From the NCBI GenBank assembly GCA_020697135.1, contig JAJFBM010000003.1, forward strand, positions 7,768 to 71,767: DNA of 64,000 nt, given 5' to 3'. Below are positions 1-64,000 of this stretch, piece after piece; position 1 is the first letter of the stretch; each line of letters opens with the position of its first letter. Made by a program: the position numbers and the translations under genes. Under the pieces are notes generated by a model. It worked only from the letters and a program-made list of their open reading frames with translations. It ran no database searches and was not told the DNA's origin. The stretch comes from Rickettsiaceae bacterium (GTDB taxonomy: Bacteria > Pseudomonadota > Alphaproteobacteria > Rickettsiales > Rickettsiaceae).

Positions 1-803
1 CGTAACTCTCCTTCATATATAGTTTTGCCTCGCATTATCCTAGGAGTTACCGTGACATCCAAATTTGATTTAGGGCGCCAATATAGGGGTACTCTTAAGC
101 TATTATCTTGTATTTGTGGTACAAGTATACCGGACTGAGCCTTTGCATTGGGCGTTGGATGCACAAGATATGGTACATAAAATATAGGTACACCAAAAAC
201 TTCAAAAAAAGCATGTTTATAAGACACTCTTTCTTTTTCAAAATCTATATCTGTTTGTTTAGCACGTAACCGCCAAAGAGGATAGCTTGTTTTACATGTA
301 GGACAGGGCGTATAGGAAGCGTCCCTTAAGGAGCCATAATTAGGACCTTGTTTTATAGCTTGTTGTGCCTTAACTTTTACATTATCAGGTAAGTGAAGAA
401 TTAGGCCTGATATTACCCCTTCTTTGAATTTGCTTTTAAGTATAATAAAATCACCGTAAACAGTGATTCCTTTATTATCGCGCGCAATAACATTTCCTCT
501 TGCTGTTACTTCATCTTTTGCAATATCATAAGTTAATTCATCAGCTGTAAGTTTGTGATCTCCAGAAATAACTTCTATGTTTCCTATAGCTTTTATAAAC
601 TCCTTGCTTGCATTATAGGTTACTGTTTTAGCTTTAATATTAACACCACTTCCTATTATGGTTTTTTTTGGAAGGGTATTATTAAAATTTTCTGGTTGAC
701 TCTTGTTTGAATCGTTAATGGGTAAATTCCCTTCATTGGCTTGACTAAAAGCTTTATAAGGTGTTAATAGACTAAAAAAAATTACAGCTAAATGTTTTTT
801 CAT
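1..803 (-). CDS. lptD: LPS-assembly outer-membrane protein LptD (OstA/Imp), N-terminal part. The ORF runs off the window start.
   Basis: My own minus-strand translation from ATG at 803 gives a signal peptide (MKKHLAVIFFSLLTPYKAFSQA). It continues into an OstA-like N-domain (ADELTYDIAKDEVTARGNVIARDNKG), then YTPCPTCK..PLWRLRAKQTDIDFEKERVSYKHAFFEVFGVPIFYVPYL. It is absent from the ORF track because it is open-ended. Confidence 0.75.
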   Translation of the reverse strand, partial: MKKHLAVIFFSLLTPYKAFSQANEGNLPINDSNKSQPENFNNTLPKKTIIGSGVNIKAKTVTYNASKEFIKAIGNIEVISGDHKLTADELTYDIAKDEVTARGNVIARDNKGITVYGDFIILKSKFKEGVISGLILHLPDNVKVKAQQAIKQGPNYGSLRDASYTPCPTCKTSYPLWRLRAKQTDIDFEKERVSYKHAFFEVFGVPIFYVPYLVHPTPNAKAQSGILVPQIQDNSLRVPLYWRPKSNLDVTVTPRIMRGKTIYEGEL

Positions 804-926
804 TGATAAATAATATTAGTCATGTAAATTTAAAAATATATATAGTTATATCTTTTTTTAAAGGCTTGATTAAGCCTTTAGAAGATAAAACTATTACTTT
901 CAAGCAAGAAATACAAGCGAATATCA

Positions 927-2438
927 ATGCAAGATGTAAACTATAAATCATTATATATACCGAATGGAATTACTGAGCAACAAAATCTCTCTAATATTGC
1001 AGAATATTCAGTTAGTGAAATTTCTTCAGCAATAAAAAAAATGGTTGAGGAAAACTTTGAATATGTGCGGGTTAGAGGGGAAATTTCAGGGCTTAAAGTT
1101 GCTGCCTCAGGCCATGCTTACTTCAATATAAAAGATGTAAATGCTGTTCTTGCTTGTACTTGCTGGCGTCATTCTATGGCTAAAATCTCAGTCAGGCCTG
1201 AAGATGGCCTGGAGGTAGTAGTAATCGGGAAAATCACTACATATGCCGGTCAGTCAAAATATCAAATGACTGTAGAATCGATAGAAATTGCTGGAATTGG
1301 TGCTTTAATGCAGCAATTTGAGAAATTGAAAGCCGCCTTCATTAAGGAAGGATTATTTGCGCCAGAGCGAAAAAAGCCAATACCTTTCTTCCCAAAAACA
1401 ATAGCTGTTGTAACCTCAATGGCAGGTGCTGTTATTCGTGATATTTGGCATAGGATTGAAGATCGCTGCCCAGTGCAGCTTATAATTTGGCCAGTTGCTG
1501 TTCAGGGGCAAACGGCTGCGGGTGAAATTGCTGGAGCTATTAATGGGCTGAATAAATATGAGGATTTAAATATACCTAAAGCTGATGTTATTATAGTAGC
1601 GCGAGGAGGAGGGTCTATAGAAGATTTATGGGCCTTTAACGAGGAAATAGTAGTGCGAGCTGCTGCAAATTCGAATATACCTTTAATCTCAGCTGTAGGA
1701 CATGAAACAGATTTTACCTTAATAGATTTTGCAGCAGACCTACGTGCGCCAACCCCAACTGCAGCAGCAGAACTTGCAGTTCCAGTATTCAGCCAGCTGC
1801 GTGCAACTATTTTAGAGGCAGAATATAAATTATCCAACTCTATTAATAAATACTTGAATCTGCTTCAACATCAATTTAAATGCCAGGCTAATGCATTACC
1901 AGATGTATATACGTTAATACTTGCTCAAGAACAAAGATTAGATGATTTATCAATTCGTTTGCAGGAATCTCTACCAAAATTACTTGCCATTAAAGCATTA
2001 TCCCTAAGTCGTTTTCCTTTGAGCATCATTAGTCCTGAGCGAGTAATGATGATTAAGAAGCAGAAATTAGATAATGAGGTGCGTAGCCTACAATCAGCGT
2101 TAAAGCAATCATTTGAGAAAAAATTATCGAAATTATTACAGCTTGCAAGTAGTATAAAAATTATAAGGCTGCAAAATAATTTGAATCAGAAAAAAGCCAA
2201 TTTTGATAAATTTGAAGGTTATTTGCTACAGTCGGTTAATAGGATAATTGATAAATACTCACAAAAAGTAAATATGCATGCAAGCCTACTTGGTAGCCTT
2301 GATTACAGAAAAGTGTTGAAAAGAGGCTTTACTATTATTAAATCCGAAGACGGAAAAGTGCTGTCAAGTGCTGCCGCAGCTAAAGGTTCGATTGCCATTG
2401 AATTCCATGATGGTAAGGTAAGAGCAGTGGTGAAGTAG
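927..2438 (+). CDS. xseA: Exodeoxyribonuclease VII large subunit
   Basis: 503 aa. N-terminal OB-fold signature VRVRGEISGLKVAASGHAYFNIKD and catalytic-core motif ARGGGSIEDLWAFNEE. Confidence 0.9.
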   Translation: MQDVNYKSLYIPNGITEQQNLSNIAEYSVSEISSAIKKMVEENFEYVRVRGEISGLKVAASGHAYFNIKDVNAVLACTCWRHSMAKISVRPEDGLEVVVIGKITTYAGQSKYQMTVESIEIAGIGALMQQFEKLKAAFIKEGLFAPERKKPIPFFPKTIAVVTSMAGAVIRDIWHRIEDRCPVQLIIWPVAVQGQTAAGEIAGAINGLNKYEDLNIPKADVIIVARGGGSIEDLWAFNEEIVVRAAANSNIPLISAVGHETDFTLIDFAADLRAPTPTAAAELAVPVFSQLRATILEAEYKLSNSINKYLNLLQHQFKCQANALPDVYTLILAQEQRLDDLSIRLQESLPKLLAIKALSLSRFPLSIISPERVMMIKKQKLDNEVRSLQSALKQSFEKKLSKLLQLASSIKIIRLQNNLNQKKANFDKFEGYLLQSVNRIIDKYSQKVNMHASLLGSLDYRKVLKRGFTIIKSEDGKVLSSAAAAKGSIAIEFHDGKVRAVVK

Positions 2439-2506
2439 ATGGAAGTGAAAAACTAGTAATTGGTATTAAAACAAGTAATAGATATACTAAAATTAAGTCG
2501 AATAAA

Positions 2507-2839
2507 ATGATAGATATGATGGTATATAAAGGTTATATAGGTTCAGTACATTATTCTGATGAAGAGGAAGTATTTTTTGGCAAGGTTGAGTATATTAAAA
2601 GCTTAATCAATTATAAAGCTACAGATGTGAAAACATTAAAAGCAGCTTTTAAATCTGCCGTTGAGGATTATCTTGAATCTTGCAGCGAGTTAAATATAAA
2701 TCCTGAAAAGCCATTTAAAGGTAGCCTTAATGTTAGAATCGGAGAAGAAGTGCATAGGCAAGCAGCTATTTATGCAGAGCAAAATAACTTATCTTTAAAT
2801 CAACTTGTTAAAGATGCCTTATCCTCTTATATTAGGTGA
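2507..2839 (+). CDS. HicB-family type II antitoxin (RNase-H-like fold plus C-terminal RHH), with no hicA partner
   Basis: 110 aa. YKGYIGSVHYSDEEEVFFGKV...KPFKGSLNVRIGEEVHRQAAIYAEQNNLSLNQLVKDAL is the typical HicB layout. The 68 bp upstream hold no HicA-sized ORF. Confidence 0.65.
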   Translation: MIDMMVYKGYIGSVHYSDEEEVFFGKVEYIKSLINYKATDVKTLKAAFKSAVEDYLESCSELNINPEKPFKGSLNVRIGEEVHRQAAIYAEQNNLSLNQLVKDALSSYIR

Positions 2840-4195
2840 ATTTCTTATGCTCTCACCCTCACTCAAATCAAGTTTAAGCCAATTACTATATTTATATCTA
2901 TAGTAAAATATCGATAAATTGATTACCCCATATGCTATACAAGTATACCAACTTACTAAATAGTCATCTAGCATCATAATATGAAGTAAAATATACGTAG
3001 GTACCACCGAAGCCAGCCAAGAAGTTAAAATATTACCTATCATAAGAAATCGCGTGTCGCCACCAGAGGTCAAAACCCCAGCAATTACCCAAGCAAACCC
3101 ATCTATTAATATATATAACCACACAAAGAACAGCACCATTTTAGCAGGTTCAAAAAGTCCTTGTTCTATGACATCTGGGAAGAAAAAATGTAAGATTTGG
3201 CTTGAGAAGAATAATATTATCAATCCAATACAGCAAATTATAATTATATGTATAAAAGCAGCCTTACTAATTAATTTATCCAAATAAGATAATTGCTTAG
3301 CTCCAATTAAATTTGATGCAAAGGTCGAAACTCCTTGCTTAAGCCCTTCTGCAAGGAATGAAAACATAAAAAATATAGTCTGGCCTATAACGTGAACAGT
3401 TAAGTATTCAGGTTTTGCAGAAGCTATAATTTTAAAGCCAGTAGTCCAAGCAAGTAATTCAACAGTATGGCCTATAGAGGTTGCTCCACCAACTTTGATA
3501 CATTCTTTTAATAGTTGAAGGTCAAATGAAGCTCTACGTGTTTTATAAATTTTATTATTCTTTTTATTAAAAAAGACCGCAGCTAGAATAAGGCATGAAA
3601 AAGCTTGGGCAAAAATAGTAGCAATTACAGCGCCTTTAACACCTTGAGGCGCAAGGAAGCTTGTGCCAAATATAAGAATATAATTAAGTATAAAATTTAC
3701 TATATTTGCAACTACAGCTGACATAGTTACAATAAAAGTTTCCCCTCTACCTATAAAAAAAGCACTTAGGGCGATATTTAATGGAGCAAGAAAAAGACAG
3801 TAAACTGAGTAATTAAAATAAATATCAGCCTCAGCGTAAAATTCTTTAAGCAATAAATAAGGTTTAAGGGCTAAAGCTATTGGTATTACTAAAGCTCCCC
3901 CTATAAATGAGAACCAAATCATCTGCCATACAGGTTTAGCTACTTTATCTGTTTGCTGTGCGCCATTATACTGCCCAACATACACTTCTGCAATTGATGA
4001 AATACCGAATAATAACATGTAAAAAATAGCAACTACAACTTGTGAGGAGGCTATAGCGTTAGTACTACTAGCAGAATATTGGCTTACCATTAGTCTGTCA
4101 CAAATATACATTAAATTGCCAGACATTGCAGTTAAAATCAGAGGGAAAGATAGTTTCCAAATTCGTGCTACAGTAATTTCTTGTGAAAACTTCAT
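2819..4195 (-). CDS. MATE-family multidrug/Na+ efflux transporter
   Basis: 458 aa and about 12 predicted TM helices. The N-terminus (WKLSFPLILTAMSGNLMYICDRLMVSQ) is typical of NorM/DinF-type MATE proteins. Confidence 0.8.
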   Translation of the reverse strand: MKFSQEITVARIWKLSFPLILTAMSGNLMYICDRLMVSQYSASSTNAIASSQVVVAIFYMLLFGISSIAEVYVGQYNGAQQTDKVAKPVWQMIWFSFIGGALVIPIALALKPYLLLKEFYAEADIYFNYSVYCLFLAPLNIALSAFFIGRGETFIVTMSAVVANIVNFILNYILIFGTSFLAPQGVKGAVIATIFAQAFSCLILAAVFFNKKNNKIYKTRRASFDLQLLKECIKVGGATSIGHTVELLAWTTGFKIIASAKPEYLTVHVIGQTIFFMFSFLAEGLKQGVSTFASNLIGAKQLSYLDKLISKAAFIHIIIICCIGLIILFFSSQILHFFFPDVIEQGLFEPAKMVLFFVWLYILIDGFAWVIAGVLTSGGDTRFLMIGNILTSWLASVVPTYILLHIMMLDDYLVSWYTCIAYGVINLSIFYYRYKYSNWLKLDLSEGESIRNSPNIRG

Positions 4196-4198
4196 TAA

Positions 4199-4945
4199 CT
4201 ACTTTTTCCTTTGGTACTCTCTTGCCTTTTCTATTAAAGCAGCAAAGAGTTTTGTATCAATATCGCCGCAAGCTAGATATTCAGGGTGCCATTCAACACC
4301 AATTATAAAATCATCTTCTACAGATTCAATAGCTTCAATTATCCCATCGGGAGCTATTGCTGACACTATCAAGCCTTGACCTACCTCATCAATTGCTTGA
4401 TGATGAGTAGTATTTACTGACCAATCAGTTTTTCCACCAACAATATCAAATAATTTTGTATTTTCGAAAACTTTTAAAGGATGAGTAGGCCTATCTTTAG
4501 GGAATGGCTGCTCATGATTAATATTACTAGGCCTTTGTTCTGGTATGTCTTGAATCAGGCTTCCACCACAAGCAACATTAATAACTTGCATTCCGTTACA
4601 TACACCTAATATTGGTATCCCCCCCCTTTTTTTTGCTCTCTTAAAAAGCTCAAACTCATAATCAGTCCTTGATTCAATAGTAGTTACTTTGCTACTTTTG
4701 ATTTCTTGACCGTAATGTTTCGGGTGGATATCGAAATCCCCCCCGGTAATTATTAGACCATCAAGTAGGTCAAGTGTCTCATCAATTAAGTCTATTTCAA
4801 GTGGTAGCATAAAGGGTACCCCCCCTAATTTTGCAACAGACTGACTATAGTTTTGTCTTAGCGCATACCATGGATAGCGAGAATAGCTATATTTTTCTGA
4901 ATCATTTTGAAGATCTAGCGTAATTCCTATCACTGGTTTGCTCAT
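4199..4945 (-). CDS. Class-I glutamine amidotransferase-like hydrolase (peptidase C26, gamma-glutamyl-GABA hydrolase family)
   Basis: 248 aa. Nucleophile elbow GVCNGMQVIN, then HHQAI and GVEWHPE (Cys-His-Glu triad context). It lies 3 bp downstream of the MATE gene, which suggests an operon. Confidence 0.8.
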   Translation of the reverse strand: MSKPVIGITLDLQNDSEKYSYSRYPWYALRQNYSQSVAKLGGVPFMLPLEIDLIDETLDLLDGLIITGGDFDIHPKHYGQEIKSSKVTTIESRTDYEFELFKRAKKRGGIPILGVCNGMQVINVACGGSLIQDIPEQRPSNINHEQPFPKDRPTHPLKVFENTKLFDIVGGKTDWSVNTTHHQAIDEVGQGLIVSAIAPDGIIEAIESVEDDFIIGVEWHPEYLACGDIDTKLFAALIEKAREYQRKK

Positions 4946-4987
4946 GTAATACCTATTTATATTGTTCTCTGTAAAAGCTTGTTATCC

Positions 4988-7714
4988 TTAAGCTCCATGG
5001 CAATGTTTATATTTCTTATCAGAACCACATGGGCAAGCTTCGTTTCTTGCAATTTTCCCCCAAGTTTCAGGGTTACTTGGATCACGGTCTTTTGGATCAA
5101 CAAATGCTTTAGCAGGCTTTAACTCTGTTTCAATAGTAGTTCCTGAGTTAAAGCTTTCAAATGCAGGATCACGACGTGATTCAAACGTTTTTTGCAACTT
5201 TTTATTCTTAAGCGATACAGCTTCCTTATTCTCAGCTTTACCTGTATCAATATGGAGATGCGCCATTCTTTGAATAAAATTATAGCTTAAGCCGTCAAGC
5301 ATATATTCAAAAAGAGTAAATGCTTCTCTTTTATATTCATTTAATGGATCCTTTTGACCATAGGCTCTAAGGTTAATACCTTGTCTTAAATGATCAAGTG
5401 AAAGTAAGTGATCTTTCCATACTTGATCAAGTGTGCCTATTAGAACGTAGCGAGTACCTTCTTTCATCACATCAGAACCAAATTGTTCCTCCTTATGTTT
5501 AAATAAGCCAGATACAATTTGTTTAATAGTTGAGGTAATACCTTCTTCGTCTATCTCTTGACTTGCAAGTTCACGAGGGTCAATGATTAAACCAAATAAG
5601 CGATAAACTTCTTTTGATAATCCTTCGAGATCCCATTCTTCACGGTAGCTACCTTTAGGAATAAATTTTGTAACGAGTTCACTTACTACTTGCTCGCTCA
5701 TATTATAAAGAAGATCTATAATATGCTCATTAGAAATGAAGTTATTTCTTTGATCGTAAACGATGCGTCTTTGATCGCTCATTACATCATCGAATTTTAA
5801 TAGATTTTTCCTGATTTCATAGTTATGAGCTTCAACTCGCTGCTGGGCTTTCTCTAAAGCTCTACTGATCATTGGATGGTGAATTGCCTCGCCATCTTTA
5901 AGCCCTAGATTTCTTAAAATACCTGATATTCTCTCAGAAGCAAATATACGCATTAAATCATCTTCAAGCGATAAGAAGAATCTAGTTTCACCCGGGTCAC
6001 CTTGGCGGCCGGAGCGTCCTCTTAGCTGATTATCAATCCTGCGGCTTTCATGACGCTCAGTTCCAAGTACAAAAAGTCCACCAGCTGCAATAACCTTTTC
6101 TTTCTCATCAGCAATTTGCTTCTTTATCTCTTGAACCTTTTTTTGATAATCTGCAGCGCTTAAATTTTCTTCTTCTAAATCTTTAATAAGCATTTCAGGA
6201 TTACCACCTAGCATAATATCAGTACCACGCCCCGCCATATTAGTTGCAATAGTTACTGATTTAAATCTACCAGCTTGTGCAATAATTGAAGCTTCTTGTT
6301 CATGAAACTTTGCATTAAGTACTTTATGAGCAATTTTATTTTTTGTTAGCATATCTGAAATTTGTTCAGATTTCTCAATACTAATAGTTCCAACTAATAC
6401 TGGCTGCCCTTTTTCATAACAATTTTTTATTAGCTTTAAAATTGCATCAGATTTTTCTTTAATGCTGCCATATATTTCATCATCATGATCAACTCTTTTA
6501 ACTGGATTATGAGTTGGAACAGCTACTACATCAAGATTATATATTTCTTTAAGTTCAGAAGCTTCAGTCATTGCAGTACCTGTCATACCGGCAAGCTTTG
6601 TATACATTCTAAAATAATTTTGGAAAGTAATAGAGGCAAGAGTTTGATTTTCATTTTGGATAGGGAGTCTTTCTTTAGCTTCTAAAGCTTGATGAAGCCC
6701 ATCTGAATATCTTCTACCCTCCATCATACGTCCAGTAAATTCATCAATAATCATCACTTGATTATTTTTAACTATGTAATCAACATCTTTTGCAAATAAA
6801 TTATGAGCTCTTAAAGCTTGATTGACATAATGTACAAGCTCCATATTTTCTAAATCATATAGGCTTGTGCCTTTTTGAATCATGGAAGCTTTAATAAGCA
6901 ATTCTTCAGCCGCTGCAATACCACTATCATTTAAGTTTACAGTTCTAGTTTTTTCATCTATATCATAATGAGTTTTGCTTAAAGCTGTCACTATTGAGTT
7001 TATTTTAGTGTAAAGCTCAGTATTATCATCAACCGGTCCTGAAATAATAAGAGGCGTCCTTGCTTCGTCAATTAATATGGAGTCAACTTCGTCAATAATA
7101 GCAAAGTTAAAGGGACGTTGAACCCTTGACTCAATAGTAAACTTCATATTATCGCGCAAGTAATCGAAACCAAGCTCATTATTAGTCGCATAAGTTATAT
7201 CCGCTCCATAAGCTTCTTTCTTTTCTGACTCATCCATATTGCTTGTTATGGTTTTAACTGAAAGGCCTAGAAAATTAAACAGTACCCCCATTGATTCAGC
7301 ATCTCTGCGGACAAGGTAATCATTGACGGTTACAATATGTACGCCTTTGCCTTCAAGTGCATTTAAATATGCAGGAAGAGTTGCCACCAAAGTTTTACCT
7401 TCACCTGTTCGCATCTCCGTAATCATACCTCTATGCAGGATAATCCCTCCCATTAATTGCACATCAAAATGCCTCATGCCTAAAGATCTTTTTGAGGCTT
7501 CTCTAACTACTGCAAATGCTTCATGTAAAATATCATCAAGTTTTTTGCCATTTTTTAACGCCTCTTTAAACTCTTTAGTTTTATTCTGTAGAGTTGAATC
7601 GCTTAATTTTTGTAAATTTGCTTCAAATGCATTTATCTGCTCAACATCTTTTAATAATTTTTTGACTATTCTATCGTTGGCTGTGCCAAAAATTTTCTTT
7701 AAAATTCCAAACAT
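4988..7714 (-). CDS. secA: Preprotein translocase ATPase SecA
   Basis: 908 aa. Walker [14 protein letters not shown]-like [21 protein letters not shown], and C-terminal zinc finger [14 protein letters not shown]. Confidence 0.97.
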
Positions 7715-8022
7715 TATATTCCTTAAATTTTCTTATATTATGAAATTAACCAAAGAAGATACCATATTTTTTGCTAAAAAATAATAATTTTTTAGCGGCA
7801 AAAAATATATTTAGGTTAAGAATCTTTCCATTAGACATATAATAGCTGATTCAGCTTTTTAAAGTATATTGAATTAATTAGTTGCTCTTAATGTTAGAAG
7901 TTGATTTAAATCAACATAAATCGATAAAATATAAGTTTTTATCTTAATATGTAAGAAATAAAGTTGACGAGTTAGAGTTTAAATCATACAAATATAGGTA
8001 AATTAATTTAAGGTGTATAATT

Positions 8023-8838
8023 ATGAAGAAAATCAACTTTTTACTTGCAACAGTATCCCTGTGTGCAACTATGTCTGTTTTTGCCGAAGATAAAGTTTTA
8101 GCAACTTATAATGATAAGAAAGTTACTGAATCAGAGGTAATGAATCAAATCAAAGAAGCCTTTAAAAATCAACCAGCATTGCAAAATAAAAAATTTAATG
8201 AACTTGATAAGAAGATGCAAACTGACATAGTAAGAGGATATGTTGGTGGTAAACTTTTGCAAGAAGAAGCAAAGAAATCAGGATTTGATACAACACCTGA
8301 ATTTCAAGCTAAATTAGAAAATGTTAAACAACAGCTAATGCAACAAGAACTTCTTGATAGACAAATTAAGCAAAAAGTAACTGATGCGCAGATTGATGAG
8401 GAATATAAGAAGTTTGCTGAGGATATGAAAGGTAAAGAGGAAATCAAAGTAAGCCATATTGTTGTTGAATCTCAAGAAAAAGGTAAGGAAGTAAAGGCTA
8501 AGCTGAATAAAGGTTCCAAATTTGCTGACCTTGCAAAACAATATTCAAAAGATGAAAGTTCAAAAGCAATGGGGGGTACTCTTGGCTATTTTACTAAAGG
8601 TCAAATAGTTCCTGTAATAGAAGAGAAAGCATTTGCTATGAAAGTTGGTGAAATTTCTGAGCCAATTAAAACAGATTTCGGATGGCATATTATTAAGGTT
8701 GAAGATAAGCGCAAAGTTAAAGTGCCAACCAAAGAAGAAGCAAAGAATATGATATCTGTAAAATTAAGTAAGCAAGTTATAGAAACATATATCGAAGACT
8801 TAATTAATAAGGCTAATACAAAAGTCTTAATCAATTAA
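8023..8838 (+). CDS. Parvulin-type peptidyl-prolyl cis-trans isomerase with signal peptide (plp/PrsA/SurA-like)
   Basis: 271 aa. Signal peptide MKKINFLLATVSLCATMSVFA. Parvulin core VSHIVVESQEKGKEVKAKLNKGSKFADLAKQYSKD...LGYFTKGQIVP..FGWHIIKVEDKR. Confidence 0.85.
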   Translation: MKKINFLLATVSLCATMSVFAEDKVLATYNDKKVTESEVMNQIKEAFKNQPALQNKKFNELDKKMQTDIVRGYVGGKLLQEEAKKSGFDTTPEFQAKLENVKQQLMQQELLDRQIKQKVTDAQIDEEYKKFAEDMKGKEEIKVSHIVVESQEKGKEVKAKLNKGSKFADLAKQYSKDESSKAMGGTLGYFTKGQIVPVIEEKAFAMKVGEISEPIKTDFGWHIIKVEDKRKVKVPTKEEAKNMISVKLSKQVIETYIEDLINKANTKVLIN

Positions 8839-8887
8839 TATTAAGTTTCATATTAATCCAATATAATTTATTGGATATATATATTTT

Positions 8888-8928
8888 ATGCGCAAATGCT
8901 CCAATAACATTTGCGCATTTTTGTTTTT
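8888..8928 (+). terminator. Rho-independent terminator of the parvulin gene
   Basis: 11-bp perfect stem atgcgcaaatg / catttgcgcat with a 9-nt loop, followed by tttttgttttt. Confidence 0.7.
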
Positions 8929-8956
8929 CAAATAATAATTATAAAAACGGTTAAAC

Positions 8957-9613
8957 ATGCGCTTACTCCTAACTTTATTCATAACATTTTTTCCTTATAT
9001 GCATTCTGTTCAAAGTGCCAATGCAAAAGAACTTAGCGCTGCGGGTAACACAGCAAACATTTCAAACCAAAATATACAAGAAAAAATTAGGACTAATGGC
9101 CCATTGCAAGTTAAAGATTCTAATATACACAAATTAAGAGTAACAGGTCCTATGCAAGCCTCTAATTTAAAAAGTGAAAAAATTAAGGTGGTAGGATCTC
9201 TACAAGGTGAGGAAATTGTTTCTAATAGGGTTAATGTTCAAGGTTCAAGCACGCTTGCAAAAACTACTATTGATCAGTTAAATGTCGTTGGTAGAACAGA
9301 GATTAAAGATAATAGTAATATTAATGTAGTGCAATCATGTGGCTATGTTAGAGTGGAAGATAGTAAAGTTATGAATCTAAAAGTTGATTCTAACAAGTGT
9401 GAAATCCATAATTCTCAAATAGGCGATTTAACATTGAGTGATAAACAGACTAAACCAACTGTGAAAATCTCTGGCAATAGTAGTGTTAAAGGTAATATTA
9501 TTTTCGAATCAGGCGATGGTACAGTACTTCTTGATAAAGAGCTGATGAAAAATTTTGATGTAAAGAAGATTAAAGGTGGGAAGGTGCAGGTTATAGATGG
9601 TTCTACTAATTGA
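8957..9613 (+). CDS. Secreted repeat protein, predicted beta-helix (bactofilin-like periodicity), function unknown
   Basis: 218 aa. Signal peptide MRLLLTLFITFFPYMHSVQSANA. Then repeats of roughly 17-20 aa of the type xxLxVxGxxxxxxxxxxxx (KLRVTGPMQ, KIKVVGSLQ, RVNVQGSST, QLNVVGRTE, NLKVDSNKC). Confidence 0.4.
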   Translation: MRLLLTLFITFFPYMHSVQSANAKELSAAGNTANISNQNIQEKIRTNGPLQVKDSNIHKLRVTGPMQASNLKSEKIKVVGSLQGEEIVSNRVNVQGSSTLAKTTIDQLNVVGRTEIKDNSNINVVQSCGYVRVEDSKVMNLKVDSNKCEIHNSQIGDLTLSDKQTKPTVKISGNSSVKGNIIFESGDGTVLLDKELMKNFDVKKIKGGKVQVIDGSTN

Positions 9614-9616
9614 TTT

Positions 9617-9790
9617 ATGGAAATTCAACCAATTAAAACCGAAAAAGATTATGTTGAAGCTTTAAGATTAATTGATGCTTTATTAGAAGCGACTGAAAAT
9701 TCAAAAGAAGCGCAACATTTAGAGGTTCTCTCAATTCTGGTTGGGGCTTATGAGCAAAAAAATTATAATACCATTTTACATTTAAAATAA
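9617..9790 (+). pseudogene. Truncated HigA-family (COG5499-type) antitoxin gene. Only the N-terminal domain remains and the HTH domain is missing.
   Basis: My translation is MEIQPIKTEKDYVEALRLIDALLEATENSKEAQHLEVLSILVGAYEQKNY followed by NTILHLK*. The first 50 aa fit the conserved N-domain pattern of HigA antitoxins (IKPIKTEEDYE.AL..ID.L.....G....D.L.VL..LV.AYE.KHYPI). The last 7 codons and the stop come from the inverted repeat of the palindromic element at 9768. Confidence 0.55.
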
Positions 9791-9893
9791 GATATATTGA
9801 GTTTAGGACGAGGCTGCGTAAGCGTATATTTATACGCGCGTAAAGCCGAGATCCGCTAAGCCGATATGTATCATTTTAAAGAAAAAACCGCAT
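9768..9893. mobile_element. MITE / RPE-like palindromic element, family A, copy 1 (one terminal repeat degraded)
   Basis: It aligns over about 126 bp, at roughly 80% identity by eye, with the reverse complement of 30730..30855. The shared core is attgagtttaggacgaggctgcgtaagcgtatat. Confidence 0.75.
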
Positions 9894-9960
9894 AAGGTTT
9901 ATTTATCATTCCTCTTGAAATATAAAGCTTATTGTTATTTTCATTTAAAATTAAAATACG

Positions 9961-10716
9961 CTACAGCTTAAAAATCTCTCCTAAAGATTGGCCAATTATC
10001 TCAAGTTCTTTATCACTTGATAGATTATGCCGGCTATCACGAAGTAGTTTCAAATTTACCTGTGGTGCTTCAATAATTTCCATAAGCCTTAAAGAAGTTT
10101 GATAAGGCACTTCTTCATCCTTTTTTCCTTGGATGATATGGACTGGAAAGTTATAATTGAGCTTCCTACCATTAAATATAAGATGAGTACGTGCTTCTTC
10201 GATCAAGCTAAATGGTATGGGATATTTGCAGCCTTCAGGCCCAAACTCAATTATCCCATGTCTCATCATATAATCTTGCTGCTCGTTAGTCATGCGTTGC
10301 CAAATAAGCTCTTCAGTAAAATCTGGAGCAGGAGCTAGTAATAATAATCCTTTTAATCGGTCCTTATAGTGACTAGATACAGCAAGGCTTACCCATCCGC
10401 CCATACTTGAGCCCACAAGAATAATATCACCTTGAGCTACATTATCAAGTATTTGCTTTAATCCATATAACCAATTACCTATAGTTTGCTTGGTGAATTT
10501 CCCTGAAGATTTTCCATGACCTAAATTATCGAATCTAATGCAGGAGATATCATGTTTTTTGCAATATTCATGGATAAAAACCGCTTTCCTGCCATCCATA
10601 TCTGACATCAACCCATGATGAAATATGACTGTTGGTGAGTTTTTTCGCTTGCTTTTATATTCTTTATAAGCAATAAAATTATTATCAAAATTAAGGATAC
10701 TTACTTCTTGAGCCAT
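9961..10716 (-). CDS. Alpha/beta-fold hydrolase
   Basis: 251 aa. HGLMSD oxyanion region, nucleophile elbow GSSMGG, and C-terminal D/H context (KKDEEVP, SRHNL). Confidence 0.8.
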   Translation of the reverse strand: MAQEVSILNFDNNFIAYKEYKSKRKNSPTVIFHHGLMSDMDGRKAVFIHEYCKKHDISCIRFDNLGHGKSSGKFTKQTIGNWLYGLKQILDNVAQGDIILVGSSMGGWVSLAVSSHYKDRLKGLLLLAPAPDFTEELIWQRMTNEQQDYMMRHGIIEFGPEGCKYPIPFSLIEEARTHLIFNGRKLNYNFPVHIIQGKKDEEVPYQTSLRLMEIIEAPQVNLKLLRDSRHNLSSDKELEIIGQSLGEIFKL

Positions 10717-10746
10717 TTTATCTACTAAATTAAAGATTTTATCTCT

Positions 10747-11886
10747 ATGGACAATAACCAGAAAAAAACAATTTTACAAGTTCTTCCTTCGCTAGTTGCA
10801 GGCGGCGTAGAGCGAGGAACAGTCGATATATCTAAGGCTCTTGTAGATAATAATTATAATTCAATTGTAGCCTCAAATGGTGGTGTTTTGAGTAAATTAA
10901 TAACGGAACATGGTGCAAAACATATAGAAATGCCGGTGGATAGTAAAAACCCATTTCAAATTTACCGTAATATCTGCAGGCTAGTTGAGATAATTAAGGA
11001 AAATAAGGTAGATATTATCCATGCAAGGTCGCGTGCACCAGCTTGGAGCTGTTATTTTGCTGCAAAAAAAACTGGTATTAAGTTCATTACAACTTTTCAT
11101 GGTACTTATAATTTTAGCAATGGCATAAAGAAGTTTTATAATTCAATCATGACAAAAGGTGAAAGGGTTATTGCAGTATCAGATTTTATTAGGAAACATA
11201 TTATAGATAACTATAAGATAAATGAAGATAAAATACGCCTAATACATCGCGGTGTTGATACGGCAAGCTTTGATCCAGCAAAAATAGAGGTTGAAAAAAT
11301 TGTAAGTCTAAGAGCTAAATATAATATCCCAGAAGGCGTGCCTGTTATATTGCTTCCAGGTAGATTTTCACAGTGGAAGGGCCAAATGTTTCTACTAGAA
11401 GCCTTAAGCAGACTTAAGGATAAGCAATTTTTTTGCTTAATAATAGGGGATCAGTCAAGGCATCCAGATTTTGTTAACAAACTTGAAACAAAAATTGCTA
11501 CAGAAGGCTTGAAGGGTAAAGTACTCTTAGCTGGTGCAGAATATGATATGAAAAGCCTTTATGCTATGTCTGATATAATTATTTCTGCATCAATAGAGCC
11601 AGAAGCCTTTGGCCGTATTGCAATTGAAGCGCAAGCAATGGAGAAACTAATTATTGCAACTAAGTGCGGCGGATCATGTGAGACGGTGATAAATAAGCAA
11701 ACTGGCTTGCATGTTGAGCCAAATGATATATTTGATTTTGCTGAAAAAATAAGCTACGCTCTGTCAATTTTAGGTAGTGAGATACATAAGAATATTACTA
11801 AAGCTGCACGTAAATCAGTAATAGAGCATTTCTCACTAGAGGTGATGAAGAATAAAACGCTCGCTGTCTATAAGGAGTTATTATAA
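10747..11886 (+). CDS. Glycosyltransferase family 4 (GT-B, RfaG-like), probably LPS core or surface glycan
   Basis: 379 aa. LPSLVAGGVERGTVD N-terminal motif and C-terminal EPEAFGRIAIEAQAMEKLIIATKCGG (the E-x7-E region). Confidence 0.85.
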   Translation: MDNNQKKTILQVLPSLVAGGVERGTVDISKALVDNNYNSIVASNGGVLSKLITEHGAKHIEMPVDSKNPFQIYRNICRLVEIIKENKVDIIHARSRAPAWSCYFAAKKTGIKFITTFHGTYNFSNGIKKFYNSIMTKGERVIAVSDFIRKHIIDNYKINEDKIRLIHRGVDTASFDPAKIEVEKIVSLRAKYNIPEGVPVILLPGRFSQWKGQMFLLEALSRLKDKQFFCLIIGDQSRHPDFVNKLETKIATEGLKGKVLLAGAEYDMKSLYAMSDIIISASIEPEAFGRIAIEAQAMEKLIIATKCGGSCETVINKQTGLHVEPNDIFDFAEKISYALSILGSEIHKNITKAARKSVIEHFSLEVMKNKTLAVYKELL

Positions 11887-12686
11887 TGAGCTTGCCAATT
11901 TCTGGTTTTATAATTGCTAAAAATGAAGAAATTAATATAGCAAGAGCGGTAAAAAGCCTAAAAAATATTGTTGATGATTTATATGTAATAGATAGTGGTA
12001 GCCAAGATAAAACTGTTGAAATTGCTGAGTCTTTAGGGGTTAAAGTCATATTTAATGAATGGCCAGGCTATACACAGCAAAAAGCCTTTGGCGAGCAGTT
12101 ATGTAAACATAAATGGATCCTTAATATTGATGCAGATGAAGAAATATCAAAGGAATTACAAGACGAGATTGAGTATATATTCACTTCGAAACAACAAGAT
12201 CGATATAAAGCCTATAGAATAAATACGCTAATTATCCATAGAAATGAGGATAAAATAAGAAGATTTGCACCATGTAATCCTGTTGTAAGGCTCTATAATA
12301 TTGACTATGCAAGCTTTGCTTCAAATAATGCAAGCACCCATGATTCAGTAGTTTTAAAAACAGGGGTCGACCCTGAAAAGGACGTATATTCTTTGACTGC
12401 TCCAGCATATCACAGGTCAGGTACTTCCATAGATCAACTGGTCGCGAAGGCGAACTTTTATTCAGCTGAACAAGCTAAAGATATGCTTGCAAAAGGGCGA
12501 TGCCCTTCTCAAATGCGAGTAATCTCAGAATTCTTTTTTTGGTTCTTTAAAGCTTTTTTCATTAGAAGATATTTTGTATTTGGCTTTGATGGCTTTGTTG
12601 ACTCAATGATTTTTGCCTTTGCAAGATTCCTGCGCCTTGCTAAAGCTCGAGAAAAATTTATGCAACAAAAGCGTAAGGATAAGTAG
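11886..12686 (+). CDS. Glycosyltransferase family 2 (WaaE/KdtX-like LPS core glycosyltransferase)
   Basis: 266 aa. ISGFIIAKNEEINIARAV..YVIDSGSQDKT..NIDADEE (DxD). Its start overlaps the GT4 stop (TAATG), which suggests translational coupling. Confidence 0.85.
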   Translation: MSLPISGFIIAKNEEINIARAVKSLKNIVDDLYVIDSGSQDKTVEIAESLGVKVIFNEWPGYTQQKAFGEQLCKHKWILNIDADEEISKELQDEIEYIFTSKQQDRYKAYRINTLIIHRNEDKIRRFAPCNPVVRLYNIDYASFASNNASTHDSVVLKTGVDPEKDVYSLTAPAYHRSGTSIDQLVAKANFYSAEQAKDMLAKGRCPSQMRVISEFFFWFFKAFFIRRYFVFGFDGFVDSMIFAFARFLRLAKAREKFMQQKRKDK

Positions 12687-12691
12687 GCTAT

Positions 12692-13357
12692 TTATAGCCC
12701 ACTTTTTTTAATCATTTCAAGCAATTCAGGATGTTCTTTTACATGAGTATGTGGTGGATATGGTTTAAACCATTCAATATCATAAGCTTCTCTAATTAAT
12801 ACACTCAAGCAGTTATATTTATTAGCTGCTTCCATATCTACATGGCTATCACCAATAAACCAAACATGATCATTTTTAGGGTCTATACCGCTGCCAAGAA
12901 GGGCTAGCTTCAGTGGCTCTATAGAGGGTTTATCTTGAACAGCATCGCCAGCACCTACTATTTTATGAAAATATTTATCCCAGCCAAGTTTAGTAATTTC
13001 AGTTCGAAGTAAAGACCCGTTTTTATTACTAACTACTCCTATATATGGCTTAGCGTCGTGATTAATTAAATACTCCATTGTATCTATAGCGCCAAACATT
13101 GGGGTTAAATTTCCACCTGTTAAGAGATAATATTGGCTACGGTAATATTCTAAGGCTTCTGGCGTTCTTTCGTGGAAGAATTTAGGGAAATAATCTTTAG
13201 CAGCTTGAACTGCCCATTTTTTAAGCTCATCACGAGGTAATAATTTTAAGCCAAATTCCTGCATTGTGCGTTCAACAGCTTGATAAATTATTTCTTGCGT
13301 AGATACTAAAGTATCGTCAAAGTCAAATAAAATAGCTTTTGGTTTTTGAATCTGCAT
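12692..13357 (-). CDS. HAD-superfamily hydrolase (phosphoglycolate-phosphatase-like)
   Basis: 221 aa. Motif I ILFDFDDTLV, motif II VVSNK, motif IV FIGDSHVDMEAA. Confidence 0.8.
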   Translation of the reverse strand: MQIQKPKAILFDFDDTLVSTQEIIYQAVERTMQEFGLKLLPRDELKKWAVQAAKDYFPKFFHERTPEALEYYRSQYYLLTGGNLTPMFGAIDTMEYLINHDAKPYIGVVSNKNGSLLRTEITKLGWDKYFHKIVGAGDAVQDKPSIEPLKLALLGSGIDPKNDHVWFIGDSHVDMEAANKYNCLSVLIREAYDIEWFKPYPPHTHVKEHPELLEMIKKSGL

Positions 13358-13400
13358 TATTTTAAGCCTTAATATGTTTATAAGATTAGATTAGGTATAC

Positions 13401-13454
13401 TTAGCTTCTGCGTAAGAAAATTTAATTTAAAAATTTTACTTACGAAGAAGCTAA
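13401..13454. repeat. 54-bp imperfect palindrome (22 of 24 positions pair) in the intergenic region upstream of the HAD gene
   Basis: Arms are ttagcttctgcgtaagaaaattt and aaattttacttacgaagaagctaa, with a 7-nt loop. It contains the 11-mer ttctgcgtaag, which also occurs at 30147..30157. Confidence 0.6.
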
Positions 13455-13610
13455 ATGTAAAGTGTAATATACATATATCAAAAATATTATAGCAACTAAT
13501 ATAAAAGATTGACATTATATAACGACAAAAAGTAGTTTATTAATTGCTTATGATCAATTCGTAACATTGCTTAAAAGCTCTTTTGTAACATAAATATAGT
13601 AGGATAATTT

Positions 13611-15194
13611 ATGCCAAATCTCCCAATAATTATTACACAACCACTGTCTGATAATATTAAGCTTGTAGTAGAGGCAATAGATAATGAGGCAAATATTGAT
13701 ATAGTAGATAATGTAAATTTAAAAGAAGAGTTTGAAATTTCAATTGGTGAAGATTATAAATTTAATACTTCTTTAGCGCATTATGCTGCCATTAAATCTT
13801 ATAAATTTGCTGAATATATAATTGAAACTTTAGGAGTACCTCCTGATAGGAAAACAAAAATGGGCTTTACTTTTTTACATTGTGCTATTTTAGGTGGGAA
13901 GAAAAATATAGTATCTTTGTTGCTTAATAATAATTTTAATGTAGAAATTGGTAATGATAATGGTGAAAGCTGCCTTCATCTTGCGACAATTAACGGGGAC
14001 AGGCCATTAATGCAATTATTGCTAAGTAAAAATTTAGATCCTAATCAAGGTAATAAAGAAGGTTTTACCCCTCTGCATTATGCAGCACGTTTTGATAATC
14101 CCGAAGTAGTTGAGCCATTAGTGGTAAAGGGAGCGCTTCCATATCAAGGTAATAGAGAAGGCATTACTCCCCTTCATTATGCTGGGCGCTATAATAGCTC
14201 TAAAGTTGTAAAACCCTTAGTAGATAACGGGGCTAAAATAAGCCAAGGGGCACCTTTTGGTATTAACCCACTTCATGAAGCAGCACGTTATAATAGTGAT
14301 TTAGTCATAAAGCCTTTAATTGAATTAGGGATTAGTCCTAATCAAGGAACAAGTAGCGAAACATTCGCCTTAACGCCACTTCACATGGCAGCTTTCCAAA
14401 ATAACCCTAAGGTAATAAAGGCTTTAATAGAGAATGGAGCAGATAAGAATCAAGGTAATAAGGATGGCTATACTCCCTTACATATTGCCATAGTCTTTGC
14501 AAATAAAGAAGCAACAAGCGAACTTATCATTGCACGTGCTGATCTTTATAAAGGTAATAAAGATTTAGACATTTCTTTGTTGCTTGCGACTGGTAAAGGG
14601 AAAATAGATTTCAAGAAAGTTGAGAGCTTTTTTGCTAAGCATAAATTCCCAGCTAAGCCTATACCAAACGAAGAGGCCTATAAAAAAGTTGCTGAGCTAT
14701 TATTGCCATGTTTTCTAATTTCATATTTTAACCACAAGGATTCACTTGGAAAAAATGCATTAGATTATGCTCGGGAAGCAAGGTTTGGCTCTATAGAGAC
14801 ACAGTTAAATTTATATAAATGTTTTCATGATTCAGTAAATCAACGAGGCGAGAAAAACGCTATATTAAAGTACCTTAATTCGCCAGAGGATTTTGAGTTT
14901 GTAAAAAATTTAAATAAGAGTTTCTGTAAAAACCTTGATTCAAATGCTTGTAATTCACATTTTACAAAGCTACGTGCATTATTGCCTATAATAGAGGATG
15001 TAAACTTAAAAAATATAGCGAAAGAATATAATATAATGCTAAATGATCTTAAAAAAGATATTATAGCAAATATTGAGAGCACAAATACACAGCAGGCTCA
15101 TGACTTGCTACATAATGATATTTTAATAGAGGCAGATCATATATCAGTAGAAGGTGAGCTAGGGGTACTTGGCGTGGATAATGCAAACGCTTAA
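13611..15194 (+). CDS. Ankyrin-repeat protein (effector-like) with an acidic C-terminal tail motif
   Basis: 527 aa with at least 8 ANK repeats, for example GFTPLHYAARFDNPEVVEPLVVKGA, GITPLHYAGRYNSSKVVKPLVDNGA and GYTPLHIAIVFANKEATSELIIARA. The tail is LLHNDILIEADHISVEGELGVLGVDNANA. Confidence 0.9.
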   Translation: MPNLPIIITQPLSDNIKLVVEAIDNEANIDIVDNVNLKEEFEISIGEDYKFNTSLAHYAAIKSYKFAEYIIETLGVPPDRKTKMGFTFLHCAILGGKKNIVSLLLNNNFNVEIGNDNGESCLHLATINGDRPLMQLLLSKNLDPNQGNKEGFTPLHYAARFDNPEVVEPLVVKGALPYQGNREGITPLHYAGRYNSSKVVKPLVDNGAKISQGAPFGINPLHEAARYNSDLVIKPLIELGISPNQGTSSETFALTPLHMAAFQNNPKVIKALIENGADKNQGNKDGYTPLHIAIVFANKEATSELIIARADLYKGNKDLDISLLLATGKGKIDFKKVESFFAKHKFPAKPIPNEEAYKKVAELLLPCFLISYFNHKDSLGKNALDYAREARFGSIETQLNLYKCFHDSVNQRGEKNAILKYLNSPEDFEFVKNLNKSFCKNLDSNACNSHFTKLRALLPIIEDVNLKNIAKEYNIMLNDLKKDIIANIESTNTQQAHDLLHNDILIEADHISVEGELGVLGVDNANA

Positions 15195-15216
15195 GAGGTG
15201 AATTTAAAGATATATA

Positions 15217-15238
15217 GTAAGCCTTATATTTGGCTTAC
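15217..15238 (+). terminator. Possible weak terminator hairpin after the ankyrin gene
   Basis: gtaagcc-ttatattt-ggcttac followed by tctcttg. The stem is short and the T-tract is poor. Confidence 0.3.
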
Positions 15239-15305
15239 TCTCTTGCTAGAATACTAACAATTTTAACAACAATCATGCGATTGACAGTTACAAAGGTTTT
15301 ATATG

Positions 15306-15764
15306 TTATAATATTTTACCTACAGGTATGTCATGTGGGTCAGACTCATGGCTTTCAGGATCATTAAATGGCATTTCTGTGTAGCCATTTTTAAGATAAA
15401 AGTTTAAAGAAGTTTGCCTTGATTCTGCATGAATAGTTTTTACTCCTAAAGTTTTAAGCCATTGCTCTATTAAAATCAAAAATTTGCTTCCTGCGTTTTG
15501 ATTTCGTTTATACTCCTCAACTGCCATTATACGAATAGCTGCTCTCATAGCTGGCCAAAGTTGGATATGGGTATAAGCAATGATATTAGATCCTTCATAC
15601 AAAACAAAATGTGCGTGGTTAGAATCATTAAATGTCCAGGTATAAGGATCTTCTATGCCGTAAGGACCAAAGAAATATTTATCACGGAAATGCTTAGCAG
15701 CCTTCCACTCTTTTTCGTTATTACATTTATGCATTTGAATCTGATGAAAGTCTGTACCTTTCAT
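15306..15764 (-). CDS. GNAT-family N-acetyltransferase
   Basis: 152 aa. Acetyl-CoA binding region IMAVEEYKRNQNAGSKFLILIEQWLKTLG and C-terminal FYLKNGY. Confidence 0.8.
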   Translation of the reverse strand: MKGTDFHQIQMHKCNNEKEWKAAKHFRDKYFFGPYGIEDPYTWTFNDSNHAHFVLYEGSNIIAYTHIQLWPAMRAAIRIMAVEEYKRNQNAGSKFLILIEQWLKTLGVKTIHAESRQTSLNFYLKNGYTEMPFNDPESHESDPHDIPVGKIL

Positions 15765-15798
15765 AATCCCTTACCCTTATACATAATTTGCGTTAAAT

Positions 15799-17562
15799 CT
15801 ACTCAGACATATTAGAACCCTTAGAGCTTTTACCACTTAAGAAGCTTCTAAGTTTTCTTGATCTGCTTGGGTGTTTTAACTTGCGGAGTGCTTTTGCTTC
15901 AATCTGCCTAATTCTTTCCCTCGTAACTTTAAACTGATGGCCTACTTCTTCTAAAGTATAATCCATAGGCATACCAATACCAAAACGCATTCTAAGTACG
16001 CGTTCTTCTCTTGGTGTTAGGGTTGAGAGAATTCGAGTCGTAACCTCACGCAGATTAGATTGAATAGCTGCATCAATAGGTAGTACAGCATTTTTATCTT
16101 CAATGAAATCACCAAGATAGCTTCCGTCCTCGTCTCCTACTGGGTTTTCAAGACTTACTGGCTCTTTAGCAATCTTCATTACCTTTCTAACCTTCTCTAC
16201 AGGCATAGAAAGTCTGCTTGCAATCTCAGCTGGGGTTGGTTCGTAACCGAGTTCATTAAATAACTGTCTTGAGGTACGGATAATCTTATTTATAGTCTCA
16301 ATCATATGAACAGGGATACGGATTGTTTTACCCTGGTCAGCAATAGATCTAGTAATTGCTTGCCTAATCCACCAAGTAGCATAGGTTGAGAATTTATAGC
16401 CAAGCCTATATTGGAATTTGTCAACAGCTTTCATAAGACCAATATTACCTTCCTGGATAAGATCAAGAAACTGTAGGCCTCTATTTGCGTATTTCTTAGC
16501 AAGAGAGATTACAAGCCTTAAGTTCGCTTCAATCATTTCCTTCTTTGCACGAGAAGCTTGCCTATCACCTTTTTGTACAGCATTTACAACTTGTTTGAAT
16601 TCATTAATAGGAAGACCTACTTCATGCTCTATAGTTTTAAATTCAGCAATGGATTTCCTTATTTCTTTTTCTTCCTTCTCAATAAAATCTTTCCAGCCAG
16701 TTTCTTTTAGCTTCGCAACTTTCTTAATCCAATTATCATCAATAACTTCTCCCATATAATTATTTAGGAAGCTTTTTCTGGTTATGCCATGTTTCTCAGC
16801 TAAGCGGAGGAGATTAGATTCTTTGGAAATTAATGTTTTATTTATATGATATAGAATATCTAAAATATCTTGAATACGTTTTTCACTTAAATGTAGCGCT
16901 CTAATTTGCTCGACTAACTTTTCAATTAGTTTTTGTGAAGCTTTATCGTGAATAGGGATTTTTAAAGCGTCATAAGCTTTTTTAATTATAAGCAGTAAAT
17001 CTTCTGCCATTTTGGCAATATTTGCAAGATTATCCAGTACAACAGGGAGTAATTGTGATTCTAATGCTGCTGTGGTAGTATTTGAATAATCTTCATCATA
17101 GCCTTCAGTGTCTTCTTCAGTATCTGTATCTATATCAAGATCTGATTCTTTGTCAGCTTCTTCAAGTTCATCGCCAACTTCATCACCCCTATAGGCTTCA
17201 AGGTCTACTAAATCCCTTAAATTAAATTTTTCATTTGCAAGATCTTCGTACCATTTAATAAAGGTTTTAATTGCAATCGGGCTTTCGCAAAGGGACTTAA
17301 TAAGCATTTCTTTCCCTTCTTCGATTTTTTTTGCAATCTCAATCTCACCTTCACGAGATAATAACTCAACTCCACCCATATCTCTTAAATAAAGGCGAAC
17401 AGGGTCATCAGTAGTGCCTAAATTTTCATCTACTTCTTCCTCTTCTTCTTCAAAATCGGCAGCATTCGTTGTAAATCTCACTTCCTCGTCGATATTAATA
17501 TCGAGTTTGATATCTTCAGCGTCATCTTCTAATATATCAATACCAGCGTCGCTCAAGGTCAT
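15799..17562 (-). CDS. rpoD: RNA polymerase primary sigma factor (sigma-70), main body. Its natural N-terminus lies in another frame (see 17537..17734).
   Basis: 587 aa. Region 2 is [42 protein letters not shown]. Region 4 is [30 protein letters not shown]. An acidic non-conserved insert is present. Confidence 0.95.
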
Positions 17563-17734
17563 CAGCAGTTAATTTTGCTTCATCGGGCAAAGCTTTATTT
17601 ATTTCATCATAAGTAACAAATCCTTTCCCTTTAGCTTGTTTCATCAGGGAATCCATATTTTCGGGCTTTTTACTAGTCGCTTCTGTTGGTTGTTTACTTT
17701 GTTTCTGTGCCATATATTCCTTAAATTCGTTCAC
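17537..17734 (-). pseudogene. rpoD: Detached 5' fragment of rpoD (start of sigma-70 region 1.1), out of frame with the main ORF
   Basis: [53 protein letters not shown] matches the alphaproteobacterial RpoD N-terminus (..KKRGYVTYDELN..LP.E..S.E.IED). It ends at TGA 17537, overlapping the main ORF by 26 nt in a different frame. Confidence 0.8.
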
Positions 17735-17740
17735 TTAACG

Positions 17741-19552
17741 TCAATTATTATCTAAAACATATTTTTCAAGTTCTAGGTGGATATTTTCTATCTCTTTCTT
17801 ATATATTTGTGCTTTTCGGAAGGACTCTTCATTATAGGTTTCCAGGAGAGTTATATATTCTTTCTTCATTATTGCAAGATTATACCGTTTTAAAACTATG
17901 CTCCATATAGCCTCTGGAGAATATTTATTACTATTTAAAAATTGGGTGTCTAAGAATACGGAATTAGTTTTTGATAATAATATAAATAAGTCAGAAAATC
18001 TACTATTTTTAAATAAAGCTTCAATTTTTCCTAGATTTTTGTCAGTATTATCATCGCTTAAGTTGATTAATTCATCAAGATTTTCAAATATAAATTCTCT
18101 AAGATCTATAATATCCTTATTATGTAACTCAAGATGGTTTAAAGTTTCAAATATTGCATCATTTGTTAGGCTTTTCGGAAATTTCAATATGTAAGAAAAT
18201 ATTGCATATTCTAAATGTTCAATTTCGCTTATCTTATGGTCTGGAAGCTTAAGATTTACCTGAATTGTCTGCTGGGTATTAGTTTTCTTCTTTTTTTGCC
18301 TTAGCTTCCATAGTTGGTCCTTAAAGAAATAATATAGGTTTTTGCTAAGAATTTGATCCTTCAGGCTTTTTGTATAATGAGTTAAACGGGCCTCTAATGA
18401 AGCATGATGTTCAGCCGATACAAAGTTTTTATCATTTGTCTCAATATGCCAGATAGCTTCTGAAAGCGGTAGTCTTTTTTCAATTAAGTTTTCTACAAAA
18501 TTTTTCTCTTTAGTTTTTACAAGCTCATCAGGGTCAAGTCCTTCTGGTAGGAATACAAAGCTTAAAGTTTTGCTATCTGTCACTTGCGGCAGGGCAAGCT
18601 CAATTGCTTTTACAGTAGCTTTAAGACCAGCTTGATCACCGTCTAAGCAGAATATTATTTCATCAACAATTTTCCATAATTTAGAAAGATGATTAGTAGT
18701 AATTGCTGTGCCAAGAGATGCTACAGTTTCTTCATAACCAGAGGATTGCATTGCTATAGCGTCGATATAGCCTTCTACTAATATCATCCTATTTTTCTTA
18801 TATGCTGCAGCAGTTGCTTTATTTTCACCGTAGAGAGTTTCATTCTTTTTAAAAAGTAATGTTTCAGGTGAGTTTAAATATTTAGGTTGTATAGAGCCTA
18901 GAGCGCGGGCACCAAAAGCAATAGTTTTATCAAATATATTTTTGATTGGAAATGTAACTCTATCCCTAAATATTTCATAAGTAACACCATTTTCCCTTTT
19001 ACCTATAAGCCCAGCTTTTTGTATGTACATTAATGGAATTTTTTTAGATTCTAAAAATTGCTGGAGCTGGTTATGGCTTGGGGCGTAACCTATATCAAAT
19101 TTTTGGATTTGCTCTGCACTTATCCCACGCTTTGCAAGATAATCAATAATATGCTTATTTTCTTTTTTTCTAATTTGCTCAGTGAAAAAGCGATTAGCAA
19201 GCTCAAGAACTTTTTGGATTTCATCTATTTCATCATAAAGCTCTGCCTCTTTACGACTTAATTTAGGTATCTCAATACCATTAGCTTCAGCAAGTTTTAT
19301 TGCTGCTTCTTGATATCCAATGCCACTAGTTTCTGAGACGAATTTAATTGCATCTCCATGAGCTCCACAACCAAAACAATGGTAGAAGCGCTTAATATCA
19401 TTTACTGTAAAAGAGGGGCTTTTTTCATCATGAAACGGGCATAGGCCTGAGAATTCGTAACCTTTCCTTGTTAATTGTACGCGGCTTGAGACTACCTGTG
19501 AGACAGATAATCTTTGTCGCAGCTGCTCAAAAAACTCCAAAGGTATTCGCAT
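17741..19552 (-). CDS. dnaG: DNA primase
   Basis: 603 aa. Zinc finger CPFHDEKSPSFTVNDIKRFYHCFGCGAHGD and TOPRIM VEGYIDAI...DGDQAG. It sits immediately upstream of rpoD, the classical dnaG-rpoD operon. Confidence 0.95.
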   Translation of the reverse strand: MRIPLEFFEQLRQRLSVSQVVSSRVQLTRKGYEFSGLCPFHDEKSPSFTVNDIKRFYHCFGCGAHGDAIKFVSETSGIGYQEAAIKLAEANGIEIPKLSRKEAELYDEIDEIQKVLELANRFFTEQIRKKENKHIIDYLAKRGISAEQIQKFDIGYAPSHNQLQQFLESKKIPLMYIQKAGLIGKRENGVTYEIFRDRVTFPIKNIFDKTIAFGARALGSIQPKYLNSPETLLFKKNETLYGENKATAAAYKKNRMILVEGYIDAIAMQSSGYEETVASLGTAITTNHLSKLWKIVDEIIFCLDGDQAGLKATVKAIELALPQVTDSKTLSFVFLPEGLDPDELVKTKEKNFVENLIEKRLPLSEAIWHIETNDKNFVSAEHHASLEARLTHYTKSLKDQILSKNLYYFFKDQLWKLRQKKKKTNTQQTIQVNLKLPDHKISEIEHLEYAIFSYILKFPKSLTNDAIFETLNHLELHNKDIIDLREFIFENLDELINLSDDNTDKNLGKIEALFKNSRFSDLFILLSKTNSVFLDTQFLNSNKYSPEAIWSIVLKRYNLAIMKKEYITLLETYNEESFRKAQIYKKEIENIHLELEKYVLDNN

Positions 19553-19553
19553 A

Positions 19554-20174
19554 TTAATTAGTAATGTAATTTATTATAATTAAAAAGAGACCAAAGCTTA
19601 TGGGTATACTAAAATTATCATTTATCCCAATTCTTTCTGAATATAACTCTATATATGTAGTAGCAATTGCTGAAAATACAATGGCGCTAAACGTTACAGA
19701 ATAGCCAATTATGCCAAAAGCGGTCATACTAACCATAATAGAAGTTACTAAAAAAGCGATACTTCCTTCAATGGATTTATTACCAATATAGGGTTTTCCA
19801 ATTGCTTTGCCTGTTAATGCTGCAAGCGAATCTGAGATTATTAGAACTAACCAAGAAGTGAGAGCAACGGCTTTTGGGAATAAAAATGCTGAAATGAATA
19901 AACCACTTATAAAATAAGTAATTCCGCTTAGATTCTTGGTCCCAGACCTTTCTTGGTCCCGCATTAATGAATTAAATAATTTATCTATAATAGATTGCAG
20001 TTGAATATTTGTATGGCGTATATTATCTATATATATAATTAGTATGGTTAAAACAAATAAGCCACATGTCATAGTTAGCTTTTCAAGGAAATAATATATT
20101 AAAGGAAATATCAGTCCTATAGAATGAAATATTTTTCTTTTTACTTCCGGTAAGATATATTCTGGTATTTGCAT
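19554..20174 (-). CDS. Integral membrane protein of the CTP-transferase / polyprenol(dolichol, phytol)-kinase-like superfamily
   Basis: The track ORF (to 20312) overlaps the greA start. I place the start at ATG 20174 (MQIPEYILPEVKRKIFH). There are 6-7 TM helices and an SDSLAALTGKAIGK motif. The stop is 1 nt from the dnaG start. Confidence 0.45.
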   Translation of the reverse strand: MQIPEYILPEVKRKIFHSIGLIFPLIYYFLEKLTMTCGLFVLTILIIYIDNIRHTNIQLQSIIDKLFNSLMRDQERSGTKNLSGITYFISGLFISAFLFPKAVALTSWLVLIISDSLAALTGKAIGKPYIGNKSIEGSIAFLVTSIMVSMTAFGIIGYSVTFSAIVFSAIATTYIELYSERIGINDNFSIPISFGLFLIIINYITN

Positions 20175-20252
20175 AAAATTGTGGGTGTTATTTGACAAAC
20201 TCTTATCTGAGAAATATACTCTAAAACTTATAATTAACAAGATTAAAAAATT

Positions 20253-20738
20253 ATGTCTAAATTTCCAATTACCAAGCAAGGCTATGAAAAGCTTGAGCAA
20301 GAAATAAAACATTTAAAGCATGTTGAAAGGCCGCAAGTTATTCAAGCAATTGCTGAAGCTCGTGAATTTGGTGATCTTTCAGAAAATGCAGAATATCATG
20401 CAGCACGAGAAAAACAAAGCTTTATCGAAGGTAGAATAATAGATCTTGAAGATAAAATGGCTCGTGCTGATATTATAGATATTGCAAAGCTTACAGGGCC
20501 AATTATCAAATTTGGTGCAACAGTAACATTGCTTGATGATGATATTGAGGAAGAGATCACTTATCGAATTGTTGGCGAATATGAAGCAAATATTACAAAG
20601 AAACTTGTGTCAATAGCCTCACCCATAGCTAGAGCATTAATAGGAAAGACGAAAGGAGATTTTGTTGAGGTTTCTACACCTAAGGGGAGTAAATCTTATG
20701 AAGTGTTGGATGTGAAATATAGTGAGCTTGTATTATAA
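20253..20738 (+). CDS. greA: Transcription elongation factor GreA
   Basis: 161 aa. [55 protein letters not shown]. Confidence 0.95.
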
Positions 20739-20786
20739 TTTTACAAGGCTTTAGTTAACTAATATTTAAAAAAATATTTAAATACA

Positions 20787-20815
20787 TTGAAAAAGTAAAG
20801 ATTTTTTAGTATAAT
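20787..20815 (+). promoter_or_regulatory. Near-consensus sigma-70 promoter upstream of rpoH
   Basis: TTGAAA (20787-20792), a 17-nt spacer, then TATAAT (20810-20815), 32 nt before ATG 20848. Confidence 0.5.
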
Positions 20816-20847
20816 GTTTATAGGAAAATCTGAGTATTGAATAAGCT

Positions 20848-21990
20848 ATGGATAAAAAAATAAATAGTCTTCTTAAAGCGGATCAGAATGAGCAAAAGGA
20901 TTCTAAAGGAAATGACCTTAATGAGAATGGTATGTTAAGCGATATTACCTCTGTTGAAGATGAGCAGGATTTTACTGAGCTAGATGAACCTATAGATATT
21001 GAAGAGCCTGAAAAGGAAGAACTTGAAAAGGAAGCATATGATGTACTGCCTAAAAACCTTAGCCTTGAGCCAACTATTACTAGAAAATTTAGCACGAGCC
21101 TGCCAGGTTTAGTACCAAGTGAAAATGGTTTTTCAAGATATTTGCAGCAAATTAATAATATTCCGTCCTTAACTCAGGAAGAAGAGTTTTTACTTGCTAA
21201 GAATTATTACGAACAACATGACTTAGAAGCGGCTCACAGGCTTGTGACAAGTCATTTGAAGCTTGTTGTTAAAATTGCCCTTTCTTATAGAAATTATGGC
21301 TTGCCAATGGTAGAGCTTGTTTCAGAAGGTAATATTGGCTTAATGAAGGCTGTAAAAAAATATAACCCAGATTTAGGACATAGGCTCTCTACTTATGCAA
21401 TGTGGTGGATTAAAGCATCAATTCAAGAATATGTGTTAAAATCTTGGTCTTTAGTAAAGTTAGGTACAACCGCAGCGCAAAAAAAATTATTTTTTAGTCT
21501 AGGTAAGCTTAAACATAGGATTAGAAACCTTCATTCTAGAGATGTTAATGAGCAAGATTATAAGTTTATTGCAAGAGAGCTTGGCGTAACTGAGCAAGAA
21601 GTATCAGAAATGGATATTAGGCTTTCCAACGCAGATCTCTCTCTCCATGCCCATGCAGGTAACGATGATGACTCTTCAGAATTAATAGAATTTGTGCCAG
21701 AAGCTCGCCCAAGCCCAGAAGCTTTAATAGCTACTAAACAAGATTCTATGTTGAAAAGACAGCTTCTTGCTAAAGCTTTAAGTATATTAAATGAACGTGA
21801 GCTTCACATATTGCAGCAAAGGAAACTTACTACCCCTCCAGCAACTCTAAAAGAATTAAGTATTCAATATGATATATCTGAAGAGCGTGTAAGACAGATA
21901 GAAAATAAGGCGTTCGAAAAAATTCAAGCTCATATCTTAAGTGAAGCTGCTAAGCTTGAAACTCCTACTCCAAAGAATTTGATTACATAG
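20848..21990 (+). CDS. rpoH: Heat-shock sigma factor RpoH (sigma-32) with an acidic N-terminal extension of about 83 aa
   Basis: 380 aa. Region 2 is [43 protein letters not shown]. The RpoH box is LVKLGTTAAQKKLFFSL. Region 4 is LKELSIQYDISEERVRQIENKAFEKI. Confidence 0.9.
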   Translation: MDKKINSLLKADQNEQKDSKGNDLNENGMLSDITSVEDEQDFTELDEPIDIEEPEKEELEKEAYDVLPKNLSLEPTITRKFSTSLPGLVPSENGFSRYLQQINNIPSLTQEEEFLLAKNYYEQHDLEAAHRLVTSHLKLVVKIALSYRNYGLPMVELVSEGNIGLMKAVKKYNPDLGHRLSTYAMWWIKASIQEYVLKSWSLVKLGTTAAQKKLFFSLGKLKHRIRNLHSRDVNEQDYKFIARELGVTEQEVSEMDIRLSNADLSLHAHAGNDDDSSELIEFVPEARPSPEALIATKQDSMLKRQLLAKALSILNERELHILQQRKLTTPPATLKELSIQYDISEERVRQIENKAFEKIQAHILSEAAKLETPTPKNLIT

Positions 21991-22181
21991 TCATATTATT
22001 TAAATCACAACCACTTTATATTGCTAAGCAATTAATGGTTTTTTATGGCTATAAATATGTGATTAAAGCCATTTAATAAATGTTACTTTCTGAAGTAATT
22101 TGTCAATAAAGTACTAGATATTTTATATTTAACATCTTATCTTTTAATTCCCCTGGAAAAGTATTTAAGGTATTAAGTGTT

Positions 22182-23279
22182 ATGAGTATCATTCGTAAGA
22201 AAAATATATTTTTACTATTAATTACGAAAGTAATATTGTTATTCGGTTTATTGTTTTTCCTATATTTTAAGGCAAATGCAGTATTCCAAACGACTATTCA
22301 AACTATTTTTAGCACTCAAAAAATTGATGATCCTGTTATTACGGAGCTTTTGTCGCATCCTATAATGGAAAGGGTGAAAAATATAGATCAATCAGGTCCT
22401 TTATATTATTTTGGCTATGTCCCAGCATACTCAAGATATGATCATTCTATAGGCGTGTGGGCAATACTTAAACATTATAATACACCTATTAAGGAACAAA
22501 TTGCAGGTCTTTTGCATGATGTTTCACATACAGTTTTCTCACATGTGGGAGATTATTTATTTGATATGCCTGAAGGGGGAACCTCTTATCAGGATACAAT
22601 ACATCTACAGTATCTAGAAGCGCAAAATATCTTGCCACTAATAAAAAAATATGGGTTAAGATTAAATGATTTAAACCCTAAAACATCAGAATATAGAAGG
22701 CTTGAACAAGAATTACCAAATTTATGTGCTGACCGAATTGAATATATACTGCACACAGGGGTGCTATATAACAAAATTTCTAAAGCTGAAGTTAAAGTAA
22801 TAATTAAAAATTTAAATTTTCGTCATGGGCAATGGTATTTCACTTCAGAGAAGCAAGCTTTAAGATTTGCTGAATTATCACTTTATTTTACAGAAAGCTT
22901 CTGGGGTTCAGCGTGGAATCTTGTGTTGAATCATTACTTTGCTGAAATTTTGAAGGAAGCCTTAAAGCTCAATATCATTACTTTGGATGAAGTAAAATAT
23001 GGTGTTGATAAAGAAGTTCTACAGAAGCTTTTTAGCTCTAATTCAAAATATATACAACAAAGGATGCAATGGTGCCGAAATATTCATAAAACCTTTCAAA
23101 TTGTTGATTCAGGCAAATATGATATGCATATGAAAGCTAAATTTAGGGGGGTGGACCCTTGGATAAAAACAAAAGATGGCTTAATCAGGCTTACTGAGGT
23201 TAATAAGGAATATAAAACTAAATTCGATAATTTAAAATATATATGCGAAAAAGGTTATAATGTAAGGTTTATTCGATAA
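22182..23279 (+). CDS. HD-domain metal-dependent phosphohydrolase with an N-terminal membrane anchor
   Basis: 365 aa. TM segment IFLLLITKVILLFGLLFFLYF and HD signature RYDHSIGVWAILK...LLHDVSHTVFSHVGD. Confidence 0.75.
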   Translation: MSIIRKKNIFLLLITKVILLFGLLFFLYFKANAVFQTTIQTIFSTQKIDDPVITELLSHPIMERVKNIDQSGPLYYFGYVPAYSRYDHSIGVWAILKHYNTPIKEQIAGLLHDVSHTVFSHVGDYLFDMPEGGTSYQDTIHLQYLEAQNILPLIKKYGLRLNDLNPKTSEYRRLEQELPNLCADRIEYILHTGVLYNKISKAEVKVIIKNLNFRHGQWYFTSEKQALRFAELSLYFTESFWGSAWNLVLNHYFAEILKEALKLNIITLDEVKYGVDKEVLQKLFSSNSKYIQQRMQWCRNIHKTFQIVDSGKYDMHMKAKFRGVDPWIKTKDGLIRLTEVNKEYKTKFDNLKYICEKGYNVRFIR

Positions 23280-23280
23280 A

Positions 23281-23316
23281 TGCAGAACTATATAAAATTA
23301 TTTATATAGTTCTGCA
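23281..23316. terminator. Perfect 16-bp-stem palindrome between convergent genes, a likely bidirectional terminator
   Basis: tgcagaactatataaa-atta-tttatatagttctgca, immediately after the stop of the HD gene and 7 bp before the stop of the 623-aa ORF. Confidence 0.55.
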
Positions 23317-23322
23317 ATTTCA

Positions 23323-25194
23323 TTAGAAAGGATGATCTTCGGCTATATTAATGCCGCCTAATAGATCGCTAATATCAGATTTAATTAAGCTTTGCTTGCA
23401 AACTTTATAAGCCTGTTCAACGTAGTTTTCTTCAATGCTGTCGAAGTAGAAATATGGGTCTTCCTTCTCCATAATAAACTTAACTGTATCTTGATATTTC
23501 TTGAATTCTTCAAATTTATGAAGCTTTTCTTTTATAGGAGCATCAATAATTTCATATTCATGATTCTTAATGAAATCAGCTATTGGTTTAAATTTAATAT
23601 AATTTACAGTTGGCTTATTATTAAAATATAAAAGAGTATTATCTGCCTTTAATAATTCATATAGTATATTTTCAGCTTGAGCGTTATTTACAGAGTTTTG
23701 AGAGCTCTTAATAGTTATGTTTAAATTCAATAATTTAAATTCAGGTAAATGTGCTATCTTAATTAAATCACTCATGCCATGATCTGATAAGCTGCTCACA
23801 ATTGATGCAAAGCTTTTCATTTGAGATTGATTTGATGTTATGTTTTTTAATATGCTTAAAATTTGTTGTTCATTTATATTATAAGTTCCATCATTATTAA
23901 TAACATTCAAAGCAAGCTTTTCTAATATGAGAGGTTTAGCAAAAATTTCCTTGATTAAACCTTCGGTAAATACTGTCGATGAATCAAGGGATTTAAATTT
24001 AATAGCAAGTGTTTTTAAATAATCGTTAGTTGTATTCTCTCTCGCTAATTGATTAAATAAGATATTTATAGCAAAAGGTAAAACAGGATATTCAGAAACG
24101 GTGATTTTTTGCACTTTGTTATTAGGTGCATGAATAAAATCTGCTAGTTGAGCTAGCAGAGGTATATATAAATTAAAATTTATAAACTTTACTTCTCTAA
24201 TAGGGTTCTCCTCTGTAGTTATTTTAGAAAGAACATAATCTAAATCATTACTATATTCTCTTATAAGACCCTTATGATTTTGTATAATATCTAGAGATCT
24301 AATTGGATTAGAAAGCGCGTTTATTACTCGTAAAATTCCAGGTATTATAGTTAAGCAGGGATTATTTATAGCATTAGGATTAAGCAAAGGCTCGCGGAAA
24401 TTAGAAACTAGTTGCATATTTTTGTAATATTGATCAACTTCTAAACTGTCTAAAAAGCTTAAAGATTCTTGGAAAGAGTTTATGTCGTTTCTGAAAATAT
24501 CTTGTATTGCTATTCGTTTTATCGGAAGTGATTTTGCAGGATCTTCAAAATCATTATAAATTGTCATAAAAAGGTTATGAAAATCAACCCCCCAAGTATT
24601 AGGCTTTAAATCTTGCGCGGCTTTCTTAATAAGGTCAAAGCTTCTAGTTTCATTTAATACTAATTTATCTGAATCCAGTAATAAATTTTCTATTATGCAT
24701 TTACCGTGGTCTGCTGCTTTTAGTAGTAAGAAAGCTCCATCATCAGTAAAATTAATCATACCTAATTCGGATAAGTGTTTTGCTTGAACATTCTCATTAT
24801 GCATATAATAAAATATCGGTGCATCTTTATTGCTTGCTCTGTCTTTAACAATCATTTCGAGCTCTTCCTTTGATGCTTTAGGGTTTATACCTATCAAGTC
24901 AGGCTTAAAGCTTTTACAAAATTCGAATGCATCTTGAAAATTCGTATTTTGATTAATGTTAAAAAATTTAACATTTTTAGTAAATGATGTATTCTCTTCT
25001 AGGAATTTTTTGATATTTTGCCCAACACTCAAGAGTATAACTTCTTCAAGCTTAATAGGATCTTTATTCTCTCGAAAATAGCTATTTATAATAGTCTTAA
25101 GATGGTCAAGTTGTAGATCAGTTATCTCATCTAAAAATAATATAGAATTATTTTTAATAAAAACATTGTCATTATAATATTCCTTATGCTTCAT
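23323..25194 (-). CDS. Large orphan protein, effector-like, with a leucine-rich central part and the acidic C-terminal tail motif
   Basis: 623 aa with no signal peptide and no family I recognise. There are LRR-like stretches (LKTLAIKFKSLDSS, LILEKLALNVINNDG, LPEFKLLNLNITIKS). The tail is SLIKSDISDLLGGINIAEDHPF. Confidence 0.55.
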   Translation of the reverse strand: MKHKEYYNDNVFIKNNSILFLDEITDLQLDHLKTIINSYFRENKDPIKLEEVILLSVGQNIKKFLEENTSFTKNVKFFNINQNTNFQDAFEFCKSFKPDLIGINPKASKEELEMIVKDRASNKDAPIFYYMHNENVQAKHLSELGMINFTDDGAFLLLKAADHGKCIIENLLLDSDKLVLNETRSFDLIKKAAQDLKPNTWGVDFHNLFMTIYNDFEDPAKSLPIKRIAIQDIFRNDINSFQESLSFLDSLEVDQYYKNMQLVSNFREPLLNPNAINNPCLTIIPGILRVINALSNPIRSLDIIQNHKGLIREYSNDLDYVLSKITTEENPIREVKFINFNLYIPLLAQLADFIHAPNNKVQKITVSEYPVLPFAINILFNQLARENTTNDYLKTLAIKFKSLDSSTVFTEGLIKEIFAKPLILEKLALNVINNDGTYNINEQQILSILKNITSNQSQMKSFASIVSSLSDHGMSDLIKIAHLPEFKLLNLNITIKSSQNSVNNAQAENILYELLKADNTLLYFNNKPTVNYIKFKPIADFIKNHEYEIIDAPIKEKLHKFEEFKKYQDTVKFIMEKEDPYFYFDSIEENYVEQAYKVCKQSLIKSDISDLLGGINIAEDHPF

Positions 25195-25464
25195 ATCACC
25201 TAGCTCATTATAAATTATTATTACTAATTGTAACTATATAATATAATTTGGTAATCACTATAATAAGTGCCCTTAAATATTATTAATTCCTTTTGTCTGA
25301 TGTATAATTTCACTAAAAATTATATAAATTAAAAATGGCTTATACATAAAAAACACAGGAATTACAAAATTACAATAATCTTACATAGAGATTAATATAT
25401 TAACTTGCTCTTTATTAAGTTTTAATGCTAATATGATTTAAACAATTTGATCTTGAGGAGATTT

Positions 25465-25839
25465 ATGAACAAATTAGGTTTAAATATTCGCTTAGATGAA
25501 GAATTCTTCTGGCGTCTTTTGATTACATTTTCTGTGATTTTTGCAATTATAAGCGCTTGTGATTCGAGCTTTGCGTCGGGAGCAGCAGCTACCGAAAATG
25601 ATGTTATAGGTTCAACACTTTGTAGACTTGTTCAAAATTTAACAGGTGGTATTGCTCGTTCGATTGCAACAATCGCAATATTTGCAGTTGGTATTGGCTT
25701 GTTTATGGGTAAACTTAACTGGGGTGTTGCAGCAGCAACAGCAGCTGGTGTTGGTATTATCTTCGGTGCAGCACAAATGGTTGCTTGGCTTAGTGGTAAC
25801 GCAGACAACGCAGAATGTCCAATAGATAGTAATATTTAA
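25465..25839 (+). CDS. virB2: TrbC/VirB2-family type IV secretion pilin
   Basis: I set the start to ATG 25465, which follows a GAGGAG RBS. There is a long leader with an AxA-type site (SSFASGAAA), then two hydrophobic helices (IARSIATIAIFAVGIGLFMG and VAAATAAGVGIIFGAAQMVAWL). This is the typical VirB2 layout. Confidence 0.65.
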   Translation: MNKLGLNIRLDEEFFWRLLITFSVIFAIISACDSSFASGAAATENDVIGSTLCRLVQNLTGGIARSIATIAIFAVGIGLFMGKLNWGVAAATAAGVGIIFGAAQMVAWLSGNADNAECPIDSNI

Positions 25840-25864
25840 GAATATATATTATCGTCCTCCAAAA

Positions 25865-25890
25865 AGAGCGGCTTGCCCGCTCTTTTTTTA
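25865..25890 (+). terminator. Rho-independent terminator of virB2
   Basis: agagcgg-cttgc-ccgctct followed by ttttttt. Confidence 0.7.
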
Positions 25891-26030
25891 TTTTGAATTA
25901 TCAGCTAATTTATATATTAACACTAAATCCACATTTAAAAATTTAATTATATTTAATTAAGCATTTTTCTTGTAAAGTTTCCACTTAATAATATACTCAT
26001 AAAGTCTTCTAAATTATCGCTTAGGATATT

Positions 26031-27068
26031 ATGCTAAATAGGCTTATCTCGGTTGTATTAAAAGTTATTTTTTTGATTCATTTAATCGGCCTTAGCTCGT
26101 TATATGCAAGTTCTAGCCCAAACCAAATACTAGTAGAAACTCAAAAAATACAGAAAAAGGAATTATTTGAAGTTTTCAAAAGCGTGGGTCAAGTTGCCAA
26201 TGTAAATAGTAAAAACTTCTTTGCAAAAGTCGAAGGTACTGTTGATTTTAAAATTGATAAAGATGGGGCTGAAGTAAAAAAAGGCGACTTACTGTTGGCC
26301 ATAAATTATACAATAGCTGAGACGCTGAAAGCAAAGGCAGATTTAACTTATAAAATTTCTAAAGTTAAATTTGAAAAGGATCAAAAATTATATAAAAATA
26401 ACATTATCACAGTAGATGGTTTAAATAAATCTCAATTAGATTTTGAGGATGCAAAGTTAAACCTTGAAAAAACCCTAGAAACCTATGGTAATATGGTTAT
26501 TAGAGCACCATTTGATGGAAGGATAGGGGTTATAAAACAAAATCTTGATGAATATGTTAAAACAGGAGATTTCCTCTTTACAATAATAAGCCCAGGCTAC
26601 AAAGAGGCTTTGATTTCTCTACCGCAAAGGTTATTTAATCAGATAAATAAAGATACAAAAGTCTATTTAATCGATGATTATAAAAACAAATACCCTGCTA
26701 AAATCACTTCCATATCTCCATATATATCTAAAGAAACAGGAAATTTTGACCTTAAGCTTGAGCTTGAAGATAATAATAATTTCTTACATGGTGCTTATGC
26801 TGAAATTGAAGTTGTTTATAATGACCATGAAGCTTTAATCGTCCCTGAAGCTGCCCTTCTTAGGGATGAGCAAGGAAGTTTTATCTATTTAGTTAAAGAA
26901 AATAAAGCTAGTAAAAAATATCTTGAGCTTGGTACAAAAACGAGCGGTCTAGTCGAAGTAAAAAATCAAGATTTAACAATTGAAGATATCGTGGTTGTTG
27001 AAGGGCTAACTAAAGTTTTTGATGGTGCTGAAGTTAATATAAAAACAAGTGAAGAGAAGACGGAATAA
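26031..27068 (+). CDS. RND efflux periplasmic adaptor (membrane fusion protein)
   Basis: 345 aa with an N-terminal anchor and lipoyl/hairpin/beta-barrel architecture (VIRAPFDGRIGVI, EALIVPEAALLRDEQGSFIYLV). The stop abuts the RND pump start. Confidence 0.85.
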   Translation: MLNRLISVVLKVIFLIHLIGLSSLYASSSPNQILVETQKIQKKELFEVFKSVGQVANVNSKNFFAKVEGTVDFKIDKDGAEVKKGDLLLAINYTIAETLKAKADLTYKISKVKFEKDQKLYKNNIITVDGLNKSQLDFEDAKLNLEKTLETYGNMVIRAPFDGRIGVIKQNLDEYVKTGDFLFTIISPGYKEALISLPQRLFNQINKDTKVYLIDDYKNKYPAKITSISPYISKETGNFDLKLELEDNNNFLHGAYAEIEVVYNDHEALIVPEAALLRDEQGSFIYLVKENKASKKYLELGTKTSGLVEVKNQDLTIEDIVVVEGLTKVFDGAEVNIKTSEEKTE

Positions 27069-30000
27069 ATGAATATCTCTGAACTTTGTATTAGAAGACC
27101 AGTGTTTGCTCAAGTTTTAAGCCTAAGTATAGTTGTACTTGGGATCATATTCTTCTTTAAGCTCCAAATCAGGGGTACGCCTGATATAGATTATCCTATA
27201 GTTTCAATTAGCGCACGTTATGAAGGCGCTGATGCAGAATTTATGGAAACAGCTGTCACCATTCCCATTGAAAAAGCCATTAGAAATGTTAAACATATTG
27301 ATAATGTAACTTCTTCAAGCAGCCCAGGAGAGAGTAGAATTACAGTTATATTCAAGCTTGGTGTTGATATTGAAGTGGCACTGAATGATATTCGGAGTAA
27401 AATTTCTGATATAAATAACCTGCCAAAAGATATGAAGGCTCCTGAAGTAGGGAAAATGGATTCAGATGCGCATCCAACATTGTGGATCTCAGTTGCAAGT
27501 ACAAGTTTCAATGAAATGGAACTAACAGAAATAGTTACAGAATTTATCCAGAAACCTTTAGAAAAACTTGATGCTGTAGGAAACGCTAGAATTGTTGGCT
27601 CAAAGCGCTATACAATTTTTATCGAGCCAATTCCAAAGAATCTTTTCAGTTATAATATTACTCCTTTTGAAATAGAGCAAGTTATTCGTGAACAAAATCA
27701 AGACTACCCTGCAGGCATAATTAAAACAAATGCTCGTGACTTTTACCTAAGCTTAAAATCTACTAAGAAAACAGTTGAAGAATTTAAAAATATTGTCCTG
27801 CGCCAAAATCAAGGAGAGCTTATAAGAATTGGGGATGTTGCAAGTGTAAGACTAGCGCCAGAAGAAGATGATGTCAAAATCAGGTTTAATGGTGAGAATT
27901 CCATTGCGCTTGGTATTGTTAAACAATCTAACTCTAACATAATAGAAATGTCTAATATGGTTAGAGAGGAGCTTAAAAAAATCCAAAATACTTTACCTAA
28001 AGGCATTAATATAAATATAGCTTATGATGGAGCGTTACCTGTTAAATCATCAGTAAATTCTGTTTTCAAAACCATCTTTGAAGCAATAATACTTGTATCA
28101 ATTGTTATTTATCTATTCCTAGCCTCAATCCGTATCAGCATAATTCCGCTTGTTACAATCCCTGTATCTTTAATAGGGACCTTATCTTTTATGTATCTAT
28201 GTAATTTCTCAATTAATACCTTTACATTACTTGCTATGATTCTAGCTATTGGCCTAGTAGTAGATGATGCAATTGTGATGCTTGAGAATATTTATAGGCA
28301 TGTTGAAGAGAAAAAATTATCCCCTTTCAAAGCTGCGTTAAAAGGCTCGCAGGAAATTCAGTTTGCAGTAATTGCTATGACTATTACTCTTGCTTCAGTA
28401 TTCCTGCCAATAGGTTTTATCGAAGGCTTTATGGGAAAATTATTTATCGAATTTGCTTGGACTTTAGCCTTTAGCGTTCTTGTTTCAGGTTTTGTAGCAC
28501 TTACTCTTACTCCAATGATGTCGAGTAAAATGATTACAACATCTCATGAAGAAAAATTCTTCTTTCTTGAGCAGTTTCAAAGATTTTTAAATACTACTAA
28601 CATTGTATATATATATTGCTTAAAAATTATCTTTAAACATAGATTCAAATTTTTATTATTTTGCTTAAGCCAGATCGTGGTGATGGTTTTATGTTTTAAA
28701 TTAGTCAAGAAGGAATTTGTTCCAGATGAAGATTATGGCATTTTGCAAGCTATGTTTAACGGGCCTGAAGGGTCTAGCATTCATCATACAGATAAATTTG
28801 TAAAAGAAGCTGAAAATATTTTTAAATCTATAGATGAAGTAAATGGCTATTTCACCATAATTGGCTATGGTGGTGGAGAAACAGCATTCGGATTTGTTTC
28901 CCTTAAACCTTGGAGTGAAAGAGACAGAGATCAATCTGAAATACGTAATCAAGTTAATGGTGCGTTTAGTAAGCTTACAGGAGTTACTGCTTTTGCAATG
29001 GGGCCAAGGTCTATGGTTGGTGGTGGTAAGGGTAAAGCTGTGGAATTCCGTATTACTTCAACACAAAATCTTACAAGTCTTGTTAAGGTTGCAAATAATT
29101 TTATAACTCAAATGAGGGCTAATGCTTTATTTAAAGATATTGAGATGGATATAAAAGCTTCAACCCCTACTGTTGATATAATCATCAATAGAGATAAAGC
29201 CTATATGCTTGGTGTGGACGTAGAGGCAATAGGCCGAACCGTACAATATTTACAAAGCGGTTTGAAAATAGGCGATTATCGTCATGGTAACGAAGTTTAC
29301 GATGTAAGGCTACAATATGCACGAGATAATAGATCTAGCATCGAGGATTTGAATAAGCTGTATATTAAAAGTAAAAATGGGCAGATGATATTTTTTGATA
29401 ATATAGCTTCTGTAGAAGAGAAAATAGCCATTAAATCTATTAATCATTATAACAGCTTAAGTTCCGTAGAAATTACGGCTAATTTAAATGATATGACTGC
29501 CCAACAAGCAATGGACCAAATTAATCAAATAGCAATCAAGACTCTAGAAGGGCAAAATGCGAAAATAGAATTCGAAGGAGAGCTGAAGCAGCTCTCAGAA
29601 TCTAACCATCAAATTTTACTCACCTTCCTTTTTGCACTTATATTTATTTATCTTGTACTTTCAGCTCAATTTGAAAGCTTCAAGGATCCGCTATTAATTC
29701 TGCTTGCTGTACCATTCTCTATTACAGGAGGTGTGGCTTTAGTTTATCTGACAGGTAATTCGTTAAATATTTATAGTAATATTGGTCTAGTAACTTTAAT
29801 TGGTTTAATAACCAAAAACTCTATTATGATTGTAGAATTTGCGAACCAACTAAAAGACCAAGGTCAAAAGACTTTTGACGCAATCCTAACATCAGCAAGA
29901 CTGCGCCTCAGGCCAATCTTAATGACAACGACTGCAACTATTTGTGGTGTAGTACCTTTAATATTTGCAACTGGTGCTGATGCGAATGCAAGACATTCAA

Positions 30001-30116
30001 TAGGCTATGTAATAATAGGTGGTATGTTGCTTGGAACTTTGTTTACGCTTTTTGTAATACCACTCTTATATAATATTTTTAAAGCTGATACTAAGAAAGC
30101 TTTGACAGAAGCTTAA
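27069..30116 (+). CDS. RND-family (AcrB/HAE1-like) efflux pump inner-membrane subunit
   Basis: 1015 aa. MNISELCIRRPVFAQVLSL start, 12 TM helices, the conserved AIGLVVDDAIVMLENI motif and LRLRPILMTT. Confidence 0.95.
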   Translation: MNISELCIRRPVFAQVLSLSIVVLGIIFFFKLQIRGTPDIDYPIVSISARYEGADAEFMETAVTIPIEKAIRNVKHIDNVTSSSSPGESRITVIFKLGVDIEVALNDIRSKISDINNLPKDMKAPEVGKMDSDAHPTLWISVASTSFNEMELTEIVTEFIQKPLEKLDAVGNARIVGSKRYTIFIEPIPKNLFSYNITPFEIEQVIREQNQDYPAGIIKTNARDFYLSLKSTKKTVEEFKNIVLRQNQGELIRIGDVASVRLAPEEDDVKIRFNGENSIALGIVKQSNSNIIEMSNMVREELKKIQNTLPKGININIAYDGALPVKSSVNSVFKTIFEAIILVSIVIYLFLASIRISIIPLVTIPVSLIGTLSFMYLCNFSINTFTLLAMILAIGLVVDDAIVMLENIYRHVEEKKLSPFKAALKGSQEIQFAVIAMTITLASVFLPIGFIEGFMGKLFIEFAWTLAFSVLVSGFVALTLTPMMSSKMITTSHEEKFFFLEQFQRFLNTTNIVYIYCLKIIFKHRFKFLLFCLSQIVVMVLCFKLVKKEFVPDEDYGILQAMFNGPEGSSIHHTDKFVKEAENIFKSIDEVNGYFTIIGYGGGETAFGFVSLKPWSERDRDQSEIRNQVNGAFSKLTGVTAFAMGPRSMVGGGKGKAVEFRITSTQNLTSLVKVANNFITQMRANALFKDIEMDIKASTPTVDIIINRDKAYMLGVDVEAIGRTVQYLQSGLKIGDYRHGNEVYDVRLQYARDNRSSIEDLNKLYIKSKNGQMIFFDNIASVEEKIAIKSINHYNSLSSVEITANLNDMTAQQAMDQINQIAIKTLEGQNAKIEFEGELKQLSESNHQILLTFLFALIFIYLVLSAQFESFKDPLLILLAVPFSITGGVALVYLTGNSLNIYSNIGLVTLIGLITKNSIMIVEFANQLKDQGQKTFDAILTSARLRLRPILMTTTATICGVVPLIFATGADANARHSIGYVIIGGMLLGTLFTLFVIPLLYNIFKADTKKALTEA

Positions 30117-30185
30117 GGAATAGTTTAGTTTTGAGGAAAAGCTAGGTTCTGCGTAAGCCAATAATAAATAAATACATTCATTATA

Positions 30186-30692
30186 ATGATAATACTCGGC
30201 ATCGATCCAGGAATAAATTGCACAGGTTGGGCAATTATCAAAATAGAGAGAAGCAAAGCAAGCTACATCGCAAGTGGTGCTATTCAAACTGATGCAGCAA
30301 ACCCACTTGGTGAAAGGCTTGCTAAAATTTGCCAAGAATTAAATATTATAATTGATAAATATTCTCCACAACTTGCTGCTATGGAAGAAGTGTTTATTAA
30401 TAAAAATCCCCAATCTTCTTTAAAATTAAGCCATGCAAGAGGCGCATTAATGGCAACTATTGCGCTTAAAAATATCCCTCTTCGTGAGTTTGCACCGAAC
30501 CAGGTTAAAAAAACAGTAGTAGGTGTTGGAAGGGCAGAAAAAAGCCAAATTCAACATATGATTACTATGCTTGTTAATGGTGCAAAATTTTGTAAAGCTG
30601 ATGAAGCTGATGCGCTAGCTGTTGCTTACACTTGTTCTGTTATGACCAATTTTGCACTTTTTACAACTGGTTTCAAGCAGCTTATTATTTAA
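30186..30692 (+). CDS. ruvC: Holliday junction resolvase RuvC
   Basis: 168 aa. ILGIDPGINCTGWAII, AMEEVFINKNPQSSLKLSHARG, DEADALAVA. Confidence 0.9.
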   Translation: MIILGIDPGINCTGWAIIKIERSKASYIASGAIQTDAANPLGERLAKICQELNIIIDKYSPQLAAMEEVFINKNPQSSLKLSHARGALMATIALKNIPLREFAPNQVKKTVVGVGRAEKSQIQHMITMLVNGAKFCKADEADALAVAYTCSVMTNFALFTTGFKQLII

Positions 30693-30729
30693 TGTACTGT
30701 TTGTTTTTCCTTTTTCTTAGTAAGAGCTA

Positions 30730-30855
30730 ATACCATTTCACACTTAAAATAAGACATATCGACTTAGCTGATCTCTGCTTTGCTCACGTATTAATATACG
30801 CTTACGCAGCCTCGTCCTAAACTCAATGTGTATTATTTTAAGTGTGAAATGGTAT
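30730..30855. mobile_element. MITE / RPE-like palindromic element, family A, copy 2 (intact 22-bp terminal inverted repeats)
   Basis: The TIRs are ataccatttcacacttaaaata and tattttaagtgtgaaatggtat. The internal hairpin is acgtattaatatacgc. It is the reverse-complement homologue of 9768..9893. Confidence 0.8.
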
Positions 30856-30880
30856 AATATATTTGTGCATCTAAAATAAC

Positions 30881-30930
30881 TTGACATTTACGTAATGTAC
30901 GTATATTATTTAATTTAAAGGTAATACGTA
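30881..30930 (+). promoter_or_regulatory. Promoter and putative operator of the yefM-relE module
   Basis: TTGACA (30881-86), a 17-nt spacer, then TATTAT (30904-09). Three copies of the palindromic hexamer TACGTA lie at 30889, 30898 and 30925, overlapping the spacer and the leader. Confidence 0.5.
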
Positions 30931-30935
30931 AACTT

Positions 30936-31178
30936 ATGAAAGATTTCAATAGAATATCAGCAACTGAACTTAATAAACATCCAGGGCAAATTCTACATAT
31001 GGCTCAAAGAAATCCTATCATTATTGAAAAAACAGGACAACCAGCAGCTGTTGTAATCTCCTATGAGTATTTTACTGAACTGGAGGATTACTTTTTTGGT
31101 AGCTTAGCTAAAAAAATAGATGATGAAGGTGAGTATCTTTCTGCTGAAGATAGCGAAAGGTTTCTAAGAGATGTATGA
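30936..31178 (+). CDS. Phd/YefM-family type II antitoxin
   Basis: 80 aa. ISATELNKHPGQILHMAQRNPIIIEKTGQPAAVVISYEYFTELED. It overlaps the toxin gene by 8 nt. Confidence 0.8.
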   Translation: MKDFNRISATELNKHPGQILHMAQRNPIIIEKTGQPAAVVISYEYFTELEDYFFGSLAKKIDDEGEYLSAEDSERFLRDV

Positions 31179-31443
31179 ACTTCACATTGAAAAGAGAGTA
31201 ATAAAGTATATATCCTTATGCCCTCTCAAACATCAATCGCAATTAAAGGCTAAAATATTATCCCTTAAAGAGAACCCTACTCCTAATGATTCAAAACAAT
31301 TAAAAGGTTTTGATCCTTATTTAAGAGTTGATTCGGGTGAATACAGAATTATTTATAAGATACAAGAGAATAATGTCTTTATTATTCATGTAGGAAAAAG
31401 GAACGACGAAGAAGTCTATAAAGCCTTCAAGAGGCTTTTATAA
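31171..31443 (+). CDS. RelE/ParE-family type II toxin (mRNA interferase)
   Basis: 90 aa. LKENPTPNDSKQLKG..LRVDSGEYRIIYKIQENNVFIIHVGKRNDE. Confidence 0.8.
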   Translation: MYELHIEKRVIKYISLCPLKHQSQLKAKILSLKENPTPNDSKQLKGFDPYLRVDSGEYRIIYKIQENNVFIIHVGKRNDEEVYKAFKRLL

Positions 31444-31491
31444 CTCACTTAATCTAAGAACTTTAATCATCTATAATACTATAAAAAGCAA

Positions 31492-33834
31492 TTAATGCAC
31501 CGTTTCTCCTTCCTTTTTCTTAGCAAGCGCTATTTCTAAGACTTCTTCGGCGTAGCTTACAGGTATTATTTCAAGCTTACTTGTTATACCTTCTGGGATT
31601 TCTTGTAAGTCCTTCACATTATCTTTAGGTATGATTACTGTAGTAATACCGCCTCTGCTTGCAGCAAGTAGCTTTTCTTTAAGACCCCCAATTGCAAGAA
31701 CCCGACCACGTAGAGTAATTTCGCCAGTCATCGCAACGTTACGTTTTACTGGAATGCCTGAGAGGATCGATACAAGCGTGGTAAATATTGCAATACCGGC
31801 TGAAGGTCCGTCTTTTGGAATTGCGCCTTCAGGAACGTGAACATGTATATCGAGATCTTTGTAAGTATCGTAAGATAGACCATAATCACTGGCTGTTGAT
31901 TTGAAAAAGCTAAATGCTGCTTGCATAGATTCCTTCATCACGTCACCAAGTTGACCGGTTGCTTTAATATCGCCTTTGCCTGGAACGGTTACAGCTTCTA
32001 TAGAGAGCAAGTCTCCTCCAACTTCAGTATAAGCAAGGCCAGTTGTAACCCCAATCATATCTTCAGTTTCAGCTTCGCCATATCGATGTTTCCTAGGGCC
32101 AAGATAGCTTTCAAGATCATCAGGTTTAACAGTTAAAGATTTAGTATTTTTATCTTCTAAAATCTTCTTCAACACCTTACGTGCAAGAGCGCTAATCTGC
32201 CTCTCAAGACTCCTTACCCCTGATTCACGCGTATAATATCTAATAAGTTCAAGCAATGCTTCATCAGTAATTATAAATTCGTCTTCTTTAAGCCCATGAT
32301 CTTTCAAAATTTTAGGGATTAAGTGCCTTTTTGCAATTTGTAGTTTTTCTTCCTCTAAATAACCAGAAATATGGATAATTTCCATCCTATCACGCAGTGG
32401 CCTTGGCATATGTAGGGAGTTTGCTGTTGCAATGAACATCACATCTGAGAGATCATATTCAACTTCTAAATAGTGATCAGCAAAATGGATATTTTGTTCA
32501 GGATCAAGTACTTCTAATAGCGCAGAAGTAGGGTCCCCCCTATAATTTCTATCTACTTTATCAATTTCATCAAGTAGCATTAGCGGGTTAGAGGTCTTCA
32601 CCTTTTTGATCTGGTTTATGATTTTACCAGGCATTGAGCCAAGATAAGTTCTTCTATGTCCTCTAATTTCAGCTTCATCAGTAATCCCACCTAAAGCAAA
32701 TTTCACATATTTACGCCCTACAGCTTCTGCAATAGATTTAGCAAGCGAAGTTTTCCCTACTCCCGGAGGACCAAATAAACATAGAATAGGACCTTTAAGC
32801 TTTTCTGATCTTTGCAGTACTGCTAAATATTCAACTATACGTTCCTTCACTTTTTCGAGTCCATAATGATCACGGTCAAGAATTTCTGCAGCTTTTTTAA
32901 TATCAACTTTAACTTTATCTTTTATGCCCCATGGTAGAGATAGTAATGTATCAAGATAATTACGTATGACGGAAGCTTCAGCCGCCATAGGATTCATAGT
33001 CTTAAATTTCTTCAGTTCTGCCTCAGCTTTCTCTTTTGCTTCTTTTGACAGTTTTAGCTTTTCAATTTTCTTTTCAAATTCGCTAATCTCTGACTTATCA
33101 TCATCACCAAGTTCTTTTTGGATAGCTTTCATTTGCTCATTGAGATAATAATCTCTTTGAGTTTTCTCCATTTGCTTTTTAACTCTAGCTTGTACAGACT
33201 GCTCAGCTTCAAGGATGGAAATTTCAGAATCTAAAGTAGCATTTAAATGCTCGATTCTTTTCTCAATATTATTAATCTCAAGCAGCTCTTGTTTGTTTGA
33301 GATTTTATTAGTTAAATGTGATGCTATAATATAGGTTATATGGCTGGGGTTTTTTTGGTTTAGTAGGGCATTAACTGCATCAGGGTTTATTTTCTTATTA
33401 TTTTTTACATATTCACCAAACAAGGTTATAACTTGTGCTGTTGCAAGGGCAAGCTTATCAAGATCCCTTATTTCTTCATCAGGGATAATTTCGTAATTTG
33501 CACTAAAAAACCCATTTTTTGAGCTTATAAGGTCAAGTTTTACTCTATATTGAGCTTCTACAAGTATTTTAATATTATTATTTGGTAGTTTAACTAACTG
33601 AATTATTTTAGCAAGAACACCTATTTTAAATAAATCTGTAGGTTTAGGGTCATCTACTTCTGGATTTTTTTGCGCAGTAAGCAGTACATATTCTTCGCCA
33701 TTAATGATTTCTGCTGCATTTAAAGCTTTAATGGATTTCTCCCTACCAACAAACAGAGGAGCAATAATATTTGGAAATAATACTGTATCTCTGAGCGCCA
33801 GCAAAGGAGCCTGTCTTTTTATCGTATCTTGCAT
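31492..33834 (-). CDS. lon: ATP-dependent Lon protease
   Basis: 780 aa. Walker A GPPGVGKTS, sensor and AAA+ core, and catalytic PKDGPSAGIAI. Confidence 0.97.
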   Translation of the reverse strand: MQDTIKRQAPLLALRDTVLFPNIIAPLFVGREKSIKALNAAEIINGEEYVLLTAQKNPEVDDPKPTDLFKIGVLAKIIQLVKLPNNNIKILVEAQYRVKLDLISSKNGFFSANYEIIPDEEIRDLDKLALATAQVITLFGEYVKNNKKINPDAVNALLNQKNPSHITYIIASHLTNKISNKQELLEINNIEKRIEHLNATLDSEISILEAEQSVQARVKKQMEKTQRDYYLNEQMKAIQKELGDDDKSEISEFEKKIEKLKLSKEAKEKAEAELKKFKTMNPMAAEASVIRNYLDTLLSLPWGIKDKVKVDIKKAAEILDRDHYGLEKVKERIVEYLAVLQRSEKLKGPILCLFGPPGVGKTSLAKSIAEAVGRKYVKFALGGITDEAEIRGHRRTYLGSMPGKIINQIKKVKTSNPLMLLDEIDKVDRNYRGDPTSALLEVLDPEQNIHFADHYLEVEYDLSDVMFIATANSLHMPRPLRDRMEIIHISGYLEEEKLQIAKRHLIPKILKDHGLKEDEFIITDEALLELIRYYTRESGVRSLERQISALARKVLKKILEDKNTKSLTVKPDDLESYLGPRKHRYGEAETEDMIGVTTGLAYTEVGGDLLSIEAVTVPGKGDIKATGQLGDVMKESMQAAFSFFKSTASDYGLSYDTYKDLDIHVHVPEGAIPKDGPSAGIAIFTTLVSILSGIPVKRNVAMTGEITLRGRVLAIGGLKEKLLAASRGGITTVIIPKDNVKDLQEIPEGITSKLEIIPVSYAEEVLEIALAKKKEGETVH

Positions 33835-33960
33835 AACCCTACCAATAACTTTTTTATATCCATCGTATAACTATACTAGGATTTATCTTAAAATGTTATA
33901 TAATTACGTACAACCTAAAATTCAACTCTTAGGTAAGCTAATTTTTTACTATATCTCATT

Positions 33961-34956
33961 ATGCCAGTTGTTATTCAAGAAGCCAAGCACGTAAAAGAGG
34001 CTCATGCAAGAATTTCACGTTTTTTGCATGAAACTCCGTTAATTCAGTCAGAAGTTCTTAACCAAATGTTAGGGCATGATATATATTTCAAGGCTGAATC
34101 GTTGCAAAAAACTGGTGCTTTCAAAGTTAGAGGCGTGCTGAATCATCTTCTTACCCTTAAAGAACAAGGCAATTTACCAGATAAGGTTGTTGCATATAGT
34201 ACGGGTAATCATGGTATCGGCATGGCTTGGGCAGCAAGAAAGGTAGGAATTCAAGCAAGAATTTACCTGCCGAAGAATACTTCGCAAGTAAAACAAAAAG
34301 CAGCAGAATATTATGGTGCTGAAGTGATTTATACTGACACAAGGCAAGAAGCTGAAGATAGGTCTCGTGAAGACCTTGCAAATGGTTATTATTATATTCA
34401 CCCGTCAGATAGTGATTCGACAATAGCTGGTGCTGGTACTATGTGTTATGAGGCGCTAAAACAGATGGAGGTAAAGCCTGATGCTATATTTGCTTCATGT
34501 GGAGGAGGGGGATTGCTCTCTGGCTCATTCCTTGCAAAGGAATTAATAAGCCCAAAGAGTCAGTTATTTGGTTCAGAGCCAGCCATTGCCAATGATGCTT
34601 ATCTCTCGTTAAAACAAGGAAGTATCTTTAGGTTTCAGAGCTCTCCACAAACAGTAGCAGATGGCCTCCGGACTTTAGGAATATCTGAGCGCACTTTTGA
34701 ACATCTTAAAAAGCTTGATGGATTTTATTTAGTTGATGAATATGATATTTATTATTGGACAGCATGGTTAATACATTTGCTTAAAATTGCCACCGAACCA
34801 TCTTGTGCAATGAATATGCAAGCAGTGGTAGAGTGGCTACGCAAGCAAGATTCGCGTAAAACTGTGCTAGTGATGATTTCGGGCGGTAATATCGACCCAT
34901 CCCTTTATCGTGAACTTTGGAAAGAAGATTATCTGCTGGAAGCGCCGAAGTTGTAA
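33961..34956 (+). CDS. PLP-dependent threonine/serine dehydratase or serine-racemase-like enzyme
   Basis: 331 aa. PLP-lysine motif SLQKTGAFKVRG, STGNHG and glycine loop SCGGGGLLSG. Confidence 0.8.
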   Translation: MPVVIQEAKHVKEAHARISRFLHETPLIQSEVLNQMLGHDIYFKAESLQKTGAFKVRGVLNHLLTLKEQGNLPDKVVAYSTGNHGIGMAWAARKVGIQARIYLPKNTSQVKQKAAEYYGAEVIYTDTRQEAEDRSREDLANGYYYIHPSDSDSTIAGAGTMCYEALKQMEVKPDAIFASCGGGGLLSGSFLAKELISPKSQLFGSEPAIANDAYLSLKQGSIFRFQSSPQTVADGLRTLGISERTFEHLKKLDGFYLVDEYDIYYWTAWLIHLLKIATEPSCAMNMQAVVEWLRKQDSRKTVLVMISGGNIDPSLYRELWKEDYLLEAPKL

Positions 34957-34961
34957 CTTTA

Positions 34962-35004
34962 AAATAACCTACCGTAAAGCGCGTCTAAAGTAGGTTATTT
35001 TTCT
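34962..35004. terminator. Hairpin between convergent genes, a possible terminator
   Basis: aaataacctac-(17 nt)-gtaggttattt followed by ttctt. The loop is long. Confidence 0.4.
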
Positions 35005-35019
35005 TAATAAATATTATAT

Positions 35020-36759
35020 TCAATTATGAGAGTCGTATAAATCACTATTGCTACCAGTTTGAGCTATATCAACTAGCTCATCACTTGCCTGATTATCATT
35101 TATAAGAAGAGTTATAAGCTCTTCATCCTTAGCTTCAACCACTACCTCATTATTGTTTATCGTGTTCAGCGAGGATTGCAAGTTATTAAAATGCAAAGCT
35201 GCGTTGATATATTCTTTGTAATACTCCTTTCTTAAAGAGAGAACCTCTGCATAAAGCTGCCAAAATACTTTGAAATTATGTAAGTTCACTTCTTCAGAAT
35301 CATATTCCTGACTTTCCAGCTCTTGAATAATTCTCAATAATTCTTCAGTAAATTGATATCCAGCTGAATTCTCAGTAGTTTCGTTTTTAATAGCATTCAG
35401 AATTTCATAAATATTATTTCCATTCTTATATTCATTGAATATAATTCTTGCAATCTCGAAAGGTAGAACCTCCGGGTTACTAGATATAAATTCGCGTGGA
35501 TTGCCTAATTGTGAAATTATTTCAAATACTAGCGAACTAAAACTATACTTTAGATATTTATGTTCAAAGGGATTTAGGCCGAGATTTAAAAGGTCAAATG
35601 CATCGGCAGACAATTGTGCTGTAAGATCTGCAAAGCAGATTTTATTTTTATTTTCTAACACTTTTAATATCGATTCTCTAAGGGAATTAATAATTTTTTC
35701 TGCATTTTGTTCAACGGCATAACTAATTTCGTTGGAGATATATATAGCTTTAAAGAGCTCAGTATCAAATTGTTTAATTTTTTGATCAAATTCTTCAAAA
35801 TCCATAAAATCCTTTGTGCTGAATATAGGTTTACACTCTTCAGCATTTTCGATGATTCTTTTTAAAGTTGTTTTGAATGGAAGTATTTTGATTAACCAAT
35901 TTATTTCCGGGTAACTTCCTAAGGTCTTATAAGCTTTTATAGCTGTAACAAGTTTTTCTATCAATTCAGTCTTTTCACCATTTATTGATAATAATGACTT
36001 ATGATCATGTTTATATGTAGAGGCCTGTCTCAAAAGTGGTAACCCTACTATAAGTAATTTGTCAATATCCATGATCGCTTCTACTATAAAGTCTAATTCT
36101 TTATAATCCATTTCTTTAGCAGTGATATTTAATGATATAAGATTTTTCGTATGTTTTAAGCATTCAGCCATTGTTCTTGTGCCTATAATTCCTAAAGTCT
36201 TACCACTAATATCTAAGGTTTTAAGGTTCTCTAGCTTAGGCAATAATGAGGCTAATGTAGCAAATTCAATATCCCCCATGGTTGCTACATGAATTGTAAG
36301 GCGTGATAATTTATTTAACGACACAAAAGATTTTAAAATAATATTTAAATGTAAAGGTTCTTTAATATAACATTCTCTAAATGAAATTACTTGAAGGTCT
36401 TTTAAAGAGGCAATTGATGCAGCAAAAGTTTCTATATCCTCTATACTAATTTCGTATTCAAAATTCCCATAAATAGTTATGCCTTCAACTATAAAATCAT
36501 GTTTCATTAAGTCAGATAGCCTAGATAAATATTTGTAATTACAACCTTTGATACTCCAACTGGTCGGGAATTTGACAGTAGTTGCAAGTTTAAAAGCATC
36601 TAAAATTTGCTCAGTGTTTGCTGTTAGGTGACTAGATGATAATTTAACTGTATCACTCTTATTAAGCTCTGCTTCTACAATTTTTATAGCAAGGCTTTTA
36701 TATTCATAATCAGCATATTTTTTAGGGTTATTAATTATATCTTGTAATAAAGGCGTCAT
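35020..36759 (-). CDS. Eukaryote-like leucine-rich-repeat protein (RNI / ribonuclease-inhibitor-type LRR), effector-like, with the acidic C-terminal tail motif
   Basis: 579 aa with no signal peptide. Roughly 28-aa LRR units are seen, for example LKDLQVISFRECYIKEPLHLNIILKSFVSLNKLSRLTIHVATMGDIEFATLASLLPKLENLKTLDISGKTLGIIGTRTMAECLKHTKNLISLNITA. The tail is LLINDNQASDELVDIAQTGSNSDLYDSHN. Confidence 0.6.
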   Translation of the reverse strand: MTPLLQDIINNPKKYADYEYKSLAIKIVEAELNKSDTVKLSSSHLTANTEQILDAFKLATTVKFPTSWSIKGCNYKYLSRLSDLMKHDFIVEGITIYGNFEYEISIEDIETFAASIASLKDLQVISFRECYIKEPLHLNIILKSFVSLNKLSRLTIHVATMGDIEFATLASLLPKLENLKTLDISGKTLGIIGTRTMAECLKHTKNLISLNITAKEMDYKELDFIVEAIMDIDKLLIVGLPLLRQASTYKHDHKSLLSINGEKTELIEKLVTAIKAYKTLGSYPEINWLIKILPFKTTLKRIIENAEECKPIFSTKDFMDFEEFDQKIKQFDTELFKAIYISNEISYAVEQNAEKIINSLRESILKVLENKNKICFADLTAQLSADAFDLLNLGLNPFEHKYLKYSFSSLVFEIISQLGNPREFISSNPEVLPFEIARIIFNEYKNGNNIYEILNAIKNETTENSAGYQFTEELLRIIQELESQEYDSEEVNLHNFKVFWQLYAEVLSLRKEYYKEYINAALHFNNLQSSLNTINNNEVVVEAKDEELITLLINDNQASDELVDIAQTGSNSDLYDSHN

Positions 36760-37085
36760 ATTTTATATTAGTTTAGTTAAAATACTTAAAGCAAAATAAT
36801 TGCTTTTCTTTTTAAGTCAAGGAAAAGGCTTATAAGTTAGTTAATGGTTGTCTCGGATATAGTAGGTGATGTAAATATGCTAAGTTTAAACTTAGAGGGT
36901 AAAGGGAATTTTTAGCTATAAACTAAAGCTCCCCTAAAGTTGTTATTATTTAAATATATCTTTAAGCACTGAAAACATCCTATTATTTGGATCTCTTGGC
37001 AGCTTTGGCTCTTTGCCTTGTTCAATAGCATACCAATATGAGTCTGGGAGTTTTTTTTATGACTAAATAAATTAATTAAAGGAAA

Positions 37086-37161
37086 TGGTGCCGATAAGAG
37101 GATTTGAACCCCCGACCCACACATTACGAATGTGTTGCTCTACCAGCTGAGCTATACCGGC
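37086..37161 (-). tRNA. tRNA-Thr (anticodon CGU)
   Basis: Manual cloverleaf. Acceptor stem GCCGGTA/TATCGGC, D-arm GCTC-AGCTGGTA-GAGC, anticodon stem ACACA/TGTGT with loop TTCGTAA, T-loop TTCAAAT, and an encoded CCA. Confidence 0.85.
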
Positions 37162-37190
37162 TTTAGATAGATTGATTATGCGTTATAAAT

Positions 37191-37224
37191 GCAAAAGACA
37201 GAAAGTAATATATACTTCCTGTCT
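37191..37224 (-). terminator. Rho-independent terminator of rplS
   Basis: On the minus strand, agacaggaagt-atatatt-actttctgtct (one mismatch) is followed by tttgc. Confidence 0.5.
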
Positions 37225-37253
37225 AATAAATATAATATAAATATTTTAAAGCT

Positions 37254-37646
37254 TTAAGCTTTTGCTGCAACTTTTGCAGCTCTGGTTGCTTTTAAATCTT
37301 CTTTAATTCTTGCAGATTTACCTCTTCTAGATCTGAGGTAGTATAATTTCGCACGACGTACAACACCACGACGTACAACTTCAATACTATTTACGATCGG
37401 AGAATAAATTTGGAATCTTCTTTCAACACCTTCACCATGGCTAATTTTACGAACTAAAAAAGAAGAGTTTACACCACGATTCCTACGTGCGATTACTACA
37501 CCTTCATAAGCTTGTAGTCTCTCAGTTGCACCTTCAACAATTTTAACCATTACTTTTACAGTATCACCAGCTTTAAAATCTGGTATTTTTTTTGCTTGAG
37601 CAAGTCTCTCAATTTGGCTTGCTTCGAATTTCTCTATAAAGTTCAT
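37254..37646 (-). CDS. rplS: 50S ribosomal protein L19
   Basis: 130 aa. [60 protein letters not shown]. Confidence 0.97.
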
Positions 37647-37958
37647 GCCTTTACTCCTAAAATAAAATTAAGGTAATATAACTTAATTTATCAAAAATAT
37701 CTATATAAATTATTTGAATGAATAAATTATTTTCAAGAATCAATCTAGACTATTTATACTGAAAATGACTAAAAATCCAGTAATATTTTGAATAATGGCA
37801 ATAAATTTATTTTTTACTACAATATTATTTAAGGCCCCCACCCTTTTTTTACTTACTTAAAATCGCTTCAGCGAAACGTTAAAATTCGTTAAATATTTAT
37901 CTTGTGTTATTTTTTTTATCAGCTATTATATTAATATAAATTAACATATATTAGCATT

Positions 37959-38312
37959 ATGTCAAAAACTTCATACAACTTTGCTTTAGCAAATGATGAG
38001 GCTTATCAAGCAGTAGAACATTTTGGAAATGGAATTGTAGAAGCTTATAAGACAGCAGCATCATGGGGCTCTTTAGGTATTTGTGCATTTGGAATGACAG
38101 CCTATGCATCTCAAATTGCCAATTACGTAAGCAACGATGATTCGCCAATAACTTTAGATTTACTTGCTCCCGCAACAACTTCTGTGGGTGAGCTAATTTC
38201 TACAGTATTGGATTCAGCTATGACTTCACCTGTTAATATGGTAACTGAGACGGCTGAAAGTATGACCCATGCAAGACTTGCGGCATTCCGTGTGCTTGAA
38301 GAATTATTTTAG
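37959..38312 (+). CDS. Hypothetical 117-aa protein encoded antisense between trmD and rplS
   Basis: The ORF has an ATG start and one hydrophobic segment (WGSLGICAFGMTAYA). I recognise no family. It overlaps the trmD 3' end by 9 nt. Coding status is uncertain. Confidence 0.3.
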   Translation: MSKTSYNFALANDEAYQAVEHFGNGIVEAYKTAASWGSLGICAFGMTAYASQIANYVSNDDSPITLDLLAPATTSVGELISTVLDSAMTSPVNMVTETAESMTHARLAAFRVLEELF

Positions 38313-39011
38313 TAAATCAGGGCGGCGTTGTTTAGTTATTTCTAAGGATTTTTTATAACGCCAATCCTCTATTTTTTTATGGTCGCCGCTGATTAATATA
38401 TCTGGCACCTTTCTGCCTTTCCATTCTGCAGGTCTTGTATATAATGGATATTCAAGTAGGGGCTTTTGCGCAGGGCCTAAAATAGAGAAGGATTCTTCAC
38501 ATAAAGTCTCTCTGTTCTCTAATACGCCAGGTAATAACCTAATGCATGAATCAAGCAGCACAAGAGCTGCAAGTTCACCACCTGATAAAACATAATCACC
38601 AATGCTTAGTTCTTGGATATTATATTCTTCGATAATGCGTTCATCGATACCTTCAAATCTTCCACATAAGATTATTATATTTTTATACTGAGATATTTCT
38701 TGTGAGAGTGCTTGAGTTAAATTTTTGCCCCTTGGCGACATATAAATTATAGTTGCATTAGGATTAGAGGCAAGCGCATGATCAATTGCAGCACCGAGTA
38801 CATCAGCGCGCATAACCATTCCATTTCCCCCCCCATAAGGTATGTCATCAACATTTTTATGTTTAGTCAAGCCAAAGTCCCTAATATCGACTAACTCATA
38901 TTGCCAAATTCCAGCTTTTAATGCTTGACCTGCAAGTGAATATGCTAAAGGACCTGGAAAAATCTCAGGAAAAATGCTAAGCATACTAACTTTAAATATA
39001 GGGCTACTCAT
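38304..39011 (-). CDS. trmD: tRNA (guanine37-N1)-methyltransferase
   Basis: 235 aa. LSIFPEIFPG, YGGGNGMVMR, CGRFEGIDERI and SIGDYVLSGGELAALV (the SPOUT knot). Confidence 0.95.
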   Translation of the reverse strand: MSSPIFKVSMLSIFPEIFPGPLAYSLAGQALKAGIWQYELVDIRDFGLTKHKNVDDIPYGGGNGMVMRADVLGAAIDHALASNPNATIIYMSPRGKNLTQALSQEISQYKNIIILCGRFEGIDERIIEEYNIQELSIGDYVLSGGELAALVLLDSCIRLLPGVLENRETLCEESFSILGPAQKPLLEYPLYTRPAEWKGRKVPDILISGDHKKIEDWRYKKSLEITKQRRPDLLK

Positions 39012-39059
39012 ATAATTCTCTGGAACTAATATATTACTACAAATGGATAGTAAGAGCTG

Positions 39060-41234
39060 TTACTTCTTTCCTGAAATGGTCTCTTTACTCTGAGGGGGAG
39101 TCAGTTTTTCAGCACTTCGTAATAATTTTATAATAAAATTATTACCTCTAGCTAGTGCAATATCTAAAGCATTCTCATTATTATTATTCTTATTACGATA
39201 TTCAATACCTTTCTCAAGTAAATATTTTACTATCTTTCCATGACCATTTAAAACTGCTATAGCAAGTAGATTATTACCTTCGTCATCATAAATATTCAAT
39301 AGTGGATAGTTATCAATCCAGACACGTAATGAATCAAGGTCACCGCTTGTTGCTGCATTTATTGCCGCTTGTCGTAAATCATTCTCGTATAAAGGTATTT
39401 CACTACCTGTATTATTATATTCTTCAGGCTTTATAAACGTTAGGATACCATATCCATAAAACTTGTCATCATAGTCTTTCAAAAATTTATCAATTTTTTG
39501 CTTTTTATTCAACCCTTTTTCTAAAGAAATATTTTTCCAAAATAATTCTACGTAAGAGTTAAAATCCATTAGATCATTTTTTGCATTCTCAGTTAAACTG
39601 CCAAGTACAACATCCTCATCCTCCTTTAGCTGTAGCATAATAAGTTCGTTTTCAACAAATTTATCAACTTCAATATCTTCAGGTGAGGCAGGTAAGGTTT
39701 TTGGTTCGGGTTTATGCTTAGCCTCTTCTTTAGGCTTGAGTGATTTTATTGTTTCTTTCTCTAATTTTATAGGTGTCTGAGGTAAATCCTCATTTCTTTG
39801 GATCATCGTTCCTTTAAATTCTTTATCCCTTATTATATCAATTGGAGTCGGTATAATATTGGACTCTGAAATATTTAATGAAGGATTATTCAAACTTCCT
39901 TCAGGTGGTTGATTTACAATAGGGCTTAGGGATATATCCTTCTTATCATTTATATTAGAGCTTTTAGGAGCTTCCTCAGCTTTGCTCTCATTGGTGGTAG
40001 CTGGAACAGGTTCTATAGGTGGATTATTAGGAATAGCTGGTGCAACAGGAATAGTAGTTTCTCTTTGTGGCTGAGCTGGTGCAATTCCATTAGGCGTAGT
40101 TTCAGAATTTTGTTCCGGTATAGGTGCTAAATCCTTAGGAAGCTCAATTGGTGCTACTATAGGGGGAGCAGGAATATTGCTTGTTGGCTCTGCATTTAAT
40201 GGGCCTGCTACAGGTAAATTTTCATTTGCTTTTGGTGCAGTTTGTAGTTCTGCAGCAGGAGCAGGAGTTTGAGTTATATTCACTACGGGGGCAGGTTGTA
40301 TATTCCCTGTCTCTGTTGCAGGTGCAGTAGGGGCTGCTAAAGGTAAAATTGATTCAGGTATAATAGCTGGAGTAGGTTGGCCTGGGGGATTTTGAAACTT
40401 ATCTAAATCAAAATCTTTATCTGAAATATTTAAAGGATCACTTGGAGGATTTTGAGGTAAGCTATCCTTTTTTTGCATGCCTTCTATTGGAGTTGCTTCT
40501 GTCTCTGCTGGCTTATAATTCTCTAATGCTTGTGGAGAAATAGGTTCCTGCGTAGTAGGGGTATTCGTAATTTTATCTTCTGGCGGTAAAGGTGTTTTAA
40601 TTAGTTCTGTTTCTGGCGTGTCCAATTTTATATCTTTATCTTGGTGAGGTAAAGCCTCACTCTCAGGTTTCGCTAGATCAGTATTATCCTCTATATTAGG
40701 AATATCCTTACTAGGTTCTAAAATTTCTTCTTTAACAATAGGCTCATTTTTAGGCTCATTTTTTTTGCTTGGCCAAATGTAGCTTTTAATTTTATCTAGC
40801 ATTGAAGGTGAAGCTGGAGCTGTTTGTTTAACCTCCTGCGGTGAAATAGGTTCCTGCTTAGTAGGATTATCAGTAATTTTATTTTCTGGCTCTGAAGGAA
40901 CTTTAGTATCTTCAGTTTGCGGCTTATCCAACGTTAACTCTTTAGAGGAATCAGGAGTGTGTAAAGTTTCTTGCGCAGGTGCAATTAGATTTATTCCACT
41001 TGTACTATCTGAAATATTTTTACTAGGTTCTATAATTTCTTCTTTGACAATAGGCTCATTTTTTTTGCTTGGCCAAATGTAGCTTTTAATTTTATCCAAC
41101 ATTGAAGGTGAAGCTGGAGCTGTTTGTTTAGGATCTTGCGAAATATTTGGTAATGCAGGGAGAGGAGTATCTTCTGCAGTAGAAGAACAGATAATAGAGA
41201 ATATTATTAAAACAACCCAAATTTGCTTAAGCAT
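39060..41234 (-). CDS. Signal-peptide-bearing protein with Pro/Thr-rich disordered repeats and C-terminal ankyrin repeats (RARP-1-like architecture)
   Basis: 724 aa. Signal peptide MLKQIWVVLIIFSIICSSTAED. Two units of about 100 aa contain QTAPASPSMLDKIKSYIWPSKKNEP. A long P/A/T/N-rich region follows. The C-terminal ANK part is DDEGNNLLAIAVLNGHGKIVKYLLEKGIEYRNKNNNNENALDIALARGNNFIIKLL. Confidence 0.6.
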   Translation of the reverse strand: MLKQIWVVLIIFSIICSSTAEDTPLPALPNISQDPKQTAPASPSMLDKIKSYIWPSKKNEPIVKEEIIEPSKNISDSTSGINLIAPAQETLHTPDSSKELTLDKPQTEDTKVPSEPENKITDNPTKQEPISPQEVKQTAPASPSMLDKIKSYIWPSKKNEPKNEPIVKEEILEPSKDIPNIEDNTDLAKPESEALPHQDKDIKLDTPETELIKTPLPPEDKITNTPTTQEPISPQALENYKPAETEATPIEGMQKKDSLPQNPPSDPLNISDKDFDLDKFQNPPGQPTPAIIPESILPLAAPTAPATETGNIQPAPVVNITQTPAPAAELQTAPKANENLPVAGPLNAEPTSNIPAPPIVAPIELPKDLAPIPEQNSETTPNGIAPAQPQRETTIPVAPAIPNNPPIEPVPATTNESKAEEAPKSSNINDKKDISLSPIVNQPPEGSLNNPSLNISESNIIPTPIDIIRDKEFKGTMIQRNEDLPQTPIKLEKETIKSLKPKEEAKHKPEPKTLPASPEDIEVDKFVENELIMLQLKEDEDVVLGSLTENAKNDLMDFNSYVELFWKNISLEKGLNKKQKIDKFLKDYDDKFYGYGILTFIKPEEYNNTGSEIPLYENDLRQAAINAATSGDLDSLRVWIDNYPLLNIYDDEGNNLLAIAVLNGHGKIVKYLLEKGIEYRNKNNNNENALDIALARGNNFIIKLLRSAEKLTPPQSKETISGKK
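40710..41130. repeat. Intragenic tandem duplication of about 300 bp with a nearly identical core of about 110 bp
   Basis: 40710..40830 and 41021..41130 are near-identical (tactaggttcta.aatttcttcttt.acaataggctcatttttttt gcttggccaaatgtagcttttaattttatc...attgaaggtgaagctggagctgtttgttta). The exception is a 12-bp internal duplication (ggctcattttta) in the first block. Confidence 0.85.
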
Positions 41235-41243
41235 TTAATCTCA

Positions 41244-42110
41244 TTAATCATCATTAGGCATTAATTTTTTTATCTCTTTTTCTACTAAACTTTTTACTAT
41301 TGAAGGGAGATTCTCATCAAGCCATTGGCTTAAATATGGTCTTATAGCTTCTACTACTAATTCTTCTACTGTCGAACCTGTACGAAATTTTAAACCATCA
41401 GTATGTGGTTTAAAAGCTTTTGTCATAAGTTCTTTAATAGCGCTTGTAGCCTCATTTGCAACTTTATCAGAAACTAAATGACTCTTTTGTTTAGCTTCCA
41501 TATCTTCTGTAGTAGTAGTTGCAGCATTTGCTGCGTTGTCTGTTACTGGAGCTGTTACGACGAGAGTCTCATTTTTAACCGCTTCAGCACTAGCTGTAGG
41601 TGCGGGTGGTTGTGCTGTAGTTGTTGTTACTGCTGCAGGCGCCACAGCTTCTGTGGGTGCGCTTGGAGCCGAAGATGTGACAGCAGGTGTCGCTACCGGA
41701 GCTGCTGCTGGTATTTCACTTTTAGCTGGTTCAATAGGGCTTGGTGCGACTTGATTTTGTTGCACTTGTGTTGTTGCCGTATCAGGCTGAGCTGGTTGTT
41801 GCATTGTAGTTTCCTTAAGTGGCTCTGCTACAGCTGTTGTCGCGGCTGTAGGTGCAATATTTGCTGCCGGAGCTGCGTTCTGTGGCGGTATTTCCTTTGC
41901 AATTTCAGTAGCAGCAGGAGCTGACGTGCTTTGCGCTTCTGCAACTTCAGTAAGCTCAAGAACATCATCATTATCCTTGTTCCCTTCAGCTTTATTTGCT
42001 TGAGCTTTCTGCTCTTCGGTAGGGTCCTCATTAATAACCCCCCTAATGGATTGTAATATTTCATCCATTGAGGGGTTATTTTCAGGTTTTGTTTGTTCTT
42101 GAGCTTTCAT
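41244..42110 (-). CDS. PopZ-like pole-organizing protein (DUF2497 family)
   Basis: 288 aa. The N-terminal motif PSMDEILQSIRGVINED resembles Caulobacter PopZ PTMEEILASIRRIISED. There is a long Ala/Pro/Thr-rich linker. The C-terminal VEELVVEAIRPYLSQWLDENLPSIVKSLVEKEIKKL resembles LEDVVRELLRPLLKEWLDQNLPRIVE. Confidence 0.7.
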   Translation of the reverse strand: MKAQEQTKPENNPSMDEILQSIRGVINEDPTEEQKAQANKAEGNKDNDDVLELTEVAEAQSTSAPAATEIAKEIPPQNAAPAANIAPTAATTAVAEPLKETTMQQPAQPDTATTQVQQNQVAPSPIEPAKSEIPAAAPVATPAVTSSAPSAPTEAVAPAAVTTTTAQPPAPTASAEAVKNETLVVTAPVTDNAANAATTTTEDMEAKQKSHLVSDKVANEATSAIKELMTKAFKPHTDGLKFRTGSTVEELVVEAIRPYLSQWLDENLPSIVKSLVEKEIKKLMPNDD

Positions 42111-42124
42111 AATTTTTTAAGCTT

Positions 42125-43513
42125 CTAGTAGCCAATGAGTTTATATTTAATCTTATTAAATTCTTGCTCAGCGTTAAATTGATCAACTTTTAATTTCATA
42201 GCTTGAGCAGTAAGATTACCTAAAAGTGATTGTAGCTTATAAGCTATTAAAATGTGATCTTTTTTTGCTTCAATACTAGAAATTTGTGCTTTATAAAGTT
42301 CGTTCTGTGCATTTAAAACATCAAGCACAGTTCTATTACCTAAAGCTTCTTCTTGTTTCACGCCTTCAAGCGCAAGTGTAGCAGCATCTATTTGGTCTTT
42401 AACAAGATTTATTTTTTCCTTAGCAGCAATATGGTTCTCCCAAGTAGAGATACATTCAGTAACAATAGTATCTATTACGCTCTCAAGGGATAAAGCAGCA
42501 GATCTAGCTTTACTTTTCTGTTCACGAATTTGTGAATATTCAGCGCCACCTTTTGCAAGTATAGGAATATGTATAGTAATAGCACCACCTTTACTAACAC
42601 TATCTTTATGACGAGTGGTAGAACTACCCTTAGTTTTATATTTATTTGCGCTATCGCTTACTGATAAGCCTAAATCAGCAGATGGTAAAAGTTGGCTTTT
42701 TGATTTGTAGGTAGAATATTTACTTGCTTCAACATTATATTTTGCAGCGTTAATGTATGGATGAGTAGATTTAGACTGACTTAAAAGTGTGTCAAAGTTT
42801 GATGGTAAGTTGCTAGGTAGCGAAGGAAGCTTCACGTTTACCGGTTCAACACCTATATTTCTTTTGAAATCAGCTTTTTGTGCTTGAAGTCTTGCAAAAG
42901 CTACTGCTTTTCCAGATTTTGCCTGGGCAAGAGCCGCTTTAGCTTGTGCAACTTCAGTTTTAGTAGATTCACCTAGTTTATATTTTTGTTGTGTTGCTTC
43001 ATATTGCTTTAAAAATGCTTTCACACTTTTATCAGCAACATCATAATTTTCTTGAGCTTGAATATAGGTAAGATAGCTATCAATAGCCTTGCTTAAAATT
43101 TCTTGCTCATCAAGTTCTAATTGACTTTTTGCTGCAAGGTAAGCTAATTTTGCAGCTTGCAAGCCTGCAACAGACCCACCGCCATTGAACAAAGGCTGTG
43201 ATACGCTAACTGATTTATCTATACCTCTGCCATTAGCCTTTTGTGGAGCATCTGTGCGATAACTTAAAGGATCAGTATCTTTACTATGATTTTTGCTATA
43301 TTTCAGCTGGCCATTAACTCTTGGCATAAATTCTGAAAGAGCTTGTGGATATTGCTCAATCGATCTTAAATATTCTTCTCGCTTAAGCTTAAGCGCAGGA
43401 TTATTTTTATAAGCATGTGTGAGGGCTTCATTTAAATCCATTGCAAGGGCTGAAGTACTAGCAAGCGCAGTAATAAAAAATGTAATTAATTTGTTTTTCA
43501 TAAGTAAGTTCAT
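42125..43513 (-). CDS. tolC: TolC-family outer-membrane efflux / type I secretion channel
   Basis: 462 aa. Signal peptide ...ALASTSALA, then LNEALTHAYKNNPALK, two tandem OEP repeats and coiled-coil segments. Confidence 0.9.
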   Translation of the reverse strand: MNLLMKNKLITFFITALASTSALAMDLNEALTHAYKNNPALKLKREEYLRSIEQYPQALSEFMPRVNGQLKYSKNHSKDTDPLSYRTDAPQKANGRGIDKSVSVSQPLFNGGGSVAGLQAAKLAYLAAKSQLELDEQEILSKAIDSYLTYIQAQENYDVADKSVKAFLKQYEATQQKYKLGESTKTEVAQAKAALAQAKSGKAVAFARLQAQKADFKRNIGVEPVNVKLPSLPSNLPSNFDTLLSQSKSTHPYINAAKYNVEASKYSTYKSKSQLLPSADLGLSVSDSANKYKTKGSSTTRHKDSVSKGGAITIHIPILAKGGAEYSQIREQKSKARSAALSLESVIDTIVTECISTWENHIAAKEKINLVKDQIDAATLALEGVKQEEALGNRTVLDVLNAQNELYKAQISSIEAKKDHILIAYKLQSLLGNLTAQAMKLKVDQFNAEQEFNKIKYKLIGY

Positions 43514-43867
43514 AATTTTATATATAATACTTTAGCGATTAATTTTAATCAATCAACATAAAGTGACAAATTGGTTAACTGAAAGTAAGTTATGTATTGT
43601 AAAATAACCACTAACACTTTAAAATTCAAGTGCATATCCATAAAATAAAGATCAATATAGCATATAGCGCTCTAATTTATATTAATATATAATGGTTAAT
43701 TTTTAGTTTACAATACTAGGGCTAATAATATTGCTAAGATAATCATTGCTTTTTCATATAAAAATGCTTATAAATATTTAACTTAAAGAAACCTTACTAT
43801 ATATATTAATACTTTCAAATATGAAAATAATATTATATTTTAGGTTAAGTTGACTATAGGATTTAAT

Positions 43868-43942
43868 GGCTAGGTAGCAAAGTGGTAATGCCGCGGACTG
43901 CAAATCCGCTATGCGCCGGTTCGATTCCGGCTCTGGCCTCCA
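43868..43942 (+). tRNA. tRNA-Cys (anticodon GCA)
   Basis: Manual fold. Acceptor stem GGCTAGG/TCTGGCC (two G-U pairs), anticodon stem GCGGA/TCCGC with loop CTGCAAA, T-arm CCGGTTCGATTCCGG, and an encoded CCA. Confidence 0.8.
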
Positions 43943-43955
43943 AAATAATAATTTC

Positions 43956-44930
43956 ATGCAATATCTTGAGCAATTTGTTGAAATGATGATAGCTGAGAGA
44001 GCTATTGCCAAAAATACTGTTTCTGCTTACGTACAAGACATAAAAGAATTTCAAGTTTTCTTATCGCGCTCATCTTATGAAATTTCCGGCTCGACGGATA
44101 AAAATGTAAGAGAATTTATTCAGCATCTTAGCCTGAGTAACATATCTCCTCGTACAATTTCTAGGAAAATTTCCTCGCTTAGAGCCTTCTTTGACTTTCT
44201 CATTCAAGAGCATATTATTGCAAATAACCCAGCAAGACTAATTGACACGCCTAAATATTCTTCAAATTTACCTGATATCTTATCTTACGAAGAGATTGAG
44301 AAATTAATTTCATATACAGAAAATGATAAAAGCCCTGAAGGTATTAGGCTTGATGCGATGATTAAGTTGCTTTATGCTGCAGGGCTTAGAGTATCAGAAC
44401 TTGTAAGCATAAGAATAACTGATTTGCAAATTGAGAAGATAGGCTTAAATGAAGAGAAGTTATTAAACAAAGGTATAAAGCCTATATTTTTTGAAGGTGA
44501 AATTAAGCCATATTTCTGCATTAAAGGTAAAGGTGGTAAAGAACGGCTTATAATTATCAATGAAACAGCAATACAAGCGCTTAAAAAATACTTGCCAATA
44601 AGGTCTATATTTATAAGTAACTCTAAAAGTGAGTTATTTTTATTTCCTTCATATGCTAAAGAGGGTTATATGACACGGCAGAATTTCGCTATATTACTTA
44701 AAAATTCTGCTATAAATGCTGGCCTTACGCCTGAGAAAGTCTCCCCGCATATACTCCGCCATAGTTTTGCAAGTCATTTACTCGCAGGTGGCGCTGATCT
44801 TCGCTCAATCCAAGAATTACTAGGGCATGCAGATATAAGTACAACGCAAATTTATACTCATGTACAGTCAGAAAAATTAAAGCAAGTACTTGAAGAAATG
44901 CATCCTGCTAGTAAATGGAAAGAAGTCTAA
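43956..44930 (+). CDS. xerD: Site-specific tyrosine recombinase XerD
   Basis: I moved the start to ATG 43956, because the track ORF overlaps the tRNA. N-terminal SAM-like domain FVEMMIAERAIAKNTVSAYVQDIKEF. Catalytic motifs GLRVSEL, HILRHSFASHLL and LLGHADISTTQIYTHV. Confidence 0.9.
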   Translation: MQYLEQFVEMMIAERAIAKNTVSAYVQDIKEFQVFLSRSSYEISGSTDKNVREFIQHLSLSNISPRTISRKISSLRAFFDFLIQEHIIANNPARLIDTPKYSSNLPDILSYEEIEKLISYTENDKSPEGIRLDAMIKLLYAAGLRVSELVSIRITDLQIEKIGLNEEKLLNKGIKPIFFEGEIKPYFCIKGKGGKERLIIINETAIQALKKYLPIRSIFISNSKSELFLFPSYAKEGYMTRQNFAILLKNSAINAGLTPEKVSPHILRHSFASHLLAGGADLRSIQELLGHADISTTQIYTHVQSEKLKQVLEEMHPASKWKEV

Positions 44931-45068
44931 TATTACAAAAATAATTAAAAAGGTTAATTTTATGTTGACTTCTTAATAATTATCCGTTATAAAGGTAATG
45001 TATTTTTAAAATAATAATATAAAAATACTAACTAATATAATTTTAAATAAATATAGTAAAAGGTTTTT

Positions 45069-45476
45069 ATGAAAATAAAAAAGTTAATCCCATTATTTGC
45101 AGCATTATTAATAACACAAGGTTGTGCAACAGTTTTTTCTGGAAGTGACCAAGCGATAAATGTTAAGGTAATTGAAGCAAATGATCATGATATTTTAGAA
45201 GGTGTAAGCTGCGTAGTAACAGATGGTTACGGCGAAATGCATGTTGTCCAATCTAATCCAGGGGTTGTTAAAGTAAGCAGAAGCAGTGGTTCAGTCCAAG
45301 TAAATTGTAAAAAACCTGGTTACAAGCAGTTAAATACAGCTGTAGGTGATAGCTTTAATAAAACAACCTTGGTAAATATAATATTCTGGCCTGGTTTCTT
45401 AGTAGATGCAGTAAGTGGAGCTTATAAAAAATTCCCAACACACTATGTTGTTTCTATGGAAAGAATTAAAGACTAA
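45069..45476 (+). CDS. Small lipoprotein, function unknown
   Basis: 135 aa with lipobox LITQGC after a signal peptide. Confidence 0.6.
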   Translation: MKIKKLIPLFAALLITQGCATVFSGSDQAINVKVIEANDHDILEGVSCVVTDGYGEMHVVQSNPGVVKVSRSSGSVQVNCKKPGYKQLNTAVGDSFNKTTLVNIIFWPGFLVDAVSGAYKKFPTHYVVSMERIKD

Positions 45477-45607
45477 TGCGTCTTTTTTGTTAGAGCCGGA
45501 ATTATTTGGCTCTAACAATTTGCAAAATTCCTTTCCCAATTTTATATTTAGATCTTAAAGTTCCTGCAAAATTCAATTACTTTATATTCAAAACCTAGCC
45601 TTGAGAA

Positions 45608-47974
45608 TTAATAAATTTCGCCAGGTGCCTCTGCTGGTGCTGGTTGCGCAGTATCTTCTCCAGGAGTGGAAGGAGCTCTATAAATGGGTGATGGCTCTGT
45701 CCCTGTTTTAAAAGCTTCTATAATAGCATTAGGGCTTTCAGAAGGCGCACCAGTTTTTGGATCTATCTTAATTAAGTTTATGCCTTCTGGAACTGGGAAA
45801 GGCGATAACTCACGTGTTTTTAAAATTTCACCCATAAAATTAATAAATATAGGTAGGGAGATGGTAGCGCCGGTTGCAAATTTCCCCATTGTTCTTGGAG
45901 TATCATAACCAACAAATGTTCCTACTACCATATCAGGTGAAACGCCAATAAAGAAAGCATCTTTACTTTCATTAGTTGTACCAGTTTTACCGCCTAAATT
46001 AGGGCTCAGCTTTTTAGCTGCTTGCCCAGTTCCTCGTTGTACAGCGCCATTTAGGAGTGAGCACATTTGATAAGCAGTTGCTGGATCTGTAATCATTTTA
46101 TGTGGTAAATCTTGAGGATCTGGCGGCATAGAATCATCTGAGCTGTAATTGGCGCATTCATCACAATCTCTTAAATCTCGCTTATATATTACTTTACCAT
46201 TTCTATCTTTAATGACTTCAATATAGTGAGGGCTTATTTCTTTGCCACCATTTGCAAGTATAGAATAGGCATTAGTTAACTTATCTAAGGTAGTCTCAAC
46301 TGCACCAAGTACCATAGAATAATATCTTGGTGGGTTATTATTAATACCGAAGCGCTTTATTACTTCTGCAACCTTATTAATACCAACTTGTTGTGCGACT
46401 CTAATAGTTACAAGATTCCTAGATTTTTCTAAGCCCTCGCGCATCGTAATTAGACCGAGGAAATCTCCCTTATAGTTTTTTGGGCGCCATGTAGGCATTC
46501 CAGGTCCTTGACTTAACTCAATAGGTCCATCATTAAAAATTGTAGTAGGGGATAAACCGCTTTCAAGAGCTGCAAGATATACAAATGGCTTAGCAGTTGA
46601 ACCAGGTTGCCTTTGTGCTTGAGTGCCACGGTCAAATTGACTGTTTTTGAAATCGTATCCACCAACCATAGCAAGGACTCTACCAGTTTTAGGTTCCATT
46701 GCAATCATTGCGCCATTAACGTCTGGAATTTGTCTAAGAGCATATACGCGCCCAGCTTTTAATTCCTCAACAACTATTACATCACCAACTTTAAGAATAG
46801 TTTTTGCTGAGGTTAATGAATAGCGTGCCCATTTCATTTCTTCAAGAGGTATATAAGCCGTAGAGCCATCTTTTAAGCCAATTTTAGCCTTTTCGTCTTT
46901 TACTTCAAGTACAACAGCTAGTTTATATTCAAGCAAGCCCTCTGGCTCTTGAATAAGTTTTAAATTATCAGCCCATTTTTCAAGCTGGATATTGGCAATA
47001 GGTGCTCTATACCCGCGCTTTTTATCAAAGTTACGCAAGCCATCACGTAGCGCATGTTCAGCATATTTTTGGTAATTAGTATTAAGAGATGTTATAATAG
47101 TTAAGCCCCCTGAATATAGTAAATCGCTACCAAACATTTGTACAACTTCTTTACGCACTTGCTCTGCATAATAAGGAGCAGCAGTAATATCTGATTGGTC
47201 TCTTTTCTTTAAAGTAATTGGAGTATTTAGAGTATCATGCATTGCTTGTTTGCTAATATAGCCATCTTCATACATACGGATAAGCACGTAATCTCGTCTT
47301 TGTTTAGCGCGCTTATAGTTGCGTTCAGGGTTAAAGGCTGATGGGGCTTTTGGAAGTCCTGCAAGGAAGGCCGATTCTTCTAAATTTAATTCTTCAACTG
47401 ATTTATTGAAATAGCTTTGGGCAGCAGTCGCAACCCCATATGAATGTTTTCCAAGATAAATTTGGTTCAAATAAAGTTCAAGAATTTGATCTTTAGTAAA
47501 TACCCTTGAGACCATATATGAGAGAATTGCTTCTTTTACTTTTCTTGCTAATGATTGTTCTGAAGTGAGAAGGAAATTTTTAACTACTTGCTGAGTTATT
47601 GTTGATGCTCCTTCCATGCGCTTGCGTTGGATTACGTTTGCAACATTGGAAGTTGCAGCTCTAACAATCCCGACTATATCGACACCAGGATGTTCATAGA
47701 AGTTCTTATCTTCTGCAGCGATGAAAGCCTCAATAAGCGACCTTGGAATGGAACTAATTGGCACAAATATCCGGCGTTCTTTTGCGTATTCCTCAATTAA
47801 TTTACCATCGGCTGAGTATACACGAGTAAGTGCAGGAGGGTGATAATTTGCTAACTGATTATAATCTGGTAAATCGCGAGAATAGTAATAAATAATGTAA
47901 GAAGCGCTAAGAAACGCAAATGCTATACTTAAAAAAATAGCTTTTAATAATAAACTGACGCTTCTAAACATCAT
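45608..47974 (-). CDS. mrcA: Penicillin-binding protein 1A (bifunctional transglycosylase/transpeptidase)
   Basis: 788 aa. GT51 motifs EDKNFYEHPG and STITQQ. Transpeptidase motifs GSTAKPF (SxxK), KSRN and KTGTT. Confidence 0.95.
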   Translation of the reverse strand: MMFRSVSLLLKAIFLSIAFAFLSASYIIYYYSRDLPDYNQLANYHPPALTRVYSADGKLIEEYAKERRIFVPISSIPRSLIEAFIAAEDKNFYEHPGVDIVGIVRAATSNVANVIQRKRMEGASTITQQVVKNFLLTSEQSLARKVKEAILSYMVSRVFTKDQILELYLNQIYLGKHSYGVATAAQSYFNKSVEELNLEESAFLAGLPKAPSAFNPERNYKRAKQRRDYVLIRMYEDGYISKQAMHDTLNTPITLKKRDQSDITAAPYYAEQVRKEVVQMFGSDLLYSGGLTIITSLNTNYQKYAEHALRDGLRNFDKKRGYRAPIANIQLEKWADNLKLIQEPEGLLEYKLAVVLEVKDEKAKIGLKDGSTAYIPLEEMKWARYSLTSAKTILKVGDVIVVEELKAGRVYALRQIPDVNGAMIAMEPKTGRVLAMVGGYDFKNSQFDRGTQAQRQPGSTAKPFVYLAALESGLSPTTIFNDGPIELSQGPGMPTWRPKNYKGDFLGLITMREGLEKSRNLVTIRVAQQVGINKVAEVIKRFGINNNPPRYYSMVLGAVETTLDKLTNAYSILANGGKEISPHYIEVIKDRNGKVIYKRDLRDCDECANYSSDDSMPPDPQDLPHKMITDPATAYQMCSLLNGAVQRGTGQAAKKLSPNLGGKTGTTNESKDAFFIGVSPDMVVGTFVGYDTPRTMGKFATGATISLPIFINFMGEILKTRELSPFPVPEGINLIKIDPKTGAPSESPNAIIEAFKTGTEPSPIYRAPSTPGEDTAQPAPAEAPGEIY

Positions 47975-48001
47975 AAACTTCCTCTATCTCAACGAGTTTT
48001 A

Positions 48002-49369
48002 TTAACTTGCAAGCCTTTCTTTAACCCTTGGTGTAACCTCATCAAGTAAAGTACCAGTTAAGCTTGTTGCAAAGGCTTGTTCGATTTTTACGTTAAAAAT
48101 TCTACCAATTAAATCTTTGCTTCCTTCAATATATACAGATTGCATATAAGGAGTTTTACCAACTATATGCCCTTCATATTTACCATCTTTTTCAAATAAT
48201 ACAGGTAAAATTTGACCTATGCTTGCTTGATTACATTCAAACTGTTGTTTGCTTAACTCATCTTGCAGAATCTTAAGCCTTTCATCCTTTATATGCTCTG
48301 GTACTTGCTCTTTAACAGCAGCAGGTGTTCCAGGGCGAGGACTATATTTGAAAGAATAGCATTGACCATATCTTACACGCTTCACTAAATCAAGTGTATC
48401 TTCAAAATCTTTATCACTCTCACCAGGGAAGCCAACTATAATATCTGAAGACATCACAATATCAGGACGAGCAGCTTTAAGCTTATCAATTATAGTAAAA
48501 TATTCTTCTCTTGTATGTTTGCGGTTCATTGCCTTCAAAATTGAATTTGACCCTGATTGGATAGGAAGATGCAAATATGGCATAAGCTTTGGCTCGCTGC
48601 CATGCAACTCTATTAGCTCATCAGTCATATCTCTTGGGTGAGAGGTTGTATATCTTATACGCTCAATTCCATCGATTTTTGCAATATGACGAATTAAGTC
48701 AGCAAGACTTAGGACTTTCCCTTCATTATTTAACCCATGATAAGCATTCACATTTTGTCCAAGCAGATTAATTTCTCTGGCGCCTTGTGACGCAACTAGT
48801 AATGCTTCGCGGTATATTTTCTCAAATGGACGAGAAAATTCAGCACCTCGTGTATAGGGCACAACGCAGAAAGTACAGAATTTATCACAACCTTCTTGTA
48901 TAGAAATAAAAGCAGAAGCACCTTGCGGGCTTAATGATTCTGGTAATTTATCAAATTTTGCTTCTTCAACAAAATCAAGCTCTATTAAGTGTTTTTCTTT
49001 TCTTGCAAGTTTTGCAAGTAACTCTGGCAATGTGTGATAGGATTGTGGGCCAACTACTATATCAACATAAGGAGCTCTTTTGAATATTTCATCACCCTCA
49101 GCTTGGCTAACGCAGCCTGCAACAGCAATAATAGTTTTGTTAAAACCAGCCTTTTGGCGAGCGTCACTTAAATTTCTAATGCGGCCAAGTTCTGAATAGA
49201 CTTTTTCTGCAGCCTTTTCCCTAATATGACAAGTATTAAGGATAATCATATCAGCATCATCCATATTTTCTGTCGGCTGGAAACCAAATGGCGCTAGAAC
49301 ATCTTGCATTCTTAATGAATCATATACATTCATTTGGCAGCCGTAGGTTTTAATATGTAATTTCTTCAT
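48002..49369 (-). CDS. miaB: tRNA-i6A37 methylthiotransferase MiaB
   Basis: 455 aa. N-terminal UPF0004 cysteines ([17 protein letters not shown]), radical-SAM CDKFCTFC, and a TRAM domain. Confidence 0.95.
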
Positions 49370-49409
49370 TATAACTAACCTAAATTCAATAACTTTAATT
49401 ATATAGAAA

Positions 49410-49546
49410 TTTTGGTATAACCCGCTATCGCTTGCTGAGTGTTAGGAGTATAGGGAGTGCAGAACCGGAGCGTACTTGTCGTACGTGAGGATTCGAGCAC
49501 CTAGGCGACGCCACAATCATCAGCGATAGGTAGGGTTATGCCAAAA
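49410..49546. mobile_element. GC-rich MITE / RPE-like palindromic element, family B
   Basis: The terminal inverted repeats are ttttggtataacccgctatcgct and agcgataggtagggttatgccaaaa. The core is much more GC-rich than its surroundings (gcagaaccggagcgtacttgtcgtacgtgaggattcgagcacctaggcgacgcc). It lies between miaB and the ABC-2 permease gene. Confidence 0.65.
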
Positions 49547-49639
49547 CTATTGTGTTTTGACTTGCTAAAAATGGAATATATATATAACATACTTTCTTAA
49601 TAAACTACATAACTTTTTTAAGAAACAAGAGTTTTACTT

Positions 49640-50422
49640 ATGAGTAATAATACAGCTAATATTAACTGGCTTGGGGCTTATACCTTATATATACGCGAGG
49701 TAAGGAGATTTTTAAAAGTTTATCATCAAACATTAATTGCCCCAGCCGTAACTTCAATGATATTTCTAGCAATTTTTGTGTTAGCGCTTGGCGATGTTAA
49801 ATCTGATATTAATGGTGTAGAATTTAAACAATTTATGGGCTATGGCTTAATCATCATGACTATGGTGCAAAATGCCTTTGCTAACACATCATCGTCTCTT
49901 ATCATGAGTAAAGTTATAGGTTATATAATTGATATTTTAACGCCGCCACTTTCTTCAAAGGAAATTATCATTGCTTATTCTTTAGGCGCGTTAACACGAG
50001 CGTTATTGACAGGTATTATAGTAGCTTTTTCATTCTCGTTTTTTATTGAATATAGCGTGCACCATGCAGGGTTGTTAGTATTTTATTCAGTCTTTTCATG
50101 CTTACTTCTTGCTCAACTTGGTATTTTCTCAGGTATTGCTGCAAATAGCTTTGATCAAAGTGCGGCAATTACTAGCTATATTATTACTCCATTATCGTTT
50201 TTATCAGGAACATTTTATTCAGTTGAAAGGCTTCCTGCATTTTTAAAAGCGATTAATCAATTTAACCCCTTCTTTTATATGATTGATGGGTTTAGATATT
50301 CGCTCACTAACCATGCAGATAGTAATATAGAATTTGGAGTAGGTTACCTAATATTCATTAATATAGCGCTATTCTTCCTGCTTGATTGCTTATTCCGTAA
50401 AGGCTGGCGTATTAAATCTTGA
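49640..50422 (+). CDS. ABC-2-type transporter permease (no adjacent ATPase gene)
   Basis: 260 aa with 6 TM helices. YIREVRRFLKVYHQTLIAPAVTSMIFLAIF is typical of YadH/NodJ-like ABC-2 permeases. Confidence 0.8.
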   Translation: MSNNTANINWLGAYTLYIREVRRFLKVYHQTLIAPAVTSMIFLAIFVLALGDVKSDINGVEFKQFMGYGLIIMTMVQNAFANTSSSLIMSKVIGYIIDILTPPLSSKEIIIAYSLGALTRALLTGIIVAFSFSFFIEYSVHHAGLLVFYSVFSCLLLAQLGIFSGIAANSFDQSAAITSYIITPLSFLSGTFYSVERLPAFLKAINQFNPFFYMIDGFRYSLTNHADSNIEFGVGYLIFINIALFFLLDCLFRKGWRIKS

Positions 50423-50485
50423 AGTGGAGCCAAATTTGAGGTGGCTCTATAGCCAACCCCAGATTAAGCTATTATCTTAATTAAT

Positions 50486-51184
50486 TCAAAAATTATTATC
50501 TTCGACAGAAGTTACTACCCCTGTAACATCTGTTTCTTCGTCTAGTTTATTTAATAGAGTATGGTTTTGTATTTCTAGATTACTCTGGTTAGTACATAGC
50601 TTTATAACCATTCCCGTTAAATCAGCAATTTGCTTATTTAGCTCATGAAGGCTTTTAACTTGCTCATCAAGCCTTTTACCATTATCTTCTATTCTTTCTA
50701 CAAGATTTGGGGAAGTAACTTTAGAGGAAGTAATTGCGAGTTCCTCAAATATATTTTCTATCTCTCCTGCTTCAACCAATCTTTTTATAGTGCTTTTGAT
50801 AATATCAATCGCCATAATATCATCAAAAATATATTTAACAGCTGTATCTTTTATAAAATCGTTGCTTTTAGGTAATTTTATTATCTCTACCAGATCTTTA
50901 ATCGCAAGATTTACTTCGCCAATTTCTGTATATAATTTACTTCTTTCTGCTAAATAAAGTCGGTCATAGGGCGCGAGCTCTACTGCTTTACTATGACATG
51001 TTAGCGCTTCTTCAATATATTTTTTGTCGTTTATTAATTTGTATAATTTTACAAGAGCTTTTGCTTTTGAATTATAAAAACTAGGACGTTGTGGGGCATG
51101 TGCGATTCCATAATCACAATCACTAATTTTATCTAGTAAATCTTTAATTTCGCTTTCATCTTGTTTAGAGTTTTGTCCTTGCAT
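50486..51184 (-). CDS. TPR-like plus coiled-coil protein, effector-like, with the acidic C-terminal tail motif
   Basis: 232 aa. TPR-like helices (KKYIEEALTCHSKAVELAPYDRLYLAERSKLYTEIGEVNLAIKDL) and a C-terminal heptad region. The tail is LLNKLDEETDVTGVVTSVEDNNF. Confidence 0.5.
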   Translation of the reverse strand: MQGQNSKQDESEIKDLLDKISDCDYGIAHAPQRPSFYNSKAKALVKLYKLINDKKYIEEALTCHSKAVELAPYDRLYLAERSKLYTEIGEVNLAIKDLVEIIKLPKSNDFIKDTAVKYIFDDIMAIDIIKSTIKRLVEAGEIENIFEELAITSSKVTSPNLVERIEDNGKRLDEQVKSLHELNKQIADLTGMVIKLCTNQSNLEIQNHTLLNKLDEETDVTGVVTSVEDNNF

Positions 51185-51224
51185 GATTTTAATTCATTTT
51201 TTTACCTTATTGAATTAAAATCAT
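51183..51224 (-). promoter_or_regulatory. 14-bp-stem hairpin abutting and overlapping the start codon of the TPR/coiled-coil gene
   Basis: The perfect inverted repeat atgattttaattca (51183-96) / tgaattaaaatcat (51211-24) has a 14-nt loop. In the mRNA the 3' arm ends in the AU of the AUG. Confidence 0.35.
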
Positions 51225-51446
51225 ATTTAATATTAAGCGTCAATGGTTAGGCTAATTTTTCTTTACAGGTTTCTTTAGTCCTTCCTTGTTTCGTGGCTTT
51301 CCAATCATAAGTTTTATATTTATCCATTATTCTCGACTTGAAATATAGCCTATTAGGCCATATAGTTTTTCTTTATTGTGTATAACACTATATCGAAGAA
51401 CCTCAAGCTTCTCTAAAGGAACAATAATTAAATTAAGGATAGAACT

Positions 51447-52220
51447 ATGCCCAAAAAGAAGAAAAATAACCAAAAAACCCTTCCAGCGAAAGATGCTGCT
51501 ATGCTTGAATTAAAACCTTTAAGCGAAAAGCTAGAGTTGGAAGCTGCAGATAATATTAAGTTTATAACCCCTGACGCACATGAAGATTTAACCGATCTTT
51601 GTAAATTGATAAATTATAGGCACCTCGAAGAGTTTATGGGGAGTAATAAAAATAAAAATACTGAAGAAGCTTTGAAGCTTATCAAGATTTACGATAGGGC
51701 TCATTTAAAAGAATATAAATATGTCGGTGAGTCTTATCTTATGCTTGCTGTCAAAAACGGACTTCCTGAAGTTGCAAAGGCTTTATTGCCATTCTCGGAT
51801 ATAAATTACAAAAGTATTTTTAGCGGGAAAACAGTTCTACATATAGCCGCGCATAAGTATAATATAGAGTTGTATAAATTTCTTGAAGAAGATGGAGCTG
51901 ATACGACTATCACTGATAATTCAGGTCGTACTGCAAAAGACTGGATTAAGGAAAATACCTCCCATATAGGAATGTATAAAATCTATGGATATTATGCCCA
52001 AGCAGAAGCAATTGAGTTAATGGCTAAAGCAATTCTTGCCCCCGAGGAGATAAATAAGGCTCAACAAAGGGACGAGTATAAAAGCCTTATTTCTAAGCAG
52101 GATTTGTTACAGCCTAGTCTAGGCAAGGAAGAGCTACCTGATATAACTAGTGATAAAAATGAATTAAATCCTTTAAGCGATATAGTAAAGCTCTCAGGAG
52201 AAGCTGAGATTGAGTCATGA
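51447..52220 (+). CDS. Ankyrin-repeat protein (effector-like) with the acidic C-terminal tail motif
   Basis: 257 aa. A basic N-terminus (MPKKKKNNQK) and ANK repeats (GESYLMLAVKNGLPEVAKALLPF, GKTVLHIAAHKYNIELYKFLEEDGAD). The tail is ELNPLSDIVKLSGEAEIES. Confidence 0.8.
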   Translation: MPKKKKNNQKTLPAKDAAMLELKPLSEKLELEAADNIKFITPDAHEDLTDLCKLINYRHLEEFMGSNKNKNTEEALKLIKIYDRAHLKEYKYVGESYLMLAVKNGLPEVAKALLPFSDINYKSIFSGKTVLHIAAHKYNIELYKFLEEDGADTTITDNSGRTAKDWIKENTSHIGMYKIYGYYAQAEAIELMAKAILAPEEINKAQQRDEYKSLISKQDLLQPSLGKEELPDITSDKNELNPLSDIVKLSGEAEIES

Positions 52221-52346
52221 GCTGAAATATGTATTCAAGATAGCTGAGGTTGTACAATAATTACAATATAAAATAAGAGATAAATTTAACTACTTAGCTG
52301 TGAAACAAAATATTTTATTTTTATCATAAATGTTGAGCGAAGCTTT

Positions 52347-52372
52347 GCAATCCCTGCCTAAACAGGGACTGC
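52347..52372. terminator. GC-rich hairpin between convergent genes
   Basis: gcaatccctg-cctaaa-cagggactgc (one mismatch). No strong T-tract. Confidence 0.35.
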
Positions 52373-52410
52373 ATTGAAAAGTTAAATTCGAGAGGTTTTA
52401 GATATATATC

Positions 52411-53616
52411 TTAACTATGGATGGTCTTAAGTAACATTTCCATAAAATATCTTATATCAATTTGATTAACAGGGAGATTATAATCTATTTTCCCTTTTAA
52501 CTCCTTTGGCTCATATACATATATATTACTTATAATACTGAGCGCCAGTTTTTTAGCAGGAATATAAATATATTCTCCTCTAATACCAATTGCATTACCA
52601 CCATGTAAATAAAATGTGTCACCATTATGTGGCTTAACAACAAAAATACCGTAACCTATGTGAGAATCATAACCTTGAAGTGAAGGCGTTTTTGCATAAG
52701 GCGTTGTCATTAATTTATAAGACTCTGCAGATATAACCTTGCCATTATGAAGCGCATGGTTCCAAGTATTAAGATCATCTAAATTAGAAATAACACCACC
52801 GTCAGAGAATGGCGCTAGAATTAAACTATTATCAACAGGAATGAATTTAGGCTGATCGTTGGTAGGAATAGCATTATATCTTTTTGGGAAATCTTTAATT
52901 TTGCCAAATTGGAAGTCTAAAGCTTTTTTAAGTGTTGCAAGCTCAGTATTCTTCATCCCTAGAGGCTTAAATAATTCATCTTTAAAGAAGTCTCGTAGAG
53001 TTTTACCAGATAGTTCTTCAATAATTAAACCAAGAAGTACATATCCAGTATTAGAATATTGGAACTGCTTACCAGGATTAAAATTCAGAGGCTGAGTTTT
53101 TGCATAGTCAACTATTGATTTATTGATCTCTTTATGCGGCTTTGCCACATCAAGTTTAACAGAAAATATATATTCAGGTAGTCCACTTGTATGAGTTAAA
53201 AGTTGGTGCAAAGTTACTTTATTTGCCCATTCAGGAAGCTCGCCAGCAAAATAATATGAATCCTTGGTTAAATATTTAGACACAACATCATTAACATTAA
53301 GCTTGCCTCTCTCTTGCAGTTTGAGGATTGCTGCTGCAGTCATTTGCTTTGTTCCAGATGCAATTGCCATTCTATTATTTACCTTTAATGGCTTTTTATT
53401 TTCTATATCAAAATAACCGCTTGCACCGTTTACTAGTAATTTATCATCCTGTTCAATTGCATATATAGCATTAAGCGTATGAGTCTTTTTATATTCAGCA
53501 ATATTTTTCTCTAAATTAGATTTAAGAGCAGCTGTATGTTGTTCGCAAGCATATGAAAAATTACTTACAACCATTATTATGCTGATAACAGCAAATCGTA
53601 TGAATCTTTTTGTCAT
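52411..53616 (-). CDS. Secreted serine hydrolase of the class-C beta-lactamase / PBP4*-like family
   Basis: 401 aa with a signal peptide. SxxK is ASGTKQM, the YxN motif is YSNTGY, and the third motif is HGGN. Confidence 0.85.
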   Translation of the reverse strand: MTKRFIRFAVISIIMVVSNFSYACEQHTAALKSNLEKNIAEYKKTHTLNAIYAIEQDDKLLVNGASGYFDIENKKPLKVNNRMAIASGTKQMTAAAILKLQERGKLNVNDVVSKYLTKDSYYFAGELPEWANKVTLHQLLTHTSGLPEYIFSVKLDVAKPHKEINKSIVDYAKTQPLNFNPGKQFQYSNTGYVLLGLIIEELSGKTLRDFFKDELFKPLGMKNTELATLKKALDFQFGKIKDFPKRYNAIPTNDQPKFIPVDNSLILAPFSDGGVISNLDDLNTWNHALHNGKVISAESYKLMTTPYAKTPSLQGYDSHIGYGIFVVKPHNGDTFYLHGGNAIGIRGEYIYIPAKKLALSIISNIYVYEPKELKGKIDYNLPVNQIDIRYFMEMLLKTIHS

Positions 53617-53648
53617 ATTTTAAGTCTCTAATTAGTTATAATAAATTG

Positions 53649-55463
53649 TTAAGCCTGATTTCTCTCAAGCATTTTCTTGACTGAAGGACTATGCATGATA
53701 TTTAGTTCCTTCATTTGCTTATCCTCTACAAGAGATGGCGCATTCATCAATAGATCTTCAGCTTGTTGGTTGAATGGGAAGGTAATAACTTCTCTAATAT
53801 TAGGAGCGTCAGCAAGAAGCATCACGATTCTATCAATACCTGGCGCTATACCACCATGCGGAGGTGCCCCAAATTTGAAAGCTCTAATCATCCCGCCGAA
53901 TCTCTCATCTACCACTTGATTGTTATATCCAACTATTTCAAATGCCTTATACATTATCTCTGGCTTATGGTTTCTTATGGCGCCGCTTGAAAGCTCATAA
54001 CCATTGCAAACAATATCATATTGATGAGCTGTAATTTCTAAAAGCTCTTCTGTAGTTTTAGCTGATTCTAATGCGCTAAGCCCACCTTTTGGCATAGAGA
54101 ATGGGTTATGATAAAAATCAAGCGCTTTTTTCTCTTCGCTCCACTCATATAATGGGAAGTCAACAATCCAGCAGAATTTGTAACAATCCTTCTCAAGCAA
54201 GTCTAACATTTGACCAAGCTTAACCCTTACCTTCCCAGCAAGTTTAGCTGCAGGTTCTTTTGCATTTGATGAGAAGAATACAGCATCACCATCTTTAAGA
54301 CCGGCTTGTTTTTTTAGCTGCTTTAATTTCTCTTCGCTTAAGAATTTAGCAATAGGCCCTTTAGCACTGCCATCTTCAGCAAAAACAATATAGCCAAGGC
54401 CTGCTGCACCTTCTGATATAGCAAATTTAAGCATTTCATCAAAGAAGCTTCGAGGTTGGGCAGCACAATTTGGCGCAGGTATTGCACGGACAACTGAGCC
54501 TTTACTAATATTTTCTCTAAAAATTGCAAAGTCAGAATCACGGAAAATCTCAGTAACATCTGATATAATAATAGGGTTACGTAGATCAGGCTTATCTGAA
54601 CCATATTTAAGCATTGCATCGCGATGTGTAATCCTCGGGAAAGGAGTATCGGTTATTTTCTTATCAGAAAATTTCTTAAATACATTATACATTACTGGCT
54701 CAATGCTTGAAAACACATCTTCTTCAGTCACATAAGACATTTCAACATCTAGCTGATAGAATTCGCCAGGAGAACGATCTGCTCTTGCATCTTCGTCTCT
54801 AAAGCATGGTGCTATTTGGAAATACTTATCAAAGCCTGAAACCATCAATAACTGTTTAAATTGCTGTGGCGACTGTGGCAATGCATAAAATTTTCCTGGA
54901 TGTAATCTGCTTGGGATTAAGAAATCTCTTGCACCTTCTGGCGAGCTAGCTGTTAAGATTGGCGTTTGGAATTCCATAAACCCTTGCTCAATCATTAAGC
55001 GTCTAATTTCAGCAATAACATTTGAGCGAAGAATAATATTCTTATGTAAATGCTCGCGACGAAGATCAAGGAAACGATATTTAAGCCTTAAATCTTCTGG
55101 CGCTTCTTGCTCAGTATTTACCAGGAACGGTAGAACCTCAGCTTCAGACTCAATATTATATTCTTGCACTAAAACTTCTATATCACCTGTATCAATATTT
55201 TGGTTTACTGTATCTTTTGACCTAGCAACGACTTTACCTACTATTGTTACAACGCTCTCAACTCTTGTATGGCTTGCCTTATCACGTAGAGCCTCGTCTT
55301 TATCATCAAAAACAAGCTGTGTAATTCCATAATGATCTCTAACATCAATGAATAAGATATTACCATGATCTCTTTTACGATGGATCCAACCTGAAAGCTT
55401 TACTTTCTCGCCAACATGGCCTTTTCTAAGCTCGTTACAATTATGTGTTCTAAATTTATGCAT
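53649..55463 (-). CDS. aspS: Aspartyl-tRNA synthetase
   Basis: I set the start to ATG 55463 ([13 protein letters not shown]). Class II motifs are [10 protein letters not shown], the GAD insertion domain, and [14 protein letters not shown]. Confidence 0.95.
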
Positions 55464-55611
55464 TTGTGAATACCGCCTTATATATGTATAAATACACAAT
55501 TATTGTGTATTATTGATATAAAATACTACTAATAGTATACTCATATGCACTATTAGTATAGTTAATGAGCTTATATATATAAAATTAATGTAGTTTTAGC
55601 AATTAAAAAAT

Positions 55612-64000: not shown

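Follow-up and report, generated by a model that had tools for sequence, protein, structure and literature searches.

Metagenome-assembled genomes come with a known hazard. Local assembly errors in such genomes yield incorrect protein-coding sequences, which then propagate, as excerpts of the paper by Chen et al. set out (2020, Genome Res 30:315, PMC7111523), and the same excerpts report 13 local assembly errors in one genome of 1.13 Mb. Region 1.1 of bacterial sigma factors has a literature of its own (PMC12478191, PMC7641759, and PMC5066175), and the abstract of the last gives Ehrlichia chaffeensis only rpoD and rpoH. Both subjects bear on the rpoD gene described here. The organism, an uncultured member of the Rickettsiales from soil, is represented by a metagenome-assembled genome of low coverage, and in the 64,000-nt stretch of its DNA that was analysed as a whole (the window) the gene for the primary sigma factor stands divided between two reading frames. 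We put at roughly four in five the probability that this split is a draft-assembly error, an unsupported join that omits 20 nt.

As the record stands, the ORFs of the window place rpoD in two minus-strand ORFs that occupy different frames. The N-terminus of RpoD lies in an ORF of 65 codons (17537..17734, minus strand), or 58 codons when counted from ATG 17713. The fragment so delimited (17540..17713, minus strand) consists of 54 authentic codons (MAQKQ...LTADDLE) and four out-of-frame ones (RRWY) and then runs into the stop, a premature TGA at 17537..17539 (minus strand) that closes the shifted frame and is seen both in the ORF list and in the sequence. The rest of RpoD, 587 aa in all, is encoded at 15799..17562 (minus strand), beginning in the second half of region 1.1 and continuing through regions 1.2, NCR, 2, 3, and 4; its frame is shut by a TAA at 17569-17571. 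Judging from the sequence, the true start of rpoD is likely to be the ATG at 17711-17713 (ATG 17713), before which a Shine–Dalgarno-like AAGGA can be read on the same strand at 17718..17722. The leader of the gene, CGAATTTAAGGAATATATG, is identical in the same-genus genome with which we compared the locus. ATG 17562, by contrast with a conserved start, is on the face of the sequence a chance in-frame methionine.

Both pieces are recognizable as RpoD. The 58-aa fragment matches the Pfam family PF03979 (Sigma70_r1_1) with an E value of 2.4e-09 over profile positions 3-40 of 81, and the match in the intact RpoD of the same-genus genome extends over positions 3-68 of 81. By Pfam, then, region 1.1 is split in the window and is not contiguous with region 1.2. 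The 587-aa ORF scores above the cut-off for each of PF00140, PF04546, PF04542, PF04539, and PF04545 (regions 1.2, NCR, 2, 3, and 4, respectively) and is the NCBIfam RpoD equivalog NF004208, with 776.7 bits against a cut-off of 555 and a match to profile positions 65-629 of 631. Set against the same-genus protein, the 54-codon N-terminal part is 83% identical to residues 1-54 and the 587-aa ORF is 91% identical to residues 60-643, with no further lesion. Among the named RpoD proteins of the genome collection, the nearest (65% identity) belongs to an entry called 'MAG: Rickettsiaceae bacterium'. The division of rpoD into an N-terminal ORF and a 587-aa ORF, which a first-pass annotation had reported from the letters of the window, is thus confirmed by ORFs, Pfam, and NCBIfam alike. 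The same annotation had remarked on the absence of mononucleotide and dinucleotide runs at the break, and rightly so: on inspection, the sequence around the break shows neither a homopolymer nor a dinucleotide run.

The neighbors of the gene deserve a few words. Directly upstream of rpoD is an ORF (17741..19552, minus strand) that we take to be dnaG, the primase gene, a name given by recognition of its translation and by synteny rather than by a family scan; the order is the same at the same-genus locus. Just downstream of rpoD is a 152-aa ORF (15306..15764, minus strand), which adjoins the gene for a 527-aa protein (13611..15194, plus strand). The same-genus DNA identity of this gene is just 65.5% over 586 nt, and the protein presumably contains many ankyrin-like repeats, to go by its translation as read by eye.

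Our reference for the lesion was the intact, single-frame rpoD (643 aa) of one same-genus genome, the sole same-genus genome compared. Aligned with it, the 5′ end of the window's rpoD is 84% identical and free of gaps but for a single one, of 20 columns: one contiguous block of 20 nt is missing in the window between 17551 and 17550. The gap can be placed in only one way, since the flanking bases differ from the block's own ends, and as 20 nt is not a multiple of three, the reading frame moves. At this junction (17550..17551, minus strand), then, 20 nt are absent that are present both in relatives and in the re-assembly of run X1 described below. The first-pass annotation had bracketed the shift within 17540..17568, which is where the gap falls, and the alignment with the rpoD of relatives that it recommended did locate the indel. 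A single-base indel or a homopolymer error is ruled out by the one 20-nt gap in the alignment.

The relatives also show what has gone missing. All 11 of them carry RpoD from its N-terminus through DPVRLYL (region 1.2) in one open frame, although one of these ORFs ends at a contig end. The block, (L/I)(E/D)xxIxxFSDAG at the protein level, is present in nine of the 11, the other two having short, divergent N-termini. What the window has lost thus belongs to a conserved portion of region 1.1.

Two sequencing runs contain the stretch: X1, which holds a share of 0.99 of its words and is a possible source, and X2, which holds 0.23 and comes from a different study. The runs containing this DNA carry the label soil metagenome, and no RNA run is among those listed as containing it. 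We examined X1 and X2 over 16800..18300 in the form of Logan contigs, and such contigs drop rare variants. Logan is an independent re-assembly of raw reads at k=31, in which k-mers seen once are discarded. Thirteen X1 contigs align here, and two of them, records 1 and 6, are at least 99% alike to the window. Record 1 (7750 nt, depth 7.24) has no mismatches, and its first letter coincides with 17550. Record 6 (2774 nt, depth 5.83) approaches the same point from the other side, with no mismatches over 17551..18300, and then continues for another 28 letters that depart from the window, CCAGCGTCAGAAAATTTAGATATTGCTT on the plus strand.

Turned to the gene strand and compared by hand, these 28 letters consist of the 20-nt block and, after it, 8 nt that equal window 17550..17543. 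An alternative sequence at the site is therefore supported by a contig that equals the window perfectly up to 17551 and then carries the block and 8 nt of what lies downstream. The block in record 6 differs from that of the same-genus genome at two positions; in frame, the overhang reads DLE-QAISKFS-DAG, a peptide identical to that of the same-genus RpoD. With the block in place, rpoD would form a single ORF of about 644 codons (54 + 6 + 584 by manual count). Record 6 reaches only 8 nt into the downstream side, with no bridge to record 1, and the intact form is seen over 28 nt, not end to end.

The junction of the deposited contig, 17551|17550, is found in none of the 13 aligned X1 Logan contigs, from which rare single reads could have escaped. 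Depth gives a second view of the same site. The bin 17514-17564 has a depth of 6.85, which is precisely the length-weighted mix of records 1 and 6, (37 x 7.24 + 14 x 5.83)/51, and therefore no other X1 contig, of any strain, covers the junction. Local depth in X1 is only about 6-7x, and it is exactly at the junction that the re-assembly breaks. As far as X1 goes, rpoD appears to be intact in the predominant genotype. Elsewhere in the interval, X1 includes contigs of low depth (2-3x) that are about 90% alike to the window (records 3 and 7, at 17217..17409 and 17817..17967) and so indicate that this soil sample also contains a related strain or species.

In X2 the site is bridged, with extra letters, by two contigs, records 9 and 10, which are about 90-93% alike to the window. 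Record 10 has at least 14 inserted letters at 17550-17558; record 9 has 20 gap letters, a count taken over the whole alignment with their position not itemized. A search of metagenome contigs for two 15-nt flanks of the window, separated by a gap of 0-30 nt, returned no stretches (the window's own genome was perhaps excluded), and hence there is no independent JGI contig of this strain in either form.

What carries the argument is the conjunction of two observations: the block occurs in the probable source data on DNA identical to the window, and the junction is unseen there. An assembly error is therefore favored. If so, the organism would carry one continuous rpoD of about 644 codons, and the deposited contig would have joined two stretches at 17551|17550, leaving out the 20 nt for (Q)AISKF(S), residues from the middle of region 1.1; the loss would move the frame and produce both the premature TGA and the appearance of a second ORF. 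There are two ways in which this may have come about. The assembler or scaffolder may have abutted two contigs, without an N, over a short break in coverage, or the assembler may have followed a single aberrant or rare read. The start of record 1 at the first base shared by both forms fits one read per form and so would suit the second of these. An assembly or base-calling error was among the possibilities listed in the first-pass annotation, and that much is now favored by the block in an X1 contig; the single-base difference expected with it gave way to a lesion of 20 nt.

Is the genome as a whole in poor repair? The window comes from contig 24 of an assembly of 1.39 Mb in 54 contigs, 78.45% complete and 32.9% GC. 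From 587,678 nt of the same-genus genome (43 loci) we took 362 ORFs of at least 150 aa, searched them against the whole assembly, and counted a pair when the top match had at least 55% identity, which gave 193 pairs. Of these, 178 are full-length in a single frame, 11 are partial in a single frame, and four are spread over more than one frame. By their coordinates, two of the four are paralogue or spurious second matches; the two true splits are rpoD and an flgF-like gene. The comparison was also made in reverse, where 944 ORFs of this genome gave 201 matches and three apparent splits in the same-genus genome by tblastn. These apparent splits lie at loci L131 (about 753-766), L124 (about 4425), and L099 (about 620-625), all at the level of tblastn. 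The share of frame-split genes is about 1-1.5% in both draft genomes, and because the two are similar, this is a background level and no sign of decay. General decay, or indel noise throughout the assembly, is ruled out by the figure of two true splits in 193.

Two other places in the assembly, both outside the window, have a bearing on how it was put together. The flgF-like gene, a flagellar rod gene on contig C39, lacks a clean 67-nt block at about 8849/8850 relative to the same-genus genome, a gap that may have arisen either from another faulty join in the assembly or from a real deletion. The assembly's single N, at C49:3501, sits inside an ORF with a stop at once after it (DDEX*DEF), between near-duplicate copies of a GATGAAT motif. 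It has the look of a scaffold join made within a gene, and an N in that position would mean that contigs were joined over small breaks inside genes. In relatives, the gene at C49:3501 has only a 100-nt, 75% match in the same-genus genome and none in the two other genomes searched. Contig-end overlaps (96, 74, 32, 30, 24, and 20 nt) yielded no single k value.

The rival that fares best takes the record at its word. It holds that a real 20-nt deletion, in the strain or in part of the population, was followed by the assembler, and that its carriers have either no functional sigma-70 or a truncated one, whose translation would begin at ATG 17562 or at a codon close by and leave out roughly the first 57 residues of region 1.1. 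We consider this unlikely. The deposited contig itself has the junction, but no X1 contig does, and it is the block-bearing form that is attached to window-identical sequence. A majority deletion allele at about 6-7x should give k-mers seen at least twice and hence a bridging contig. Record 1, for its part, begins exactly after the gap, as it would at a branch of the graph or where the counts of two alleles were summed; one deletion-bearing and one block-bearing read would leave only the shared k-mers passing, and that would put the deletion in at least one read.

The biology of such a deletion also has two sides. Sigma-70 of E. coli and SigA of B. subtilis have been studied as active proteins without region 1.1, according to PMC12478191. 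ATG 17562, however, has no Shine–Dalgarno-like motif, and no purine-rich one is to be read in the 20 nt preceding it; moreover, rpoD is the sole primary sigma gene found in the assembly. The clean 67-nt gap in the flgF-like gene on C39 could speak for deletional decay in a host-associated lineage, but split genes number only two among the 193 compared, and the remainder of rpoD, which carries no other lesion and has 91% protein identity to the same-genus copy, is unlike a pseudogene. A pseudogene in a decaying genome would be in different company from what we find here, namely two split genes in 193, no other lesion in rpoD, and no second rpoD (in an assembly 78% complete). Real mutation with re-initiation at ATG 17562, which the first-pass annotation had put forward, accordingly stands as the main rival but at low probability, with the junction absent from X1 contigs and no Shine–Dalgarno motif at the proposed start. 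The more specific idea that a deletion allele segregates in a soil population of Rickettsiales, whose carriers survive on a sigma-70 re-initiated inside region 1.1, strikes us as quite improbable. Were it true, it would be a natural experiment on the dispensability of the autoinhibitory N-terminus of a primary sigma factor, and a real deletion of any kind would be moderately interesting for region 1.1 biology.

Much fainter is the prospect that rpoD is a pseudogene and that a second primary sigma gene elsewhere does its work. With the assembly 78.45% complete, a second copy could sit in the missing part, but searching the whole assembly with the 587-aa ORF brought up two places only, rpoD itself and a sigma gene whose product is 31% identical to RpoD residues 330-564. 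The latter is rpoH (21109..21953, plus strand; NCBIfam TIGR02392, rpoH_proteo, 340.9 bits against a cut-off of 323.1). The compensating second rpoD that the first-pass annotation allowed for is thus not borne out in the 78% of the genome at hand, where only RpoH turns up besides, and rpoD is otherwise intact and highly conserved. To our knowledge, small Rickettsiales genomes typically carry only rpoD and rpoH.

Programmed +1 ribosomal frameshifting that would join both frames, as in prfB, is effectively excluded, and the first-pass annotation's low opinion of it is borne out: overlapping ORFs in frames 0 and +1 do jointly cover RpoD, but the frames are separated by 20 missing nt and not by one, a slip anywhere in 17540..17568 (and indeed any joining of the frames) would leave a protein without six to seven residues that are conserved in nine of the 11 relatives, all 11 have RpoD in one frame with no conserved shift, the site has no in-frame stop, no rare codon at a slippery site, and no Shine–Dalgarno-like stimulator, and the block is present in the X1 re-assembly.

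We return, then, to a probable assembly error and what it means. An essential housekeeping gene is seemingly frameshifted in a low-coverage metagenome-assembled genome, yet the data of the probable source sample retain the 20 bases, and we offer this as a caution. Taken at face value, the record leads to the call of a truncated or pseudogene rpoD in databases, one that might pass for recoding or genome decay. What comes of the analysis is a corrected reading of rpoD, together with a warning about the assembly.

How does the locus compare with the systems it resembles? The likeness to a prfB-type +1 frameshift is superficial only and ends with the overlapping ORFs in frames 0 and +1; the window's rpoD has none of the slippery site, stop, stimulator, or conservation of such a frameshift, and a 20-nt gap takes the place of one base. 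As for the cases of Chen et al., there, as probably here, a short stretch of consensus that lacks support on re-assembly, inside a coding gene of a low-coverage bin, led to a wrong gene call; the excerpts of PMC7111523 take as the mark of an error that not one read supports the consensus perfectly, a judgement made here on contigs. With the RpoD of Alphaproteobacteria (NF004208) the window's gene shares all domains in their usual order and the dnaG-rpoD arrangement; it differs in that the loss of 20 nt interrupts it within region 1.1. Restoring the block from X1 would make it an RpoD of the ordinary kind, about 644 aa long.
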